Under the pieces are notes generated by a model. The model was not told where the DNA came from, searched no databases, and was given only the letters and a program-made list of their open reading frames with translations. 64,000 nt of DNA. It comes from Phycisphaerae bacterium (GTDB lineage: Bacteria; Planctomycetota; Phycisphaerae; UBA1845). Numbering within the stretch: position 1 is the stretch's first letter; the number at the start of each line of letters is the position of its first letter. Position numbers and translations under genes: made by a program. The stretch is taken from NCBI GenBank assembly GCA_963666835.2, contig CAXXGO010000001.1:1920001-1984000 (forward strand), read 5' to 3'. Positions 1 to 64,000 of this stretch are shown here, piece after piece.

Positions 1-1654
1 ACTTGCTGACGACCTCCGCGACCTCTTCGGCCGTAACTTCCTCGCGCAAGAGCCCGCCATCCCGATGGAGTTCGGCGAACTTCCGCTCGCGCGTGGCGAC
101 GGCGTCCTCGAGTTCACGTAGATCGCCGTAGCGAATCCGTGCCGCTAGTTCGAGGTCCCCGCGTCGTTGGGCTTCCTCCAACTCGGTCATCTTGGCGGCA
201 ATGTTCTGTTGGACTTCCTTGATAGCCTCGAGTTCGGCCTTCTCGCTCTCCCACTGGGCGGTCAGCGATCGATTCTGTTCCTGCAGTCCGGCCAGAGTCT
301 TCTGCAGACTGGCGAGGTGCTTTCTACTGCCCTCGTCCTTCTCCTTTTTGAGTGCTTCGCGTTCTATCTCTAACTGCATGATCCGCCGGCGAAGCTCATC
401 CAGCTCGTTGGGAAGCGAGTCGTTCTCGATACGCAATCGGGAGGCAGCTTCGTCTATGAGATCCACGGCTTTGTCCGGCAGTTTGCGCTCCGAGATATAT
501 CGGTGGGATAGCGTGGCCGCCGCTACCAGAGCGGCATCTTGGATACGAACGCCATGGTGGGCGTCGTAACGCGGTTTGAGCCCTCGGAGGATCGCGATCG
601 TATCTTCGACGGTGGGTTCGCCAACGTAGAGAGTCTGGAAACGACGTTCGAGCGCCTTGTCCTTTTCGACGTGTTTGCGGTACTCGTCCAGGGTCGTAGC
701 GCCGATGCAGCGGAGTTCGCCGCGCGCCAAGGCCGGTTTCAGCAGGTTCCCGGCGTCGACGGATCCTTCGGCTTTGCCGGCGCCCACTATGGTGTGCAAC
801 TCGTCAATGAAGAGAATCACGCCGCCGCCGGATTCGACCACCTCCCGGACCACCGCCTTGAGACGCTCCTCAAACTCGCCGCGGAACTTCGCCCCGGCGA
901 TAAGAGCGCCCATATCCAAGGCCACCAGCCGTTTGTCTTTGAGCACGTCGGGCACATCCCCTTCGAGGATCCGTTGGGCCAGCCCTTCGACAATGGCGGT
1001 CTTGCCGACTCCGGGGTCGCCGATCAGCACCGGGTTGTTCTTGGTTCGTCGAGCCAGGACCTGCATACAGCGACGGATTTCCTCGTCACGCCCGATGACC
1101 GGATCCAGTTTGCCCTGGCGGGCCATCGCCACCAGATCCCGTCCGTAACGCTCCAACGCCTGATAGGTGTCCTCCGGACTCTGTGACGTAACTGTGGCAC
1201 TTCCTCGGAGGTCGCGCAACGCGGCGAGGATCGCGTCAAGGTTGACGCCGCTGACGGTCAGAATTTCCTTGGCATCACTCTTAACCTCAACCAGGGCGCA
1301 CAGCAGGTGCTCGGTAGAGACGTACTGGTCCTTCATGCCGTCCGCGCGCTTCAGGGCGGCTTGGAGAACCTCGTTGAATTCGGCTCCCGCCGTTAAGGTC
1401 CCTCCCGAGACCTTGGGCCGGCGGTTCAGCTCGGATTGCAGGATCGAGCGAATCTGGGCGACATTGCCCCCGGCCTTCTCCAGTAACGGAACGACGATAC
1501 TGCCGGTGCCGTTAGCGGTGCCGCTGCGGGGTGATCCCAGCAGGGCGTCAAGCAGATGCAGCGGGGATATCTCGCTGTGGCCAGCGGTGGCAGCACGCTG
1601 TTGAGCCGCCTCGATCGCCTCGGCAGCCTTGATCGTGAACTTGTCCATCATCAT
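1..1654 (-). CDS. clpB: ATP-dependent chaperone ClpB (3' end runs off the window)
   Basis: Not in the ORF track because it has no stop in the window. Manual translation gives [21 protein letters not shown]..., [42 protein letters not shown] (Walker A) and a coiled-coil middle region. An AGAGGAG RBS lies upstream. Confidence 0.95.
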
Positions 1655-1711
1655 CGAAACGGTCTCCTCTCCGGCGGTGATTGGTCGAGTGTTCCGCCGA
1701 ATAGCATGTTC

Positions 1712-1727
1712 TGCAGGACTCGTGCCA
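1712..1727 (-). promoter_or_regulatory. Sigma-54 (-24/-12) promoter upstream of clpB
   Basis: Minus strand TGGCACGAGTCCTGCA has exact GG-N10-GC spacing, about 60 nt upstream of the clpB start. Confidence 0.65.
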
Positions 1728-1808
1728 CGAGGTGGTGGAACTTAAGTGCTTTTGTGGCAATTGGTTACGGTGTCTTGTCTTTAAGAGGACGCCCCTGCCC
1801 GACTGCCA

Positions 1809-1828
1809 CTGCCGTTTTGACACGGCAG
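1809..1828. promoter_or_regulatory. Inverted repeat, candidate activator (enhancer) binding site for the clpB promoter
   Basis: CTGCCGT-N6-ACGGCAG is a perfect 7-bp dyad about 80-100 nt upstream of the sigma-54 motif. An AT-rich stretch (1741-1770) lies between them. Confidence 0.45.
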
Positions 1829-2058
1829 CCTGAGGTGTCCGCTTGACCGTGGTGCGGTTGGATTCGCCGCGTAACGGTGCAGGAAGCGGCGGTCTGGGCG
1901 TAGGGCAGGGGCGGTTGGGGTCTGATACCGTGAAAAAGGGGCCAAGCGGGCTCATGCTTTGCGCCCATCTTGGCGACTCGGATTCGACCAGCTATGGTGG
2001 CGAGCCCAAGAGGTTTGTGGTGTACCGATTCCCGCCGGAAAAGGGACTGATTACGGTA

Positions 2059-3795
2059 ATGAACTCGAAAGAAGGCGACGCCGCGGAGCGATGTGCGGAG
2101 CAGTTGACCCCGTTTCTGAAAGCTGCGGGGAGCAAACGGCGGCGATCATCGTCGAAGGACGATGATGCCCGGGAGGAGGCGATCGCGCTGCTGCGCGGTT
2201 TGGACGACGACACTCTAATCAGCACTCTGCGGAGAATCAGCCGGAGTCGCGCATCGGAGCCGGGGGGGGGGGCGAGTGAGGGCGTCCCTCCGGCCCGAGG
2301 CTCGGTGTTGTTGTGGTTGATAACGGCCGCGATGACCGGGGCGATCATCATGGGGTTAGAGCTGGTGGCTTTTCGGCTGTACGCTCCGTATTTCGGGTAC
2401 TCGGTCTACGTGTGGGGCACGATGATCTCGGTGGTCATGATCGCCCTTTCTCTGGGGTATGCCTTCGGTGGCTGGCTGGCGGACCGGAGTCAGACGGATC
2501 GGCCGCTATATACCGTAATACTCGCAACGGCGTTCTATCAGCTCGTCATCGTCTGCACGGTGCGCGCGCTGTTGTCTGACCTGACCGAGACCGGAGAGGT
2601 TGTCGGGACGACCCTTGCCACCTTGATTGTGTTTGTGCCGCCGATGGCGGGCCTGGCAATCACCGGGCCTTTTGTGATTCGCCTGCTGACGCGCGCCGGG
2701 CACGCCGGGGTTACGGCCGGACGGGTCTACGCTCTTTCCACCGTCGGCAGTATCGCCGGGATATTGCTTACGAGCTTCGTAATGGTCCCGGCTCTGGGAA
2801 CACAGGCAACTCTGCAGATTCTCTGCGCCCTTTCGGCCATCGTTGGGGTCGTTGGATTGGCTCGGATCAAGCGTTGGGCGATAGTCGGCGCCGCCCCGGC
2901 AGTGCTGGTGTTTCTCACCCCGCCAGTGGCGTGGGGTGTGGGGACGATTTGGGTGTGCGACTCGGCCTACAACCTGGTTCGTGTCGTCCAAGAGGGGACG
3001 CACAAGAGACTGATTCTCAACAGCGAGGGGTCCGTCGCCACGCGGCGAGAAGAGTCCACCGGGTGGACCGGCGGGTACTACGACGACTTCGCTCTCGGAC
3101 CGCTGTTGGTGCCGGGCAAAAGGGCGTTGGTGTTGGGAATGGGAGCGGGCGGCTCGGTCACCTCCACCCGGAAGGTGGATACCGAGATCGAATTTGACGC
3201 GGTGGAGATCGACCCGAAGGTCGTCGAGGCGGCCATCGTACATTTCGGGGTAGACCCGAATGACGACAAGCTGCATGTCTTCGTGGCCGATGCGCGGCCT
3301 TGGCTGGCGAAGAACACGTCCCAATATGATCTGGTTCATGTCGACCTCTATCAGGGAGGTCCATATATCCCGTTTTATCTTGTCACCGAGGAGTTCTTTC
3401 GGGTAGTACGGGCGCACATGTCCGAAGACGGCGCGATTCTAATGAACGTCTTGGACGTCAGCCCCCAATTGGAATTGTTGAACGCCACGGGAGCGACTCT
3501 CCGCCGAGTGTTCCCTTCGGTGATCGTGTTGTCTCGGGGGCGTGGCAATCACATGGTGTTTGCGTTCACCGGCGAGCGTTCCGCTGCGGAGGTCCGTGAG
3601 CTTCTGGCGGGTGTCGCGGATGATTCCGATGTGGGAGAGTTCGTGCGGGCCGCCATACCGGGAATGGCCGATCTGGACCCTCCGCCGGAAACACCGATCT
3701 TCACGGACGACTTTACGCCGATCGAGAGCATGACCCGGCGGATGTTGGCCGACTTCTCCCTCCGGACGAAGAGGCAAGCCGGCTACGGGGGCTGA
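2059..3795 (+). CDS. Fused MFS-like membrane domain / spermidine synthase-like SAM-dependent protein
   Basis: N-terminal TM helices (GLELVAFRLYAPYFGYSVYVWG; AGRVYALSTVGSIAG), then LVLGMGAGG, AVEIDPKV, DAR and YDLVHVD. Start chosen at ATG 2059 within ORF 1843..3795. Confidence 0.85.
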   Translation: MNSKEGDAAERCAEQLTPFLKAAGSKRRRSSSKDDDAREEAIALLRGLDDDTLISTLRRISRSRASEPGGGASEGVPPARGSVLLWLITAAMTGAIIMGLELVAFRLYAPYFGYSVYVWGTMISVVMIALSLGYAFGGWLADRSQTDRPLYTVILATAFYQLVIVCTVRALLSDLTETGEVVGTTLATLIVFVPPMAGLAITGPFVIRLLTRAGHAGVTAGRVYALSTVGSIAGILLTSFVMVPALGTQATLQILCALSAIVGVVGLARIKRWAIVGAAPAVLVFLTPPVAWGVGTIWVCDSAYNLVRVVQEGTHKRLILNSEGSVATRREESTGWTGGYYDDFALGPLLVPGKRALVLGMGAGGSVTSTRKVDTEIEFDAVEIDPKVVEAAIVHFGVDPNDDKLHVFVADARPWLAKNTSQYDLVHVDLYQGGPYIPFYLVTEEFFRVVRAHMSEDGAILMNVLDVSPQLELLNATGATLRRVFPSVIVLSRGRGNHMVFAFTGERSAAEVRELLAGVADDSDVGEFVRAAIPGMADLDPPPETPIFTDDFTPIESMTRRMLADFSLRTKRQAGYGG

Positions 3796-3999
3796 TTGTT
3801 ACCCGGGGTTTCCCTCGCCTACCCGCTACGGACGCAAGAACGACCGTTTTGTCCTCAGCCCGATCGCGCCGACCTTCATTGGGTGGTCAGAGCACCCGAA
3901 AAACAGGTATTGAATGCCAACGAGGAGCCGCTGGGGCGGGTCCGATGGGCCGCTCTGCGCGGAGTGCGTTGGCGATACAGACTGTGAGGGTGCCCGAAC

Positions 4000-4431
4000 G
4001 TGTGTATCGCTGTGGGCGAGAGGATCCTGAACGAGCTGGCACGACGGTTTCCGCTTGCGGCGACCACTTGCGAATCTCGCGGGGTGGATAGACGCCTGTC
4101 TCTTCGCTTCGAACTGCAATCGGGCTCCGTTAATAGCCTCATGACCTTTGCCGACGGTTCGGAGCTTACGGGGACGTTGGTCGACTTCTCCGTCCATGGC
4201 GCGACGATTGTGGCGGATCGCCTTCCGGAGATTGGGCAAGCGGTTCACCTGCGGCTTCTTGTCGGAGATGAGGAGCGCGTGGATGCGGTCGGGCAAGTTC
4301 GGAATCAAGGACCCAGCGGCCAGGGCTGCCGCTTCGGTGTGCGGTTCGTCGATGTGGAGGATGAGCAGCACCCGGGCGAACCTCGACCCGCCCGAGTTCC
4401 CGAGCCTTCAATAGGCCGTGGAGTGGAGTAA
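4000..4431 (+). CDS. PilZ domain protein
   Basis: RxxxR (DRRLSLR) and DxSxxG (DFSVHG) motifs plus GVRF. Start uncertain. Confidence 0.7.
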   Translation: MCIAVGERILNELARRFPLAATTCESRGVDRRLSLRFELQSGSVNSLMTFADGSELTGTLVDFSVHGATIVADRLPEIGQAVHLRLLVGDEERVDAVGQVRNQGPSGQGCRFGVRFVDVEDEQHPGEPRPARVPEPSIGRGVE

Positions 4432-4434
4432 TCG

Positions 4435-5517
4435 ATGGCCGGCCGGAAAGTACGCACGCTTGTCGTAGACGACAGTAGCCTCATCCGGACTATTCTCAAA
4501 ACATCACTCTCGCAACATCCCGAGATAGAGGTTGTGGGGGCTGCGGAGGATGGCGTGCAGGCGCTGAAGAAGATCGCCGCTCTCAAACCGGATGTCGTTA
4601 CTCTTGACGTAGAGATGCCGAGACTGAACGGTATCGGCGTGCTGGAACGCGTTGTCGGCCGGGCTCCGGTTGCTTTCGTGATGGTCTCTACTCTGACCCA
4701 GGCGGGGGCTCGGATTACGTTCGAAGCCCTCAGCAAGGGGGCGTTTGACTATGTAGCCAAGCCCAAAACCGGCGGGTTCGCTGGAGTGCCGGCGTTTAGA
4801 CAGCGTCTTCAGCAGCTTGTCCTAGCTGCGGCGAGTAGCAGAGGGAAGAGACGCCCGGTTGCGGCGGCGGCCCGCCCGGCGGGGACTGCTGCGCCTGCGT
4901 TGCCTCCCAATTTGGAGCGTGGATGGGTGGTGGGCATCGGAATAAGCTGCGGAGGACCGCCGACTTTGACCGAGATGCTGCCCAGCTTCCCCAGCGATTT
5001 CGTCCCGATCCTCATCACACAGCACATGCCGGCCCAGTTCACCGCGTCCTTTGCGAAACATCTCGACGACGTGTGCAGCATGGATGTGCGAGAGGCCGTC
5101 CAGGGTGACCGGCCTGCGCCCGGTACGATCCTGGTTGCTCCCGGCGGACACCACATGAAGCTCGTGCGGCAGGGGGCCAGTCTTGTGGTGCGGCTGGATT
5201 CCGGCGGGAAGGTCTCAGGGCATCGTCCGTCGGCTGACGTGATGTTTGACTCGATCGCCCGGAGTTGCGGTCCGCGGGCGGTCGGTGTCATCATGACCGG
5301 GATGGGGGGGGATGGCGCGATCGGGCTGGGCCGGATGAGGAATGCCGGAGCGTGGACTATCGCTCAGGACGAGGCAACGAGTCTCGTGTATGGAATGCCG
5401 AAAGAGGCCGTAAAGGCGGAGGCCGTGGATCACATCGTGCCGTTGCCCAAAATACCTCTGGCAGTATCCAGACTTCTTCAGCGGGGCGTTCGCCGGGCGC
5501 CAGCGACCTCCCGGTAG
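4435..5517 (+). CDS. cheB: Chemotaxis response regulator protein-glutamate methylesterase
   Basis: Receiver domain (LVVDDS, TLDVEMP, YVAKP) plus methylesterase domain (GISCGG, QHMP, HRPSAD, TGMGGDG). Confidence 0.95.
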   Translation: MAGRKVRTLVVDDSSLIRTILKTSLSQHPEIEVVGAAEDGVQALKKIAALKPDVVTLDVEMPRLNGIGVLERVVGRAPVAFVMVSTLTQAGARITFEALSKGAFDYVAKPKTGGFAGVPAFRQRLQQLVLAAASSRGKRRPVAAAARPAGTAAPALPPNLERGWVVGIGISCGGPPTLTEMLPSFPSDFVPILITQHMPAQFTASFAKHLDDVCSMDVREAVQGDRPAPGTILVAPGGHHMKLVRQGASLVVRLDSGGKVSGHRPSADVMFDSIARSCGPRAVGVIMTGMGGDGAIGLGRMRNAGAWTIAQDEATSLVYGMPKEAVKAEAVDHIVPLPKIPLAVSRLLQRGVRRAPATSR

Positions 5518-5676
5518 CCTCGCCCGGAGACTCACTCCCGTTGAGGGGATTACGCGTCTCCTCCCGTTGACTCTCATTATGTCGTTCGGTAGCGTGCAAA
5601 CTTGGCAAGTACCCGGTTTCGCATCACGAGAGGGGCGTCCCCTGAATGATGCGGCGAAGCGCGCAGCTCGACGCCT

Positions 5677-7422
5677 ATGGTCACGTCAGAGTCTGGCGAT
5701 GTGGCAGTGCGAACTTCAACACGCCGGCCGTTGGTCGGGGTGTTGCCATACGCCGTGGTGGTGGTGGTCTACGCCGCGACTTTCCTATTGACTCCCCACG
5801 ACGGGTTTTGGATCAATGACAACGGCTGCAAGTTCATCCAAGTCCAAGCTCTGATTCGTTCGGATTACCAGGCTTACGATATCCCGTGGCCCGGACGCGA
5901 CCTCGACCCGCGTTTCGTGTTCAACCCGCTCCCGGAGCCCTTCGGCCATGTGGTTGATGGCAAGCTCTATGCGACGTTCTCGCCCGTTTTTCCGTTGCTT
6001 TCGTCCTTTCCGTACCGAGCGATTGGGTTTGCCGGTTTGTATCTGTTACCGTTGCTCAGCGGCCTGCTCTTGCTGCCGGCGGTAGGGGCTCTGGCCGGTT
6101 TGCTTGACGGATCCGGACGCGGGCGAAGCTGGTGCCGGGGCTTGGCAGTGATAGTCGTTGCGTTGGGCACGCCCGTGTGGTTCTACAGCGTGACCTTCTG
6201 GGAGCACCTGCCGGCGGTCTGCCTTACGACTTGGGGTGTCGTCTTCTATTTGAGGTTCGTTGCGGGGCAAGCACCGCGTCAGTTGGCGGTTAGTGCGGTG
6301 CTCTGCGGTCTGTCGGTCTACTTCCGCGATGAACTATATGTCTTCGGGGCGGTGGCTGCGGTACTGACGATCTTCACCGGCCGAAGAAGATTACACGCTT
6401 TTTTGTTATTCTGCGGCGTGTTCGTCGGTGTCCTGGTGCCCCTGTGGTTATTCCAATGGCTGACATTGGGAAAGCCGTTTGGATGGCACTTCCAGACTGA
6501 CTCGCTGCTGCAGACGGGTATCCTTGCTCATCTTCGCGATCGCGGGGGGGTCGTGCGACGACTCCTGCTGAACAGTCACGGCAATGCGTGGCTCTCCGCC
6601 GCTCTCAGTATCCCTTATCTGGGGTTACTGGTGTTCTTTCCGCGTTTGCGGGATCGGGTTTTCCGTTGGGCAACCGTTGTCTTGGCCGGGGCGGCCGTGA
6701 TTGGCGGTATCGTTGTGTTCGTCGGCTTCGAGACGGCGAATAACCCGGTACTATGGACAATGTCGGCCAACGGGCTGTTCGCGGTTTCTCCCGTTTTGAT
6801 TCTGGCGTTTTTGCGCCCGCGGAACGTGTGCGGTCGAAAAGGAGGCGAAGCGGGGGGGCGGGCTCGAAAGACCCTCTGGTTGATCCTACTGTTTTATGTG
6901 GCGGCGTATGCCCTGGTGACCCCGCGTCTGCACGCCGGGGGTATCCACTGGGGCTGCCGCTATCTTCTGCCGATGTTTCCGCTCATGGGCGCCGGCGCTT
7001 GTGTTACGGTGAGACACTGGTGGTCGGCGAACCGGGATGTGCTCGGACGCGGCATTGTGATCTTGATGATAGCATCGTCCGTCGGGTTACAGGTGTATTC
7101 TGTAGACCTTCTTCGCGACCGGAAACGTGAATCGGCCGAGGTGAACAGGGTATTCCGCGAGTACCCGGAGCAGATCGTGGTGGCGACAAGCTGGTTCGTC
7201 CCGCAAGAACTCTCGCGTGGGTTCTTCGACCGCCAGGTCTTCCTTGTAAGGAACCCGCAAGTGATGAGAAGTCTGTTCCGGGAGCTTAGCCGGTGCGGGG
7301 TGCCCGAGGTGCTCATGGTGATATCGCACAGGCCGGGCTCGGCGACGAATGACCGGACCCGGGTGATGCGCCTGGGCCATGCGGATCTTGCCTTCGTTCC
7401 GTACCGATTGCCACCCGCGTGA
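5677..7422 (+). CDS. Polytopic membrane protein, putative GT-C-fold glycosyltransferase
   Basis: About 12 TM segments, an N-terminal DNGCKFIQ loop and a WGCRYL motif. Family assignment is an inference. Confidence 0.6.
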   Translation: MVTSESGDVAVRTSTRRPLVGVLPYAVVVVVYAATFLLTPHDGFWINDNGCKFIQVQALIRSDYQAYDIPWPGRDLDPRFVFNPLPEPFGHVVDGKLYATFSPVFPLLSSFPYRAIGFAGLYLLPLLSGLLLLPAVGALAGLLDGSGRGRSWCRGLAVIVVALGTPVWFYSVTFWEHLPAVCLTTWGVVFYLRFVAGQAPRQLAVSAVLCGLSVYFRDELYVFGAVAAVLTIFTGRRRLHAFLLFCGVFVGVLVPLWLFQWLTLGKPFGWHFQTDSLLQTGILAHLRDRGGVVRRLLLNSHGNAWLSAALSIPYLGLLVFFPRLRDRVFRWATVVLAGAAVIGGIVVFVGFETANNPVLWTMSANGLFAVSPVLILAFLRPRNVCGRKGGEAGGRARKTLWLILLFYVAAYALVTPRLHAGGIHWGCRYLLPMFPLMGAGACVTVRHWWSANRDVLGRGIVILMIASSVGLQVYSVDLLRDRKRESAEVNRVFREYPEQIVVATSWFVPQELSRGFFDRQVFLVRNPQVMRSLFRELSRCGVPEVLMVISHRPGSATNDRTRVMRLGHADLAFVPYRLPPA

Positions 7423-7480
7423 CATGTGGTCGCCGGGCGATGTTTGCCGACGATTCGTTCAGTATTCTGACACTACAGTG

Positions 7481-8149
7481 TCACATCCCGCGCCGGGTCC
7501 AGACGAAGATGCCGACACCGATCGTTGCCAGCACGAAGGTGGCGGGTTCCGGCACCGCGCCGGTAATGACTCGCATCTGGTCAACATCCCAGAGACCGTT
7601 GAGCTTGTTGACGGTCAGCGTGTGCATATCCGCGCTGAGGGTGATGGTGTCTTGTCTGCCGGGTTCCAATCCGCGGAAGATCCCGTCGGGATAGTCGGTC
7701 CCCGAGGCGCCCAACAACCCGTCAGTCTCGTTCAATGTGGAAAAGCGCACGTCTACCCCCAGGATTCTCTCGGCAAACGTAACCGACGCGGGGGACGATA
7801 GCTGACCGGTGCTGAAGCAACCGATAAGCGGGTCGAAATGCAGCAGATAGCTCTGAACGGCGGTGCCTGCGGCGAGCGTGCCGGACGCTGATCTGAGCGT
7901 CCAGGAATCGAAGTAGTAATACGTTCCCGGGGCGGCGATATCGACCTCTAATCCGGATTCGGGTACCACAGCCGCAGACTCGGTGATCAGAAACAGATCG
8001 CTGCTGCTCTGCAGGGCATCGTCGGCCAAGGAAACGGGGGCGGTGACGGGCGTTACGTTTGAACTGAGCTGGGTGACGCCCGCCTGCACCGGCAAGGCGA
8101 GTACCCCGGCGCACAGCATGGCCGTCAGCGCGGTGATTATCCTATTCAC
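7481..8149 (-). CDS. PEP-CTERM sorting domain protein
   Basis: Signal peptide and C-terminal VPEPATFVLATIGVGIFVWTRR. Confidence 0.93.
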   Translation of the reverse strand: MNRIITALTAMLCAGVLALPVQAGVTQLSSNVTPVTAPVSLADDALQSSSDLFLITESAAVVPESGLEVDIAAPGTYYYFDSWTLRSASGTLAAGTAVQSYLLHFDPLIGCFSTGQLSSPASVTFAERILGVDVRFSTLNETDGLLGASGTDYPDGIFRGLEPGRQDTITLSADMHTLTVNKLNGLWDVDQMRVITGAVPEPATFVLATIGVGIFVWTRRGM

Positions 8150-8214
8150 GAGTGCTCCCCCTCCGTTTACGGACGTTTCATCTCGGTCGGACTACTACGC
8201 AAGCGTACGATTGC

Positions 8215-8230
8215 CGCAGTTTGCAGGCCA
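8215..8230 (-). promoter_or_regulatory. Possible sigma-54 promoter of the PEP-CTERM gene
   Basis: Minus strand TGGCCTGCAAACTGCG (GG-N10-GC) about 65 nt upstream of the start. Imperfect match. Confidence 0.35.
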
Positions 8231-8387
8231 ATCGGCAAAGCGTGACGGTGATTCTGTCCGCGGTGTCTTCGGCGAGCGTCCGATACGCCGTGCTTGCCGG
8301 GACAAGCCGCGCGGACCCACTCGTTAAGCGTCGGTCAACTGCACTGCAAGGGAAGGGTATTTCCGGTGCGGGGGGAGCTCAGGCGGA

Positions 8388-8984
8388 CTACTCGTAATCG
8401 GGATCGATCTCTGCGCACACTAGGCTCAACATCTCGTTGAGGAGCTCTGTCCGCACGACCGTAGCGGACTCCAGCGTCCGCACTTCGCCGTTTTGTCCAT
8501 GGACTGTCGACGTGATGCGCGTGCCAAGGGCGGGAACGTCTTTAGTCTCGGCCATGAACGCTATTCCGGTGGACGAGACGTCCACCAGCCACCCGCAAGA
8601 GCGATCGGGCGACGAGGGCGTGATGAATCCGATGAGACTGCTCTCCGGGCTTCTGCGGGAGGCGCGACGTTCCGGTTGGCGCGGGCTGGGGTCGGCGTCG
8701 CCGCAGACCGTCCGGCCATTTAGCGGATCGACATCATCGAGCGGGATCGCATCCAGAAAGGCCTCGTCGTCTTCACGAGACCAACAGAGATCGTCCAGGT
8801 TCCCGTTCCTCGCCATGGCGACGAACACTCCGTTGGCAGTTGCGAGATTCGGCCGTTCCGCAGGGGCGGCCTCGATTCCCTGGTGTGCAAACCACCGGCG
8901 ATACAGCTCCCGGGCGATGTCCTCATCGGAGAGGATGCTTACCGGCCATCCCAGTTTCCCGAGGGCTTGGCGAAGCGATTCCAT
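8388..8984 (-). CDS. Protein with C-terminal PilZ domain
   Basis: ERRASRR and DVSSTG motifs. Start chosen at MESLRQ within ORF 8388..9359. Confidence 0.7.
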   Translation of the reverse strand: MESLRQALGKLGWPVSILSDEDIARELYRRWFAHQGIEAAPAERPNLATANGVFVAMARNGNLDDLCWSREDDEAFLDAIPLDDVDPLNGRTVCGDADPSPRQPERRASRRSPESSLIGFITPSSPDRSCGWLVDVSSTGIAFMAETKDVPALGTRITSTVHGQNGEVRTLESATVVRTELLNEMLSLVCAEIDPDYE

Positions 8985-9322
8985 GACGGTTTTGACTCCG
9001 GCGTTTATGGGACGATCGCAGGGGGGCACGCAGGCCAACTTCGCCGCCGCGACAGTCTCCGCTGACCGACCAAGGTGATCGGCTTTTCGATCAGCGCCCT
9101 TGATCGAGGTCCCTGCGGTTCCGCCGCGGACCGGTGACGATGCAGGGCAGCGGGATGTTACCGGCCCGGACCGGGAAAGTACCGCCAGCCTTCTCCTGGT
9201 GTTTTGCCGTGACGTAGATCTTAGTGGGGGGGCTGACAGTCCGGATCGGTTGTGCCTCTGGAGCGACTCGTCTCCAATCTGGTGGGGGTGGCCGAGGCAA
9301 GTCTGCCGAAGAGCTTGCCCAT

Positions 9323-9356
9323 GAAGAAGGGGGGCGGATGCAAGCTCCGCCCCCCT
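9323..9356 (-). terminator. Intrinsic terminator after the PPIase cluster
   Basis: 11-bp GC-rich stem AGGGGGGCGGA/TCCGCCCCCCT followed by TCTTC on the minus strand, about 30 nt after the stop at 9385. Confidence 0.7.
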
Positions 9357-9384
9357 CAATGGAGTAGTCGAAGAGTCGTCTCGC

Positions 9385-10470
9385 CTATTTCACTTCCAGC
9401 AGCTCGATCTCAAAGATGGTTGTCGCGTTCGGTGGGATCTTGCCCGGGACTTCGCGGCGTCCAAACCCGAGTTCGGGAGGTATGACCATGATCCGTGTTC
9501 CGCCCTCGCGCATGCCGAGGAGCCCCTCTTGGATTCCGGTCAAGAACTTGCCGACCTCCTGCTCAAACGGCTCATCCAGCGAGTACGTGTTCTCGAACTC
9601 CGTTCCGTCGATCAGGCTCGCACGGTAGTGAACGACGACCGTCTCAGTTATGATTGGGGGGGCGCCGTGTCCGACCTCAGAATCTACGTACTTGAGCCCG
9701 GATTCGGTTGAGGTCAGCTTCGCACCCGCCCTTTTCTCAATAGCGGCGAGCCGGTCTCGGTACGTCTTCTCTGCGGCCAGTTTTGCCTTCTCGGCCTCCT
9801 CGCGAATCTTGCGCTCGGCTGCTTCGGAAACAGCCAGCGCCTTGCGGCGGTCGAACGGGCTTTGGAGCTTCACCGACGTAATCACGATTGGTTCAACCGG
9901 AACGACCTTGCTAAGGCCCGCCGCAAAGTCTCTGTGGGGTCCGGTCGTAACCGCGGAGATTTTGTCGACCACATTCAGACCTTCCACTACCCGCCCGAAT
10001 ACCGCGTAAGCGGCTCCGTCGGGTAGGGGTTTGTCCAAACCGGTGTTGGTGTCGCCCACGTTAATGAAGAACTCGGCAACCGCAGAATCCGGGTACCCGA
10101 GCCGGCGGACCATCGCGATTGAGCCGCGCACGTTTGTCAAACCGTTGCCGGATTCACTCTTCACGGCGTCGCGCAGGCCATCGGTCTTCTTGCGCATGTC
10201 GGCGGTGCGGGCTCCGCCCTGAATCAGACCGTCCGGAATGACTCGATGGAAGAGTGTGCCGTCGTAGAACTTCGCGTTGACGTAGTCGACGAAATTCACA
10301 ACGGTCAGAGGGGCCTTTTCGGCATCGAGTTCCAAAACGATGTTCCCCAACGTCGTCTCGAGCTGAACTCGAGGGTGAAGCTCCGCCGTGGCGTCGTCCG
10401 CTGCGGAGGCCGTGATACTACCGAACGCCGGCAGCAGTAAGATTGCGGTAACCAACACTCGGGTCATCAT
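9385..10470 (-). CDS. Secreted cyclophilin-FKBP fusion PPIase (divergent copy)
   Basis: Signal peptide, cyclophilin domain (FYDGTLFHRV...IQGG, FFIN, YAVFGRV), charged helical linker and FKBP domain (VVHY, IPPELGFG, IPPNATTIFEIEL). GAAAGGA RBS. Confidence 0.9.
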   Translation of the reverse strand: MMTRVLVTAILLLPAFGSITASAADDATAELHPRVQLETTLGNIVLELDAEKAPLTVVNFVDYVNAKFYDGTLFHRVIPDGLIQGGARTADMRKKTDGLRDAVKSESGNGLTNVRGSIAMVRRLGYPDSAVAEFFINVGDTNTGLDKPLPDGAAYAVFGRVVEGLNVVDKISAVTTGPHRDFAAGLSKVVPVEPIVITSVKLQSPFDRRKALAVSEAAERKIREEAEKAKLAAEKTYRDRLAAIEKRAGAKLTSTESGLKYVDSEVGHGAPPIITETVVVHYRASLIDGTEFENTYSLDEPFEQEVGKFLTGIQEGLLGMREGGTRIMVIPPELGFGRREVPGKIPPNATTIFEIELLEVK

Positions 10471-10617
10471 CTGTCCTTTCGAAACAAGCGGAATCGCGAG
10501 CCTCCAAGCCAAGCCGCGTCCGCGGGCTGTCAGATCCGCTACGCTGCGCTTCATCCCATCCCGGCCGGAAGCCGTTCCTCCAATGTCAAACACACTTGTG
10601 ATCGAGCCGAACTTCAA

Positions 10618-11712
10618 TCACTTGATGGCCAGCAACTCCACGTCGAAGATCAGGGTTGCATTCGGAGGGATCCTCGGCGGCGAACCGCGTTTCCCGTATG
10701 CCAAGTCGCCGGGGATGATGAGCTTCCGTTTGCCGCCTACCTTCATTGTAGCCACCCCCTCGAGCCAACCCTTGATTACGCCGCCCTGCAAGCCGAAGGT
10801 GAACGGCTTGCCCCGGTCAACGGAGCTGTCGAACTTTGTACCGTCCGTCAGCCAGCCGGTGTAGTGAACTTCAACCTTGTCGGTCTTTGCCGGAGCCGGA
10901 CCATCCCCGACTTTCAGATCGATGTAGACCAAGCCGGTGTCACTTCTGACGGCCTTGGCGTTAGCTTCTTCCTCGGCTTTCTTGATAGTCTCTTGCATCT
11001 TGGCGATTTCCTTCGCTGCAGCTTCTGCTTTGGCCTTCTCCGCGGCGGCCACCATCGCGTCGGCGCGAGCTTGGAGTTTATCACGATCGACTTTGTTGAG
11101 CACGCGGGCGGTTTTGATCACGACGGGTTCGACGGGTACAACCGGCTGCCGCCCACCGCCGTACTTGGCGTGCGTGGCCACTTCGGTATCGCGGATCTTG
11201 TCGATTACGTCCATTCCTTCAACCACCCGTCCGAACACCGCGTAGGCCGCGCCGTCGCGGGGATTATCCAGCGCCGGGTTGTCCACAACATTGATGAAGA
11301 ACTGACAGGTGGCCGAGTCGGGTCTGCCGCCGAGCCGCGCCATGGCGATCGACCCGCGGACGTTCTTCAGCCCGTTCTCCCACTCGTTCTTGATGCCGTC
11401 GCGCAGACCCTCTCTCTTCTGATTGAGGTCCGGAGTGAACCCTCCGCCTTGGATCATGAACGTGCTCATGACGCGGTGGAAGATGGTTCCGTCGTAGAAC
11501 TTGTCGTCGGCATAGCGTACAAAGTTCAGCGTAGTGATCGGCGCCTTCTCTCCGTCGAGGTCGAGGACAAAGTCGCCCAAAGTGGTCTCCATCTTGACCT
11601 GGGCGTGTAGCGACAGATCTTCGGAAGTGGAGGCGGTCTTACCCGGCGTTTCGTCCGCCAGTGCATTCGCCCCCATTAACATCGCAGCCATCATCACAAT
11701 ACAACGAGCCAT
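10618..11712 (-). CDS. Secreted cyclophilin-FKBP fusion PPIase
   Basis: Signal peptide, [16 protein letters not shown]...SATCQFFIN, then FKBP motifs [24 protein letters not shown] and [23 protein letters not shown]. Confidence 0.93.
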
Positions 11713-11862
11713 GTTCAGTCCTTTCTTCTCGAGGCTAATCCTCGTTAGGCAGCCGATTCTATGTAACTTACCAGACAAGTACCGCGCGGTGTTTGCGGTC
11801 CGAGCGGTTACTCTTTCTTTTATAACCTCCGTACGCTCTGTCGACACTCGATCCCCGTTCGA

Positions 11863-13263
11863 TCACGTGGGATTCTGCCGCTTGCATCGGAAACCGAGTA
11901 ACTCAATCTCAGCAATCAGATTAGCGTCTGCGGGAACGTCCGCCGGACGGACGTTGTCGTCGAAACCCAGCTCCGAAGGGATCATCAGTCGCCGCTTGCC
12001 GCCTACCTTCATCGACACGATGCCCTCGGCCAGACCCTTAATCGGGCTTCTGTCCAGGGCGAAGGCCGAGACCTTCCCGGTCGGTCCGCTGCCGAACAGT
12101 AATGTGCCGTCCTCCATCCAAACCGTTATGTTGACCGCAACGTCGTCCGCGGCACCGGGCGATTTTCCGAACCCGGGTTCGATCTCCCAGATACTCACGC
12201 CGGAAGAGGTCTGTTGGCGTTCGATTCCCTCCAGTGGCTGAAGTTCGAGAGACGGCGCAGGCGGCTTGATCTCCAGCAATTCGACCTCGTAGACCAGCGT
12301 CGCGTTCGGCGGGATCGACCCGCCTCCTTTCTCGCCGTACGCCAACTCCGGCGGGATTCGCATTCTCCGCTTTCCACCAAGGCGCATTGTTCTGAGCCCC
12401 TCGCGCCATCCGGGGAAGACGTGGTCCAGCGAGAAAGTGGAAGGGCGGCCCCGCTTCGAGGAAGCCTCGATCAGCGTGCCGTCCTCCAACCAGCCGGCGT
12501 AGTTCACCGTTACCGTGGAATGGGCCTGTGGATGCGGGCCATTACCGATTCGCAAATCCCAGTACTTCAGACCCGATCCGGTCGTTACCGGTTCAATCCC
12601 ATCCAATGAGGACTGCATCGGGGGCTGCTTGATCCGCAGGAGCTCTACCTCAAACCGCAGGTCGGCGTTGGGTGGAATATACGGTGGACGACCCTCGGCG
12701 CCATAGGCCAACTTGGCGGGAACCAACAGTTGGCGAATGCCCCCAAGGCGCATCGTCCAGACGCCCTCATAGAATCCCTTCGCCGTTCCCTGTTTAGAGT
12801 AGGCGGGGTTATATCCCTGGTGAGCCGAACTGTCGAAGAGGGTGCCGTCAGTCAGCCACGCCCGGTACGAGACCTGCACGGTTGCATCCGGGTGCGGAAT
12901 CTCGCCTTCGCCCACCCGGATGTCCCAGTACTTCAACCCGGAATCGGTGACTATCGCCTTATTCTCATCGACCGGAGTCGGGTTCGGGTCGGGGGGCTCC
13001 ACGCCCGGTGGGAAAGGCCGCGCGACCTTGTTAACCGATACCGAGGCCCCCTCAAGAATCTCTCCGGTTTTGGCGTCCCTCAGCACCGCTCCCGGAACGG
13101 CGGCAGGCTGCTCAGGGTCGCTCCGGGCTTCCTTGGGATCCGAGCCGTCTCCACGCTTCGTGTCGGCGGATCCGTCCCCGCTGGAAGTCTGGGCCAACAG
13201 GGCGCGGCCCGCACCGAACGCTATGATTAGAATGAACGCTGTCCGGAGCATTCGTTGATTCAT
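11863..13263 (-). CDS. Secreted protein with three tandem FKBP-type PPIase domains
   Basis: Signal peptide and three repeats of SG(L/V)xxW(D/E)...DGTL...GGxRx...P(P/A)(N/D)AxL. Confidence 0.92.
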   Translation of the reverse strand: MNQRMLRTAFILIIAFGAGRALLAQTSSGDGSADTKRGDGSDPKEARSDPEQPAAVPGAVLRDAKTGEILEGASVSVNKVARPFPPGVEPPDPNPTPVDENKAIVTDSGLKYWDIRVGEGEIPHPDATVQVSYRAWLTDGTLFDSSAHQGYNPAYSKQGTAKGFYEGVWTMRLGGIRQLLVPAKLAYGAEGRPPYIPPNADLRFEVELLRIKQPPMQSSLDGIEPVTTGSGLKYWDLRIGNGPHPQAHSTVTVNYAGWLEDGTLIEASSKRGRPSTFSLDHVFPGWREGLRTMRLGGKRRMRIPPELAYGEKGGGSIPPNATLVYEVELLEIKPPAPSLELQPLEGIERQQTSSGVSIWEIEPGFGKSPGAADDVAVNITVWMEDGTLLFGSGPTGKVSAFALDRSPIKGLAEGIVSMKVGGKRRLMIPSELGFDDNVRPADVPADANLIAEIELLGFRCKRQNPT

Positions 13264-13616
13264 CGTGTTCTCCTCTCGCGATCACCCCGGGCGCGTTTAC
13301 CCACCGGCTCGGCCCGCACAATCGGCAATATTCTGCACACCCCGGCCATTAATGCAATATGGCCGTTCTCGGACACGCTGCAGGCTTCAGATTGCTGAGA
13401 TCCGAAATGGCTTACGGTAGGAGTTGGCGCGATACACGCGGGGCATCTTGTGCGGGCAGGCTTGATAGCCTTCGTGGGCGGACGATCGAGCATGTACGAG
13501 CGGTCGCTCTATTCCACTCTGAGACGCGCTGGATGAGCTGGCGGGCGTTTGCGTTTGAGTCGCGGTGCCGCGCCAGGAGCCGTGGACACAGACCAGCACA
13601 AGCGGCAAATCGGCGC

Positions 13617-14393
13617 TTATTTCCGCTTCTTCCTCGATAGACAGGCCCAGGCACCGGCGACACCTCCGAGGATTGCTCCAATCAGCCCTTTTTTCAGAAC
13701 ACGTGGCCACAGCGATTTCGATGAGGATTGGGATGCGGCGAGGATTGGGTCGTACTCTTTCTCCGGATCGAATCTGAAAGAACCCACAAGCGCGTCGTAC
13801 ATGGGCATGTACTGCTCCGTTCTGTCGCGATGCGAATAGAGAAAGATCTGGATCAGGGACTCTCTGCCGAAGTGCCCGGTTCCCGAAGCACGGAGTGGCC
13901 CGAAGGACGGTATGTCCATGTCCATCGCCCAGAAGAACCTCCGGTTTGCCCGATCGAGTCTCGGAGAGCGCGCTTCCACGTTCCGGAAAAGCTCGCGGTA
14001 TTCCGGGGAGATGTTCTGCTCGGCGTGATCTTCCATGTTCGCGCCGGTGATGTTCTGGATAATCTCAGGCCACTCGTCCTCGGTTAACTGGCGATCCAAT
14101 CCGAAATCGGCATAGGGCAAGACCTGCACGAACACATAGGGGTACGTGAGCCATTGTATCGAATCGGCCGGCTGAAAACCGACGTCGTAGATGATCTTGA
14201 TGTCTGGATCAGGACCCTGTAGTGCCGAGATGGCGCTCGCGATCGATGCCTCGGGAATCTGTTTCCAGCCTTCGGGGATCGCAACAGAGTAGCCGTACAG
14301 TTGGCTATGGTAAGTAGCTCCCCGAACGGATGGGGCAGCCATCACCGCGAAAGCTGGAACAAGCAGGACAATTCGTGATACGCCGTGCCTCAT
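13617..14393 (-). CDS. Hypothetical exported protein with C-terminal membrane anchor
   Basis: Signal peptide (MRHGVSRIVLLVPAFAVMAA), YSVAIPEGW motif, C-terminal TM and basic tail. GGAAGGAG RBS. Confidence 0.7.
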   Translation of the reverse strand: MRHGVSRIVLLVPAFAVMAAPSVRGATYHSQLYGYSVAIPEGWKQIPEASIASAISALQGPDPDIKIIYDVGFQPADSIQWLTYPYVFVQVLPYADFGLDRQLTEDEWPEIIQNITGANMEDHAEQNISPEYRELFRNVEARSPRLDRANRRFFWAMDMDIPSFGPLRASGTGHFGRESLIQIFLYSHRDRTEQYMPMYDALVGSFRFDPEKEYDPILAASQSSSKSLWPRVLKKGLIGAILGGVAGAWACLSRKKRK

Positions 14394-14431
14394 GCTCGCG
14401 CTCCTTCCCCGCGAGTCCTCCGGTTCGTGAC

Positions 14432-16123
14432 CTACAGCTTCCCGCTTACGATCTCCAGAATCTCCTTCTCCAGCGCGATCGCCTTGTCCTGGATCTGTTG
14501 GCCGCGAGTGAGGATGTCCTTCATCCACGCCTTGTCTTCCACGTCGCCGGAGTTGATCTTGACGTTCAAGAACGCGCCGATCACGCCCGAGCGGGCGGCC
14601 AGGGCGCCTACCCCCGCATCGGATACCGATGCCGGGTTGCCGATCTCTGCCATGGCCTTGCATACTTCCATGCACGCCAGCGAGACCTCCATCACCCGGA
14701 ACGGAACTTCGATTGCTTCTTTCGTGGCGGCCTGGATGGCCTCGTTCTTGGCCGCCTTCTCGGCATCGCTGGTCTGCGGCAAGCCAAACGCGGCCATGAT
14801 CTTGTTGAAGGCGTTGGTGTCCTCATCAATCAGGTGGAGTAGCTCGTCATGATGGGCCTTGCCTTTGGCGGCCCATTCCGAGAACTCCTCCCAGCGATCG
14901 TCCCAGCCGCGCTTGTGGCTTGAAAGATTGGCCACCATAGTCCCGAGGGCCGCGCCCATGGCACCCATCGCCGATGAGATGGACCCGCCGCCCGGAGCCT
15001 TGGATTCGCTGGCGGTCTCCCACACGAAACCCTCGACGGTCATGTCCACGAGCCGGTTGGCCGACGGCTTCTTCGCCTCGATGGCGTACTCGATGATCTT
15101 CTCTTCCGGCTTGAAGGGGTAGAGCTCGTCCAGACCCATGGACTTGACCGCAATCTTGATGATCTCCAAGTCGGGAATGCCAACGGAGCGTTCCTGCATC
15201 CGGAGATAGTACCTCCCGGCCTCGAGCATGGCCTTGAGTGGGATCAAGCCGACCAGTTCCGACCCGGTCACGCGAACTCCACGTCGTTCGGCGTGCTTCT
15301 TACACTCTTCATAGGCGATATGCGCGGGAGTCACGCTGATATTCGTCAGGTTCATCGAAATCTGGGCGACGCCGTATTCCTCGATGAACCACCCGATCCC
15401 CTTGACGCACTTGAGCGAGCCGGGGATCCAAACGTCCTCACCGTTCTCGTCTTTCACCACCGGACCGGTCATCGGGTCGCCCTTACGCTTCTGCCGACCC
15501 TTCTCCCGCACGTCGAAAGCGATGGCGTTGGCCCGACGGGTCGACGTGGTGTTGAGGTTCACGTTATACGCGACTAAGAAGTCGCGGGCGCTGACGGCCG
15601 TAGCCCCGGACCGTGGGTTGAACTTCGCCGGGCCGAAGTCGGGCTTCCATTCCGGCTTGGCGAGCTTCGCGGCCAGACCCTCATACTCTCCGGCGCGGAC
15701 CACGGCCAGGTTTCGCCGTTGCTCACTCAAGGCAGCGTTCTCATAGCAGTAAACGGTGATCCCCACCTCCTCGCCGAGCCTTTTAGCCAACTTGCGGGCA
15801 TACTCGACGGTTTCGTCCATCGTTATGTTCGACACGGGCACGAGCGGGCAGACGTCGGTTGCCCCGAACCGGGGGTGCTCGCCGTGGTGCTTGCTCATGT
15901 CGATGATCTCGGAGGCCTTGCGGATGGCCGCCACCGCCGCATCGAGGACCACATCCGGAGCCCCGACGAAGGTCACGACGGTTCGGTTCGTGGCCTTGCC
16001 GGGGTCGACGTCGAGCAGCGTAACCCCGTCGACGGCCTCAATCTGGTCGGTAATCTGCTTGATGATCGCAAGGTCGTTGCCCTCGCTGAAGTTCGGAACG
16101 CATTCAATCAGTTGGTTGCTCAT
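14432..16123 (-). CDS. ftcd: Bifunctional glutamate formimidoyltransferase / formimidoyl-THF cyclodeaminase
   Basis: IECVPNFSEG, NRTVVTF, HPRFGATDVCP, QISMNL and C-terminal APGGGS...SDAGVG. Confidence 0.95.
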   Translation of the reverse strand: MSNQLIECVPNFSEGNDLAIIKQITDQIEAVDGVTLLDVDPGKATNRTVVTFVGAPDVVLDAAVAAIRKASEIIDMSKHHGEHPRFGATDVCPLVPVSNITMDETVEYARKLAKRLGEEVGITVYCYENAALSEQRRNLAVVRAGEYEGLAAKLAKPEWKPDFGPAKFNPRSGATAVSARDFLVAYNVNLNTTSTRRANAIAFDVREKGRQKRKGDPMTGPVVKDENGEDVWIPGSLKCVKGIGWFIEEYGVAQISMNLTNISVTPAHIAYEECKKHAERRGVRVTGSELVGLIPLKAMLEAGRYYLRMQERSVGIPDLEIIKIAVKSMGLDELYPFKPEEKIIEYAIEAKKPSANRLVDMTVEGFVWETASESKAPGGGSISSAMGAMGAALGTMVANLSSHKRGWDDRWEEFSEWAAKGKAHHDELLHLIDEDTNAFNKIMAAFGLPQTSDAEKAAKNEAIQAATKEAIEVPFRVMEVSLACMEVCKAMAEIGNPASVSDAGVGALAARSGVIGAFLNVKINSGDVEDKAWMKDILTRGQQIQDKAIALEKEILEIVSGKL

Positions 16124-16454
16124 GGTCCTCGGCCTTGTCTTTCTAACTGCCTTGCTTCGCCCGATGGGCGGTGAATCCTGATAACTGACGAAACCGGTCC
16201 GCCTCTCCCCGACGGGTGCAGACCGACTGAGACCGGAGCGGTCCCAGCGGGACGTTGTACCCGCTCGGGACGTTCGGCTCAATCCCCGGCACCGCTGCTC
16301 GAAGATGCCTTACCGGGGGAGGCCCGATTGCCCGCTGCACCCACGACCCGGCCCGCGGGGGTGATTCGGTAGGCAAAACGCGCGTTTCTGTGGTAGGATC
16401 GTGTTGTCAACGAGGTGAGTCGGTGGACTTTTTTGCTCGCGCGGGAGGATTTCC

Positions 16455-18638
16455 GTGGTACTAAGAACGCTGTCCGAGAGGTGTTGGATGGGCTCGGTTT
16501 CGCTCGGAGCCTTGGCCTTTTTGCTTTCAATTGCATCGTGCGGCAGACCGCACGCGTTTGACCCCGCCGATTACCCGGTCGCTTACAAGGGCGACACGGT
16601 GGACGTGTTGCACGGGATCGAAGTGGCCGACCCATATCGGTGGCTCGAGGACGAGCAGAGCGCGGAGACCCAAGCCTGGGTCGATCGCCAGAACCAGTTG
16701 ACGCACGACACTCTCGCTCCGTTTGCCAAGATCCGCGAGAAGATCGCCGCCGAGCTGGAGTCCGTCTACGGGGTGGACTCCGTATCCAATATTCATCCGC
16801 ACGGGGACCGCTATTTCATGCTTAAGAGGGCCGGGCTGGAGAACCACTCGCGGCTGCTGGCCGCCGAGGGCGTCTGCACGGGCAAGCCGCACGTCGTAAT
16901 CGACCCGAACACGTTCAGCGCTGACGGAACCGTGGCAATGGACTGGTGGTTCCCGTCGCCCGATGGATCGCTGATCGCCTACGGTAAGTCGGCGGGCGGC
17001 TCGGAGAGGAGCACGTTGTACATCCGAGATGTTGCGAAGGGCACGGACCTTCCTGACGTCATCCCCTATACGCAATACTGCGAGGTCGCATGGAACAAGG
17101 CCGGGACCGGGTTCTTCTATAACCGCTCGCCCGACCCGGCAACCGTGCCTGCGGGTGAAGAGAATTTCCACATGCGGGTCTACTTCCATCGCGTGGGAAC
17201 CGAGTATACCGAGGACCGCTACGTCTGGGGGAAGGGGCGCCCGATCGATGAGGAGCCCCGCCCTTATGCGTCGAGCGATCACCAGTACATGTTGCTCAAT
17301 TTCTTCCGCGATCCTTCAGAAAACGAACTCTACTTCGGCAGCATGGATAGCACGGCACCGCTGAAACCGGTGGCGGAGGGGCTCGGCGCGATTACCACGG
17401 GTGATGTTGTGGACGGGCAGTTGTTTCTGCGTACCAACTACCAGGCCCCGCGGTTTCGGATCTGCACGACCAGTGTGGACAAGCCGGCCCCCGAGCATTG
17501 GCGAGATCTGATTCCGCAACAGAAAGGGGTTATCGACGGCTTTTCGATCATCGATCGGAAGATCATCGTGCATCTTACCGAGGACGTCCACTCGCGCCTG
17601 CTCGTGTATAGCCTCGCCGGGAAGCTGATCGACGAAGTACCGCTACCGGGTGCGGGGACGGTTACCAGCTATCAGTCGGGGATCGGCACGGTTCGCAGTT
17701 TCACCGGTTCGCTCGATCAGCCCGGACTGTTCTTTACCTTCGCCTCTTGGGTAGTGCCTACGACAACGTACCGTTATGACCTACGTGCCAAGAAGTTGGA
17801 GGTGCTGCACCAGTGCGAGTGCCCGGTCGATCTTCGCCGGTACGCGACCAGGCAGATCTGGTTCGAGTCCAAAGACGGCACGCGCGTCCCCATGTTCGTT
17901 GTGGCCGACAAGGATATCAAACTCGATGGCAACAACCCCACGCTGCTGTACGGATATGGCGGCTTCAACTCGAGCTTCTTCCCGTACTACCGCCCGCGGA
18001 TCATCCCGTTCCTCGAACGCGGCGGTGTGTGGGTGCTGGCCAACATTCGAGGCGGTGGCGAGCTGGGGCAAGATTGGCATGACGGCGGTCGTCGGGCTAA
18101 CAAGCAGAACTGCTTCGACGATTTCTACGCCGCGGGCGAGAAGCTGATCGAGCTGGGCTACACGCGACCCGAGAGGCTGGCCTGTAAGGGCGGCAGCAAC
18201 GGCGGCCTGCTGATCGGGGCGGCGGTGGTACAGCGTCCGGACCTGTTCCAGGCGGCGTTGTCGCAGGTGCCGCTTATGGACATGTTACGGTTCCATCTTT
18301 GGGGCATGGGGGCGCAATGGGTTCATGAGTACGGTGACCCGCAGGATCCTGACGAGTTCAGTTGGGTATTCGGCTACTCGCCGTATCACAACGTGTGCGA
18401 CGGGGTCGACTATCCGGCCACGTTGATTGTGACCGCCGAGGGGGATAACCGGGTCGATACGGCCCACTCTTACAAGATGACCGCGCGCTTGCAGGAAGCC
18501 ACCTCGGGCACCCGGCCGATCCTGCTCCGCGTAGAGCGAAAGGCCGGCCACGGCGCCGGCAAGCCGCTTTCTATGCGGATTCTGAACCAAAGTGAGGATT
18601 GGGCGTTTCTGATGTGGCAACTCGGCATGCTCGATTGA
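16455..18638 (+). CDS. Prolyl oligopeptidase (S9A), probable lipoprotein
   Basis: DPYRWLED, nucleophile GGSNGG, DNRV and AGHG triad motifs. Lipobox-like IASC and GGAGGA RBS. Confidence 0.95.
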   Translation: MVLRTLSERCWMGSVSLGALAFLLSIASCGRPHAFDPADYPVAYKGDTVDVLHGIEVADPYRWLEDEQSAETQAWVDRQNQLTHDTLAPFAKIREKIAAELESVYGVDSVSNIHPHGDRYFMLKRAGLENHSRLLAAEGVCTGKPHVVIDPNTFSADGTVAMDWWFPSPDGSLIAYGKSAGGSERSTLYIRDVAKGTDLPDVIPYTQYCEVAWNKAGTGFFYNRSPDPATVPAGEENFHMRVYFHRVGTEYTEDRYVWGKGRPIDEEPRPYASSDHQYMLLNFFRDPSENELYFGSMDSTAPLKPVAEGLGAITTGDVVDGQLFLRTNYQAPRFRICTTSVDKPAPEHWRDLIPQQKGVIDGFSIIDRKIIVHLTEDVHSRLLVYSLAGKLIDEVPLPGAGTVTSYQSGIGTVRSFTGSLDQPGLFFTFASWVVPTTTYRYDLRAKKLEVLHQCECPVDLRRYATRQIWFESKDGTRVPMFVVADKDIKLDGNNPTLLYGYGGFNSSFFPYYRPRIIPFLERGGVWVLANIRGGGELGQDWHDGGRRANKQNCFDDFYAAGEKLIELGYTRPERLACKGGSNGGLLIGAAVVQRPDLFQAALSQVPLMDMLRFHLWGMGAQWVHEYGDPQDPDEFSWVFGYSPYHNVCDGVDYPATLIVTAEGDNRVDTAHSYKMTARLQEATSGTRPILLRVERKAGHGAGKPLSMRILNQSEDWAFLMWQLGMLD

Positions 18639-19111
18639 GCCACTGCCGTACCAATGGCACCAGGGCCACGTCGCACGTGCGTTCTCGGGTGTGCCACTGC
18701 CCCTCTGTGCAGCGGGTCTGCCACTGCTCTTGAGCAGTGCAGCTTGGGTGGCATGGGTCAACTTGTTGACCCGTGTTATGCTCCTGCGGCAGTTTGTAGG
18801 GCACGGTCGAGGTACGAGACCTGCCGTTGTTCTCGCGTAGAGCAGGCATTCCTGCCTGCAGTCCTTGTGCGACGTGCATTTTCCGAACGTACGCCGGCGT
18901 TTCATAGCAAAGCCCAGCGTAAACGAAGCGGCGCAGCCGCTTTAGTGCCACCCTGGGTCACATAGCCCCCTGGGGCACCAACCCCGAAGTGGGTTGAACA
19001 ATGACTGTCCCGTCAGGGACATAAGCTTGTAGGGCAGGTCGAGGCACGAGACCTGCCGCAGCGGTGTGTGTCGTATGAAGGCCTAACCGTGCCAGAACGC
19101 CGTGCGTTAGA

Positions 19112-19393
19112 CTGTCCCGTCAGGGACATAAGGCATGTAGCCACGGGTGCACCGCAGCGAAACCCGTGGGGACGATCGGCTCTTTCAACGGGCCGCCCCG
19201 AAGGGCCGGAGGATGGTGGGTTCAATCCTACAGATACCGCGCAAAGATTATGTGGAGAGGCAATCGCATTAGCGTGCCGGGCATGCGTTCTTCGCCCGCC
19301 CGCTTCGGGGCGGCATAGTGTTTGAGGTCTTTGCCATCCACGAGTTCCGCTTCGCTCCACTCGTGGCCACGTGCCCGCGCCCCTGTCGGGGCG
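19112..19393. mobile_element. Non-autonomous palindromic element (MITE/REPIN-like, possibly IS200/IS605- or RAYT-associated)
   Basis: The left arm GTCCCGTCAGGGAC...GTAGCCACGGGTG...AACCCGTGG...GCCCCGAAGGG is mirrored by a degenerate inverted right arm CCGCTTCGGGGCGG...CCACGAGTT...CACTCGTGGCCAC...GCCCCTGTCGGGGC. No credible protein-coding ORF. Confidence 0.55.
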
Positions 19394-19598
19394 AGAGAAC
19401 GACTGAGTTCACATCAGCGCGCTTTGAGGCACAAGCATAACTCAATATACAGCCGGTTCAGAGGTGGGGACTCGAAAAGCTATGGAGGATTACGCAAAGA
19501 CCATGGCAGGTCTCGTGCCTCGACCGTGCCCTACAAGCCGCCCCAAGACAGTGGCGGACCCGCCAAACGCGCTCCGGTGGCATCGGCACCCGACATAA

Positions 19599-19928
19599 TC
19601 ACTTCGCCGGGGGCTCGTATCTCTCGTAGTAGCCCAGGACCCGGCCGTTGGGGTCGCGGACGACACGCATGAAGATGCGGTGTTTCTTGTTGTCGGTGAT
19701 GAGCCGTTCGTCCTCCCCGGCGTGCATGGCGGACAGGATCTCGATCATCTGCCGGCGAGACTGCTCGTTGTGGCAATCCAGCACGGACCGGCCGAGCAGG
19801 TCCGCACCGTCATCGTAATGAGCGATTGCCGCTTTGTTCATATATTGAATAACGTGGTCCGTGTCGGCGAACAGAAACGGATCCTTGATGCTGTCAAGGA
19901 GGGCGGCCATCAACGATGCGTCTATCAT
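19599..19928 (-). CDS. Small stand-alone PAS domain protein
   Basis: LLDSIKDPFLFADTDHVIQYMNKAA...LLGRSVLDCH...DPNGRVLGYYE pattern. Confidence 0.85.
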   Translation of the reverse strand: MIDASLMAALLDSIKDPFLFADTDHVIQYMNKAAIAHYDDGADLLGRSVLDCHNEQSRRQMIEILSAMHAGEDERLITDNKKHRIFMRVVRDPNGRVLGYYERYEPPAK

Positions 19929-20138
19929 GATATCTCCTTGTATGGGTCCGACGAGAATGATAGCGGATGCTCGCAGCGGTGCTACCGGATCGGGCGTTGA
20001 TGGCGGGGGTCGATATTCTCACCGGATAGGACGGGTGGCCAACCTCTTGGCGCTGCGGACGGGGTTGAGGTCCAAGGCCTGCCGCCAGAACGCGTGTCGC
20101 GCGAAGACCAACGGCAGATCTCGTGCCTCGACGCTGCC

Positions 20139-21422
20139 CTACATCTGCTTGCGCTGCCCTATACAGGCCGCCGGGGTTATCCGTCGTACTGCAGATGCCT
20201 GCGTTACGGGGTCCAGCGAGTTGCGAGGGGCGGATCGGGTAACGGGGATTCCCTTGACGATTGCCTCGAACTTGTCGAGTTCTCTAATCCAGCAGTGATT
20301 CTCGATTACGAACCGGCGGGCGTTATGGCCGATGCGGGCGGCATCGGCGGAATTGGTCAACAGCCGAACGACATGGCTGACGGTGTCCGCGGTGGTGTCT
20401 GCGATGACATAGTCGGTTCCGTCCCGCCCGGCGATCCCCTCGGCCGCCGGACTCGTAAGGACCACCGGCCTTGCGGCAGCCATTGCTTCGAGGACCTTGT
20501 TCTGCAACCCCCGCCCGATCTGCATCGGGGCGACGCTCACGTTGAGGCGGGCGACATGTTCGAGGATGTTCTCCACTTTGCCGACGACCTGCACACCCGG
20601 GACGTTCGCCAGCCGGCGGATCTTCGGAGTCGGGGACTGCCCGATTACGCGAAATACCGCAGTGGGGCACGCTTGGCGGATCTCGGCCCAACATTGCTCG
20701 ACGAACCAGAGCACGGCGTCAACATTTGGGCGGTAGTCCATCACGCCGACGAAGCCGACTGCCGGCGGGCCGGTTGCCGACGCGAGAGCGTCGTTCAGAT
20801 CGGGCACGACGACGCCGTTACCCACAATGCGGACCTTGCTTTGCAGTGAAGACGTTTCGAGCAGGTTGGCCTCGGCCTGGGTTATCAGGATCGCGGCGTC
20901 GAAGGCCTCAATCCATGCCTTCTCCCGCTCCGCCAGCCGGCGCCCCTCGATCTGATAGAGCCATTTTCCCGGGCCTGATGACGCTGCGGCGTAGTCCAGC
21001 CACTTACGGCTGTCCAGGTCGCACAGGTCCAGAATGTGTCGACCGGCCGGCACTCGCAAGGCGTGCGGGGCCATACTGGACGAGAATGCGACCACGGCAT
21101 CAAAGCGTATGTCCTGCGCCCAGCGGTGCAGGGTGCTTCGCATGACACGGTTATCGTAGGCAGTTTCGGTAACCGTGCGCCCGGTCGCCAAGCCGAGCAA
21201 TCCTCGGGCCTTCATGCGGATTCGTGACAGCCGGACCGCATGGACTTCCTGGCAGTACTCCCGCAACTGCTCGACGTACTGTTCATCGCCGGCGCGATCG
21301 ACGAAGCAAGCGCACCATACGCGATGGTGTCTGGTCAAGTGCTCAAGCTGGCGAAAGGCCCGCAGTTTGTCACCTTTGTCCGGTGGAAATGGTATGCGGT
21401 GAGCAAGATAGAGTATGTTCAT
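20139..21422 (-). CDS. PEP-CTERM/exosortase-associated GT4 glycosyltransferase (TIGR03087-like)
   Basis: LYLAHRIPFPPDKGDK, DLDSRKW, FVGVMDYRPN and GLQNKVLEAMA. Confidence 0.9.
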   Translation of the reverse strand: MNILYLAHRIPFPPDKGDKLRAFRQLEHLTRHHRVWCACFVDRAGDEQYVEQLREYCQEVHAVRLSRIRMKARGLLGLATGRTVTETAYDNRVMRSTLHRWAQDIRFDAVVAFSSSMAPHALRVPAGRHILDLCDLDSRKWLDYAAASSGPGKWLYQIEGRRLAEREKAWIEAFDAAILITQAEANLLETSSLQSKVRIVGNGVVVPDLNDALASATGPPAVGFVGVMDYRPNVDAVLWFVEQCWAEIRQACPTAVFRVIGQSPTPKIRRLANVPGVQVVGKVENILEHVARLNVSVAPMQIGRGLQNKVLEAMAAARPVVLTSPAAEGIAGRDGTDYVIADTTADTVSHVVRLLTNSADAARIGHNARRFVIENHCWIRELDKFEAIVKGIPVTRSAPRNSLDPVTQASAVRRITPAACIGQRKQM

Positions 21423-21426
21423 AATC

Positions 21427-22530
21427 TCACCCCGGGATATGCCCGGACAGATGGGCCCCCAACGGGCGGGTCAGCCATAGTGGAAGACGCGGCCACACCG
21501 TGCGGGCGAGACGGAATCGCGGGTTGGCGGGCGAAAGGTCAGGCCGTGCGGTGTTCGGCGGTATGTATATCTGATACTCGAGCGGCCGGGGCGCGAAGCC
21601 CTGGAAACGCTTGAAATCAAAGCTGCCGGAGTTATCACGCCGGGTCCGTCCAAAGTCGAAGACCCGGTAGCCCTCTTCCACTCCGCGTTCCATCGCGCAG
21701 AGATAGATGAAGTTAGCGGCGCTGCAGCGCTTTGCGGCGCTGGTGGTGCCGAGAAAGTAGGGCATCACCCGGTCCTTGTGGAGCAGCGTTACCAGACCGG
21801 CTACCGGCCGTCCTTTGTGTCGTACCACTGACACCCAATGCCGCCCCGGGGTGTGTTCGATGATCCGCTCGAAGAACTGCCGCGGGTAATTCACGGAAGC
21901 GAGCCGGCGCATGCTGATAGAGTAGAGTCGCCAGACTTCGCGGAGCTGATCGTCCCCGTACGTTATTGTAAGTCGGTACTTGTCCCGGGCGTTCCGCGCC
22001 GCAGCTCGGGCTTTCCGAGGCAGCGCCTGCAATACGCCTTCGACCGTATCGGGTAGTTCGCGCCGAAAGCCCACATGAGTGTTGCCGGTGGGAATGTCCG
22101 GCACCATTGCCCGTTCGCTGCGCATGTCGATACAGGAACATCGTTGCTCTTTGCAGACCTGTAGTGCAGCTTGGAACAAGGTCTCTGCCGTTTCGTCGCT
22201 ATCGGCCAGGATACCCCCACCCACCCCGTACGGCACACTGATCAACATACGCCCGCCCAAAAGGCTGTTCATCAGGAAGAGCGGGAACACCCCGGCAATG
22301 TCGGTATCACGCCGGGCAATGAAGTAAAACGCCTCGTGCCCGAACGTATCTCGGACGGCGTCGTGCCAGGCAATGGTGTGGAAGACGGTCCCGTCCGGGT
22401 GAGCTGCGACGAAGCGATCCCAGGCGGGGCGATCCGCGGGAGTTATGCGGCTCACTCGACAGCCGCCCGGTCCGGTGGCCCGAACCGGGCGGATGACCGG
22501 GTCGTCCAATGTCGGGGCGACGCTAGACAC
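21427..22530 (-). CDS. FemAB-related PEP-CTERM-associated GNAT protein (TIGR03019-like)
   Basis: WDRFV...FHTIAW, LISVPYGVGGG, FDFGR and FKRFQGF. GTG start at 22530 overlaps the upstream stop and has a GAGGAGG RBS. Confidence 0.88.
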   Translation of the reverse strand: MSSVAPTLDDPVIRPVRATGPGGCRVSRITPADRPAWDRFVAAHPDGTVFHTIAWHDAVRDTFGHEAFYFIARRDTDIAGVFPLFLMNSLLGGRMLISVPYGVGGGILADSDETAETLFQAALQVCKEQRCSCIDMRSERAMVPDIPTGNTHVGFRRELPDTVEGVLQALPRKARAAARNARDKYRLTITYGDDQLREVWRLYSISMRRLASVNYPRQFFERIIEHTPGRHWVSVVRHKGRPVAGLVTLLHKDRVMPYFLGTTSAAKRCSAANFIYLCAMERGVEEGYRVFDFGRTRRDNSGSFDFKRFQGFAPRPLEYQIYIPPNTARPDLSPANPRFRLARTVWPRLPLWLTRPLGAHLSGHIPG

Positions 22531-23905
22531 CGGCGACCACCTCCTCGGGTTGTCGATCACCGGAAGGGCGTACGTGGGATACGACGTAGCGGTACTTGCC
22601 GGAGTCTGCGGTATCGATCCGGTCGACCATTCTAACATCGACGGCCACTTGCCGGCCCAAGACCGGCAGCACCCGCCGTGAGACCGCCTCGCGCGTGATT
22701 CGCTCCCGCCGGCCGTCGCAGATTACGTCAATGGTGACCGCGTAATCGGCGTGTTGCGTAACCCGAAACTGGCGCATGCCGACCATGCTTCGTAGCGGAT
22801 AGATAATCGACAGAGCGTGTTGGATTGTGCCATCGGGAAGGTACAGGAAATCCGTCGTGCGGCCCTGGACGACATCCATCATCGGGAGACCGCGACCACA
22901 CTCGCACCGACCGGGCTTGAGCCGGCCGACGTCCCCGGTGCGATAGCGGATAAAGGGCATCGCATAGGCGTCCAAGTGAGTAACCACGATCTCGCCGGCA
23001 TGTCCTGGTGGCACCGGCTTGTCTCCTTGGACGATTTCCACGATCACGTTTTCGGCGGTCAGGTGCATATTGCCGGCCGGGCACTCGTGGGCGATGAACC
23101 CCGCCTCGCGGCTGCCGTAGCAATCCGCGACCGGCACGCCGTAGAACGAGCGGATAGTCTCCCGGTGGTGTGGATAACAAACTTCCCCCGTGACGAAGAC
23201 CGCGCGTAGCGAGCGGATGTCGAGACTCCGATCAGCGGCGCGGGCGTGTTCAGCGAGCAGGGCGAGCGTGCTGGGGTATCCGAACAGGCAGGCCGGGCGA
23301 TCTCGTTCGATGGTGGCGAGATAACGATCCATACGCGGCGGGGACATATCGAACGCATTCAACAGGCGGTGATTGAGCAGCCAATCACGAGCCTGCTTGA
23401 TCCGGTCTGTCCCATTCAACTCGATCGGGGAACCCCACAAGAAGGTCTCGCGGTCGCCGATGTCTACGCCAAACCAACGATGGGTGCGAATCCGGGCCGC
23501 CTGGTCGTATCCTTGACGACGCCGATCGGTGAAGAAGATCAGCGGAGTCCCGCTCGACCCGCCGGTGTTGTACGGGAAGAGCCCTTTCGGGGAATCTCGC
23601 CACAGCATGTCATCAAGCGATGTACGGATCTCGTCTTTGACTAGAAACGGGATCTGCGCAAGCGCGGCAAGAGGGTCGTTGTGGTCGAGGTCCACGTTAG
23701 CCTGGCGGAAGCGTCTTCCGTAGAACAGGGTGTTGTCCCAGGCATGCCGCAACAACGCAAACGCCTTACGTTGCTGCAACGCAGACAACGCATCCGGCGA
23801 GGACCATTGCGATTCTTCCAACTCCCGGACGTTTCGCCGCGTCCTTCGGCCGAGCAGCCGCTCGTGCGCCGGAAAAACAAGATGGCGGGCAATGAACGGT
23901 AGCAT
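22523..23905 (-). CDS. CapK / phenylacetate-CoA ligase family adenylate-forming protein
   Basis: TGGSSGTP, GYPS, YGSREAG, MPFIRYRTGD and SGKYR. Confidence 0.9.
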   Translation of the reverse strand: MLPFIARHLVFPAHERLLGRRTRRNVRELEESQWSSPDALSALQQRKAFALLRHAWDNTLFYGRRFRQANVDLDHNDPLAALAQIPFLVKDEIRTSLDDMLWRDSPKGLFPYNTGGSSGTPLIFFTDRRRQGYDQAARIRTHRWFGVDIGDRETFLWGSPIELNGTDRIKQARDWLLNHRLLNAFDMSPPRMDRYLATIERDRPACLFGYPSTLALLAEHARAADRSLDIRSLRAVFVTGEVCYPHHRETIRSFYGVPVADCYGSREAGFIAHECPAGNMHLTAENVIVEIVQGDKPVPPGHAGEIVVTHLDAYAMPFIRYRTGDVGRLKPGRCECGRGLPMMDVVQGRTTDFLYLPDGTIQHALSIIYPLRSMVGMRQFRVTQHADYAVTIDVICDGRRERITREAVSRRVLPVLGRQVAVDVRMVDRIDTADSGKYRYVVSHVRPSGDRQPEEVVAGV

Positions 23906-24275
23906 CCGGACAGCACTCCGCGCGCATCGACAAGAGGCGCCTCTTAGTCCCGCGAGGGCGTATCGATGCCGAACATCCCTGACGCGTGTATTATCGGCAG
24001 TTAAGGGGTGGCAGGTTGGCTAGGGCCGGCTTCGGTGGCTGGAAATGGAGCCCGGATGTGATGCTCGCCCGCGGAATCCGAGCGGATTGTGCCCCGGGCC
24101 TGGTCTTACCCGGCGAAGGAGGTGCAACCTCTTACTTAAGCGGAGATTAGGCGAAGACAGAAAGAGGTCGCTTAGGCCGAAACCGAGCCATTTTGGGGAA
24201 TAGAGAAAACCCGGCGCACAAGAACCGGTCCTGAGTCCGACGTTGTCGGCGACTCGGTCGTGCGTGTAGCTGGGT

Positions 24276-24662
24276 TTAATCGAGATTATCCACGAACTCG
24301 GCGTACGTCTTCGCATCCATCAGGGCGGTCAACGCGTCGAGGGACTCGGCCTTTAGCTTGACCAGCCAGCCGTCCTCGAATGCGTCGTCGTTGATCAACT
24401 CGGGGTGATCCACCAGCGCGGCATTCACCTCGACGATCGAGCCGGCCACAGCCGTTATGACCTCGGAGGTTGCTTTGACGGATTCAACCTCACCGAGGGT
24501 ATCACCGATCGCGAACGAGGCTCCGATTTCGGGGAGTTCCACGAAGGTGATGTCAGTGAGCTCATCTGCTGCGTACTGCGTGATGCCCACCGTCACGACA
24601 TCCTCATCCACGGCATACCACTCGTGTGTTTCGGAGTATTTCCGGTCGTTTGGGACGTCCAT
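24276..24662 (-). CDS. gcvH: Glycine cleavage system H protein
   Basis: YSETHEW, VGITQYA and lipoyl motif VESVKA. Confidence 0.96.
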   Translation of the reverse strand: MDVPNDRKYSETHEWYAVDEDVVTVGITQYAADELTDITFVELPEIGASFAIGDTLGEVESVKATSEVITAVAGSIVEVNAALVDHPELINDDAFEDGWLVKLKAESLDALTALMDAKTYAEFVDNLD

Positions 24663-24718
24663 CGATCTTCCTTGGAGTATGGTGGAGCAGAGCCCCACGG
24701 GGTTCACACTGATAACAC

Positions 24719-25822
24719 TTAGGACGGCTTCGGACGTTTGTAGAAGGGGAGCTTGACGACGCGGGCGGGCTGTCGCCGGCCCTTGAAATCCACCTCCAGC
24801 TCCGTTCCAACTTCGGCGAATCCGGAATCGACGAAAGCCATCGCAATACTCTTGCCCAGCGTTGGGCTCATCGTTCCACTGGTGATCTCGCCAATCTCGC
24901 TGCCGTTACCGTACACTGCGTATTTATGCCGGGCAATCCGCCGCCCGTCCAGCTCAAGGCCGACGAGTTGGCGGGGAAGCCCCCGCTGCGCCAGATCCCG
25001 CATCGGCTCGACGCCGATGAAATCCTTGTTGAGATCTACACACCACGCTTGCCCCCCGGTCAAAGAGTCTATGTCTTCGCCCAACTCATGTCCGTAGAGA
25101 GGCATTCCCGCTTCGATCCGAAGCGTGTCACGAGCTCCCAGCCCGGCAGGCTTGATGACGGAGTGGGGGGCGTCCTTGGTTCCGAGCAGCTTGGGCGACA
25201 AAAGGCCGACCATCCCCGCCGGAAGAACCACTTCTACACCGTCTTCGCCGGTGTAGCCGCATCGGTAAACGGAGATCTTCGCCATGAAGTCGAACGTAGT
25301 GAAGCGGTAACGCTTCAGGTCCGCAAGGTCCTGTCCCGCTACCTCGCGGATCATGTCCATCGTCTTAGGGCCCTGTATGGCCAGCATGGCCGTATCTAGG
25401 GTCTCGTCTTTCAATGAGACGTTGTAGTCCGCGCTATGTTGTTCGATCCAGTTGACGATTTTGGTTCGATTGGCCCCGTTGCAGACTACGCCCCAGTGGT
25501 TCTCAAACCGCGAGGCGATGACATCGTCCAAGACGCCGCCGTCTTCCTTGCAGATGTGCGTGTAGTAGGATCGTCCGGGCTCCGCCTTTGCCAGGTTCCG
25601 CGTGCACAAGCGGTCGAGGAAGGCGTCGGCATCCTCGCCGCTAATCGAGAGCCTTCCCATGTGAGAGACGTCGAACACGCTGCAAGCGGTGCGAGTGTGG
25701 ACGTGCTCCTCGGTGATTCCGGCAAACGATACCGGCATGGACCATCCGAAGAACTCAACCATGCGTCCGCCCAACGCGAGATGCGTATCGTAGAGCGGTG
25801 TTTTCCGAAGTTCATCTTTCAT
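24719..25822 (-). CDS. gcvT: Glycine cleavage system aminomethyltransferase T
   Basis: FDVSHMG, GYTGEDG and GLGARDTLRIEAGMPLYG. Confidence 0.96.
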   Translation of the reverse strand: MKDELRKTPLYDTHLALGGRMVEFFGWSMPVSFAGITEEHVHTRTACSVFDVSHMGRLSISGEDADAFLDRLCTRNLAKAEPGRSYYTHICKEDGGVLDDVIASRFENHWGVVCNGANRTKIVNWIEQHSADYNVSLKDETLDTAMLAIQGPKTMDMIREVAGQDLADLKRYRFTTFDFMAKISVYRCGYTGEDGVEVVLPAGMVGLLSPKLLGTKDAPHSVIKPAGLGARDTLRIEAGMPLYGHELGEDIDSLTGGQAWCVDLNKDFIGVEPMRDLAQRGLPRQLVGLELDGRRIARHKYAVYGNGSEIGEITSGTMSPTLGKSIAMAFVDSGFAEVGTELEVDFKGRRQPARVVKLPFYKRPKPS

Positions 25823-25981
25823 GAGTCAACAACCCCGCAGTAGCGGGGCGTTTATTCCCCCGCAGTATTTTGATCCGTACGATAGAAACGCCCCGAGATC
25901 GTGTCAACGGGCTCTGAATTACGCTTCCGATGTCTGTGATTTCTGCCACAAAGTCTGCTTTACGCCTAGTTCACGTCGCGT

Positions 25982-26335
25982 TCACTTCGCGCAGTCCGCA
26001 GGAGCCGGAATCAGGCAGATGAACGCCAGCTTCTTCGGCCCGTCGTTGACGAACTGGTGTTTCTCGTTGGGAGGCACGTACAGGACATCTCCGGGTTGGC
26101 ACGGACGGTCGCCGTCCGCTGATTTCACCGTGCCCACCCCGTCAAGGACCAGCACTTCGTGCTCGAAATCGTGTGCGTGATGCGGAGTGTGTCCGCCCGG
26201 AGCGACCTCGAACTGCCGCATGTGGAAGTTCTTTGCGTTGTCCTCGGGCCCGATGAGCATCCGCATCTTCACGCCAACCGCCCCTTCCATCTGCACGTCG
26301 ATTAGTTCATGGCTCATCATCGGCTGGATTCTCAT
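25982..26335 (-). CDS. Cupin domain protein
   Basis: PGGHTPHHAHDFEHE and PPNEKHQF. Confidence 0.9.
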   Translation of the reverse strand: MRIQPMMSHELIDVQMEGAVGVKMRMLIGPEDNAKNFHMRQFEVAPGGHTPHHAHDFEHEVLVLDGVGTVKSADGDRPCQPGDVLYVPPNEKHQFVNDGPKKLAFICLIPAPADCAK

Positions 26336-26399
26336 GGCTGTAATCTCCAGGGGTTTGGACCTTGACCTCGCACTTCTGCGGGCGACAGGTCCATCGAGG

Positions 26400-26861
26400 C
26401 TAGTCGTCGTTCTTGGGGAACACCCACTCGGCGTTGGCCGGAGCGTATTCGAGCAGCGCGCCGCCTTCAAAATAGAGCGCGATTTCCGTAGCGGCCGACT
26501 CCGGCGAGTCGCTGCCATGGACAAGATTGAATGACCGGCTGGCTCCGAAATCGCCGCGAATCGTACCGGGAGAAGCCTCGTAGCCAAAGGTTTGGCCCAT
26601 GAGCGTTCGCGATATCTCGATCGACCGAGGTCCTTCCAGCACCATGACGATCACCGGACCGCTGGTGATGTAGTCGATCAGGCCCGGATAGAAGGGTTTG
26701 CCCTGGTGCGGCGCGTAGTGTCGCTCGGCCAGCTCGCGCGTGATCTGCATGAGCTTCATCCCCACGATGGCCAGCCCTTTGTCTTCGAAGCGTTGAATTA
26801 TGCGCCCAGTCAAGCGGCGTTGTATGGCGTCCGGTTTGAGAATAATCAGTGTCTGTTCCAT
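26400..26861 (-). CDS. ndk: Nucleoside diphosphate kinase
   Basis: LKPDAIQR, PGTIRGDF and NLVHGSDS. Confidence 0.97.
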   Translation of the reverse strand: MEQTLIILKPDAIQRRLTGRIIQRFEDKGLAIVGMKLMQITRELAERHYAPHQGKPFYPGLIDYITSGPVIVMVLEGPRSIEISRTLMGQTFGYEASPGTIRGDFGASRSFNLVHGSDSPESAATEIALYFEGGALLEYAPANAEWVFPKNDD

Positions 26862-27320
26862 TCTACCTTCCTGCAATTCGAAAAACAGTAACCCTGCCGG
26901 ACGGGTTGAACCCCCAGCGCGACCTCCATCGTACGCTGGAACGTGATCTACGGCCAGTGGTCGGAGGCCCCCGGCGTTGCGACGTTATGAGGGCTTCGCC
27001 TGGCACGAACCGCTCTCGAGGCGACGTGCGCTGGAATAAAGGGAAGGGGACGCTCCGGGAGCGGTTGTCGAGGACGACGACGAACCCCCGGCCTGGCAGA
27101 CGGGTGAAGTGCGTCCGCCGGGTGGAGCGGCTTACGGGAATCGCCGAGCCTCAACGAATGTGCCTTTCGGGGGTCACCAAGAAGCACTGTCAACTATTGG
27201 TCTTCAAGCGGAACAATGACGCCTCCCGGCTCGACGAACTCGATCCGGCTTAAGGTGCAGGACTCGGTGTTTGCCCCGCCGCCGCTTGCGCGGCAACGTC
27301 GCCCCATGCTGTTGTTCGGG

Positions 27321-28076
27321 CTATCGATGCAGGAGGTCGCGGACCCATTGCATGGTTGTCTGTCGTCCAAGCCTCGCGATGGAGTCGGTCAGCGGGATCT
27401 CCTTTGGGCAGACCTTCACGCAGTTCTGCGCATTGCCGCAGTCGGTCAGACCTCCGTCTCCCATGATGGCGTGCAACCGGTCGGCCTTGCCGAACTTACC
27501 CGTCGGGTGTGAGTTGTGCAGGTCAACCTGGGCGAGCGGGGCCGGGCCGATAAACTTCGAATCCGCGTGGAACTGCGGGCAGGCTTCCATGCAACATCCG
27601 CACGTCATGCACCGGGAGAGCAAGTAGCGGACCGATTGCTCTTCGGCGGGGATGAGCGGGGCATGCCGGTGAGTATCCCATGACCCATCCATCGGCACCC
27701 AGCTCTTGACCTTGAGGAGAGCGTCGAACATCTTCTGCCGGTCTACCATCAAATCACGAATGAGGGGGAACTTGCTCAAAGGCTCCAAGACGATCGGCTG
27801 CTCGAGGTCGTCAATCAACGCGGCACATGCCTGGCGGGGCACCCCGTTAACCAACATTGAGCAGGCTCCGCAGACTTCCTCCATGCAGTTGGAGTCCCAT
27901 ACGACCGGCTCTACCCGGCGGCCCTCGATGTTCACTGGATTCTCGCGCAGGTACATCAGCGCCGAGACCACGTTGTGGTTCGGCGAGTAGGGCATCTTGA
28001 ACTCTTCCCAGCGCGCCGGTGCATCCGGCCCGTCTTGCCGCTTTATCTTGAAGTGGATCTCTTTCTTCTCGGCCAT
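27321..28076 (-). CDS. sdhB: Succinate dehydrogenase iron-sulfur subunit
   Basis: CMEEVCGAC, CMTCGCCMEAC and CGNAQNCVKVCP. Confidence 0.96.
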   Translation of the reverse strand: MAEKKEIHFKIKRQDGPDAPARWEEFKMPYSPNHNVVSALMYLRENPVNIEGRRVEPVVWDSNCMEEVCGACSMLVNGVPRQACAALIDDLEQPIVLEPLSKFPLIRDLMVDRQKMFDALLKVKSWVPMDGSWDTHRHAPLIPAEEQSVRYLLSRCMTCGCCMEACPQFHADSKFIGPAPLAQVDLHNSHPTGKFGKADRLHAIMGDGGLTDCGNAQNCVKVCPKEIPLTDSIARLGRQTTMQWVRDLLHR

Positions 28077-28092
28077 ACTCCGTCTCCAGTGT

Positions 28093-29982
28093 CTACCGGT
28101 AGTCTCTCGGTTTGTCCGGCGGAAGCACCGAGGTGTCTACCGGCTTGTAGTCGATCTTGGGGCCGTCATCCGTGTACGTGACAATGGTGTGCTTGAGCCA
28201 CTTCTCGTTGTTGGCCTTCCACTTCGCCTTGTATTCCGCGTACTCGGGATCGCCTTCGAACTTGCCTTCGGGAATCTCCAACTCGAACTCGGCCTTATAG
28301 TGCGAACCGCGGCACTCATCGCGCAGGCGGGCTCCTTTGGCTATAGCCTCCGCGAGGACAATCATATCCTGAACCTGCCGAGCCCACGACAGCGACTGGT
28401 TGGCCCACGTAGAGTGATCGTCCAGCGAGATCTTCGTCGCGCGCTCTTTGAGCTTGCCGATACCGTCGAGGGCTTCATCCAAGCCGGCGTTGGAACGTTC
28501 GACGAACACGTGTTCGCGCATGAGATCGCCCAGGTTGTGGTGGAGCGTGAAGCTGTTCTCACCACCGCTGGACGACATTATCCCCTTGTTGATCTGCTCC
28601 TGACGCTGTTGCTCTGTCTCGAAGAGGCTCTCGGGCAACCCATTGGCGCCACCCTTCCCCATCCCTTTCAGATAGGCCACAGCCGAATCGCCCGCGACTC
28701 TACCACTGAACGACGCGCTGAGCAGGGAGTTTGCGCCCAGCCTATTGGCTCCGTGATAGGCGAAGTCACATTCCCCGGCCGCATACAGCCCGGGGATGCT
28801 CGTCGCGTGGTTCTTGGGGTGTACTCGGGCCATGCCGCCCGTAGTCTCGTCCTTCTCGAAGTCCACCCACAAGCCGCCCATCGAATAGTGAGTTGACGGG
28901 AAGATCTTCATGGGACGTTCGCACGGGTCCTCCCCGAAGAACGTCCGGTACATCTCCAGAATCCCGCCGAGACGCGTCTCGAGGAACTCGCGCGGTTTGT
29001 GCGTCAGATCCAGATAAACGAGATCCTTGCCTTCGAGGCCGAGACCCATGTGTCGCACTGCCCGGCAGATGGCCCGCGACGCGACATCGCGCGGCACCGT
29101 GTTCCCGTAGGCCGGGTACCACTCTTCAAGGAAGTAGAACCGCTCCTCCTCCGGAATCTCCAGCGGGTCGCGGGTGTCGCCGGCTTTCTTGGGTACCCAG
29201 ACTCGTCCGCCCTCGCCGCGGCACGCTTCCGACATCAGCCGGTTCTTGTCATGCCCCGGCATGCCGGTCGGATGGAACTGGATGAACTCGCCGTTGGCGA
29301 ACTTGGCTCCCTGCTTGAATACGCGGGCGGCGGGCGCACCCGAGGAGTTGCTCGACATCGTCGATCGCCCGTAGATCAACGCCAGACCGCCGGTCGCCAG
29401 AATCACCGCGTCGCCCCGGAAGGCCCGGACCTTCATCGAGCTAAGATCCAGCGCCGCGATGCCCCTGCACGTGCCGGATTCATCAAGCACGAGCGAGAGG
29501 AAATCCCAGCCTTCGTATTTGTTGACCGCGCCCAGCGACTCATGATAACGAACCTGTTCATCGACCGCGTACAACAATTGCTGCCCGGTCGTGCCCCCGG
29601 CAAAAGCCGTTCGACGGTTCTTGACTCCGCCGAACAACCGCTGGTCCATAATCCCCTCGGCGGTGCGGCTGAACGTCACGCCCATGCGGTCGAACGTGCG
29701 GATCACGCCGGGCGCTTCTTCGCACAGGTTCCTGATCGGAGGCTGGTCGGCCAGGTAGTCGCCACCTTTGATAGTGTCGACAATGTGCTGCCAGATCGAA
29801 TCGTTCTGCCCTTTGATGTCCAACACCGCATTGATGCCGCCTTGAGCGCAGCAGGAATGGGAGCGCTTGACCGGGAACAGCGAGAAGAGGTCTACCGGAA
29901 AGCCCGCCTCCGCGATTCGCAAGGTGGCCCACAGGCCCCCCAAGCCGCCGCCGACCACGATCACTCTTGGTTTTGTTGCCAT
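28093..29982 (-). CDS. sdhA: Succinate dehydrogenase flavoprotein subunit
   Basis: GGGLGG, RSHSCCAQGG, QFHPT, HYSMGG and HGANRLGANSL. Confidence 0.96.
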   Translation of the reverse strand: MATKPRVIVVGGGLGGLWATLRIAEAGFPVDLFSLFPVKRSHSCCAQGGINAVLDIKGQNDSIWQHIVDTIKGGDYLADQPPIRNLCEEAPGVIRTFDRMGVTFSRTAEGIMDQRLFGGVKNRRTAFAGGTTGQQLLYAVDEQVRYHESLGAVNKYEGWDFLSLVLDESGTCRGIAALDLSSMKVRAFRGDAVILATGGLALIYGRSTMSSNSSGAPAARVFKQGAKFANGEFIQFHPTGMPGHDKNRLMSEACRGEGGRVWVPKKAGDTRDPLEIPEEERFYFLEEWYPAYGNTVPRDVASRAICRAVRHMGLGLEGKDLVYLDLTHKPREFLETRLGGILEMYRTFFGEDPCERPMKIFPSTHYSMGGLWVDFEKDETTGGMARVHPKNHATSIPGLYAAGECDFAYHGANRLGANSLLSASFSGRVAGDSAVAYLKGMGKGGANGLPESLFETEQQRQEQINKGIMSSSGGENSFTLHHNLGDLMREHVFVERSNAGLDEALDGIGKLKERATKISLDDHSTWANQSLSWARQVQDMIVLAEAIAKGARLRDECRGSHYKAEFELEIPEGKFEGDPEYAEYKAKWKANNEKWLKHTIVTYTDDGPKIDYKPVDTSVLPPDKPRDYR

Positions 29983-30026
29983 AAAAGAAATCCCTGGAAG
30001 CCGATCTTCTGGGTGAAAATCCGCCG

Positions 30027-30767
30027 TTACGAGGGACGGATCCCGGCGTCCTCAAAGGTCGAACCGTGACTCTCCGTAACCGCCGGTGGGGAGTGCGTTG
30101 GAACGTCCATCGTCTTGAGTCTGACCAGCGAACCCATACCCAGCAAGGTGAGCAGAATACCGATGATTGCACATGCTCCGCCGCTGATTACCTGTGATCT
30201 CGGGCCGATCGTAATACCCCAGGAGATCAGGAACGTCCAAATCCCGTTCGCGAGATGGAAGACGGCAAGAAGCACTCCCAGAGCATAGACCGGGCCGGCC
30301 CAGAGCTTCGCCATCGCCGACACCGCGGTCTCCGCGGCGGAATGCGGATCGAACGCGGCCTCACCGATGATCCAATGCACGTGCCAAAGATGGATTACGA
30401 TGAAGATCAGTACGGCGATTCCCGTCCAGCGCTGCAGCGTATAACGCAGGTTCCCCCCATAGCGAAACGCCATAAGGTTCGGCTTGCTGGTAAGCCAGAT
30501 AAGCAGGCCGACGATCGCATGAAACGCGATCGGCAGAAAGATGAAACACACTTCGACCATCTTGAGGATGCCCAGGTTGGCGAGCAGGTGGATCTGATCC
30601 ACCGCAAACTGGAAGGCGTCGCCGCCCGCGATGATCGTGGCGTTCACCGACAGGTGAATGCAGATAAACACTCCCACCGGGATGATGCCCGAAAGGGAGT
30701 GCAGCCGCCTGATCAGGAAATGGTATCGTTCGCTTAACGACTCTGGTTCCAAGGTCACGTCTGCCAC
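30027..30767 (-). CDS. sdhC: Succinate dehydrogenase cytochrome b subunit (diheme, Bacillus-like)
   Basis: RRLHSLSG, FHAIVG, QRWTG, IHLW and FHLANG. GTG start with AAGGAAG RBS. Confidence 0.92.
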   Translation of the reverse strand: MADVTLEPESLSERYHFLIRRLHSLSGIIPVGVFICIHLSVNATIIAGGDAFQFAVDQIHLLANLGILKMVEVCFIFLPIAFHAIVGLLIWLTSKPNLMAFRYGGNLRYTLQRWTGIAVLIFIVIHLWHVHWIIGEAAFDPHSAAETAVSAMAKLWAGPVYALGVLLAVFHLANGIWTFLISWGITIGPRSQVISGGACAIIGILLTLLGMGSLVRLKTMDVPTHSPPAVTESHGSTFEDAGIRPS

Positions 30768-31064
30768 AACGTTTGCTTCCTTGACTCTGCGGGTTACCAA
30801 CGCGTCGAACCCCGAGTAAAGGGCTACTTACCGCGATACGTGGCCCCTTACTTCTTCAGGCGTTCGGATGGTTGGGATTATAGAGTTCTCGGGATGGCGA
30901 GCAAGCTGGATGGGGCAGGTCGCGGAGCGGCGTTGCCGGGTGGGGCCGTCCCGGAAATAGGCGACGCTCTTGACGAGTTCCGGGGCAAGGCGTACCGGCT
31001 ACATACGCCGAGTTACAGATGGGCCGTTTTGTGATGGCCGGAGGCGCTTTCGGGAGCAGATACA

Positions 31065-31538
31065 ATGGGCCGAGACTACGACGAGTTTACGCGAACTCTT
31101 GGGGGCCTGGCCGGCGACCGGACGGCGCGGATGCAGAAGGTCGTTGACGTCCTTTGGGACGGTATGCACCCCGACGGTGTGTCCTGGGTCGGGTTCTACG
31201 TTCACGAAGGCGGCGATGAGCTGATTCTCGGCCCCCGGCGCGACGGGCCGGCCTGTTCACCGATCGGACTCCATGGCGCCTGCGGGCGGGCTTTCGTAGC
31301 TCGTGAGGCCATGATTGTCCGAGACGTTGCCCAGCTTGGCGAGGGCTACATCGCGTGCGATCCGCGAGATCGGTCTGAGGTTGTATTGCCGGTTTTCGAC
31401 GATGCGGGGGCATGCTGGGGCGTGCTGGACCTGGACAGTCACGAGGTCGGCTCCTTCGGAGATGCCGACGTACTCGGGCTGCAAGCGGTGCTCGTGGCGG
31501 CCGGTTTGACCACCGCTGCCGCTTCGCCGACCGACTGA
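31065..31538 (+). CDS. GAF domain protein, free methionine-R-sulfoxide reductase-like
   Basis: SWVGFY, LGP...AC..IG..GACG, YIACD...SEVVLP and LDLDS. Confidence 0.85.
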   Translation: MGRDYDEFTRTLGGLAGDRTARMQKVVDVLWDGMHPDGVSWVGFYVHEGGDELILGPRRDGPACSPIGLHGACGRAFVAREAMIVRDVAQLGEGYIACDPRDRSEVVLPVFDDAGACWGVLDLDSHEVGSFGDADVLGLQAVLVAAGLTTAAASPTD

Positions 31539-31710
31539 ACCCCACACAATCGAAGTGGCGATAATCTGCCGTTAGCCAATCGGAGAATATTTAAGCCGGG
31601 ATCACGAATCCTCTCGCGTGAACGGGGGATGGTTGCGCCCGGCGCGTGTTGTGCCTGCGGACGAATCGGCCGAGACGCGGTCGGCCCCGTCAAGCTCAGG
31701 GTGATCGCTG

Positions 31711-32550
31711 ATGAGGGACTCCGGCGAAGTTGACGTTACCCCGCGACCGAACCACGTCACGATTTGTGACGTACCGGTGGCATGCGTCGAGCTGGACCGT
31801 TACTGTGAGGACTGCGGGTATAACCTGCGCACGCTGACCGTAACCAGAGACGAACGTACCGGGATTCCGATTGTCCGTTGTACGGAGTGCGGGCGGTATC
31901 AACCGGCCAATAACACGTCGACGGCGCTGAAACCGCTGCAGCAGCGCATTTCAATGGTGTTGCTGTTCTCGTGGATGATGGCGATCGTCGGCTTGTTTGT
32001 TCTATTGGGTTCCGGGGAGGGAGCGATTAGCTACGGCACTCTCGAAGAGCTGACCGTTCGAGAAGGGTATGAGTTCCGGCAGATCAGCCCCACCACGAAG
32101 ATCGTGACGAACTTCGGCCGGGGTCCGCTTCAGGTTCAGGCCGACTACCAGTACTACGGATCGTTCGTTACGTTGATCCTGTTCGGTTCGTTTGCCACGG
32201 CGTTCGCGGGCGGGGTCTTTGCAGTTGTGGTTCTGCCGCATTGGTCGCGCGGGCCTCACATTGGTTTAGCCCTGGCGATCCCCCTCATCGCAGGGGCGAT
32301 TGCCGCGATAGCGTGGTGGGCGGATGCCCCGCATCTGCTAGGCTGGGGCTTGCAGTATCTGGGGGCTCATGCGGTGGTGCAGCTCGTGGGCGGATTCCTG
32401 GGAGTTACGTTCGGCCGGGCTCTGGCCCGAACGGCCGTTTCCATCCTGTTACCGCCGTCGATACGTCCGTGGCTGGCGTACCTCTGGATCGCCGACAACA
32501 AGCCGGTTCCCGGACCGCGCACCCTTGGCGGTGAGCCCTCTACATGTTGA
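31711..32550 (+). CDS. Zinc-ribbon membrane protein (hypothetical)
   Basis: CEDCGYNLRTL...RCTECG followed by TM helices. Confidence 0.75.
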   Translation: MRDSGEVDVTPRPNHVTICDVPVACVELDRYCEDCGYNLRTLTVTRDERTGIPIVRCTECGRYQPANNTSTALKPLQQRISMVLLFSWMMAIVGLFVLLGSGEGAISYGTLEELTVREGYEFRQISPTTKIVTNFGRGPLQVQADYQYYGSFVTLILFGSFATAFAGGVFAVVVLPHWSRGPHIGLALAIPLIAGAIAAIAWWADAPHLLGWGLQYLGAHAVVQLVGGFLGVTFGRALARTAVSILLPPSIRPWLAYLWIADNKPVPGPRTLGGEPSTC

Positions 32551-33454
32551 TCAACACCAACGCCACGATTGTCAACGCGATAGCAGACCAGTCCTTTCGG
32601 CTGAGCGTCTCTTTGAAGATGAGGATCCCGGAGATGTTGATGACTACAATCGTCCCGGCGCTGTAGATTGGGAATACCACCGCGGCGGGCATCCCGGAAA
32701 GGGCGAGAATCAAGAAGAACGATGAGAACAGATTCGGGATTCCCACGGCAATCCCGGTGACTACGTCGCGCCGGGCTACTCGGCGTTGTTTGACTGCCAG
32801 GGCGATAACACTGCAACAGAATGCCACTAAGAAGGTGGTCAACAGGAACAGGGACCGGTCCTCCAGTAACCCGTATCTCTGGAACACCTTGTTGCTGAAC
32901 TCCGCCGTCCCCCCGAACACAAACAACAGCAGAAGTGCCGGCCGAAACGCCCTTTTGAGATCGCGTTTGGTCGGCCAGTTGACAATCGTGATCGAGGAAA
33001 GCGCCAGGGTGATCCCACACCATTGCGCGGTTGCGGGGTACACCCGCCACAAGAGCAGCGATAGGACGAGCGGGACCAGGATGCCGAGCTTGGCGAAAGC
33101 CCCGGCTAAGCTCGCCCCATGGCGCAGGACGCTCTCTTGATAGTATACAAAGGCCAGGAAGAAGAAGGACCCGGCCCCCAGCCCGGATAGCACCGCCCAC
33201 ACCGAACCCGCCGCAGGAGACAACGTGGGCTCAGCTTGCGTCAGAGCCTTGGTGACTTCATCGAGGCACGCGGGAAGGTCGAGGTCCGCCGGTAGGGGAG
33301 TCTCGCGCGTCGTCAGGATGATAAGGCTGATAACGCAGGCCGTAAGGTAGTTGGCCGCGGTGACCGCATAGCGGTTCATCCCCGACGTTTCGCTATGTTT
33401 GAAGATCAACGCAATCGATGCGCTGCAGGCGGTGGCCAGAATCAGAGCGAGCAT
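32540..33454 (-). CDS. DMT/EamA family transporter
   Basis: About 10 TM helices in two repeats, ending GILIFKETLS. Confidence 0.85.
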   Translation of the reverse strand: MLALILATACSASIALIFKHSETSGMNRYAVTAANYLTACVISLIILTTRETPLPADLDLPACLDEVTKALTQAEPTLSPAAGSVWAVLSGLGAGSFFFLAFVYYQESVLRHGASLAGAFAKLGILVPLVLSLLLWRVYPATAQWCGITLALSSITIVNWPTKRDLKRAFRPALLLLFVFGGTAEFSNKVFQRYGLLEDRSLFLLTTFLVAFCCSVIALAVKQRRVARRDVVTGIAVGIPNLFSSFFLILALSGMPAAVVFPIYSAGTIVVINISGILIFKETLSRKDWSAIALTIVALVLINM

Positions 33455-33532
33455 TCTTGGTTCAGTTGATTGATAAGTACATCGGGCATCGATCTCCGTA
33501 CGCCTGGGCGCACAGGCTTCGACAGATTGAAC

Positions 33533-34819
33533 CTACGAAGTGGCCGTCGCCGGCCGAATCGCCTTGTCCGCGATATCGCGCCGGCAGAAGGCGCCGTCGA
33601 ACTTGATCTCCGCGACCGCGGCGTAGGCTCGCCGTTGGGCATCGGCTATGTCCGTTCCAAGAGCCGTCACCCCTAATACTCGCCCGCCGCTGGAGAGCGT
33701 CAGGTGCTCGAGCTTCTTAGTTCCGGCATGATATACAAACGTGTCCTCCAACGCCGCGGCGCGATCCAGCCCTTCGATGACTTTGTTGGACTCGTAGATG
33801 CCGGGATACCCCTCGGACGCCATGACGACACACACGGCCGGTCGGGGATCCCACTGTAGGCGGGCCTCCGCCAGCCGGCCCTCGACCACCGCGTCCAAAA
33901 GGTCGTACAAATCCGCCTTCAAGCGCGGCAGAACGACCTGAGTCTCCGGATCTCCGAACCTGCAGTTGAACTCCAGGACCTTGGGACCGCCCGGGGTCAA
34001 CATCAGCCCCGCGTATAACAGGCCCTGGTACGCAGCGCCATCGTTACGCAACGCGTCGACGATTGGCACCAGGACGTCCCGCTCGATCTTGCCGAGCAGT
34101 TCCGGGGTTGCGATAGGAGCGGGGCTGTAGGCACCCATACCGCCGGTATTCGGACCCGTATCGCCTTCCCCCACGGCCTTGTGATCTTGAGCGGTATCGA
34201 GAACGTATATGGTGTGTCCGTCGACCAGGGCGAAGACGGAAAGCTCCGGACCCTTGAGAAGTTCCTCGACGACGACGGTGTTCCCCGCTTCGCCGAAGAC
34301 CCGCTTGACCATGATCTGCTCCAGTGCCAGTATTGCGGCAGCAGGATCCTGGCATACGAAGACGCCCTTGCCGGCGGCCAGTCCGGCCGCCTTGACGACC
34401 AATCCGGTGTCGCGGGTTGCAACGTATTCGCGGGCGCTTTCATGGTCGGTGAACACCCGGCCTTCGGCGGCCGGGACCTTGGCGAGCTTCATCAGGTGCT
34501 TGGCGTAGGCTTTGTCGCCCTCGATACGGGCCGCGGCCGCCGTCGGCCCGAACACACGCAGCCCGGCTTTTTGAAAGTGATCGACAATCCCGGCGCAGAG
34601 CGGTGCTTCGGGGCCCACAACGGTCAGATCGATCCTGTGCTCCCGCGCCAGTGTCGCCAGAGCGTCGTGATTGCTGATGTCCGCTTCGATGTTCTCGGCG
34701 ACCGAGGCCGTGCCCGCGTTGCCGGGAACACAGATCACGTGTTCGACCCGTGGAGAATCGGCGATTCCGACCGCAAGCGCATGCTCGCGTCCGCCGCTTC
34801 CGATTATCATTGCTCGCAT
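33533..34819 (-). CDS. purD: Phosphoribosylamine--glycine ligase
   Basis: GSGGREHA, GLAAGKGV, GPNTGGMG, EFNCRFGDPE and GGRVL. Confidence 0.97.
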   Translation of the reverse strand: MRAMIIGSGGREHALAVGIADSPRVEHVICVPGNAGTASVAENIEADISNHDALATLAREHRIDLTVVGPEAPLCAGIVDHFQKAGLRVFGPTAAAARIEGDKAYAKHLMKLAKVPAAEGRVFTDHESAREYVATRDTGLVVKAAGLAAGKGVFVCQDPAAAILALEQIMVKRVFGEAGNTVVVEELLKGPELSVFALVDGHTIYVLDTAQDHKAVGEGDTGPNTGGMGAYSPAPIATPELLGKIERDVLVPIVDALRNDGAAYQGLLYAGLMLTPGGPKVLEFNCRFGDPETQVVLPRLKADLYDLLDAVVEGRLAEARLQWDPRPAVCVVMASEGYPGIYESNKVIEGLDRAAALEDTFVYHAGTKKLEHLTLSSGGRVLGVTALGTDIADAQRRAYAAVAEIKFDGAFCRRDIADKAIRPATATS

Positions 34820-34981
34820 AAGGTTTCATCCCTGTTGATTCTGCCGTCCGCGGGACCTCCGCGCAGACGTGCTACGGCCGGCGGACTCTGCAGTATGATA
34901 CGCCGCAGTCTCACCCGGGGCGCCGCCCACGCCGATTACGCCTCGATTCTACGGAGAAACCGGAGACTTGCCAGCCCGCCC

Positions 34982-35212
34982 GTAACGCAGGCTTCCAGCC
35001 TGCCGGAGCGGACGCTCCGCCGGAACTCGGGCGAACGCTGGATTGGATCGCACGCTTGCAGCCCGCACGATTATTGGCAGACCAACGACGCATACAGCGA
35101 TGCAGACAGGATATCTACGCTACGACCGAGCATGTAGACAGGATGTCTTCGCTACGACCGACCACACGGACGACGATGTGGACGGGATACCTGCGTTACG
35201 TAACGCAGGTAT
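34982..35212. repeat. REP family B cluster (GTA(A/G)CGCAG(A/G)C-type palindromes)
   Basis: Forward copy at 34982-35003, degenerate inverted copies at 35102-35123, 35134-35155 and 35178-35199, and a perfect 26-bp palindrome at 35187-35212. Confidence 0.75.
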
Positions 35213-35267
35213 TCAGCCAGGGTGGAGCGTGGCGAACCCGTGGGTGAGACTACTGTTGTAGGCATCG

Positions 35268-37292
35268 CTAGCTAGGTTGAGGGAGGGGACCGTCACCGAG
35301 GTTCGTTTCGGAAGTTGTGTCGGCCTGGATCGGCCGGGCGACTCCGACGTCACTGTCCTGCGCTACGGCGCGGTCCAACAGGTCGGAAACGCTGGTCCGT
35401 TCCAGGGACTCGCCGCGGATCAGGGCGTTCACCTCTTCGCCGGTGATTGTCTCGTATTGCAGTAGGGCCTCGGCGATAGCTTCTAGTTTCGCCCGATTTT
35501 CGGTGATCATGTTCTTGGCGGTCTCGTACCCGGCGTCCAGGATTCGCTTAATCTCCTGGTCTATCACTTCGGCGGTCTTGTCGGAATAGTCCCGCCCGCC
35601 CAGGTCGTAGACATTATTCTTAGAATCACCCTCGCCGTAGTAGACGAACCCGACCGATTCGCCCATACCCCAGTCCCGGACCATACGCCGGGCGATCTCG
35701 GTAGCCTGCTTGATATCGGATGCGGCTCCGCTGCTGATCTCGTTAAAGAAGACCTGTTCCGCGATCCGCCCGCCAAGGGCTACCCGCATGAGCGCGAGCA
35801 GGTAACCCCGGGTGTAGACCATGCGGTCGCGCTCCGGGAGCGAGAAAGTCGCTCCGCCGGCCGGACCTCGCGGAATGATGCTGACCTTGTGAACCGGGTC
35901 CGCTTCCTTCTCGAGGGCCTGAAGCAGGGCGTGGCCGGCCTCATGATACGCGGTGATCTTACGATCGCGCTCGTCAATAACCGAGCTTCTCTTGGCTCGC
36001 CCCCAGCGTACCTTGTCTCGGGCTTCTTCCAGGTCGTCCTGTTCGACGAAGTCCTTATTGTGCATGGCGGCGATGAGCGCGGCCTCGTTGACGATAGCCT
36101 CCAGCTCGGCACCCGTGAACATGGGTGTACCCCGTGCCACCCGGCGGACATCGACGGTGCTGCCCAGTTTGACCCTGCGCATGTGGACCTTGAGGATCTC
36201 ATACCGGCCTTGCAGGTCGGGTAGGGAGACGAACACCTGCCGGTCGAACCGCCCGGGGCGGATCAACGCCGGATCCAGCACGTCCGAGCGGTTAGTGGCG
36301 GCGATGACGATGACCTGGGCGTTTGTGTCGAATCCGTCCATCTCGACGAGAATGGCATTAAGTGTCTGCTCGCGCTCGTCATGTCCGCCACCGCCGAATC
36401 CGGAGCCCCGCCGCCGACCGACCGCGTCGATCTCGTCGAGGAAGATGATGCAGGGGGAATTCTCCTTGGCCTGCTTGAACAGATCGCGCACGCGCGACGC
36501 CCCCACACCGACGAACATCTCTACGAAGTCGGAGCCGCTTATGGAGAAGAACGGCACATCGGCCTCTCCGGCGATGGCCTTAGCCAACAAGGTCTTGCCG
36601 CATCCCGGCTCCCCGACCAGAAGGATCCCGCGAGGGATACGCCCGCCGAGACGTTGGAACTTCTTGGGAGCCTTGAGGAACTCTATGATCTCTTCGACTT
36701 CTTCCTTAGCTTCGTCGATCCCGGCGACGTCGGCAAACGTCACGTTGGTGTGTTCTTTGTGCGTAACGCGGTGCCGGGATCGTCCGAAGTTGCCCAGCAT
36801 TCCGCCGCCTCCGCCCATCGAACGGATTTGCCGGAAAAACACGAACCAGATAAACGCGAAGATCAGCACCCACGGCAAGAGATTCAGCAGAACGATTACC
36901 ACCTGGTTCGGCTTCTCGCAATCGACGGCCGGAATACTCTCGTTCATCCGTTGAGTGAACTCGCCGTCGATGGCTTCGGTGGGATACTGCACTGTGAATC
37001 GCGTGGTTTCCCCGGCCGGATCGGCTTCCGAGAGGATCCGTTCCCCCTCGACCAGCCCGTCTTCCTTGATGACCAGCTTCTCGATCTGCTTGTTCTTGAC
37101 GTACATCTCGAACTCGCTGATCGTCAACTTCTTGGGCGATTCCAGCGAACTCTGCAACAGGGCCACCAGCAGAATGCCCGCTCCCAGAAGGACCAGCCAA
37201 CTGACTAGATTGCGCGACATCCGCGGTGCCGGCCCGTTCGGTTGCTTCGGGGCAGGTGGCTGAGGCTCAGATGGTCCGTCGCCTTTCGGCAT
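35268..37292 (-). CDS. ftsH: ATP-dependent zinc metalloprotease FtsH
   Basis: Two TM segments, [24 protein letters not shown] and HEAGH. Confidence 0.97.
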
Positions 37293-37371
37293 CAACAAGC
37301 TCGCAGTATTACGAAGACTTCATTCGGTGCAGCAACACTGCCGGCACCGTCCATTACTTATGCTAGCGTTC

Positions 37372-37878
37372 TCACCAACTGGATTCCATCGTCTCGACCA
37401 TTTGCTCGGCCAGCCCCTCCAGACCACGCGTCATCGCATCGTTGAATCTCTCTCCCGCGGGTGGAATATAACTGGTTTGATACACGAACCTTGGTCTCTC
37501 GATCAGAATATCCCCCGAGCGAAGATCCTGGAAACGATAACGGATAACGATGGTCGAGCCTATCTCGCGAGGCAAATCCGTCTTGTAGTCGTCTCCGAAG
37601 GTACGGTTTTCGACATTAAGAATCTCGCCGCTGAGCAGCGCGTCGGCGGTACGCCGCGGGGCAATCCGGTACGGCGTGTCCAACTCAATCCGCTTAACGA
37701 TCGCTTCGGTAAGTCGAAACTCCAACTCGCGTCGAAACTCCTTAGACTGCAGCATTTCAACGTGAACGGTCTGAATATCGGTCGGAAAGGGCCGTTGCGT
37801 CGAATAGCCGCACCCGGTCAGGGCTGTAAGTGCTATCGAGGAAAAGATCATTAGCCGACTGAGATTTCTCGCCATCAT
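37372..37878 (-). CDS. lptE: LptE-family lipoprotein
   Basis: Lipobox LTGCGY, IQTVHVE and LTEAIVKRIE. Directly downstream of a BamD-like gene. Confidence 0.8.
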   Translation of the reverse strand: MMARNLSRLMIFSSIALTALTGCGYSTQRPFPTDIQTVHVEMLQSKEFRRELEFRLTEAIVKRIELDTPYRIAPRRTADALLSGEILNVENRTFGDDYKTDLPREIGSTIVIRYRFQDLRSGDILIERPRFVYQTSYIPPAGERFNDAMTRGLEGLAEQMVETMESSW

Positions 37879-38011
37879 TCTTCTGACGCCTTGTTATCGG
37901 ATCATCCGGACGGACCCTCGGAGCCCGCCCCTTCAACCTATGCCGGTTCGGCGACCGGCCGCACAGCGATGAGTATCTCGTCGTCGCGAACCGCCTCCGG
38001 TGCCGAGCGCG

Positions 38012-39025
38012 CTACGGCTCACCGTAACCACCAGCCGACGCCACCGGGCTCGATGCCCCCAGCAGTTCCAATCGCGCAGCCGCTTTGGTCGCCGCTACCG
38101 AGCCAGGCCAGCCGTCAACCACCGCCTGGTAATAGAAAACCGCCGAGGTCAGATGCTCGGTTCGCTCGTAATACTCCGCGATAGCGAGCTCCTTGCCGGC
38201 GCGGCGCTCCGCGATGGTCTCCAATATCACGCCCACGCCTTCCTGCTCGGCTACGCGCCCGTAGCGGTTGGCGTAATCACGGTACCGCTCCTCGGCCTCG
38301 ATCAAGGCCGCGTCGTCGTATTCTATTCCCGCGAAACTCGCTAAGGCCGACTCGGCCGATCGCCGCAAGGCGTAGCGGTGGTACTGCGTGCTGGGATGCT
38401 CACGCAGCAGCCGGGCGTAGTCCATCTCAGCCAAGGCGTGGTCACCGGTTCTGAAGAGATAATCCGCTTTGGTCTTGATCGCATACTCTGCGTATCTGGT
38501 GTTGGGATAGGTAACGGAGATGTCGTCCAAAATCCGCAGGGCGATGTCTTCTCCGGAAAGCAAACGCACCCCCCCGATCTTCCGCTTGACACCGGACAGG
38601 TACGTTTCCGCGATGACGAATTCCAGTCGAATGGCCTCCTCGGTCAAAGCCATTCCACTGAACTCGTCGAGGAACCCGGTCAGAGTCCCGTACGCCTTGT
38701 AGAAATCACGCCGGCCAATCTGAGCCTCGGCCTTGGCGATGACGACCTCCGGGTATAACGCGTCGGATTCCCCATACTGTTTGACGAACTGCTTGACCCG
38801 GGACAACGCCTTGCCGAACTCCCCGTCCTTATTCAGGACGCGGATCTGGTGCAAGTCGCCCTCCGGCGTACCGGCAGGCGGCGGGGGCGTCTCAACCCAT
38901 TCCCGTCGCTCTGAATCGTACGTGAGCGTTCGTGTTCGCGGCGGATCGGCACGCACTGCCGCCGTGCTGTACACCAAGCACCAGATTGTCACTGCGAGAC
39001 CGATTAGTCGGCTCAGAGTACTCAT
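38012..39025 (-). CDS. bamD: Outer membrane protein assembly factor BamD-like TPR protein
   Basis: Signal peptide, TPR repeats and KELAIAEYYER...SAVFYYQAVVDGWPGS. Confidence 0.8.
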   Translation of the reverse strand: MSTLSRLIGLAVTIWCLVYSTAAVRADPPRTRTLTYDSERREWVETPPPPAGTPEGDLHQIRVLNKDGEFGKALSRVKQFVKQYGESDALYPEVVIAKAEAQIGRRDFYKAYGTLTGFLDEFSGMALTEEAIRLEFVIAETYLSGVKRKIGGVRLLSGEDIALRILDDISVTYPNTRYAEYAIKTKADYLFRTGDHALAEMDYARLLREHPSTQYHRYALRRSAESALASFAGIEYDDAALIEAEERYRDYANRYGRVAEQEGVGVILETIAERRAGKELAIAEYYERTEHLTSAVFYYQAVVDGWPGSVAATKAAARLELLGASSPVASAGGYGEP

Positions 39026-39603
39026 CGGGTCGATTCCTCCCGAGACCGCGCTTCCCGGGCAACCGGATCCGTCCGATTGCACTGCCGGTGGCATTCTATC
39101 CGCAAGAACGCTGTTTACGCAATTACCGCCTAGCCTCGCATGGATGTGGCGGAAGGCCTCTGCGGAACGTGAGAGATGTCGCCGATGGTGGAATGGGCAA
39201 AACAGTGCGACTTGGTAGGGTGTCGGTTCAACGGTTGGTAGCGGCGTCCGCGGCCGTTCCCGATACACCGGAACACGTGTTTTGGGTGTGACTCCTGCCC
39301 GTTTAAGAGGTCACGACGACCGTATGAAGTTGTACCGCAGGTGGACCGGGAGTAGAGTCGTGCCCGTTCGTTTCGAGACCGATTGGCGCTACGTCACACC
39401 CGACACTCCGGTTTTGAGGTGTGCCACTGCTCTTGAGCAGTACCTTGAGCAGTGCGAGGACGGGACACGGTGCGGATTGAATCCGGACCTTATGCGTGTG
39501 ACGAAGCACCAGGGTGAGATTACCGCGAACTCTCGGGTGGTGGCTGCGGAGCGGGCGAGCTGAACCGCCGATTCCGCCGGAGAGCTTCAACGGGAGGGCC
39601 GAC

Positions 39604-40557
39604 GTGAGAGCCGTTACCTTCGATGGCACGCTGGCGTATCTGACCGATCATCCAGACCCCAGCCCGGCAGATGACGAATGCCTGATCCGGGTTCGTCTGG
39701 CCGGGATCTGCGCGACGGATCTTGAGATTGTGCGCGGATACTCGGATTTCAAGGGCGTTCTCGGTCACGAGTTCGTCGGTACGGTGGTCGCCGGCCCGGC
39801 CGAGTGGCGGGACCGGAGAGTCGTTGGCGAGATTAACTGCATCTGTCGTAAGTGCGACATGTGCCAGGCCGGGCTGGCCAACCACTGTCGCAACCGCACG
39901 GTGATGGGCATTGTGGGCCGCGACGGGTGCTTTGCTGACCTCGTGGCCGTGCCGGAGAGGAACCTCCACGCGGTTCCGGACGTGCTGTCGGACGAAGAAG
40001 CCGTATTTACCGAGCCGCTGGCTGCGGCTTGGCAGGTGCTTGCCCAATGCCGAATCGAGCCGCGGATGAACGTCAGTGTGATAGGCTCCGGACGCCTCGG
40101 GTTGCTGGTTGCCCAGGTTCTGGCACAAGCGGGTTGCAGGCCCACGGTGATCGGTCGGAATCCGGCGAAGCTGGTCGTCTGCGACAAGAAGGGGATCCAG
40201 GGGATTCATGTTGACACGCTTGTGGCTCGTCAGGACCGCGACGTCGTGATCGAGTGCAGTGGCACTCCCGACGGATTAGCGATTGCGATGGAGCTGGTCC
40301 GTCCTCGCGGCACTATCGTACTAAAGAGCACGTTCGCCGATGCGGCGACCCCGAACCTCGCGCCACTGGTCGTGCACGAGATCAACTTGATCGGCAGCCG
40401 GTGCGGCCCCTTCCCGGAGGCGATTGATGCTCTCGCCCGCCAGGCGGTCGACGTCCGCACCCTTGTCTCGCAGACCTTCCCGTTGGAACGTGCCGCCGAA
40501 GCCTTCGATGCCGCCGGCTCTCCCGAGAACATCAAGATACTCTTGCGGCCGGGGTAG
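39604..40557 (+). CDS. Zinc-dependent medium-chain alcohol dehydrogenase (threonine dehydrogenase-like)
   Basis: AGICATD, GHEFVG, CRKCDMC...C and GSGRLG. GTG start with GGGAGG RBS. Confidence 0.92.
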   Translation: MRAVTFDGTLAYLTDHPDPSPADDECLIRVRLAGICATDLEIVRGYSDFKGVLGHEFVGTVVAGPAEWRDRRVVGEINCICRKCDMCQAGLANHCRNRTVMGIVGRDGCFADLVAVPERNLHAVPDVLSDEEAVFTEPLAAAWQVLAQCRIEPRMNVSVIGSGRLGLLVAQVLAQAGCRPTVIGRNPAKLVVCDKKGIQGIHVDTLVARQDRDVVIECSGTPDGLAIAMELVRPRGTIVLKSTFADAATPNLAPLVVHEINLIGSRCGPFPEAIDALARQAVDVRTLVSQTFPLERAAEAFDAAGSPENIKILLRPG

Positions 40558-40636
40558 GGTAGGGGGGTGCTGAGGAAACGGGACGCAGGCCCGTCACGGG
40601 ATAGTGTCCGGAACGCCGGCGGAGGTGGAGAGGCCG

Positions 40637-41437
40637 ATGCAGACAGACCTGTCTTGTATTCAATGCGGTTACAACCTTCGCGGGCTTGACGAGACCGGGA
40701 AGTGTCCCGAATGTGGCACCGCAATCGCTGATTCCCTGCGCGGCGACCTCCTCGAATTCGCCGACCCCGATTGGCTCGACAAGATCAAGCTCGGGGTGAT
40801 TGTCAGATTCTGGCATTTGCCTCTATCGATCATTGCGCTTCCGCTCACGATTGTCTTTCCGGCAACTGCCGACGTTCTCACGTGGCTGGTTGCTGATGCC
40901 GCGGGGCTCGGGGCGTCGCTCCTGATCACGACTCGCGAGCCGCGAATGGAGTTTCGAGAGGGTGTTTTCACTTTGCGAAGAGTGGTTCGCTTCGCCGCCG
41001 CGGCGGGTTTCGCGGGGGCCATGCTAGGTATTGCGCATTCGGCATACACAGCATTGCCAACTTATTCGCACGTTATCGCTATCTGCCTGGGGCTACTCAG
41101 ATGGGCTGCAGTATGGGGCGAGGTGGCCTATTTGGGACGCCTTGCCTCGCGGATTCCGGATAGGCGGCTCGGTGAATCGGCGCAGACGGTTTTGTGGTTG
41201 GCGCTAATCCTCGGCGTGTTTGCCGCCGTGACGGCGCTGGTAGCACTCGAAGGGGTGGGTCTCATACTCGTCGTTTTGGGCCCGCCGTTCTTCATCGGTT
41301 GCCTACTACTTCTGGCCGCGTACAGAAAAGCCCTGAGGCAGGCAGCCGCAAAGGCTCGGGTGACGCTTGCTGCGGATTCGCATCAGCCGGCGGCGCCGGT
41401 CAACCCGCCATTACCCGACAACACGAGTTGCCATTGA
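40637..41437 (+). CDS. Zinc-ribbon membrane protein (hypothetical)
   Basis: CIQCGYNLRGLDETGKCPECG followed by about 6 TM helices. Confidence 0.78.
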   Translation: MQTDLSCIQCGYNLRGLDETGKCPECGTAIADSLRGDLLEFADPDWLDKIKLGVIVRFWHLPLSIIALPLTIVFPATADVLTWLVADAAGLGASLLITTREPRMEFREGVFTLRRVVRFAAAAGFAGAMLGIAHSAYTALPTYSHVIAICLGLLRWAAVWGEVAYLGRLASRIPDRRLGESAQTVLWLALILGVFAAVTALVALEGVGLILVVLGPPFFIGCLLLLAAYRKALRQAAAKARVTLAADSHQPAAPVNPPLPDNTSCH

Positions 41438-41799
41438 AAGCCACGGGTCTCCCGGCGGTTCTGCCGCAAGCCGGAGAGACAAGCTCTCGGCATTTGTCGC
41501 CGTCACTGCCCGCTTGGCGTAGTGTCGAAGCTGGGATCATGGGCCAACTTGTTGACCCGGGTTGCCGGAGTCCCCCGCTTCGGACGGTGTCGAAGCACTC
41601 CTACGCATCTCCACCGTGGCACGTTACGTGTGCCGCTCTCGGGCGCCGTCGCGTCCGGGCGATAATTCCTTGGTTGGAGTTGCCTAGCCCATTATACTGT
41701 TACGTGTTGTTGTCGGAGGGGATCGGGGCAACCTCCCTGCTGCGACCCCACCGAGCATCTCATGAGTTGGAGCGAGGTCTGTTTGCGAAGGAGGAAGTA

Positions 41800-44700
41800 A
41801 TGAGCGCGTTGTTACCCCGGTTAACGAGCAAGTGCTGTACGTGTTGGTGGCCCGTTGCGGCCCTTGTGGCTGTTGCGGGCCTTTCCCTGCCGGCCGTCGG
41901 CGCGGATCGTGTCGTGCTCTGCGAAGAATTCACGGCCACTACGTGAGGGTATTGTTCTACCGCGGGTACCGCGTTAGGCATGATGTTGAACAACTATCCC
42001 GACACGTTCACGGCCGTTCAGATCCACCCCTTCAGCGACGGCTACAACACCGCTTGGAGTGCCGCACGCGGCACGTTCTACGGCGTTGGCGGCACGCCCA
42101 GCGCCCGATTCGACGGCGTGCTTACGTGCCACGGAGCTCAACCGAGTGTGGGCCAACAATACACTTGGTTCCTCGACCAATACAACGCTCGGCAGGCCGT
42201 GCCGACTGACGTGACCATCGAACTCTGCGGCGTCGAGGATAGCGCCCCTACGTTCGACGTCACCGCACGAGTGTGCATCGAGCCCGGTGGAACCGGCAAG
42301 ACCATGCGCATTCACATGGTCCAGGTTCTGGACAACTGGCCCAACCCGCCGACGTATTCGCGGTACACGCAGGTGCTGGCCAACAACGCTCCGGACATCA
42401 CCCTCGGCGCCGGCGAGTGCGCCGAGGTCGAAACGAGTTTTACGTTCGATTCGGCGAGCTGGTCCAACCAGGAAGATATCAAGATTGTCGCCTGGGCGCA
42501 GGATACGCTGTCGTCCGGCCCTTCCGAGGTCTACCAGGCCGCCCAGATGCACTGGCCCTTCGAGGCGTGCGCCCTCGAGCTGGAGTGGGTCGACGTGGGC
42601 GATGCGGGGAACACCGGGGAGCTTTCGGGGGCAGGTGCCGGTGGTGCCGGCCCGGACCGCATCTGCGGCGCGGTTGACTATGAGTACCGCATCGGGATGT
42701 TCGAGGTGACGAACGAGGAGTACCTCGACTTCCTCCAGATGGTCGCCAGCGAGGATACGAACGGCCTCTACAACGCGGGCATGTCCGGCACGGACGGCGG
42801 GATTGTCCAGGAGGGGAGTTCGCCCAACTACACGTACCGGATCAAGGACGACACCTGGCTCCGTAAGCCGGTCAACTATGTCAACTTCTACGACGCTCTT
42901 CGCTTCGCTAACTGGATGCACAACGGGCAGCCGGAGGGGGCGCAGGACGCCTCGACCACCGAGGACGGGGCGTATGACATGTCCCTCGGCGCCGCTGTGG
43001 TTCGCAAGCCTGGCGCTCTGTTCTTCTTAACGAGTGAAGACGAGTGGTACAAAGCGGCTTACTACAAGAGTGGGGGGACCGGTGCGGGGTATTGGGATTA
43101 TCCGACAGCGTGGGACACGGCCCCGACGTGCGAGGTGCCGCCTGGCACCGATGCGGTTAACGGATCGGCCAACTGCGACGATGCCGTCGGGGGTCTCACG
43201 GATGTTGGTGCCTATAACTTCAAGCCTTCCGTCAGTGCGTACGGCACTTTCGACCAGGCGGGCAACGTCTGGGAGTGGACCGAAGAGGACCTTAACGGCG
43301 ATGGTTCGAGGCGCGTGATTCGCGGGGCGTCATTCTACGCCCCGAGCGGCAGCGCCCAGATGCACGCGGCACACCGGGACTCCATCGTTCCCGGCGACTA
43401 CTTTAATATCGGCTTCCGCCTTGCCAGTTTTGCCGACTGTGACGAGAACGGCATTCCGGACCTTTGCGACTTCGACTGCTCCGCGGTTGAAGGTGTGTTC
43501 TGCGATGTTGCCGGTTGTGGGCTTGGAACGGACTGCAACGGTAACGGGTATCTCGATGTGTGCGATATTCTCGAGTGCCCGGAGGCTGATCCGGCCTGTG
43601 CGGACTGCAACGGTAACAGCTTCCCCGACGAGTGCGATCTGGATCCAAGCGATCCGGATGGCAACGGGCAAGTAAGCCCGGACTGCGACTCCAACCTTGT
43701 GCCGGATGAGTGTCAGCCGGACTGCGACGGTGATGACACCCCGGACGTCTGCGAACTCTGCCCGTTCGGGTCGAGTATGGACTGCAATCTGAACGACATC
43801 CCGGACGAGTGCGACATCGCCGACGGGTTCAGCGAAGATTGCCAGGCCAACGGCCGGCCGGACGAGTGCGATGTGTACGCCGGCGCCGGGATGACCGACC
43901 CGGCTTCGTGGAATACGTACGACGCCGGGGCGAATGGCGTTGGCGTCGATCCGGACGGATACCGCGGCGCGATCTACGACGGTACGCGGCATGTGTACTT
44001 CGTGCCGTCCCGCAACGAGGTGGGCCAGCCGCACGCGGAGGTCCTTCGCTACAACACCTCCCTCGGATCGTTCGATAATCCGGCGTCCTGGACCTCGTAC
44101 GAGCCGACGGGCACGATAGGCGATTTTGCCGGGGGCGCCTTCGACGGCCAGTACGTCTACTTCGCTCCGGCAGGGCACGGCTCGTACGCTCAGATCCTGC
44201 GCTACGATACCCAAAGCGCCTTCGACAACCCGGCGGCTTGGGAGACATGCCAACCGGCCGGGACCGACGGCGGTTACAGCGGCGCCGTGTTCGCCGGGGA
44301 CCACGTGTACTTCGTGCCCTACGATACGACAGGCGGCGCGAATAGCACGGTTCTGCGCTTCGACACGCAAACCGGCGGAGGTTTCTGCGATGCCGGATCG
44401 TGGGAGACGTACGACCCCGGCACCGCCGGCATGTACCGCGGCGGTGCTTCCGACGGCCGCTATTTGTATCTCGCCGGGCACGGCGGATCTACGGCGGGAA
44501 CCGTCCACGGCGAAATGCTCCAGTACGACATGCAGGGCGCTTTTGACGATGCCGCATCGTGGGTGACGTTCGACACGGTGGCCGATCCCGACCTGCAGGC
44601 CAAGGGTGGATACACGGGCGTAGTGCAGGCCGGCCGGTTCATCTACTTCATTCCGGACATGGACAACACCGGGGCGTATCACGGACAGGTGCTGCGGTTC

Positions 44701-45756
44701 GATACTGCTGCCGGGCAGTGGTTCGACGATGAGTTCTTCTGGCGGAAGTTCGAGTTCGCGGTCGCTGACGAGTGCGACCCGTGCATGGATTGCAACAACC
44801 CCGTAGGGTACGACGGCGCCGTCTATGATGGCCAGCAGTTCGTCTATTTCGTCCCGCATCATCGTGGCGGAGCTCAACCCCACGGTGAGGTGCTGCGGCT
44901 CGACACGGCCGGGGAGTTCAACGATGCGTCATCGTGGGCAACGTACGACTATGGCATTAGCAGCGAGTGCGCGGCTGATCCGGGTTGCGTTGATCCGGAT
45001 GGTTACTCGGGTGCGGCAACCGACGGGCGTTACGTCTACTTCTCTCCGTTAGAGAACGAGCCCGGGGCGTATCACGGTGAGGTTCTCCGGCTCGATACGA
45101 TGGTGGGATGGTCGAGAGATTGCGACGACGGCGGGATTCCGGACGAGTGCGAAATTGTTGCACCAGCGAGGGTCGTCGATGATGTGGCGAAGAATCGCTA
45201 TCTCTCGTTTGACCCGGAAAACGACGGCTTGTGTACCGGATTCCAGGTGGCGGTGACCTCCAGCGTTTTGTTCCCAACCTGTTCGGGGATCGTGGGCTGG
45301 GTCGGTGAGCCGTTCGAGGCGGAGCCCGGCGTCTGGGTGGCACGCGTAACCGATGAGCCGTACTTCGGTGGCGATTGGCCGGCAGAGGTCCATATTGCCG
45401 ACTGCGAAATAGCACCGGCGACAGCGTACGAGGTTCGGGCCTCGGCGGATGGTATCGGGTTCTCTGCGCCGCTGGCGGTGAGCACGATTGACCTGCCGGC
45501 TCCGAAGTACTGGTGCGATGTCGTTGGCGATTTCATTGAAGGAGCATGGACCGCCCCGCAAGGGACGGTCAACATGAGCGACATCATGGCGGTGTTGCAG
45601 AAGTTTTCTTCAGCGCCGGGCGCTCCGCCACTGCCTTGGATGGATCTGGACCCTGAGGTGCCCAACACGATCGTGAATATGACCGATGTTCAGCGTGCGG
45701 TGGAGTGCTTCAAGGGCGGGTATTATCCGTTCAGCGATCCCTGCGCTTGCCCGTAG
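41800..45756 (+). CDS. Candidate secreted selenoprotein of 1318 aa (Sec at codon 49): Omp28/thioredoxin-like UxxC domain, FGE-sulfatase (SUMF1) domain, Cys/Asp-rich repeats, 7-repeat beta-propeller and C-terminal domain
   Basis: AAGGAGGA RBS before ATG 41800, then a signal peptide ending AVGA and DRVVLCEEFTATT-TGA-GYC. This is in frame with the 1258-aa ORF starting at 41980, which has no RBS or signal peptide of its own. Confidence 0.85.
41953..41980 (+). promoter_or_regulatory. Candidate bacterial SECIS element
   Basis: Hairpin 3' of the UGA: upper stem CGCGG/CCGCG (41961-65/41969-73), G-first loop GUA starting 19 nt after the UGA, and lower stem UCUA/UAGG. Confidence 0.6.
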
Positions 45757-45759
45757 CAG

Positions 45760-46255
45760 GTAGGGCAGGGCGCCGACCTGCCTTTAGCGTTCGGGTTGAT
45801 GTGGATGTCGGGGTCGCATGAAGTCCCGTAGGGCATGGTCGAGGTACGAGACCTGCCACAAACGGTGCGTGTCCTGCAGAGGTTGCGGCAGCAGGCCGTC
45901 GATCTGCCTGTGTGGTTTGGGTTGATATCGACGTCGGGCTCGCATGGAGATTGCGTTGAAGGCGGGTTGATCATCTGGTCTACCGCGATTGATTTCGGAT
46001 TAGGGGGAGGAGTTCTCGGATACCGGGGCTCCTCCCCCGCGTGTTATACCGATCTTGCGGTGCATCCACCGACCGCTGCAGGTAGGGCATGGTCGAGGTA
46101 CGAGACCTGCCACAAGCGGTACGCGCCGGGTGCCATGGTCCACGCTTGCGTGGCCATGAAGACCTGTGGGGTCGTAGGTCGAGGACCAAGGCCTGTCACA
46201 ATAGCGCGTGTTGCGCGTAGATCGCGGCAGGTCTCGTTCCTCGACGCTGCCCTAC
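45760..46255. repeat. GTAG-type REP family A, cluster 2 (45828-45857 +, 46082-46111 +, 46226-46255 -, short variant 45760-45782)
   Basis: Same consensus as cluster 1, located between convergent genes. Confidence 0.85.
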
Positions 46256-46311
46256 GGAGATGGTTCGTCGTGGGCGTCCTCCACGGCTGAGTTCCGGAAG
46301 GGAAGCCGGCT

Positions 46312-47283
46312 CTATTGCCCCGCGGTCGCGTACTGCTGCTCCTTGCGCATGGAATTGAGGATGTCGAGGTTCTTGCGGGCTCCTTCATTGTCCGGCAGGA
46401 TGGCCAAGACCTTCTCCAGTTGTTCGGCCGCCAGATCTATCTCCCCCAGACGCGATAACGCCAGGGCGAGGTGGTTATGCGTCTTCGCCAGTTCGGTGTT
46501 GCCGACCTGCATCCCGCGTATCGTGTCCAAATCGTAGCGGGCGAGGTCCTCGGGACGCAGTTCCTTGCTCAACAACTGTTCAATGGCCGCGACGTGTTCA
46601 GGCTCGTCCTCGAAAATGTCGAGACTTTGCTGCAGAGCCGCGCGATAGGTGAGCGTAAGATCGGTCTCGCTGGCAACGGCCATCTCCAACGCCGCCCGGG
46701 CATCTTCGTACCGTTCATGCTCGAGGTGAAGGAGCCCGATCTTGAAGTATATCTCGCCCCGGCTTACGGTCTCTCCGGCGCTTTGTTGGTAATACGCAAT
46801 CGCCTCGTCGGTATTCCCTTGCCGGGCGGCGGCATCGGCGAGGTTAAGGTAGATGAACTCGCGCTCGCTCCGCTTGGTTTCGCTTTGCAGGATCTCTTTG
46901 AGGATCTGAGTGCCCTTCGCGTCGTTGCCTGACTTGATCCACGCGTGAGCCATATTCATGCGGAGAGCGGTGCGGTCGGGTTCAATCTTCAACGCCTCGC
47001 GGTACAGGGCGATGGCCGTGGCGTATTCACCTTCCTGCAGCATGTCGTCGGCCCGGCTCTTGTAGGACGTGGCCTCGACGTGCCGCCCCGACCGGCCCAG
47101 GTCCTGCAGCCACTTCGGGTTAATGAAGGTGAGCCCGCCGAACACCATGAGAAACAACCAGATGGCGATCAGACCTGCGGTGACGACGGTCTGTCCCCGA
47201 GAGGGGGACGCCGCCGGTGCAACTGGTCGACCCTTTCGCCGAGTCCTGCGCTTAGCAGGTGTTATGAAGAACAAAGAGGACAT
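46312..47283 (-). CDS. Membrane-anchored tetratricopeptide repeat protein
   Basis: N-terminal TM and multiple TPRs (AIALYREALKIEPD; AAEQLEKVLAILPD). Confidence 0.85.
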   Translation of the reverse strand: MSSLFFITPAKRRTRRKGRPVAPAASPSRGQTVVTAGLIAIWLFLMVFGGLTFINPKWLQDLGRSGRHVEATSYKSRADDMLQEGEYATAIALYREALKIEPDRTALRMNMAHAWIKSGNDAKGTQILKEILQSETKRSEREFIYLNLADAAARQGNTDEAIAYYQQSAGETVSRGEIYFKIGLLHLEHERYEDARAALEMAVASETDLTLTYRAALQQSLDIFEDEPEHVAAIEQLLSKELRPEDLARYDLDTIRGMQVGNTELAKTHNHLALALSRLGEIDLAAEQLEKVLAILPDNEGARKNLDILNSMRKEQQYATAGQ

Positions 47284-48508
47284 CCTTTTGCTCGCTCTTG
47301 AGTTTGTTGAACAGCCGGCACGCCTCGGCGTTCTTAAGAATGATCACCTGCGTGCCGTCCTTGGTGTACGGGTTGTACAGGAACTGGCTCACCGTCTGCT
47401 GGGGGAATCCGCCGCCGCCTTCTCCGTGATCGCCGCTCCCGATCAGGATTATGTCAGCCTCTTGCTGGAGAAAGAAAGCGCGCGAGCGCATGAAGAACTT
47501 GCTCTTCTTGGGGGCGGGGCGGAAGGTCCCGTCCGGAAAGATGAGCAGGTCGAAGAAGTACATCGGCACGCCCTTGTAGACCGTCAGGCCTGACCCGGTG
47601 TACACGATGTGCTCCGCGCGGTGCTTGATGAAGAAGTACGATTGAGCGGCGACCGCGCCGATTACGATCGTGGCGATGGCATACCTCGCCGGCCGGAACT
47701 GGCTGAGGTGCAGGACCGCAAAGAACGCCGCGAACCCGCCGAACGTCAGCAACACGACCACGCCCCAGTCCTTGCGTTCGGGCAGCAGCGAAGAGAAGAT
47801 CAGAAGTGACATGGCAAAGGCAGTAATCAGGGTCAAAAGACTCAGCGGATTCTCGAAGTAACCGCGCAGATGGCGACTGCGCAGCCAACCGGCCTGGGTC
47901 AACAGAGTATCCGTGCGGCTCTCCCCGACCATAATCAACACGAGCCCCATCACCGTTCCCCACGTGTCCTTGGCGATGTCGCCCATCTCGAAGCTGCGGT
48001 TACTGATCCACAACTGTACGGTTTCGTCGAAGGCCGAAAACGAAACCGCCAATATAAAAGTCATCAGGGTGAAACGGCCGGCGGATACCCCGCGCGGGTG
48101 CAGGTCCCGGTACATCATAAGCGCGAACGTCGCGTAGGCTAAGTAGTGCCAGTTCTGTTGCAGGTCATAGAAGACGTGCCCGAAGTAATAGTCGGCGATC
48201 TGCTGGGCGAAGGCGTCCATTAGGATGACGAGGACGACCGCCGCGATTCGCATCCGGGTGAGTTGGCGGCGGAATACGATCAGCGCGACGGCGGCCACAA
48301 CGACCGCGGCCACCGGGACAAACGCGATCTCTGTTCCACCGACCGTGAAGCTGAATCGCGAGAGCTTCGCGATAGCCGGCTGGAGAAAATTGCGCAGCAA
48401 AAGAAAGGGCGTTGCCACGAGCAGCATGCTGTATAGCACAACATGCAGACGCGTAGAATGCACCCAATGCGCTGGCGCTGCCACATTGCGCGTACGTCTT
48501 CCGGACAT
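47252..48508 (-). CDS. Membrane protein with VanZ-like region and C-terminal Mth938-like domain
   Basis: VanZ-like pattern HYLAYA...FDETVQ...R.FEMGD, then LLIFPDG...DIILIGSG...AEACRLFN...VLHNTC. Confidence 0.7.
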   Translation of the reverse strand: MSGRRTRNVAAPAHWVHSTRLHVVLYSMLLVATPFLLLRNFLQPAIAKLSRFSFTVGGTEIAFVPVAAVVVAAVALIVFRRQLTRMRIAAVVLVILMDAFAQQIADYYFGHVFYDLQQNWHYLAYATFALMMYRDLHPRGVSAGRFTLMTFILAVSFSAFDETVQLWISNRSFEMGDIAKDTWGTVMGLVLIMVGESRTDTLLTQAGWLRSRHLRGYFENPLSLLTLITAFAMSLLIFSSLLPERKDWGVVVLLTFGGFAAFFAVLHLSQFRPARYAIATIVIGAVAAQSYFFIKHRAEHIVYTGSGLTVYKGVPMYFFDLLIFPDGTFRPAPKKSKFFMRSRAFFLQQEADIILIGSGDHGEGGGGFPQQTVSQFLYNPYTKDGTQVIILKNAEACRLFNKLKSEQKDVLFVLHNTC

Positions 48509-49089
48509 CGTTCTGTCGGGCGGCGCGGAAAGGCTTTACGCCGCTTCGGCGGTTTATCTCATCCGCTGCGGTAATATGAGAAGCAATCTCACGGACATCC
48601 CTCCGCCGACGGAATGCCGACCGCATACATGTTTGGAGGGTTCTTCGAAGCGGTTTTGCGATCTGCACGCTCGCGCCGGAGCGGAAGGCGACAGTCCTGC
48701 GCCTGCTCCTCAAGCGAGCCATTGCCTGCCGCGATCCTCTCCGATCAGGCACCCGCCGGCCGCACGGCTACGAACGCGCCTTGCGACAGGATCCACCTTA
48801 AGCCCATCCGGGCGGAGAATCAAGAAGTTTGTGGCGGCGGCGTTGCAGATGTGCCACGTGCCCGAGCAGTAGTCAGCAGCTACCGCAAAAACGGCTACCA
48901 CGATGAAGTATGGCGGTGAAGCGTCAGTACAAGGATTGGGTTCGCGAGAGCTGAGAGACCGGGTTGCGGTCGAACCGAAGGGGGTGCTCGAACACTATGG
49001 TAAGGTGGCAAGGGGGGAGTCTGTCATCAAATGCCGTGGAGATGGCATGGTAGATTGCTGCGTCGGGGCGGCCGCGGGGGCGATGGTCG

Positions 49090-50259
49090 CTAACCCAGGG
49101 GAAGCTGGAAGTCACCGACGTAACCACGTTGTTGGCAATACGCGAACAGCTCGTCGGTAGTGCGAAAGACCCGCGTGGCGGTCTCGGTGATGAACGGGGA
49201 CGGTTCGCAGTCCGGACGCCAGATTACGAACACCTCCTTGGTGCTCTCAAACGCATGCTGGAGTTCACGTTCCACCCCCGATGACAGCAGTGGACGCCCG
49301 TCCGGCAAGGCGGGGATGTAGCTCACAATCATGTCTGACTGATCGATGAGCTTGAAGTCGCGGGCGTAGATCTGGGCGTCAACGTTCCGCGCGATGCGGG
49401 CGACTTCCCCAACGTTGAAGGTCACCAGGCGCCCGTTGGTCTCAATCTCAACATGATCCTCGCCTTGTTGCGTGGCCTCGCCGGCGCTATGGAGCAGAGC
49501 TTTCTCGTCCAGGTCGGCCGGATCGAAGGTGATGAAGTGCTCGGCCAGCAGATCGCGAAAATGCTCGATCTCGGCCAGCACGGCGGGCATGTCCAGAACG
49601 TGCGTCATCGGGAATGAGGGGTAGACCCGTTTGCGGTCAGCCTCAAACATCAGCCGGTATAACGACTGGGCCGCAAGCTGGGGATTGCCGATCGACATGA
49701 CGAACGCGTGGCCATACCCGGCAACCGCTTCCGCCATGGCCTCGGTTACCACGATTTCTTCTTCCCGCCATACAAGGATGTCCTTGAGCGTGTGCCGCAG
49801 CTCGTGCTCGCGTTCCAGCCGTTCATGGACCGCGTCCACGTTGTCCACGAGAGTTACGTACACGTCAGCATCGAGGGCGACCATCTGGTTGTGGTCGTAC
49901 GCATGGAACAGGCCGTGTTTCCAGCGGAAGGTCGCGTGAGTGTTGACGATCAGATTGACGCCGGTTGCCGCGGTTGCCAGGATGTCCTTGAAGACGCTCT
50001 TCCGCAGAGCGGTCAGACGCTGCTTCGGCAGGTCCAGGATACGCCCCGGGACAACGTCCGGAGCCTCGGCGTACATCCGCTCCCCGACGTTAGCCAGCTC
50101 GACTTTGTGGCCGTTTGCGCGGGCGAGCTGCACGGCTTGTTCAAGAAAGGGCTTTTTGTCCAGACCGACCTGTCCGGTGACGATGACCCGGACTCCGGTG
50201 TGGCGCCGGTGCCTCTGTCGATGGAATAATGAACGCGCGGACGGTCCTTCGTCACTCAT
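49090..50259 (-). CDS. Archaeal adenylate kinase-like / nucleoside 2-deoxyribosyltransferase-like fusion protein
   Basis: N-terminal VIVTGQVGLDK, NVGERM and IVNTHAT. C-terminal VYPSFPM, RDFKLIDQSD and SSGVERELQHA. Confidence 0.65.
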   Translation of the reverse strand: MSDEGPSARSLFHRQRHRRHTGVRVIVTGQVGLDKKPFLEQAVQLARANGHKVELANVGERMYAEAPDVVPGRILDLPKQRLTALRKSVFKDILATAATGVNLIVNTHATFRWKHGLFHAYDHNQMVALDADVYVTLVDNVDAVHERLEREHELRHTLKDILVWREEEIVVTEAMAEAVAGYGHAFVMSIGNPQLAAQSLYRLMFEADRKRVYPSFPMTHVLDMPAVLAEIEHFRDLLAEHFITFDPADLDEKALLHSAGEATQQGEDHVEIETNGRLVTFNVGEVARIARNVDAQIYARDFKLIDQSDMIVSYIPALPDGRPLLSSGVERELQHAFESTKEVFVIWRPDCEPSPFITETATRVFRTTDELFAYCQQRGYVGDFQLPLG

Positions 50260-50281
50260 GGTGCATTTCGCAGAAGCGGAA

Positions 50282-50836
50282 CTAGAAGTCGGCAGGGTCG
50301 CCGAACTCCATTACCCAATAGATCGAGTGCTCGCCGCCGTTGCGGACGGCCACCCCTAGTTCGCGCCACTTGGGATCGAGGATAATCTCCCGGTGGGACG
50401 GGCTGTCCATCCAGACCCTCATGACATCGGCCGCGGTCTCCTGCCCGGCGGCCAGGTTCTCTCCGACGGAGTAGAACGTGTACTTCCCGGCCATCGCCCG
50501 CTCACCCGGACCGTGGCCGGTGACGGGATCCAGATGTCCGAAGAACCCCTCTTCGATCATGATGCAGGCGTAGTCGGACGCGACCTTCTGAAGGGTACTG
50601 CTGAACACGACCGGAGGCAGTTCTTCGCCGGCCCGCTCAAGATTTACCAACTGCAGAACCTGGTCCGATAGACGATCCGCCTCCTCCGGCTCGATGCACT
50701 TGGCGACCTCAGAGGAAAGACCGTTATCATCCGCTTCCGCGGGAAGCTGGTCCCCGGAAAAACATCCGGTAACCATCGCCGGCAGAAACAGGAACGGCAA
50801 CAGAGCTTTCTTGGATCGTCCTCTTCGCACGATCAT
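50282..50836 (-). CDS. CAP (SCP) domain lipoprotein
   Basis: Lipobox VTGC, VNLER, FFGH, GENLAAGQ and WMDSPSHREII. Confidence 0.9.
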   Translation of the reverse strand: MIVRRGRSKKALLPFLFLPAMVTGCFSGDQLPAEADDNGLSSEVAKCIEPEEADRLSDQVLQLVNLERAGEELPPVVFSSTLQKVASDYACIMIEEGFFGHLDPVTGHGPGERAMAGKYTFYSVGENLAAGQETAADVMRVWMDSPSHREIILDPKWRELGVAVRNGGEHSIYWVMEFGDPADF

Positions 50837-51172
50837 CCTCGGCTTCTTGGGGCAGCGCCCACCGCGCCACATCACCCATTCTATCGCGGTGCTTGCGCCC
50901 GAACAACCCGGAAACCGTCGCAAGCAAGTCACGCGGACTGGAATCCTGTGTGGCTGAAATCTCCCGCACGCCGTTGGCCGGGTGTCACGCAACGACGCTG
51001 TTGATATCGTCGAAGTTGCCGGGTCTCCTTAGGCGGTCTTGCGCCCGCCAGCCGCATGGGGCCTTGCACGGCGTGCTTGCAGCAATGTCGCGGTGCGAGT
51101 TTAATGGCCTCGGTCGGGAGACCGGCGACAAGTTGCAGTTCGAACCTCGGGTCTTTTCAAGTAGTGAAGCAG

Positions 51173-52015
51173 ATGAATAACAGACACCTGACCCTAGGGC
51201 ATAGCCCGGATCCGGATGACGCATTCATGTTCTTCGCCCTGGCTCGCGGGCTGATCGACTCCGCAGGGTGGACTTTCGAGCATGTTCTTCAAGACATTCA
51301 GACCTTGAACGAGCGAGCCCTCCGGGGGGAACTGGACATTACGGCCATCAGCATCCACGCGTACCCGCGCGTGGCCGACAAGTACGCCCTGACCAATTGC
51401 GGGTCGAGCATGGGTGACGGATACGGTCCGATGCTGGTGACGCGCGAACCGATGGCAATCGAGGATCTTCGCGGACGGCACATTGCCGTACCGGGCGAGA
51501 TGACCACGGCGTTTTTGGCGTTGAACCTGCTTCTGGGCAAGGGAGAGTTCCGACACACCGTGGTGATGTTCGACGAGATCATCGACTTCGTAGCCGATGG
51601 GAAAGCCGACGCCGGGCTGATCATCCACGAGGGGCAACTTACGTATCAGAATCGGCGTCTGCACAAGGTCGTGGATTTCGGAGAGTGGTGGAAGGGGACG
51701 ACCGGATTGCCCTTGCCGCTGGGCGGCAATTGCATCCGCCGAGACCTCGGGGCCGAGGCGATGACCGAGGTGGCCGGGATTCTCAAACGCAGTATCGAAT
51801 ACAGCCTCACCCATCGGGATGAGGCGGTTGATTACGCTCTGGAATACGCGCGCGATATGGGCAAGGACCTCGCCGATCGGTTCGTGGGCATGTACGTCAA
51901 CGCCTGGACGATCGACTACGGCGACGAAGGGCGGCAGGCGGTGCGCGATCTCTTGCGACGTGGATACGACGCCGGGCTGGTGCCCGCGGTCGGGGATATT
52001 GACTTCGTTGGGTAG
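51173..52015 (+). CDS. mqnD: 1,4-dihydroxy-6-naphthoate synthase (futalosine menaquinone pathway)
   Basis: GHSPDPDDAFMF, GDGYGP, PGEMTTA, LIIHEG, LPLPLGG and YVN. Confidence 0.92.
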   Translation: MNNRHLTLGHSPDPDDAFMFFALARGLIDSAGWTFEHVLQDIQTLNERALRGELDITAISIHAYPRVADKYALTNCGSSMGDGYGPMLVTREPMAIEDLRGRHIAVPGEMTTAFLALNLLLGKGEFRHTVVMFDEIIDFVADGKADAGLIIHEGQLTYQNRRLHKVVDFGEWWKGTTGLPLPLGGNCIRRDLGAEAMTEVAGILKRSIEYSLTHRDEAVDYALEYARDMGKDLADRFVGMYVNAWTIDYGDEGRQAVRDLLRRGYDAGLVPAVGDIDFVG

Positions 52016-52095
52016 GGAAGTGTCGGGGACGGCGCGATTAGGGTTAGAGTAACCGATACGCAAGCCCGCTCCGCCACTTCAAGGAGAAGGAAACC

Positions 52096-52434
52096 ATGGA
52101 GCTGTTAGTTGATTTGGTGATTGGCTCGGTGATTGAGTGGGCGATCCTGATGATTGTGATTCCCATCGCACAGCGCCTGGCGGATTTCTCCATGCCCGGT
52201 GCCGTGGAGATGGCATGGAAACTAGCGGCTATTGTTCTGCTCAAGAACATCGTCGGTAGCGGGTTGGGTTCGGCGGTCGGCGGGTTTGGTGGAGGCCTTG
52301 CCGCTATCGCGGTATTCTGGGGTGGGCTGTATAAGGTCTTCGATTTAGACATTTTCGGGGCCGTGATTATTCTGGTGGCCTCTTGGATCGTCAATACCTA
52401 CGTGGCAACGGCTCTAATGGCCGCGTTCGCGTAG
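52096..52434 (+). CDS. Small hypothetical membrane protein
   Basis: Four hydrophobic helices and a strong AAGGAGAAGG RBS. Confidence 0.75.
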   Translation: MELLVDLVIGSVIEWAILMIVIPIAQRLADFSMPGAVEMAWKLAAIVLLKNIVGSGLGSAVGGFGGGLAAIAVFWGGLYKVFDLDIFGAVIILVASWIVNTYVATALMAAFA

Positions 52435-52500
52435 GAACGGACGACATTTAAGGAGTCCGGCGGCTGAGCCGGTCGGTCTTCGGTCTTGGAGGGTCAAGCT

Positions 52501-53583
52501 GTGGCGACTTGTCGCTGCCCGTGCGGGGCGAGTTACCGGGTACCCGATTCGGCGCTGGGAAGGCAGGCCAAGTGCAAACGCTGCGGAAGTTATTTCACGC
52601 TTGAGGCGGAAGATGACGGGCTGTTTACGATTGCAGATGAGATTGGGGCGGGCGGCTCTTCGAATCAGGGCGGGGCGGAAGCGGCGTTAGGCGTTGCGGG
52701 CGGGCGGGTTGAGCCGACTCTACCTCCGCAATCGGTGACCTTCGAGGGGCTCGCCGGAACCGCGGCAGCACGCGGGGGGAGCGGTTCGATCGGCCGAGGA
52801 ACCGCTCGGGGGTACGCTTCCGACGTGCTTTGGTCGTTTCTGTTTCTTGCTAATCCGGGGAATCTGGCGTCGTTCCTGGTGATCTGGCTGGCGTTAGTGC
52901 TTGGCGAGTACACGTGTCTCCCGTTGGGAGTGATGGCGACCTTGTGGTTCGCCGCGTTTCGGCTCAACGTTGTTGTTTGCGCTGCTTCCGGTGAGAACTA
53001 CCTGCCGGACGTCCATTTCCTGACGGATATCTTCTCGAATCTGGTCTGGCCTTGCGTTCAATGGACGGGCACCTGGTTAATAGTGCTCACGCCGGCCCTT
53101 GCGTATGAGTACGTAACTGGAACTCGGGGAGTGTTTGCCTGGGCGGCGGTGTATGAGAAGATGAGTGGCGGACTCGGGGCGTTGCTCGGAGGATCGGTTT
53201 CCGGCGTGACGGTGTTGGACGTGCTAATCTACCTTGGGATTGCCGCGTGGCCGATGGTGGTTCTTTGCGTTGCTATGGGCGGATTCGGCTCGTTGTGCCG
53301 CGCGGATCTGATTTGTGTGACGATTGTACGGACGTTTCCGGTCTATCTGATCACGCTGGCGTTGATGTTCGGAGCGGTTTTTCTGCAGGAGGCGGCACAG
53401 TCTCTTGCGGCTGCGGGCGTCGGGCCCAAGGCCGGTCGGTCCTCGGGCGGTACCACCGGGATTTGGATCGTTGCGGCGGTGTTGTTGAGAGGCGCTGAGA
53501 TATACGTTGACATAGTCCTGATGCGACTGATCGGCCTCTACTATCATCACTTCAAGGAGAAGTTTGCCTGGTCTTGGGGTTGA
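52501..53583 (+). CDS. Membrane protein with N-terminal zinc finger
   Basis: CPCGASYRVPDSALGRQAKCKRCG, then TM helices and a GLYYHHFKEKFAW end. GTG start with GGAGG RBS. Confidence 0.78.
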   Translation: MATCRCPCGASYRVPDSALGRQAKCKRCGSYFTLEAEDDGLFTIADEIGAGGSSNQGGAEAALGVAGGRVEPTLPPQSVTFEGLAGTAAARGGSGSIGRGTARGYASDVLWSFLFLANPGNLASFLVIWLALVLGEYTCLPLGVMATLWFAAFRLNVVVCAASGENYLPDVHFLTDIFSNLVWPCVQWTGTWLIVLTPALAYEYVTGTRGVFAWAAVYEKMSGGLGALLGGSVSGVTVLDVLIYLGIAAWPMVVLCVAMGGFGSLCRADLICVTIVRTFPVYLITLALMFGAVFLQEAAQSLAAAGVGPKAGRSSGGTTGIWIVAAVLLRGAEIYVDIVLMRLIGLYYHHFKEKFAWSWG

Positions 53584-53662
53584 CGAGGTTATGCGGCGCA
53601 AGACCGCCGCGCCCCGTGGCGGCTCGCGATACACTTGTGGACACCGGCTCCGCCCGCAGTCG

Positions 53663-54139
53663 CTACCAGTCAAGTACGATGCTCAGCGCGATCGTAACCG
53701 CCCCAAGGGCTATCGCACAGATCGCCCGTGGGTAATCCGGGTACACCTTGTAGTAGTCGCGTAAGATCTGCGGGATCTGTCCGACGCGGAGTACGCTTAG
53801 CCCCAGAAAGAGGGCGGCTATGCCACCGAGTATGGACATGCCGCGAAGCGCGATTCCGATTCCAGTGCCGGTCCGGACTGCGCTTACCCCAACAAAGACC
53901 ATGGCAATCGCGCCGAGAATGACCCCGCGCCGGGCTCCCTCGTTTGCGCCCTTAACCTGAAAGGTCAACTGTCGGTACTCTGCGATCTTGTCGCGCCATT
54001 CCTTGGCGACGAAGTAAGTGCCACATTCCGAGCACTTCGGTGATACGGCTCCGGTCAGATTGTATCCGCAGGATAGGCAGAATCGCGGCGGTTCGGATGA
54101 GTGTCCGGTGCTGCTGTCGGGTTGGTTTGGTGTGCTCAT
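53663..54139 (-). CDS. Zinc-ribbon membrane protein (hypothetical)
   Basis: CLSCGYNLTGAVSPKCSECG plus 3 TM helices. Overlaps the K+ channel stop by 4 bp. Confidence 0.78.
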   Translation of the reverse strand: MSTPNQPDSSTGHSSEPPRFCLSCGYNLTGAVSPKCSECGTYFVAKEWRDKIAEYRQLTFQVKGANEGARRGVILGAIAMVFVGVSAVRTGTGIGIALRGMSILGGIAALFLGLSVLRVGQIPQILRDYYKVYPDYPRAICAIALGAVTIALSIVLDW

Positions 54140-55131
54140 CGAATCTCGTCGATCTGGTTGGACACGCCCGCCGGTCCGACCAGGACCAGAGTATCACCGA
54201 CGCTCAACGAAGCATCCGGGTCGGGGTTGAACAGGGTCTGACCGTCGGCCTGCTTGATGGCTACCACGCTTGCACCGGTTCGTTCGCGAAGCGCTGAATC
54301 CCGCAGAGTAGTCCCCGCCAGCGGAGATGCCGGGCTAACGATATACTCGTCAATCTCCAGATCGACTCCCTTGTTGGACATCTCTACCAGGTCGACCACG
54401 TTGGGGCGGGTGAGAATGTTGGCGATTCGCTGAGCCCCCATGATCTGCGGGCATATAACACGGGCTGCCCCGGCGCGCAGGAGCTTAGCCTCGGTGGCCG
54501 GCTGCTCCGCGCGGGCGATGATGTGAAGATCGGGCCGAAGCGTATACGCCGTCAGCGTTATGTAGACGTTATTGGCGTCGTGGGGCAGCACCGCCACCAG
54601 TGAACGGGCCCTCATCAGACCGGCCGCCTGCAGGACCTCGTCATTAGTCGCGTCCCCAATAACGTACGGAACACCCATGCCCTGCAGGGTATTCTCTTTC
54701 TTCGGATCACTCTCCACGATGACCAGCGGCACGTTACGCCGCATCATTTCTTGGGCGGCTAACGATCCCATGCGCCCACAACCGCACAAGATCGTATGCC
54801 GGCGAAGGTCCTTGATCTTGGATTCCATCCTTTTTCTCTCGCGAACGGAGCGTAGTTCACCACTGATAAACAAGGATATCAACGACGTGAAGGCGACGAA
54901 GACGGTCGTGATTCCGATTACAATCACGCCGATTGTCCAGACCCGCCCGGCCGGGCTGGGATCCCAGACCTCGCCATAGCCTACCCCGCTGACGGTAATC
55001 ACCGTCATGTAGGCAGCATCCAGGAATGACGGGTGGCGATCCTGCTCGATGATCATGTATCCCGTCGTGCCGATGATAAGGACGGCCACCAGGGTCAGGA
55101 TTGCCAGTATGAGGCGAAAACGCGGCGACAC
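54136..55131 (-). CDS. Two-TM potassium channel with RCK (TrkA-N/TrkA-C) domains
   Basis: Pore helix YMTVITVSGVGYGE, CGCGRMG, GDAT and IIARA, followed by a TrkA-C domain. Confidence 0.92.
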   Translation of the reverse strand: MSPRFRLILAILTLVAVLIIGTTGYMIIEQDRHPSFLDAAYMTVITVSGVGYGEVWDPSPAGRVWTIGVIVIGITTVFVAFTSLISLFISGELRSVRERKRMESKIKDLRRHTILCGCGRMGSLAAQEMMRRNVPLVIVESDPKKENTLQGMGVPYVIGDATNDEVLQAAGLMRARSLVAVLPHDANNVYITLTAYTLRPDLHIIARAEQPATEAKLLRAGAARVICPQIMGAQRIANILTRPNVVDLVEMSNKGVDLEIDEYIVSPASPLAGTTLRDSALRERTGASVVAIKQADGQTLFNPDPDASLSVGDTLVLVGPAGVSNQIDEIR

Positions 55132-55411
55132 AGACGATTCCTCGCTCCATCAACGGATGCAACGCCACCAGCCGGATGCTCCGAAGTCTAGCGGTAGATC
55201 GATCCGGCGCACAGCCCGAGCCCGTTTCAGCTTCGACAGAAGACGGCTCCTGAGCGAATAGAGGGCACCGTTGGTGGGAACGGTTGTCCGTTCGCGTGCA
55301 GGATGACGCTTTGTGGGTTAGTTCGGCGATCTCCGGGGCCTACCCGCTCTGGCTGCCGGCGTTTGCGGGCGTTATGGTGGTCGCTCAAAGTGCTGTGTCT
55401 GTGTCTGCTGG

Positions 55412-56608
55412 GTGGATGACATTGTGAAACGAGCGATCGTAGCAGGGGCGACTTCTCACGGTCTGGGCATCACGCGGTTGTTGCTTTCCAAGGGGTATCA
55501 GGTCCAACTCGTCGATCAGCAGGAGGCGGTTCTGGCCAGCGCCCGAGCGGATCTGGCCGACCTGCTACGCAAGACTGGCGGGCAGCGGGTTGGAGAACTG
55601 CGAACCTCGGGGGCGCCGTCGGAAGTTGACTCGCCGGATTTGGCGGTTGAGACAGGTACCGGCACAGTGGCGGAGAAGCGGGCGGCGCTGGCCGCGTTGG
55701 AGGCGGTGGTTCCGCCGTCGGCTCTTTTGATTACTAGTTCCCCACTTGTTTCGGTCAGTTCCGTTGCGGTTGGCGCGCAAGAACCGGCGCGGGTGATAGG
55801 GCTGAACATCCCCGGAGTTTCCGAAGAAACGCAGGTTGCGGAAGTCGTGGCTGGGCAGAAGAGCGATGAGGCGGTGATCGATCGCATGTTCAAGATCGTG
55901 AAATCGTGGGGCAAGACCCCCGTGCGCGTCGCCGACAGCCCGGGGCTTATAGTAGATCGAATTCTCTGCAGCTACTACCTGGAGGCCCAGCGGGTCCTGG
56001 CCGACGGAATCGGCGGAGTGGATGAAATCGACGGCATTATGCGAACGTACGGCCGGTTCAAGCTGGGGCCGTTTGAGGCGATGGACTCGGTCGGCCTTGA
56101 TTTGGATCTTGTGCTGACGACGTCAATCTGGGAACGGCTGGGCAGGCCTCGGAGACTTCAGCCGCACGCGGCCCAGCGGAAGCTGGTTGAGCGGGGTTTC
56201 ACCGGGCGAGGCTCCGGCCGGGGCTTCTACCTTCACGACTCGGACGGAGTGCTGCCCGCCTGGATTGTAGATCGTAGGAGCTTTGAACTCTCGCCGCTGC
56301 ACTCGGATGCGATGGTCACTTTCGCGGCTCGAGCCGGAGCGATCAACGCGGCCGGCACGGAACAGTACATCTTCAGTCGAATCCTCGCGGCCGTGATCAA
56401 CGAGGCCGGTTGGGTATTCGAAGAGAGCGTTGCGAGCCCCCGCGACATCGATTTTGCGATGGTCCTCGGCGCGGATTTCCCACAAGGGCCCCTGGCGTGG
56501 TCGGACGACATCGGACACCGGACGATCCGCGGCTTTCTGCACGGTGCCGCAGGGGTGGTAGGGGATGATCGCTATCAACCCGCTCCGCTATTCGAGCGGG
56601 CGACCTGA
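55412..56608 (+). CDS. 3-hydroxyacyl-CoA dehydrogenase-like protein (degenerate N-terminal domain, duplicated C-terminal domain)
   Basis: WGKTPVRVADSPGLIVDR, LGPFEAMDSVGLD, GRGSGRGFY and DIDFAMVLGADFPQGPL. Confidence 0.82.
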   Translation: MDDIVKRAIVAGATSHGLGITRLLLSKGYQVQLVDQQEAVLASARADLADLLRKTGGQRVGELRTSGAPSEVDSPDLAVETGTGTVAEKRAALAALEAVVPPSALLITSSPLVSVSSVAVGAQEPARVIGLNIPGVSEETQVAEVVAGQKSDEAVIDRMFKIVKSWGKTPVRVADSPGLIVDRILCSYYLEAQRVLADGIGGVDEIDGIMRTYGRFKLGPFEAMDSVGLDLDLVLTTSIWERLGRPRRLQPHAAQRKLVERGFTGRGSGRGFYLHDSDGVLPAWIVDRRSFELSPLHSDAMVTFAARAGAINAAGTEQYIFSRILAAVINEAGWVFEESVASPRDIDFAMVLGADFPQGPLAWSDDIGHRTIRGFLHGAAGVVGDDRYQPAPLFERAT

Positions 56609-56646
56609 GCGGACAGGCCGCGTCTGGGATACGCCTGCCCGGCACG

Positions 56647-57057
56647 TCACTCCTCGGGCGCCATCGTGGCGAGTTGCCCATGAGCGACACCGCGCATCGC
56701 TTGAATACGATCGGTGAACGCCTGGACGTCGCGGTGCTTGCCGGCAAGAACGATGGTGACGTAATCTCGGTTCCGATCGATCGTCGAGTACATGGTTCCG
56801 CGAATCAGCGATTGGGCGGCGACGAGGCACTCGCGAAGGCGCGAGCCAACCTCGCCGATCCGGTTGTCACAGACGAATGTCAAAACCACTGACACGCGGT
56901 CATCACTCTCGGCCGGGCGGCTGCAGAGCAGCGCGTCGCGGATCATATCGCGAACCGCCTCAGACCTGTTCTCGTAGCCCATTGCGGCAATGTAACCATC
57001 AAACGCCGCGAGCAACTCGGTGTCGAGAGAAACGCTGAACCGATCAGTCTGGGACAT
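56647..57057 (-). CDS. nikR: NikR-like ribbon-helix-helix regulator
   Basis: RFSVSLD...GYENRSEAVRDMIR and an ACT-like C-terminus ending RGVAHGQL. Confidence 0.75.
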   Translation of the reverse strand: MSQTDRFSVSLDTELLAAFDGYIAAMGYENRSEAVRDMIRDALLCSRPAESDDRVSVVLTFVCDNRIGEVGSRLRECLVAAQSLIRGTMYSTIDRNRDYVTIVLAGKHRDVQAFTDRIQAMRGVAHGQLATMAPEE

Positions 57058-58333
57058 GTTTGCCCTTTCTCGCAGAATGAGCCGCTGAACGGGCTCCCGG
57101 AATCAGCTCGGAGACGTTCAAAGCTGCCGGCCGACATTGCGGCGCCGGTTTGCCGTCTGTCATAAGCGCGACATGCATGAGAGATGCGTTCGGCTCGAAT
57201 ACCACGCTGTGGTGCGTGGCGATTTCGGCGATTGCCACGCTGTCGAGCAGAGTCCACGCTGTTTCACGGTCTAAGTACTGCTGAGCGTCTTGCAGGGTCG
57301 AGGCGAGCACGCTGTCGATCTTCGCGAAACGCCCGCAAGTAACCGGTGGAGTGCGCTTACGGTAGTGGTTGGTACACGCGAGATAGGGCACGTTCGCGTC
57401 AGGGAGTCGTTCGGTAACGCCGTTGGTGTGGGTGTGATCTCCGTCGAACTCGAAGACCGCTGCCGCGGGTCCGGCACCGGTATAAGGTCTCGTTACCATC
57501 ATGTTGTTGCCGACTGTACACGCACGTTTGCGAAGAACCTGCGCAACGTCGGCGAAGGCGGTAGCCGCTTTGGCTGATTCGATTGCGTCGCGGAAGGTGA
57601 GAATGTACGGAGTGTAACCGGTTGCGGTCGTCGGCTTGAAGCCTCTAGCGTCGTGGGTGGCAATCGACACTCCTTCGCTGTTCATTCCCGTGAGGCACCC
57701 GATTACTCCGGGCCACGTGACCGAGACCCAGCCCAGGCGGTCCGAGTCGGGCGGGGCGGCTCGGGCCACGATGATCTGCGTCCCCGCCAGCGCCGGGATC
57801 GGGTACCAGTCCATATTGCGTCCGGCGAGCGTCTTGCCGCCTTTGGTCATAGAGCCCCAAGCGGCGAATGATGAACATCCCAGCCGCGAGAGGTCCGGCA
57901 CGCAGTTGGCCGCGACCAGGTCCTCGTATCGAAAGGCCCGCCCTACCGAAGGAAGTTGGACCGGTCCCCCCGCGCGGGCTTCGAGACCCGCGAGTATGCC
58001 GCGCAGCTCCGCCTCGTAGCGCGGGGCAATCACCATTATGCCGAGCTTGGGCAGGACCGCTTCTTCGTATCCCTGCGGGCTTCCTCCGACGGCACCGCTG
58101 GAAAGGAATCCGTCCCAAAGGTCAACCACGTCCTGTCCGATGAGGTATCCCTGGGCGAAGCCTTGTTTGCTTAGCGTACCCCACAAGCGCAGCACGCGGA
58201 CCCCATCCACGACGCTGAGTTCGCCGGTAACCTGTTTGGGCTCCGATCCGCCCGCCAAAGCCGGCCCGGACAGCAAGGGGAGAATCGCTACGAACAACAG
58301 CCGCGTGAGGTTCCGTTTCGTTGCCATGCTCAT
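57044..58333 (-). CDS. Secreted C45 family (Ntn-hydrolase) acyltransferase/peptidase
   Basis: Signal peptide, autocleavage site G|CSSFAAWG, GRNMDW, GMNSEG and TNHY. Confidence 0.88.
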   Translation of the reverse strand: MSMATKRNLTRLLFVAILPLLSGPALAGGSEPKQVTGELSVVDGVRVLRLWGTLSKQGFAQGYLIGQDVVDLWDGFLSSGAVGGSPQGYEEAVLPKLGIMVIAPRYEAELRGILAGLEARAGGPVQLPSVGRAFRYEDLVAANCVPDLSRLGCSSFAAWGSMTKGGKTLAGRNMDWYPIPALAGTQIIVARAAPPDSDRLGWVSVTWPGVIGCLTGMNSEGVSIATHDARGFKPTTATGYTPYILTFRDAIESAKAATAFADVAQVLRKRACTVGNNMMVTRPYTGAGPAAAVFEFDGDHTHTNGVTERLPDANVPYLACTNHYRKRTPPVTCGRFAKIDSVLASTLQDAQQYLDRETAWTLLDSVAIAEIATHHSVVFEPNASLMHVALMTDGKPAPQCRPAALNVSELIPGARSAAHSARKGKHVPD

Positions 58334-58345
58334 TGTCCTGTTCCA

Positions 58346-58481
58346 CGTAACGCGGGCGTCCTGTCTGCACGATCGTAACGCAGATATCCTGTCTGCAAAA
58401 TCGTAACGCAGACATCCTGTCTGCATCTTCAGACGTTTCGATATTCTACCGCCCATCCAGCAGCCTGGAAGCCTGCGTTAC
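58346..58481. repeat. REP family B: three tandem copies (28-bp period) plus one inverted copy
   Basis: CGTAACGCAGA(T/C)ATCCTGTCTGCA-like units at 58346, 58374 and 58402, and inverted GCAGCCTGGAAGCCTGCGTTAC at 58460-58481. Confidence 0.85.
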
Positions 58482-58903
58482 CGCGGCACCAATAGAGCGG
58501 AAGCGAGTACGGGCTAATCTGCCTCAGTGCGGATGTTCCAGCTTAACGATGCTGCAGGGATGCGATCCGAAATCCGATCCGACCGGCCCGCCGGTGCTCG
58601 ACAACAAGCTCCCGATTACTTACCCTATGTGTAATCGTGCGGGATCAGCCCGGCCACGCGAGCAGAGACCGCGTGCTTTTTTGCAGGAGGCGACGAGCGC
58701 GGGATGCGTCGGGGAAGTCTGGGTCATTTCAAGACGCTTTTCTGCTAACTCAGTCCGGGCGATGGAGCGGGATCCACTCGTTGCGGTCCGGTTGTCCGCG
58801 CGACTGCGCTGCGAGTGTTGCCGCGCGGCTAGTCCCGGGTTCCGTTGGGAACGCGTGACACCGGAGTCGATGGTGTTCTTTGAGCCACACAGGAGATCGT
58901 CTT

Positions 58904-61555
58904 ATGCCTATCAGAACCGAACAGATCATGCCGAATCTTGGACTCAGGAACGTGGCTTCTGTTGCTTGCATGAGGAGTCTGCGGGTGGCGGCGTCTTTCG
59001 TAGTGCTTGTCACGCTGGCTGGATGCCCGGGCGCGTCGCAGGAGGAACCCCCGCCGCTCAACCTGGGTCAGAGCGTGCCGGTAAGCAGTGCCACGGTCGA
59101 CGCAGAGGGCGGGACGATCAACCTTGCGGATGCGACGGGCGTTCTCGAAGGCATTACTATCGAGGTGCCCGCGGGCGCTCTGGAGGAATCGACCACCTTC
59201 AACCTGTCATACCGGCCGATCGAGAGCCACACCCTCGGCAGCGAGTTTAACCCGGTCACACCGGTAATTACCATAGACAATGGCGATGTAACTGCGACTG
59301 AGCCGATCCTGGTCACCGTGCCGGTCGAGATAGCCGAAGACGAGCATGTCATGGCCTTCATCTATGACGAAGAGACCGGCCGGTTCGAGGCTCTCGCCGA
59401 GATTGACCACGACGCGACCTCATTCACGTTCGCAACCACGCATTTCTGTGATATTCTGCTTAACAAGGTCTTCTGGCAGTTGCTGCTCGACGACTTTCCT
59501 TCCGGGTTCCAACTTCAGCATGACAACTGGCAATATGATAACCCGGGGACCTTCTTGTCTTCGGGCGGTATTTGCTCTGGCATGAGCGCCACGGCGTTAT
59601 ACTACTACCTGGAGAAGAAGACCAAAGACAACCAGCCGGAGCTGTTCGGACGGTACGACAACGACGGCGACACGCAGAATCCGACTCCGGATTTCGGCGA
59701 GGACGATTCGAATGCCATCTATATTGCCGCCACTGCACAGTGGTATCGAGAGAACTACCAGTCCTCGAAGCTCGAGTATTGGTACAACATTGCCAGAGAG
59801 AAGGACGACATGTGGACGTTCCTGATGTTCGCGCACGCGATTATGATGACTGATGAGCCCCAATATGTGGCGATCTTCAACGAAGATTATAAGACCGGGC
59901 ACGCTTTGATTGTCTACAAGAAGATGGGCGATACATTGTATGTGGCCGATCCCAATGAGCCCAATATCGAGAACAAAATCACCTACAAGTACGACGCGGA
60001 CGGCGTACTTCACTTCGAGCCGTACAAGTTCCGAACGAGATCCGGAATCTCTGCGACCGATTACACGGAGGTGATCTTCGTGGGACATCGAGACGTTGTT
60101 GCGTGGGAGGATCTGAAGGAACTCTGGGAGAAGATGGACGACGGCACGGTTGGTGATGAGTTCCCCCAGTACCACTTCGTGGTGCTCGAGGAGGACGCGG
60201 CCGGCAACACGACCGAGGTTCCGTTTCTGGACGGCTACAGTACGGAAGAGAGTGAGATCACTCTGAAGATCGTCACGGACGGCCACAAGTGGTTCACTCC
60301 GCGGCTGACCTGGTACGACCAGGATCAAACGGAACGCGGCCAAGTCGAAGGCGAGACCATCGAGGTGACCCTCAGTGACGGGGATAACCGCGTCGGGATC
60401 CTGGCGGAGGCGGATCCGGCGGATCTGGACGATCCGGACGAGGATGACGATTGGGCCTGGACGGGCTTCGACTGGTTCAACGTAGAGCGCAAGACGGATA
60501 ATGCCACGACGATCGGTACAACGATAATCAGTCCCGTAAACGGTTCCACGTACACGACGGATGATACGATTATGTTCAGTGGAACCGGGGCCGACGCCGA
60601 TGGGAACCCGCTTACCGGTTCGTCGCTGGTGTGGACGTCGAACCGCGACGGCGAGTTGGGTACCGGCGAGTCGTTCACGAAGTCGCTATCCGAAAACACG
60701 CACCAGATCACTCTGACGGCCACGGATGCCAACGGGCAAGAGACCATCGATCACATCACTATCATAGTCGGCGCCGGCGCGGAACCGACCATTACGGTAT
60801 GGTACGACGGAGAGCTCGTCGATGACGCGAATATGTTGATCCGTGACGAACCGGTTGTCGAAGTAGGGACTACCGAAAACCTCGAGTTCACCATTAAGAA
60901 CACGGGTGCGGCACCGCTCCAAATCATCGTGCCGCTCGAGATCCGCGAAGAGGACCAAGGCGAGTTTGCGATAGTCCGCGAGCCGGAGGCGACAGTCGAT
61001 CCGGGCGAGTCGACTACGTTCGTGTTGGCGTTCACTCCGCAAGATCTAGGCTACGGCCAGACGTCAATCTACGTCGAGAGCAACGGCTTCCACGGGTACG
61101 ACTACGGCGTCCACATAAACATAATGGCGGATTATCCGTGGACGTACTACGCCTTCATAGATGAGGTGAGCGGGCTGATGTGGCAGAAGAAGTCGTGGCT
61201 GGATACCACCGGATGGGCGGTTCCGCGGGATTGGCAGGACGCTACAGACTACTGTGCAAACCTGGAACTGGCCGGTTACGATGATTGGCGCATGCCCAGC
61301 AAGGATGAGGTCGTGGATATCCTCGGCGGCTATGACGAGGACAACCAGTCATACGCCCATGCTTGTGCGGACTCGCCGAGCTGCCTGGAGTTTGAGTCCT
61401 CGGCGGGCGTTTATGGTTATGAGCATTGGACTTCCACGCCGCACGATGACGCCGGCGACTACTGGTCGGTGAAGTTCTCGAACGGGTACCTCAATCATCG
61501 GGCGGGGGAATACACGGGTGTCGATACGCATTGCGTTCGCGAAAGCGGAGAGTAA
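58904..61555 (+). CDS. Large surface lipoprotein: ZU5-like region, Ig/PKD-like and ASH-like domains, C-terminal DUF1566 (CLec-fold) domain
   Basis: AGGAG RBS, lipobox LAGC, VDAEGGTI...IEVPAGAL...TTHF, WTSNRDGELGTG, FTIKNTG and SGLMWQK...CANLELAGYDDWRMPS...WTST...CVR. Confidence 0.8.
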   Translation: MPIRTEQIMPNLGLRNVASVACMRSLRVAASFVVLVTLAGCPGASQEEPPPLNLGQSVPVSSATVDAEGGTINLADATGVLEGITIEVPAGALEESTTFNLSYRPIESHTLGSEFNPVTPVITIDNGDVTATEPILVTVPVEIAEDEHVMAFIYDEETGRFEALAEIDHDATSFTFATTHFCDILLNKVFWQLLLDDFPSGFQLQHDNWQYDNPGTFLSSGGICSGMSATALYYYLEKKTKDNQPELFGRYDNDGDTQNPTPDFGEDDSNAIYIAATAQWYRENYQSSKLEYWYNIAREKDDMWTFLMFAHAIMMTDEPQYVAIFNEDYKTGHALIVYKKMGDTLYVADPNEPNIENKITYKYDADGVLHFEPYKFRTRSGISATDYTEVIFVGHRDVVAWEDLKELWEKMDDGTVGDEFPQYHFVVLEEDAAGNTTEVPFLDGYSTEESEITLKIVTDGHKWFTPRLTWYDQDQTERGQVEGETIEVTLSDGDNRVGILAEADPADLDDPDEDDDWAWTGFDWFNVERKTDNATTIGTTIISPVNGSTYTTDDTIMFSGTGADADGNPLTGSSLVWTSNRDGELGTGESFTKSLSENTHQITLTATDANGQETIDHITIIVGAGAEPTITVWYDGELVDDANMLIRDEPVVEVGTTENLEFTIKNTGAAPLQIIVPLEIREEDQGEFAIVREPEATVDPGESTTFVLAFTPQDLGYGQTSIYVESNGFHGYDYGVHINIMADYPWTYYAFIDEVSGLMWQKKSWLDTTGWAVPRDWQDATDYCANLELAGYDDWRMPSKDEVVDILGGYDEDNQSYAHACADSPSCLEFESSAGVYGYEHWTSTPHDDAGDYWSVKFSNGYLNHRAGEYTGVDTHCVRESGE

Positions 61556-61673
61556 GACGCGGCAGTAACACTGCACCGCCGCGGTAGATTATGCACGACG
61601 CAGAAGTGGTGGGCTGGTAGAAGTGGAAAGATCGCTTGGACGTGCGGCGTGGTTCTACCCGTAGCGAAGCCTG

Positions 61674-61714
61674 AACGGGTGGCATAGGCCGGTTTGTCGC
61701 CTATGCCACCCGTT
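61674..61714. terminator. Perfect 16-bp inverted repeat between convergent genes (probable bidirectional terminator, possibly REP-derived)
   Basis: AACGGGTGGCATAGGC-N9-GCCTATGCCACCCGTT. Confidence 0.7.
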
Positions 61715-61724
61715 TGGCTTCGGA

Positions 61725-62336
61725 CTACTCGTTGGCGCGGGTGACCACGAACTCGCCGTAGTCGTCTCCGCACTCGATTGCCTTCGTTTGAGTGCACTGG
61801 AAGGTGCGCAGGCCGGTCTTGCCGGTTGGGTCGTACTCGCCGCCGTATGCCAGATCCATAAAGGCTGCACACACGCCGCGAATCATATACGCGCTCGGTT
61901 TCGTCGAACGCCCATAGGAAACTACGTCTGATTCGTAGTAGTCGTAGGCTCGAACCACCATCCGCTCGTTCGGGATGAGTTCGACGATCTCGCTCTTGGC
62001 CCACCCCCACGCGGTGAAGACCGCGAAGGCCCCGTGGAGGACATCCTCGGGGGCTTTTTCGATCTGCGGGGCGACCATGGCCTTCCATTCATCGGAGGTG
62101 ATGATGCCGTAGCCAGTGTGATACCCGCATTCGTGGGCCGCGTTAACGAGGAGCCACTCCGCGGCCTCGAGCGTGTCGTCGTCGACGCTGCGCGTGAGGC
62201 GCTCGGCGAAGCCGTTCCAGAACTTCCCGGGAAGCTGGGTGACGAAGACATTGAATGCCGGGACGAGCCCTTCGTCGTTTGCCACCGCCCGGACCTGTGA
62301 CATTCCATTGATTACTTGTGTTCGATTGATCGCCAT
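61725..62336 (-). CDS. V4R (4-vinyl reductase) domain protein
   Basis: WGWAKSEIV, YYES, MIRGVCAAF and CTQTKAIECGDDYGEF. AGGAGAG RBS. Confidence 0.8.
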   Translation of the reverse strand: MAINRTQVINGMSQVRAVANDEGLVPAFNVFVTQLPGKFWNGFAERLTRSVDDDTLEAAEWLLVNAAHECGYHTGYGIITSDEWKAMVAPQIEKAPEDVLHGAFAVFTAWGWAKSEIVELIPNERMVVRAYDYYESDVVSYGRSTKPSAYMIRGVCAAFMDLAYGGEYDPTGKTGLRTFQCTQTKAIECGDDYGEFVVTRANE

Positions 62337-62352
62337 AATCGAGTCTCTCCTG

Positions 62353-62889
62353 TTAGAGGGTCACTGCCCGGAACAGTGAACGTTGGTCGCCCTTTACAAT
62401 GCTCTCCGTTTCAGCAACGGTGTACGATCGCCGTGGCTTGCCGAAGATGGCTGCCAACATTCCGGCGATGTATCCCCGCGTGATGAAGTTGATGGCCTTC
62501 TTGGACTTGCCCCACTTCTTGATCCAACCTTCGTCAATGTGGGAGTGGAGCAATTCGATCTCGCCACCCTCTACGCCGACGCACTGGGTTCGCAGTTGCC
62601 CCAGGCCGGTAACGGAGTAGTACTGTTCTGCGATGGTAATACGCGTGTTGGTGTCCTGGACGTCATACTCTCGGTAATACCGAGACAGCTCATCGTAGAA
62701 GGTGTCTTCCGCGACGTCGGCGAGCAACTTCTTGCCGTCGAGCATCCCGCAGTCATCAGCAAGCTGCGAGTACAGTGTGGCATAGTGATGACAGTGGAGT
62801 ACGTAGACCTCGCCGTTGATGTAGTGGCGGCAGGCTTTCGGGTCAAACCTGTGGTCGAGCTGGATTCCAGCTTGTTCCATTACTGGCAT
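62353..62889 (-). CDS. V4R-like domain protein
   Basis: VLHCHHY, GLGQL, ITRGYIAGML and ETESIVKGDQRSLF. GGAAGGA RBS. Confidence 0.72.
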   Translation of the reverse strand: MPVMEQAGIQLDHRFDPKACRHYINGEVYVLHCHHYATLYSQLADDCGMLDGKKLLADVAEDTFYDELSRYYREYDVQDTNTRITIAEQYYSVTGLGQLRTQCVGVEGGEIELLHSHIDEGWIKKWGKSKKAINFITRGYIAGMLAAIFGKPRRSYTVAETESIVKGDQRSLFRAVTL

Positions 62890-62905
62890 TTTCGGTCCTT
62901 CCTTT

Positions 62906-63097
62906 CTAGACCATGGTGGCCTCTTTGCCGGTGAGTTCCTTGATAGCGGCCTTGAGCTTCTGGATGTTCTCGGGGGAGTCCGGAGTGTCGGCCGCCTTCG
63001 CCGACATCAGACCAGTCTTCATCGCTAACCTCGTCTTGACTGTGACGCCGCCGGCTTGTTCGGCAAACTTGTACAGTTGAACTAGTTTCTGTCCCAT
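62906..63097 (-). CDS. Small hypothetical protein (63 aa)
   Basis: MGQKLVQLYKFAEQAGG...RLAMKTG...PDSPENIQKLK. GGAG RBS and tight spacing within the operon. Confidence 0.8.
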   Translation of the reverse strand: MGQKLVQLYKFAEQAGGVTVKTRLAMKTGLMSAKAADTPDSPENIQKLKAAIKELTGKEATMV

Positions 63098-63135
63098 AAC
63101 AAAAGGTCTCCGTGTGAAAGCACGTGTTCCTAATC

Positions 63136-63441
63136 CTAAATGGCGGTACCTGTTTCGTTTATCGTACGAATCAAGTCGCCGAATTCGTTCTGAATCTCCT
63201 CCTTTCCTTGCTTGGGGAAGATCGCTTGGCAGTTGTCTTCGCCTTCGACCCCTTTGACGTGTAGTCCGCGGTGTCCGCACACGCGGAAGAACGGGCGCGG
63301 AAAATCCGCGAAGTATTCGAGGTCACCGAGAGCTTTGAGGCCCATGATGGCGTCGCGTGTCCACGGTGTGTCAAACCAGTAGCGATACACGCTGCTACCA
63401 TCGAAGCAATCCTCGACCTTCTTCACTTGGACAATGCGCAT
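63136..63441 (-). CDS. Small hypothetical protein (101 aa)
   Basis: Overlaps the end of the upstream aminotransferase. Motifs EDCFDGS, FPRPFF and VKGVEG. Confidence 0.72.
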   Translation of the reverse strand: MRIVQVKKVEDCFDGSSVYRYWFDTPWTRDAIMGLKALGDLEYFADFPRPFFRVCGHRGLHVKGVEGEDNCQAIFPKQGKEEIQNEFGDLIRTINETGTAI

Positions 63442-64000
63442 GCCGTTAACTGACTCACCGCTGCGAGTCCCTGCTCGAGGTCCTCGTCTCGGTTGAAACC
63501 TGAAACACTGAATCGGATCGTTCCCGCCGGCGCACTACCGATGGCTGCGTGGATAAGCGGGGCGCAGTGCAGGCCCGTCCGGCAGACAATGCCGAAGCTC
63601 TCCTCGAGAACGGATCCCGCTTCATCGACACTCCAACCGTCAACACAGAACGAAGTCGCGCCGATTCGACGCTCGGCGATCCGGGGGTCGAACAGATGGA
63701 CTCCAGGCAACTTCGCAAGCTCGTGGCGGAGGTGGACGGCCAGTTGGTTCTGCCTGGCTCGAAACGGCTCGCCGTGCTGTTCCAGCCAACGCAACGCCGC
63801 CGCAAGTCCGGCTAGAGCGGGGACGTTCGGAGTTCCGGCCTCGAGTCGTGTCGGCATTTCAGCAGGGTGTAAGGCTAGATCGCTACGGACTCCGGTACCG
63901 CCGACAAACTCCTGGCGAAGCGTAAGGTGTGGCGTAACATACAGGGCGCCTGTTCCGGGAGGGCCGTGCAGGCCTTTATGTCCTGTGAAAGCTACCAGGT
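63423..64000 (-). CDS. Class V aminotransferase / cysteine desulfurase family protein (5' part outside the window)
   Basis: Manual extension gives LVAFTGHKGLHGPPGTG (PLP lysine), GGTG, EAGTPN, RTGLHCAP (catalytic Cys) and GTIRFS. Confidence 0.92.
   Translation of the reverse strand, partial: LVAFTGHKGLHGPPGTGALYVTPHLTLRQEFVGGTGVRSDLALHPAEMPTRLEAGTPNVPALAGLAAALRWLEQHGEPFRARQNQLAVHLRHELAKLPGVHLFDPRIAERRIGATSFCVDGWSVDEAGSVLEESFGIVCRTGLHCAPLIHAAIGSAPAGTIRFSVSGFNRDEDLEQGLAAVSQLTACALSK

Follow-up and report, generated by a model that had tools for sequence, protein, structure and literature searches.

An in-frame TGA predicted to encode selenocysteine in the thioredoxin-like head of a large multidomain protein from a Phycisphaerae bacterium

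An in-frame "stop" codon in the genome of a Phycisphaerae bacterium almost certainly encodes selenocysteine (Sec, U) in a thioredoxin-like active site. Judging from sequence comparisons, we predict that positions 41800 to 45756 of the 64,000-nt stretch of DNA that was analyzed (here referred to as the window; all features described lie on its forward strand) form one gene for an exported, multidomain protein of 1,318 aa in which codon 49, a UGA, would be decoded as selenocysteine. We place the probability of this reading at roughly nine in ten. An initial annotation of this DNA had proposed a selenoprotein of that length with Sec opening a UxxC motif, and the proposal is supported by the state of the corresponding column in homologues, by a hairpin past the TGA, and by the Sec machinery of the genome. 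Its rating of the novelty was too high, given that the domain is a relative of GOS_C, a family predicted in 2008 (PMC2398784). The gene is a real, mis-annotated, and divergent relative of GOS_C/NF045500, that is, a hidden UxxC selenoprotein of a kind already known.

Architecture of the gene and its reading frame

The frame that begins at the ATG at 41800 is open to a TAG at 45754 to 45756, except for the TGA at 41944 to 41946, and translation of this single in-frame TGA as U yields the 1,318-codon product. A Shine-Dalgarno-like GGAGG (41790 to 41794) lies 5 nt upstream of the ATG. A basic n-region and a hydrophobic core, with 11-residue Kyte-Doolittle means of up to 2.4 at residues 18 to 30, suggest a Sec-type signal peptide of residues 1 to 35 (41800 to 41904; ending in VGA, followed by DR). 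The leaders of homologues are equivalent in the alignment and end in (A/G)(A/G)-(D/E/K/Q)-R; direct reading of the leader here shows no lipobox. Direct reading also places VVLCEEFTATT immediately ahead of the TGA and GGG TAT TGT (G-Y-C) immediately after it, so that U49 would be the first residue of a UGYC motif (41944 to 41955). Gene callers using translation table 11 report a truncated ORF of 1,258 aa (41980 to 45756) that starts at an ATG-ATG in frame with the upstream part. By direct reading, there is no GGAGG-like site ahead of this ATG, and its product (MMLNNYPDTF...) has no hydrophobic leader. The initial annotation had described a strong ribosome-binding site with the ATG at 41800, a signal peptide, the TGA followed by G-Y-C with no further stop, and a downstream ORF without its own ribosome-binding site or export signal. 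These readings bear out each point, the signal peptide as a prediction from its basic residues and hydrophobic core.

The in-frame ATG-ATG at 41980 could also be taken as the start of a separate product. Decoding of UGA as Sec is always in competition with termination, and the locus might yield mostly a 48-residue peptide, or a 1,258-aa protein from 41980, with Sec insertion rare or conditional on selenium. However, such a downstream start would have no ribosome-binding site and would give a leaderless protein and, in the AlphaFold2 (AF2) model described below, would interrupt the thioredoxin fold behind strand 1, with loss of the active site. Furthermore, the leader and the EEFT motif are conserved in all Sec forms, which is sensible only if translation yields the joined protein. 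We therefore consider this arrangement very unlikely and favor one continuous selenoprotein.

A promoter scan found no promoter-like site, and terminator-like sites were no commoner than in shuffled sequences. The neighboring genes (those for FtsH, a YfiO/TPR protein, a Zn-ADH, a further TPR protein, VanZ/DUF498, CAP, and an MqnA-like protein, together with unknowns) showed no functional link.

The TGA column, the hairpin, and decoding as selenocysteine

To follow codon 49 across relatives, we used two overlapping sets of homologues. Set 1 came from a search of 61 genomes (the source genome and 60 relatives) and comprises 24 matches in 9 genomes; column states were taken from the alignment (a motif regular expression had caught only 13 rows). 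Set 2 comprises 75 loci of species-representative genomes, found with a 12-row alignment. The U49 column holds TGA in 19 of the 24 set 1 matches, Cys in 4, and Tyr in 1; among the set 2 loci it holds TGA in 50, Cys in 20, Gly in 2, and Tyr in 1, with 2 unaligned. With 19 of 24 homologues sharing the TGA at this position, chance is excluded. The source genome itself has two to three paralogues, 47 to 50% identical, each with one TGA in this column. Coding is conserved on both sides of the column. Cys forms read E(E/L)FTATWCxxC at the site, and 9 full-length CxxC forms were present among 85 database homologues of the module. Thus, the Cys/TGA alternation that had been anticipated was found in a single column with conserved flanking coding, and the Omp28/thioredoxin motif that the initial annotation recognized at the TGA agrees with the Cys forms and with a fold matching HBP35/Omp28.

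Cys forms (4/24 and 20/75), and the fact that gene callers take TGA as a stop, are what one would expect had a lone nonsense mutation struck a Cys codon, leaving a pseudogene in which the 1,258-aa ORF is a decaying remnant or a leaderless product. TGA is instead the majority state of the column, including in the paralogues at 47 to 50% identity, and so the earlier concern that all homologues might carry Cys beside a lone nonsense allele does not describe the family. The coding sequence is intact on both sides across 1,318 codons, a covarying hairpin follows the TGA, and the genome carries the Sec machinery; we regard decay as extremely improbable.

The hairpin that would direct decoding as Sec, a SECIS-like CGCGG-GUA-CCGCG (41961 to 41973), was recognized by comparative pairing. 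Its stem begins 14 nt past the UGA, within the spacing range accepted for bacterial SECIS elements, and its loop G is base 23, counting from the U of UGA. The hairpin is present in 19/19 Sec forms of set 1, with no variation in the GGT run that closes the stem and opens the loop (G22 G23 T24 of the first sequence). Across these 19 forms, 88.7% of stem cells are paired, 10 cells have double changes, and two pairs show compensatory changes (GC:14/CG:4, and AU/CG/GC). None of 500 shuffles reached the observed values, and slid controls gave at most 51%. The hairpin falls within a conserved peptide, AG(T/P)A, and its conservation therefore arises partly at the protein level. The five non-Sec forms pair 19 of 35 stem cells, and two of them (L050 and L054) keep the AG(T/P)A peptide but with codons that break the stem. 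In set 2, a stem of at least 5 bp occurs in 49/50 Sec versus 13/20 Cys loci and one of at least 6 bp in 39/50 versus 4/20, with mean minimum free energies of -10.3 versus -7.5 kcal/mol; four Cys forms (L063, L074, L107, and L124) retain a good hairpin. Taken as a whole, the 60-nt segment past the UGA was not more stable than shuffles (z -0.85, 39/200), and an Rfam scan of positions 41700 to 42300 gave no match at E values up to 10.

The source genome encodes the components needed to read such a signal, as the initial annotation had led us to expect: selA, selB, selC, and selD are all present. The tRNA-Sec scores 68.4 bits (cut-off, 47), and ARAGORN identifies it as SeC, anticodon tca; selB (335.7 bits), selA (568.4 bits), and two selD genes exceed their curated cut-offs. 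One selD itself has a TGA, in the motif GUAAK, and the hairpin of this selD selenoprotein has an identical G-GUA-C apex. Given that selA was found in 53 of the 61 genomes, its co-occurrence with the family is not discriminating; no selA was found in G003, a 90% complete genome that has Sec forms.

Any in-frame TGA invites two generic explanations, namely, that TGA has been reassigned (to Trp, Gly, or Cys) genome-wide or by context or that the assembly is in error, and nothing specific to this locus speaks for either. TGA ends 10 of the 30 nonoverlapping ORFs of at least 300 aa in the window, and in three of these (a cyclophilin-FKBP, a prolyl oligopeptidase, and a TrkA-type protein) a Pfam match reaches within 3 to 4 residues of the TGA, at the C terminus; the earlier claim that TGA is not reassigned throughout the genome holds on these counts. 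Three genes homologous to the selenoprotein gene themselves terminate in TGA, and a tRNA-Sec with the anticodon TCA is present. Assembled contigs from sequencing runs of two studies cover positions 41944 to 41946 and are identical there, both retaining TGA. We judge reassignment or misassembly to be extremely unlikely. Under the selenoprotein reading, SelB carrying Sec-tRNA(Sec) would bind the hairpin on the mRNA under translation, and Sec would be inserted at codon 49.

Fold and family of the protein

The AF2 model of residues 31 to 260 has a pLDDT of 95.1 and a pTM of 0.92. Based on this model and its structural matches, we confidently assign the N-terminal module as a thioredoxin fold (approximately residues 35 to 135; 41902 to 42204) plus an Omp28-like beta-sandwich (approximately residues 136 to 256; 42205 to 42567), arranged as in HBP35. 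Beta-strand 1, encoded upstream of the TGA, belongs to the modeled sheet, and U49 lies at the N-terminal end of helix 1 (model residue 19; the Cys is residue 22, where helix 22 to 35 starts). The best structural match of the two-domain module is HBP35 (5y1a; Z 22.4, rmsd 3.1, 218 residues aligned), and Foldseek also matches the module to HBP35, at an E value of 5.7e-11. Taken separately, model residues 5 to 105 match thioredoxins at VIA Z 8 to 9, and residues 106 to 226 match the Omp28 domain 2r2c at Z 8.7. In the family alignment, a T-P pair (P70) varies hardly at all.

At the sequence level, NF045500 matches residues 34 to 250 with 57.1 bits (E 1.9e-15), below its curated cut-off of 200; the paralogues score 86.4 and 44.2 bits. 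None of 201 genomes sampled from the phylum reached this cut-off, and the other NF045500 matches in that survey covered only the C-terminal repeat region of the model. NF033782 (lipoprot_Omp28; cut-off, 150 bits) gave 24.5 bits over residues 29 to 77 only, and PF00085 had no match here and subthreshold matches (E about 2e-4) in 3 of 22 homologues. Sequence and profile searches of the PDB with the module returned nothing significant (thioredoxins at E values of about 0.4 to 0.8; HBP35 at 0.44). The top PDB profile matches were to dockerin/EF-hand tails of homologues.

GOS_C was predicted as the selenoprotein family "hypothetical protein GOS_C" in 2008, when its function was unknown (PMC2398784), and now corresponds to NCBIfam NF045500, "Omp28-related selenoprotein" (PMC13188914, Table 1). 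Both it and the protein described here are predicted selenoproteins with UxxC in a thioredoxin-like fold, many Cys homologues, and a SECIS-like hairpin past the UGA. They differ in that the present protein falls far under the family cut-off, sits on a separate branch that is mainly from Phycisphaerae, and carries the module as the N-terminal head of large multidomain proteins (here 1,318 aa, with SUMF-like and propeller domains). In our literature searches, nothing linked Omp28 with selenoproteins, and nothing on Phycisphaerae selenoproteins was found beyond PMC4807772, which, in the text available to us, does not mention the Omp28-related family. Other predicted extracytoplasmic UxxC selenoproteins include DsbA-like and DsbG-like proteins and thiol:disulfide interchange proteins (PMC13188914, Table 1). 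These are likewise exported oxidoreductases with Sec at the nucleophilic position of a CxxC-type motif in a thioredoxin fold, but they belong to families PF01323, NF041057, and PF13098 and are without the Omp28-like sandwich or a long multidomain tail.

The closest structural relative offers an indication of activity. HBP35 of Porphyromonas gingivalis reduces insulin in vitro, and C48S/C51S substitution abolishes the reduction; the protein also binds hemin and carries at its C terminus a conserved domain linked to secretion by the Por system and to surface attachment (PMC2907840). Like the protein predicted here, HBP35 is exported and has its CxxC (C48 and C51) near the N terminus, at roughly the same place as U49 and C52 (approximate, from aligned ranges). 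In contrast, it has Cys instead of Sec, shares about 15% sequence identity, and has a C-terminal tail of a type that was not detected here. By analogy, once the predicted signal peptide had exported the protein, it would work outside the cytoplasm as a thiol-disulfide oxidoreductase in which the U49 selenol attacks as the nucleophile and the C52 thiol resolves, roles for which Cys48/Cys51 of HBP35 provide an in vitro precedent (PMC2907840).

Downstream of the module, residues 295 to 542 (42682 to 43425) match the FGE-sulfatase (SUMF) family PF03781 with 68.4 bits, and their closest relative by sequence in the PDB is SUMF2/pFGE (1y4j, an inactive FGE paralogue; E 2.3e-7). The segment RGASFYAPSGSAQMHAAH, which corresponds to the place after the RGxS motif where FGE carries its two catalytic cysteines, contains no Cys. 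This domain thus resembles SUMF2 in having no Cys where FGE has its catalytic pair and differs in being bacterial and embedded in a selenoprotein. Cys/Asp-rich repeats of the type CDxNGxPDxCD follow (approximately residues 545 to 690; 43432 to 43869), for which EF-hand matches were subthreshold only. Residues from about 699 to 1104 (43894 to 45111) form a predicted seven-bladed beta-propeller of approximately 55-aa repeats (alignment consensus ...GAxFDGRYVYFxP...HGEVLRYDT...), with AF2 pLDDT mostly >90 over model residues 10 to 415 and Foldseek matches to Kelch/YncE/WD40-type propellers at E values of about 1e-10. The C-terminal domain (approximately residues 1105 to 1318; 45112 to 45753) is shared with one paralogue (G000:C6:954358-955896) through the sequence KNRY(L/I)SF...VNM(T/S)DV...PY; no Pfam or NCBIfam family was found in the C-terminal 234 residues, and the model of this domain has pLDDT mostly <50. 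These four downstream regions, from the SUMF2-like domain to the C-terminal domain, may be scaffolds that, by binding or anchoring, bring the redox head to its substrate.

Selenium redox heads on other scaffolds

The truncation of this gene by standard gene callers, as proposed in the initial annotation, extends to public records: a 1,257-aa call (P0087) is 98% identical to the truncated ORF, and of the 85 homologues of the module in the database, 66 begin past the Sec column. Every named one is a "hypothetical protein." Public annotation thus drops the predicted catalytic head, both here and in most relatives of the protein, with the result that selenium use by widespread uncultured Planctomycetota is undercounted.

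In one widespread subfamily, which accounts for 23 of the 75 set 2 loci (12 Sec and 11 Cys, including a paralogue in the source genome at G000:C6:886598-889069), the module is fused to a multiheme cytochrome c with up to nine CxxCH motifs in the available sequence. The cytochrome-fusion gene lies directly upstream of a gene for a [NiFe] hydrogenase small subunit, and the large-subunit gene was also seen in two genomes. Among the titles and abstracts of literature on Phycisphaerae NiFe hydrogenases and multiheme cytochromes, nothing described this arrangement. We offer as a tentative, and rather doubtful, proposal that the HBP35-like Sec module is a portable selenium redox head for use outside the cytoplasm, grafted by Phycisphaerae-type bacteria onto different scaffolds. 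The position of the fusion upstream of the hydrogenase would suit an H2-driven heme-to-selenol reductase outside the cytoplasm, and the head tethered here to a SUMF2-like domain and a propeller would be a substrate-targeted surface reductase or isomerase.

The match to HBP35 offers a testable activity, disulfide reduction, and Sec/Cys pairs inside single genomes are natural controls. Because GOS_C-type proteins had no known function at the time of their prediction in 2008 (PMC2398784), the link between the cytochrome fusion and the hydrogenase stands out as the most useful new lead; the proposal of a portable redox head, if true, would provide the first functional context for GOS_C-type selenoproteins.

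Reading frame and decoding capacity

The gene at 41800-45756 (+) can be read directly from an ATG at 41800, preceded by a Shine-Dalgarno-like GGAGG at 41790-94 (+), through a leader of basic residues and a hydrophobic core whose end reads VGA followed by DR. After ...VVLCEEFTATT comes an in-frame TGA (41944-46, +) and then GGG TAT TGT; translation with TGA as selenocysteine (Sec, U) gives 1,318 residues with a single recoded codon, U49, and a terminal TAG at 45754-56 (+). The alternative under table 11 is a 1,258-aa open reading frame (ORF) from the ATG at 41980, and inspection of its upstream bases and of its product, which begins MMLNNYPDTF, revealed neither a Shine-Dalgarno-like site nor a leader. 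The initial annotation had described a hidden secreted selenoprotein with a strong ribosome-binding site, start codon, and leader ahead of the TGA and a downstream ORF devoid of its own, and both observations hold. Its view that TGA is not reassigned genome-wide also stands: TGA is an ordinary stop in the window, used by 10 of the 30 non-overlapping ORFs that are 300 aa or longer, and for three of the proteins (cyclophilin-FKBP, prolyl oligopeptidase, and TrkA-type) a Pfam match extends to within 3 to 4 residues of that TGA. At 10618-13263 (-), two peptidyl-prolyl isomerase genes lie side by side and likewise stop at TGA; one encodes a cyclophilin-FKBP fusion of 409 aa, the other a 466-aa protein containing three FKBP_C stretches.

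Contigs assembled from runs of two studies cover codon 41944-46. The first shows zero differences over 41600-42074; the second extends across the whole stretch and differs at three places, all outside the codon, although the source sample may itself be among the runs. Where read mapping over the codon had been proposed, the comparison is one of contigs rather than reads, and TGA is kept in both studies. In one run there is a further contig, of 289 bases, that departs from the window at 36 sites over 42045-42333, spaced mostly at multiples of 3; it has the appearance of an allele of the gene or of a related strain occurring alongside.

The source genome (6.02 Mb, 7 contigs, 92% complete) has each of the four components for which a check had been suggested: tRNA-Sec, the selC product (Rfam, 68.4 bits against a cutoff of 47; called SeC with anticodon tca by ARAGORN), selB (335.7 bits, neighboring stretch included), selA (568.4 bits), which adjoins selB, and two selD genes (391 and 368 bits). 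Of these, the second encodes a selenoprotein in its own right, its GUAAK motif containing an in-frame TGA; it lies at position 1524395 of contig C6 (L019 local 1531), where the TGA falls in ...TTAAGUAAKM.... The other selD match is part of a TGA-free open frame of 740 aa that may be a fusion. Among the 61 genomes searched (the source genome and 60 relatives), 53 have selA above the cutoff, and Sec decoding is therefore the rule in this lineage.

Sec/Cys alternation and the hairpin after the UGA

A six-frame search of the source genome with the first 260 residues recovered two paralogues, 50% and 47% identical, with one TGA apiece, whose motifs UGGC and UAAC align in the column of UGYC. Across the 61 genomes there were 24 matches in nine: 19 have TGA in the column, 4 have Cys (all CxxC), and 1 has Tyr; the true terminal stop of three of these genes is also TGA. 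A wider set of 75 loci from a scan of species-representative genomes, which overlaps the first, derives mostly from Phycisphaerae or Phycisphaerales MAGs, with a few Acidobacteriota and one Methylomirabilota, and has 50 TGA, 20 Cys, 2 Gly, 1 Tyr, and 2 unalignable loci, so that the anticipated alternation of Cys and TGA is seen in both sets. The resolving Cys is absent in three Sec forms, L100, L118, and L125 (UGPDF, UPAS, and UGADP).

Only 19 of 85 database proteins homologous to the N-terminal module are full-length (9 Cys and 10 Gly at the column); 66 start downstream of it, many at M..D.YPDTF, and have the look of truncated gene calls. Truncation by standard callers had been predicted, and a 98% identical protein (P0087) is indeed recorded as a 1,257-aa call. 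Names, where given, are always "hypothetical protein." The Gly forms, with TG(A/L)PC (P0004, P0006, P0009, P0010, P0013, P0015-P0017, P0019, and P0020; loci L110 and L130), retain just one motif Cys, and their chemistry is presumably different or lost.

A hairpin, CGCGG-GUA-CCGCG (41961-73, +), begins 14 bases past the UGA and occurs at the corresponding place in 19 of 19 Sec forms. When these are aligned, 88.7% of the cells of a 7-pair helix are paired. Two of the pairs show compensatory changes (GC:14/CG:4 and AU:8/CG:3/GC:2), and a GGT run that closes the stem and opens the loop is invariant; the observed pairing and covariation were reached by 0 of 500 shuffles, and slid controls paired at 51% or less. 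Non-Sec forms (n = 5) have 19 of 35 cells paired, and two of them (L050 and L054) retain the AG(T/P)A peptide there but with stem-breaking codons, placing the constraint at the RNA level. In the wider set, stems of at least 5 bp are found in 49/50 Sec versus 13/20 Cys forms and stems of at least 6 bp in 39/50 versus 4/20, with mean minimum free energies of -10.3 versus -7.5 kcal/mol (Mann-Whitney p 2e-4 for the contrast, among kin that are not independent). Counting against a recoding signal, the whole 60-nt fold after the UGA is no more stable than shuffles, Rfam has no match here, and a good hairpin persists at the SECIS position of four Cys forms (L063, L074, L107, and L124), perhaps as a relic of recent Sec-to-Cys conversion. 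The selD hairpin, GGCGCAG-GUA-CUGCGCC, has the same G-GUA-C apex but lies farther from its own UGA.

Fold, relatives, and domain partners

Residues 31-260, folded from a 77-row alignment, gave a model (pLDDT 95.1, pTM 0.92) in which a thioredoxin fold precedes a beta-sandwich; U is model residue 19 and C residue 22, where helix 1 starts. Structurally, the model lies closest to Porphyromonas gingivalis HBP35 (5y1a; Z 22.4, rmsd 3.1, 218 residues; Foldseek E 5.7e-11), well ahead of the next match, 2axo (Z 19.0). The first half matches thioredoxins (Z 8-9) and the second the Omp28 domain 2r2c (Z 8.7), in keeping with the Omp28/thioredoxin-like domain named at the outset. According to its published description, HBP35 shows thioredoxin activity in vitro for which C48 and C51 are required, and an E. 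coli dsbA mutant can be complemented with the HBP35 gene (PMC2907840).

Residues 34-250 match NCBIfam NF045500, "Omp28-related selenoprotein" (E 1.9e-15), at 57.1 bits against a curated cutoff of 200. Because that cutoff was reached in 0 of 201 genomes sampled from the phylum, the gene represents a divergent branch and not a curated member of the family. Table 1 of a 2026 review lists NF045500 as "Hypothetical protein GOS_C," motif UxxC (PMC13188914), and a 2008 paper counts 74 Sec sequences and 312 Cys homologues for GOS_C, to which it assigns a Trx-like fold and SECIS-like elements but no function (PMC2398784). The gene studied resembles GOS_C in its UGYC motif, thioredoxin fold, and hairpin after the UGA.

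Beyond the module, a Pfam profile places a PF03781 domain at residues 295-542. Its nearest PDB sequence is SUMF2, an inactive paralogue, and it has no Cys at the place of the catalytic pair of FGE. Cys/Asp-rich repeats (residues ~545-690) and a confidently modeled seven-bladed propeller of generic Kelch/YncE type (~699-1104) follow, and the last ~210 residues form a poorly modeled C-terminal domain without a Pfam or NCBIfam family. A homologous domain ends a 513-aa paralogue (C6:954358-955896; L032:1453-2991), in which it is joined by an acidic linker to a Sec module with the motif UGGC. In 22 homologues the partners of the head are dockerin-type, TSP3 plus multihaem cytochrome, beta-helix, galactose-binding-like, or Ig modules; among exported proteins the head thus behaves like a portable N-terminal unit.

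Proposed chemistry and a possible link to hydrogenase

From the UGA position, hairpin, Sec machinery, and fold, we infer that SelB with Sec-tRNA(Sec) would read the hairpin and insert Sec at codon 49, and that the 1,318-residue protein would be exported. By analogy with thioredoxin-fold oxidoreductases, U49 would probably attack substrate disulfides or other electrophilic sulfur, with C52 resolving the selenylsulfide; the remaining domains would bind or anchor. Genes neighboring the one studied offer no clue to substrate or electron source.

In another paralogue of the source genome (C6:886598-889069), TSP3 repeats and multihaem cytochrome c are fused to the Sec module. The small-subunit gene of a [NiFe] hydrogenase starts so close behind that it overlaps the stop of this fusion, and the large subunit is next (region C6:886598-891560; L138:7599-12556). 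A relative with the Cys form (G003, L141) has the three genes in the same order; another (G054, L140) agrees in part, having a small-subunit-like gene downstream of the fusion but no large-subunit gene that was found. Cytochrome fusions make up 23 of the 75 loci (12 Sec and 11 Cys), with up to nine CxxCH motifs each in the sequence covered. In all five further fusion records tested (L090, L091, L093, L109, and L123), a hydrogenase small-subunit C-terminal domain lies ~1 kb or less downstream on the same strand. The arrangement is not described in the titles and abstracts found by literature search. Because the cytochrome fusion adjoins hydrogenase genes, gene order suggests that the module of this subfamily is wired to a periplasmic H2-to-haem electron chain.

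Follow-up and report, generated by a model that had tools for sequence, protein, structure and literature searches.

The last part of the analysed window (the whole stretch of 64,000 nucleotides under study, from a Phycisphaerae bacterium) raises the question of what a cysteine desulfurase-like enzyme, two small proteins without recognisable family and two stand-alone V4R-fold proteins do together. To address this question, the gene content, gene order, conservation and protein folds of the locus and its genomic link to chemoreceptors were examined. This unnamed five-gene cassette, common to many unrelated chemotactic bacteria, probably builds a three-protein internal sensor, which receives sulfur from a dedicated enzyme and signals to chemotaxis receptors. 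No sensor can be recognised in many chemoreceptors, and CetB and ODP are among the few stand-alone partners described; the cassette is a conserved, compact and testable candidate partner across ~18 phylum-level groups, and it holds four unannotated protein families.

Gene organization of the cassette

The locus consists of the following features:

63423..64000, minus strand: CSD, 3' part of a class-V PLP cysteine desulfurase-like gene (Pfam Aminotran_5)
63136..63441, minus strand: S101, 101-aa protein with one invariant cysteine (Cys12, in EDCFDG), without Pfam or NCBIfam match
62906..63097, minus strand: H63, 63-aa helical protein without family match
62353..62889, minus strand: V2, 178-aa V4R-fold protein (HHalign to V1; fused-family profile)
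61725..62336, minus strand: V1, 203-aa V4R-fold protein (AF2 model and fold matches)
61661..61728, minus strand: hairpin between V1 and a convergent 891-aa gene (core 61674-61714; z -7.9)

The first-pass annotation described five co-directional genes with one overlap and gaps of 16-38 nt, and all five minus-strand open reading frames were confirmed, as were the motifs RTGLHCAP, EDCFDGS, LHCHHY and AAHECGYHTG in their translations. The sole overlap in the cassette (19 nt) joins CSD to S101, and the downstream gaps measure 38 (S101-H63), 16 (H63-V2) and 16 nt (V2-V1). The expectation that the operon would continue with further genes past position 64000 did not hold, since the sequence there contains just the 5' part of CSD and the operon is complete. 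The whole CSD gene occupies G000:C1:1983423-1984673, of which 673 nt lie past the window end; it starts with GTG at G000:C1:1984673 and encodes 416 aa, with homologues aligning from residue ~38. An upstream extension of the operon was rejected: the next open reading frame of at least 120 aa lies at a distance of 389 nt and has no Pfam match.

The strong hairpin reported at the other end of the cassette has a perfect 16-bp stem and a stability of -48.1 kcal/mol (z -7.9) that was equalled by 0/200 shuffled sequences. It has no U-tract, and the terminator scan did not report it; it is probably a terminator or a stabilising stem. A repeated element was ruled out, as the hairpin is present in a single copy in the genome.

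Distribution and gene order in related genomes

Relatives of V1 number 1433 at E<=0.001, with the best 120 (V1 itself excluded) sharing 72-88% identity, and the comparison set comprises 80 related loci from ~18 phylum-level groups. The cassette neighbours of V1 recur in 64-80 of these 80 loci, so the grouping is no chance arrangement. The order H63-V2-V1 is fixed throughout, with V2 present in 80/80 loci and H63 in 78/80, where it lies directly upstream of V2. All five genes fall within 4 kb in 62/80 loci, a proportion that becomes 42/50 among loci having room on both sides. CSD and S101 form a second, movable pair, located upstream in 48 loci, downstream in 12 and divergently in 3.

The co-occurrence in other genomes on which the first-pass annotation depended is borne out by these arrangements. 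Searches of the freely accessible main-text literature found no account of the cassette: they yielded 0 papers on V4R combined with cysteine desulfurase, 0 on DUF5943 and otherwise no title that concerns it, although a comparative-genomics supplement may mention it. Anti-phage defence (Dnd/Ssp phosphorothioation) was considered using PADLOC and rejected: the sole matches were those of the desulfurase to generic SspA and DndA models, and V1, V2, H63, S101 and one fused form matched nothing in PADLOC.

V4R-fold proteins and a predicted third subunit

Because V1 and V2 have no matches of their own to Pfam (PF02830, PF06505) at E<=0.1, their assignment to V4R is based on structure and on distant relatives. 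The alpha/beta V4R fold combines a four-stranded sheet with helices that pack against it. The best fold matches of the V1 model (AF2 pLDDT 82) are the sensor (A) domains (XylR_N + V4R) of DmpR (Z 15.2) and PoxR (Z 15.1, rmsd 3.2, 169 aligned), along with the MJ1460 structure (Z 11.2) and, by Foldseek, MopR (E 9.5e-6). V2 aligns to V1 in HHalign (97.2%, E 3.7e-11), and the nearest ESM Atlas clusters of V1 are unnamed or V4R/DUF5943. Long relatives of ~400 aa (56 aligned and inspected) are V2-V1 fusions, with V2 as the N-terminal and V1 as the C-terminal half; 42/56 match PF02830 at E<=0.01, and the fused-family profile matches both MJ1460 and MopR (MopR 137-200 at E 3.6e-5). The V4R fold recognised in the first-pass annotation is supported, V1 and V2 being distantly related paralogs with the sensor fold of MopR/PoxR, and paralogy, fused forms and the complex model described below all favour its suggestion of a single heterodimeric unit.

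In V2, H32-C33-H34-H35 is invariant (79/79) and His117 nearly so (79/80); in V1, Cys70 (HECGYHTG) is found in 80/80 sequences and H73 in 78/80. The fused relatives keep H25 (52/56), C26 (51/56), H110 (51/56) and C274 (54/56). V1 as a whole has a mean pairwise identity of 0.69 across phyla, a value typical of an enzyme as much as of a sensor. Eight fused-form loci were retrieved with one protein as query; four fused-form loci with flanking sequence contain an S101-like gene and lack CSD and MCP genes, and a CheB-like tail (recognised by eye) adjoins one fused form.

H63 has no family match in Pfam, NCBIfam or PDB sequences. It is predicted to be a third subunit whose conserved M/T22-R23-x-A25-M26 helix bridges V2 and V1. 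The model of H63 with V2 and V1 scores 0.88, compared with 0.01 for the best of 3 controls, and the mark used for such scores is reached by 116/157 solved pairs versus 2/215 mismatched pairs. At least 96% of contacts are shared between runs, with partner pLDDT of at least 86; the modelled contacts of H63 involve V2 42-49 and V1 54-65, and the score falls to 0.00 when V1 is replaced. Conservation of the predicted interface was rejected as independent support for the complex, since residues there are no more conserved than elsewhere in the chains (p 0.26, 0.93, 0.10). An XRE-type helix-turn-helix was not supported for H63: none of 77 members matched an HTH family at E<=1, and PDB sequences gave no match. 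No fusion of H63 to a longer protein was found among 7999 candidates, which is weak evidence.

The desulfurase and its one-cysteine partner

CSD shows the features of class-V PLP cysteine desulfurases, namely the Aminotran_5 fold (PF00266, 246.7 bits), the PLP lysine of the HK motif and the catalytic cysteine loop, with Lys233 and Cys370 (RTGLHCAP) invariant in 63/63 aligned homologues. The nearest NCBIfam model is TIGR01977 (330.7 bits, under the cut-off of 377), and the SclA model scores 238.5 bits (under its cut-off of 525). The cysteine of S101, Cys12, is conserved in 68/68 homologues and sits in a beta-hairpin loop. Known persulfide carriers include TusA, SufE, CsdE, rhodanese and ThiS/MoaD; S101 has no match in Pfam, NCBIfam or PDB sequences, carrier families included, and falls solely into hypothetical ESM Atlas clusters with low recognition. 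Its model (AF2 pLDDT 93) best matches TBP (Z 8.6, rmsd 2.8, 91 aligned), a common arrangement, and the top fold matches listed are TBP-like (Z<=8.6), with no persulfide carrier among them.

The tight coupling of the desulfurase to this one-cysteine protein is evident in overlap with or abutment to the CSD stop in 42/53 loci, in the joint movement of the two genes and in the correlation of their pairwise identities (0.81). S101 is probably a persulfide acceptor, as its invariant cysteine and its coupling to CSD suggest. The pair is not obligatory for the cassette, because 8/10 genomes whose locus lacks S101 gave no S101 match elsewhere; the remaining 2/10 contain an S101 match without CSD within ~1.5 kb. 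Carriers of the H63-V2-V1 trio alone keep all conserved Cys and His residues, with S101 not detectable.

Association with chemoreceptors

Nearly all genomes carrying the cassette encode chemoreceptors. MCP genes are present in 78/80 carriers versus 74/151 genomes in a sample of the source genome's phylum; this base rate is drawn from one phylum only, and the genomes compared are not independent. The CheA dimerisation domain is found in 49/50 carriers and the flagellin family in 45/50. The link is also local: an MCP lies in the examined flank of 31/80 loci (27 within 500 nt; the other 49/80 have none), and an MCP beside the cassette in 18/50 loci, versus 1.75 expected from genome-wide MCP density, represents a tenfold excess. 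CheW and CheA also occur as neighbours.

The neighbouring MCPs differ from others in the same genomes. A transmembrane hairpin without periplasmic domain is found in 12/27 neighbours versus 1/39 control MCPs taken from top-scoring rows (Fisher p 3.4e-5). At least 2 of these 12 have a cytoplasmic PAS domain, and a periplasmic domain is present in 11/27 neighbours. The idea of a clade specific to partner MCPs was rejected on a quick tree, in which the neighbours arise polyphyletically and at least 13 changes of label are required, and no docking motif shared by the hairpin MCPs was seen by eye. The source genome encodes 10 MCPs, 0 of them near the cassette and 0 of the TM-hairpin type.

This genomic link backs the sensing role that the first-pass annotation had suggested, and chemotaxis itself was missed by that reading of the sequence, as was the dispensability of the sulfur pair. 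Its V4R fold, heterodimer, co-occurrence, coupled desulfurase and sensing role are supported, and its further genes and selenium relay are not.

Possible functional scenarios

The best explanation, to which we give an even chance of being correct, is a sulfur-matured cytoplasmic V4R sensor that acts in trans on chemoreceptors, as CetB does on CetA. The cassette would then supply chemosensory pathways with a free-standing cytoplasmic sensor, together with a sulfur-loading pair of its own. Paralogy, fusion and modelling point to a V2-V1 heterodimer, which H63 is predicted to clamp, and V2 H32, C33, H34, H35 and H117 together with V1 Cys70 would provide a site containing sulfur, for which an Fe-S or persulfide-ligated metal centre is the likeliest candidate. 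PLP desulfurases strip sulfur from L-cysteine onto an active-site cysteine. By this family chemistry CSD would load Cys370, from which Cys12 of S101 may relay the sulfur to the V2/V1 site; a housekeeping desulfurase would serve at loci without CSD and S101. The trimer would sense a redox, gas or sulfur cue and act on chemoreceptors in trans, at their HAMP or signalling portion, the main targets presumably being those without a periplasmic sensor.

Several observations count against this explanation. The heterodimer has two invariant cysteines, too few for a classic Cys4 cluster. No MCP lies near the cassette in the source genome or in the flanks of the 49 loci mentioned above, and no S101 match was found in 8/10 genomes whose locus lacks it. 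Some neighbouring MCPs have their own periplasmic domain (11/27), at least 2 of the hairpin type have a cytoplasmic PAS domain, and those of the hairpin type share no motif visible by eye. Likewise, four fused-form loci with flanking sequence lack CSD and MCP genes, the predicted interface is not extra-conserved, and the conservation of V1 is also enzyme-typical. A bolder version is possible but doubtful: the cassette would constitute a new class of chemosensory input, in which a V2-V1-H63 sensor with a new type of His/Cys-ligated sulfur cofactor, a private desulfurase and a new persulfide carrier spreads between phyla as a plug-in and recruits host chemoreceptors time and again, these then lose their own sensor domains, and cells perform taxis to an internal redox or sulfur cue.

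It is unlikely that V2-V1-H63 is an enzyme or effector instead, whose Cys/His set forms a catalytic site for modifying or tuning receptors, much as CheD does, or that the module is an output of the pathway. Such a role would suit the finding that almost every carrier has MCP and CheA, the occurrence of CheW, CheA and sensor-bearing MCPs among the neighbours, the CheB-like tail, the enzyme-like conservation of V1 and the absence of a common clade of neighbouring MCPs. However, it leaves the excess of MCPs without periplasmic domain (12/27 versus 1/39) unexplained, and the closest folds are those of ligand sensors.

We rate lower again the scenario in which the desulfurase is the source of a messenger, with sulfide or persulfide tracking the cysteine pool, S101 carrying it, and the trimer reading it by reversible persulfidation of Cys33 or Cys70, so that the cassette reports cysteine or sulfur status. 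One invariant cysteine each in CSD, S101, V2 and V1 fits a thiol relay, a similar enzyme-plus-V4R logic is proposed in passages of a preprint on V4R-asparaginase systems (bioRxiv 10.64898/2026.10.19.760177), and V4R cysteines are described as controlling redox-sensitive DNA binding in MsvR (PMC3729527). Against these stand the four invariant histidines around Cys33, which point to a metal, and the trio-only carriers, which keep every Cys and His without a detectable S101.

A small biosynthetic or metabolic pathway, in which a V4R-fold enzyme inserts sulfur into a small hydrophobic substrate and the tie to chemotaxis merely reflects lifestyle, is quite improbable. D27, described as an Fe-S enzyme of V4R/H-NOX-like fold, the high conservation of V1 and the many loci without signalling neighbours agree with it, but recurrence of any other enzyme or transporter is limited to at most 7/81 loci, and neither the tenfold local MCP excess nor the presence of MCPs in 78/80 carriers is in its favour. 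A selenium relay, as the first-pass annotation had suggested, with CSD as a selenocysteine lyase and the cassette handling or sensing selenium, is very improbable: TIGR01977 and SclA are the nearest CSD families and the closest CSD paralogue in the source genome adjoins a TGA-containing selD, but CSD falls below both cut-offs, the scanned flanks contain no recurrent selenium gene family, selD occurs in only 31/50 carriers (metagenome-assembled genomes may be incomplete), which makes selenium unlikely, and tblastn alignments of 80 loci show no in-frame TGA codon where the invariant Cys residues lie, so that no selenocysteine read-through was seen there.

If the sulfur-matured sensor is correct, it would add metal/sulfur chemistry to the V4R fold and provide a new persulfide carrier and a first role for H63. 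The cultured bacterium Paludibaculum fermentans contains all five genes (locus L041), and the claims are therefore directly testable.

Comparison with known systems

The nearest relatives in fold are the MopR/PoxR/DmpR sensor domains, which are fused to an AAA+/HTH output, whereas V1 and V2 are whole open reading frames. The two further differ from MopR in their predicted pairing as a heterodimer of paralogs and in having the HCHH/Cys70 set in place of zinc cysteines. The MopR zinc site is described as C155, C181 and C189 (PMC9556785), positions that map to N134 (79/79), S163 (69/79) and S171 (78/79) in V2 and to A149, A/G186 and G194 in V1; the zinc site is absent from both, and two of its cysteines are kept in the N-terminal half of fused relatives (47/56 and 32/56). 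With respect to the phenol anchors, the alignment starts at MopR 137, an ungapped extension pairs W134 with V2 Leu113, and H106 lies outside.

Functional cysteines within a V4R/H-NOX-like fold are described for MsvR, a methanogen V4R redox regulator, and for the beta-carotene isomerase D27, which holds a 4Fe-4S cluster in an H-NOX/TRAPP-like fold (PMC13254051). V1 and V2 share the fold and differ in having no DNA-binding domain, another cysteine pattern and two invariant cysteines per heterodimer; the MsvR model matches two fused relatives weakly (43.5 and 20 bits, cut-off 220). CSD has the RxGLHCAP loop and PLP lysine in common with TIGR01977/SclA desulfurases while scoring below their cut-offs. 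Its translational coupling to a small one-cysteine protein resembles the TusA, SufE and CsdE systems, from whose carriers S101 differs in its TBP-like arrangement and lack of family match.

Among chemosensory systems, ODP (TDE2498) of Treponema denticola is described as a metal-binding sensor coupled genetically to the sensor-less MCP TDE2496 (PMC7666581). Like the putative trimer at those loci with a hairpin MCP, it is a stand-alone sensor linked to an MCP without a sensing module; unlike the cassette, it is a single di-iron protein, its partner TDE2496 has no TM region as described, and the passages of that report concerning ODP mention no sulfur machinery, in contrast to the presence of CSD and S101 here. 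The bipartite energy-taxis receptor CetA/CetB of Campylobacter jejuni, in which CetB is described as a separate cytoplasmic PAS sensor (PMC2628428), offers a second parallel, as CetA is reported to have two TM helices in a hairpin, followed by HAMP and signalling domains, and 12/27 cassette-adjacent MCPs have the same hairpin. As far as that description goes, the cassette departs from it in that its receptor partner is not fixed and is missing at the source-genome locus, that a V4R heterodimer with H63, as modelled, would take the place of PAS, and that the putative sensor brings with it a desulfurase and a candidate cysteine carrier.

Organization of the cassette

The window spans G000:C1:1920001-1984000, and the cassette occupies the following positions in it:

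64000>-63423, minus strand: CSD, a class-V PLP cysteine desulfurase-like enzyme; gene start 673 nt outside the window
63441-63136, minus strand: ORF for S101, a 101-aa protein with one Cys
63097-62906, minus strand: ORF for H63, a 63-aa helical protein
62889-62353, minus strand: ORF for V2, a V4R-fold protein (178 aa)
62336-61725, minus strand: ORF for V1, the V4R-fold paralog of V2 (203 aa)

In gene order, a 19-nt overlap is followed by gaps of 38, 16 and 16 nt, in agreement with the first-pass annotation, which described five close co-directional genes with one overlap and gaps of 16-38 nt. The strong hairpin that it placed at the operon end is likewise present, as a 16-bp hairpin 3' of V1 (z -7.9; one copy in the genome). 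The suggestion that the operon runs on past the window does not hold: only the CSD gene start lies outside, and because the next ORF of at least 120 aa sits 389 nt beyond that start and matches no Pfam family, the operon consists of five genes. Searches of Pfam and NCBIfam at E<=0.1 returned no family for V1, H63 or S101, and three weak, unrelated matches, all below cut-off, for V2. Convergent on the cassette is a gene whose 891-aa product is probably secreted and carries Ig-like and Lcl C-terminal domains (58880-61555, plus strand). At 56647-58456 (minus strand), a NikR-like regulator directly follows a 470-aa ORF lacking a Pfam match, whose motif CSSFAAWG gives it the look of an Ntn-hydrolase.

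Distribution and gene order

Relatives number 1433 for V1 and 440 for V2. A GTDB genome scan yielded 153 V1 loci, of which the best 80 formed the analysis set; the titles of these best 80 name approximately 18 phylum-level groups, including Planctomycetota, Acidobacteriota, Armatimonadota, Ignavibacteriota, Thermodesulfobacteriota, Synergistota, Bacillota and Pseudomonadota. Among the best 80 of 153 loci, every one has V2, 78 have H63 (contig ends truncate the other two), 69 have S101 and 64 have CSD, and all five genes fall within 4 kb in 62 (42/50 where both sides have room), so that the proposed co-occurrence in other genomes is borne out. Two submodules can be distinguished in the same best 80 loci: H63-V2-V1, in constant order, and CSD-S101, which shifts as a unit (48 upstream, 12 downstream, 3 divergent) and whose genes overlap or abut at 42/53 loci. 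The cassette is rare and patchy (2/301 genomes of the Phycisphaerae bacterium's phylum; 0/24 other genomes of its family), which suggests horizontal spread.

Ten genomes have no S101 at the locus; eight gave no match anywhere and two carry S101 elsewhere, with no CSD next to it, it being noted that these are incomplete assemblies with several loci stopping near a contig edge. V1 C70 and the V2 HCHH motif are kept in all of them. Because no S101 match was obtained in eight of the ten while these residues persist, H63-V2-V1 is the core and the sulfur pair (CSD and S101) a frequent, dispensable helper.

A single cluster of 300-326-aa genes occurs at seven loci, between S101 and H63 in L005, L006 and L007 and beside the cassette in L010 and L020; the L010 copy matches DUF3034, and in three cases a chemoreceptor (MCP) gene lies directly downstream of V1. 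In-frame stops occur in the assembled CSD gene L012:7793-8911 and H63 gene L059:9246-9422.

V2, V1 and the predicted trimer

The V1 model (pLDDT 82) most resembles the sensor domains of DmpR (Z 15.2) and PoxR (Z 15.1; rmsd 3.2, 169 aligned), followed by MJ1460 and Bet3. V2 and V1 give no BLAST alignment and match by profile (97.2%, E 3.7e-11). Distant relatives roughly 400 aa long fuse V2 to V1; 42/56 of these fusions match PF02830, and a profile of the fusions hits MJ1460 and MopR. The MopR zinc cysteines C155, C181 and C189, as given in PMC9556785, correspond to N134/S163/S171 in V2 and A149/G186/G194 in V1, so the MopR-type zinc site is lost in both, and by the defining tests the cassette falls outside MopR-type sensors. 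Other residues are retained: H32-C33-H34-H35 (79/79) and H117 (79/80) in V2, and C70 in V1 (80/80, best 80 of 153 loci), with counterparts in the fused forms (H32 52/56, C33 51/56, H117 51/56, C70 54/56).

Complex folding of V2, V1, zinc and H63, with our own alignments as input, scored 0.88, against 0.01 for the best control and 0.00 when V1 was replaced; the score mark is reached by 116/157 solved and 2/215 mismatched pairs, counts that apply only roughly here. Contacts agree at 96% or more between runs (partner pLDDT at least 86), with H63 residues 18-34 contacting V2 42-49 and V1 54-65 and 177. A sequence search found no relative of H63 among solved structures, and its interface is no more conserved than the rest of the chains. 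The model supports binding of H63 to V2 and V1.

An H63-like gene lies directly upstream of the fused forms at six loci (weak profile match: 33.5%, E 4e-4, five sequences). At four loci an S101-like gene that retains the Cys adjoins them (91%, E 1e-6, three sequences); none of the four shows CSD or an MCP in the stored flank. At L083:1-1754, a fused V2-V1 and an H63-like gene follow an apparent CheB methylesterase C-terminus, recognized by eye.

Association with chemoreceptors

Among the best 80 of 153 loci, the only recurring neighbors outside the cassette are signaling genes and the DUF3034 gene, and 31/80 have an MCP in the stored flank, 27 of them within 500 nt. In 50 genomes with MCP counts, 18 loci have a flanking MCP against 1.75 expected. 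MCPs occur in 50/50 and 28/30 carriers (the two exceptions are 1.9- and 3.1-Mb assemblies), compared with 74/151 in the bacterium's phylum; the base rate comes from one phylum, and genomes in these comparisons are not independent. The CheA dimerisation domain occurs in 49/50 carriers and the flagellin family in 45/50. The window's own locus has no MCP.

By a simple hydropathy scan of 27 neighboring MCPs (truncated L029 excluded, L010 at 1.1 kb counted), 12 have a TM hairpin without a periplasmic domain, 11 have a periplasmic domain, three no TM and one a single TM. The hairpin type thus accounts for 12/27 neighbors vs 1/39 controls from the same genomes (p 3.4e-5), the controls being hand-picked from top-scoring rows, less three duplicates and three truncated rows. 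None of the bacterium's 10 MCPs is of this type; at least two hairpin MCPs carry a cytoplasmic PAS. The single hairpin control (L105, G032:C66:21100-25600) comes from a carrier whose cassette has no adjacent MCP, and could possibly be its partner in trans. Since neighboring MCPs are scattered on a quick tree, where several group most closely with a second MCP from the genome they belong to, the pairing arose repeatedly.

Hybrid histidine kinases lie upstream of S101 in two Synergistaceae loci (L073, L077; CSD not near), and a REC-DUF4388 gene precedes the cassette at L081:513-1610; the module may therefore feed other signaling outputs too.

Proposed function and comparison with known systems

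The cassette is real, conserved and apparently undescribed, as no description was found in the open literature (subscription papers and supplements fall outside this coverage), and the tests defining defence systems and TIGR01977/SclA exclude it. TIGR01977 is the nearest family to CSD, which scores under its cut-off and retains K233 and C370 in 63/63. The one Cys of S101, retained in 68/68, sits in a hairpin loop, and the protein has a TBP-like arrangement (pLDDT 93; top fold match Z 8.6, a common score).

The cassette would behave like a bipartite chemoreceptor input made from new parts. The most likely reading, at even odds, makes the trimer a free-standing sensor in the cytoplasm: its His/Cys site would receive sulfur from CSD by way of S101, and it would act in trans on chemoreceptors. 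A receptor-modifying enzyme, or an output of the pathway, is rather unlikely. A persulfide messenger relay is less likely still. We doubt a biosynthetic role without relation to chemotaxis. The selenium relay of the first-pass annotation is very improbable, its link to selD being weak (31/50 carriers). The bacterium itself has an apparent desulfurase-SelD fusion (Aminotran_5 and SelD domains in a single 740-aa open frame, G000:C1:1328197-1330416, minus strand) and a second selD with in-frame TGA after another desulfurase (C6:1522959-1525294).

This work contributes the H63-bridged trimer model and a chemoreceptor link measured against controls. It also points to repeated recruitment of chemoreceptors lacking a periplasmic sensor, to a weak association with selD and to a dispensable sulfur pair. 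The V4R-type fold can hold an Fe-S cluster, as D27 shows (PMC13254051), and signaling by V4R domains is believed to run in cis or in trans (PMC2253512). In architecture, the proposed trimer and chemoreceptor parallel CetA/CetB, a TM-hairpin receptor paired with a separate PAS protein (PMC2628428), and ODP/TDE2496 (PMC7666581).
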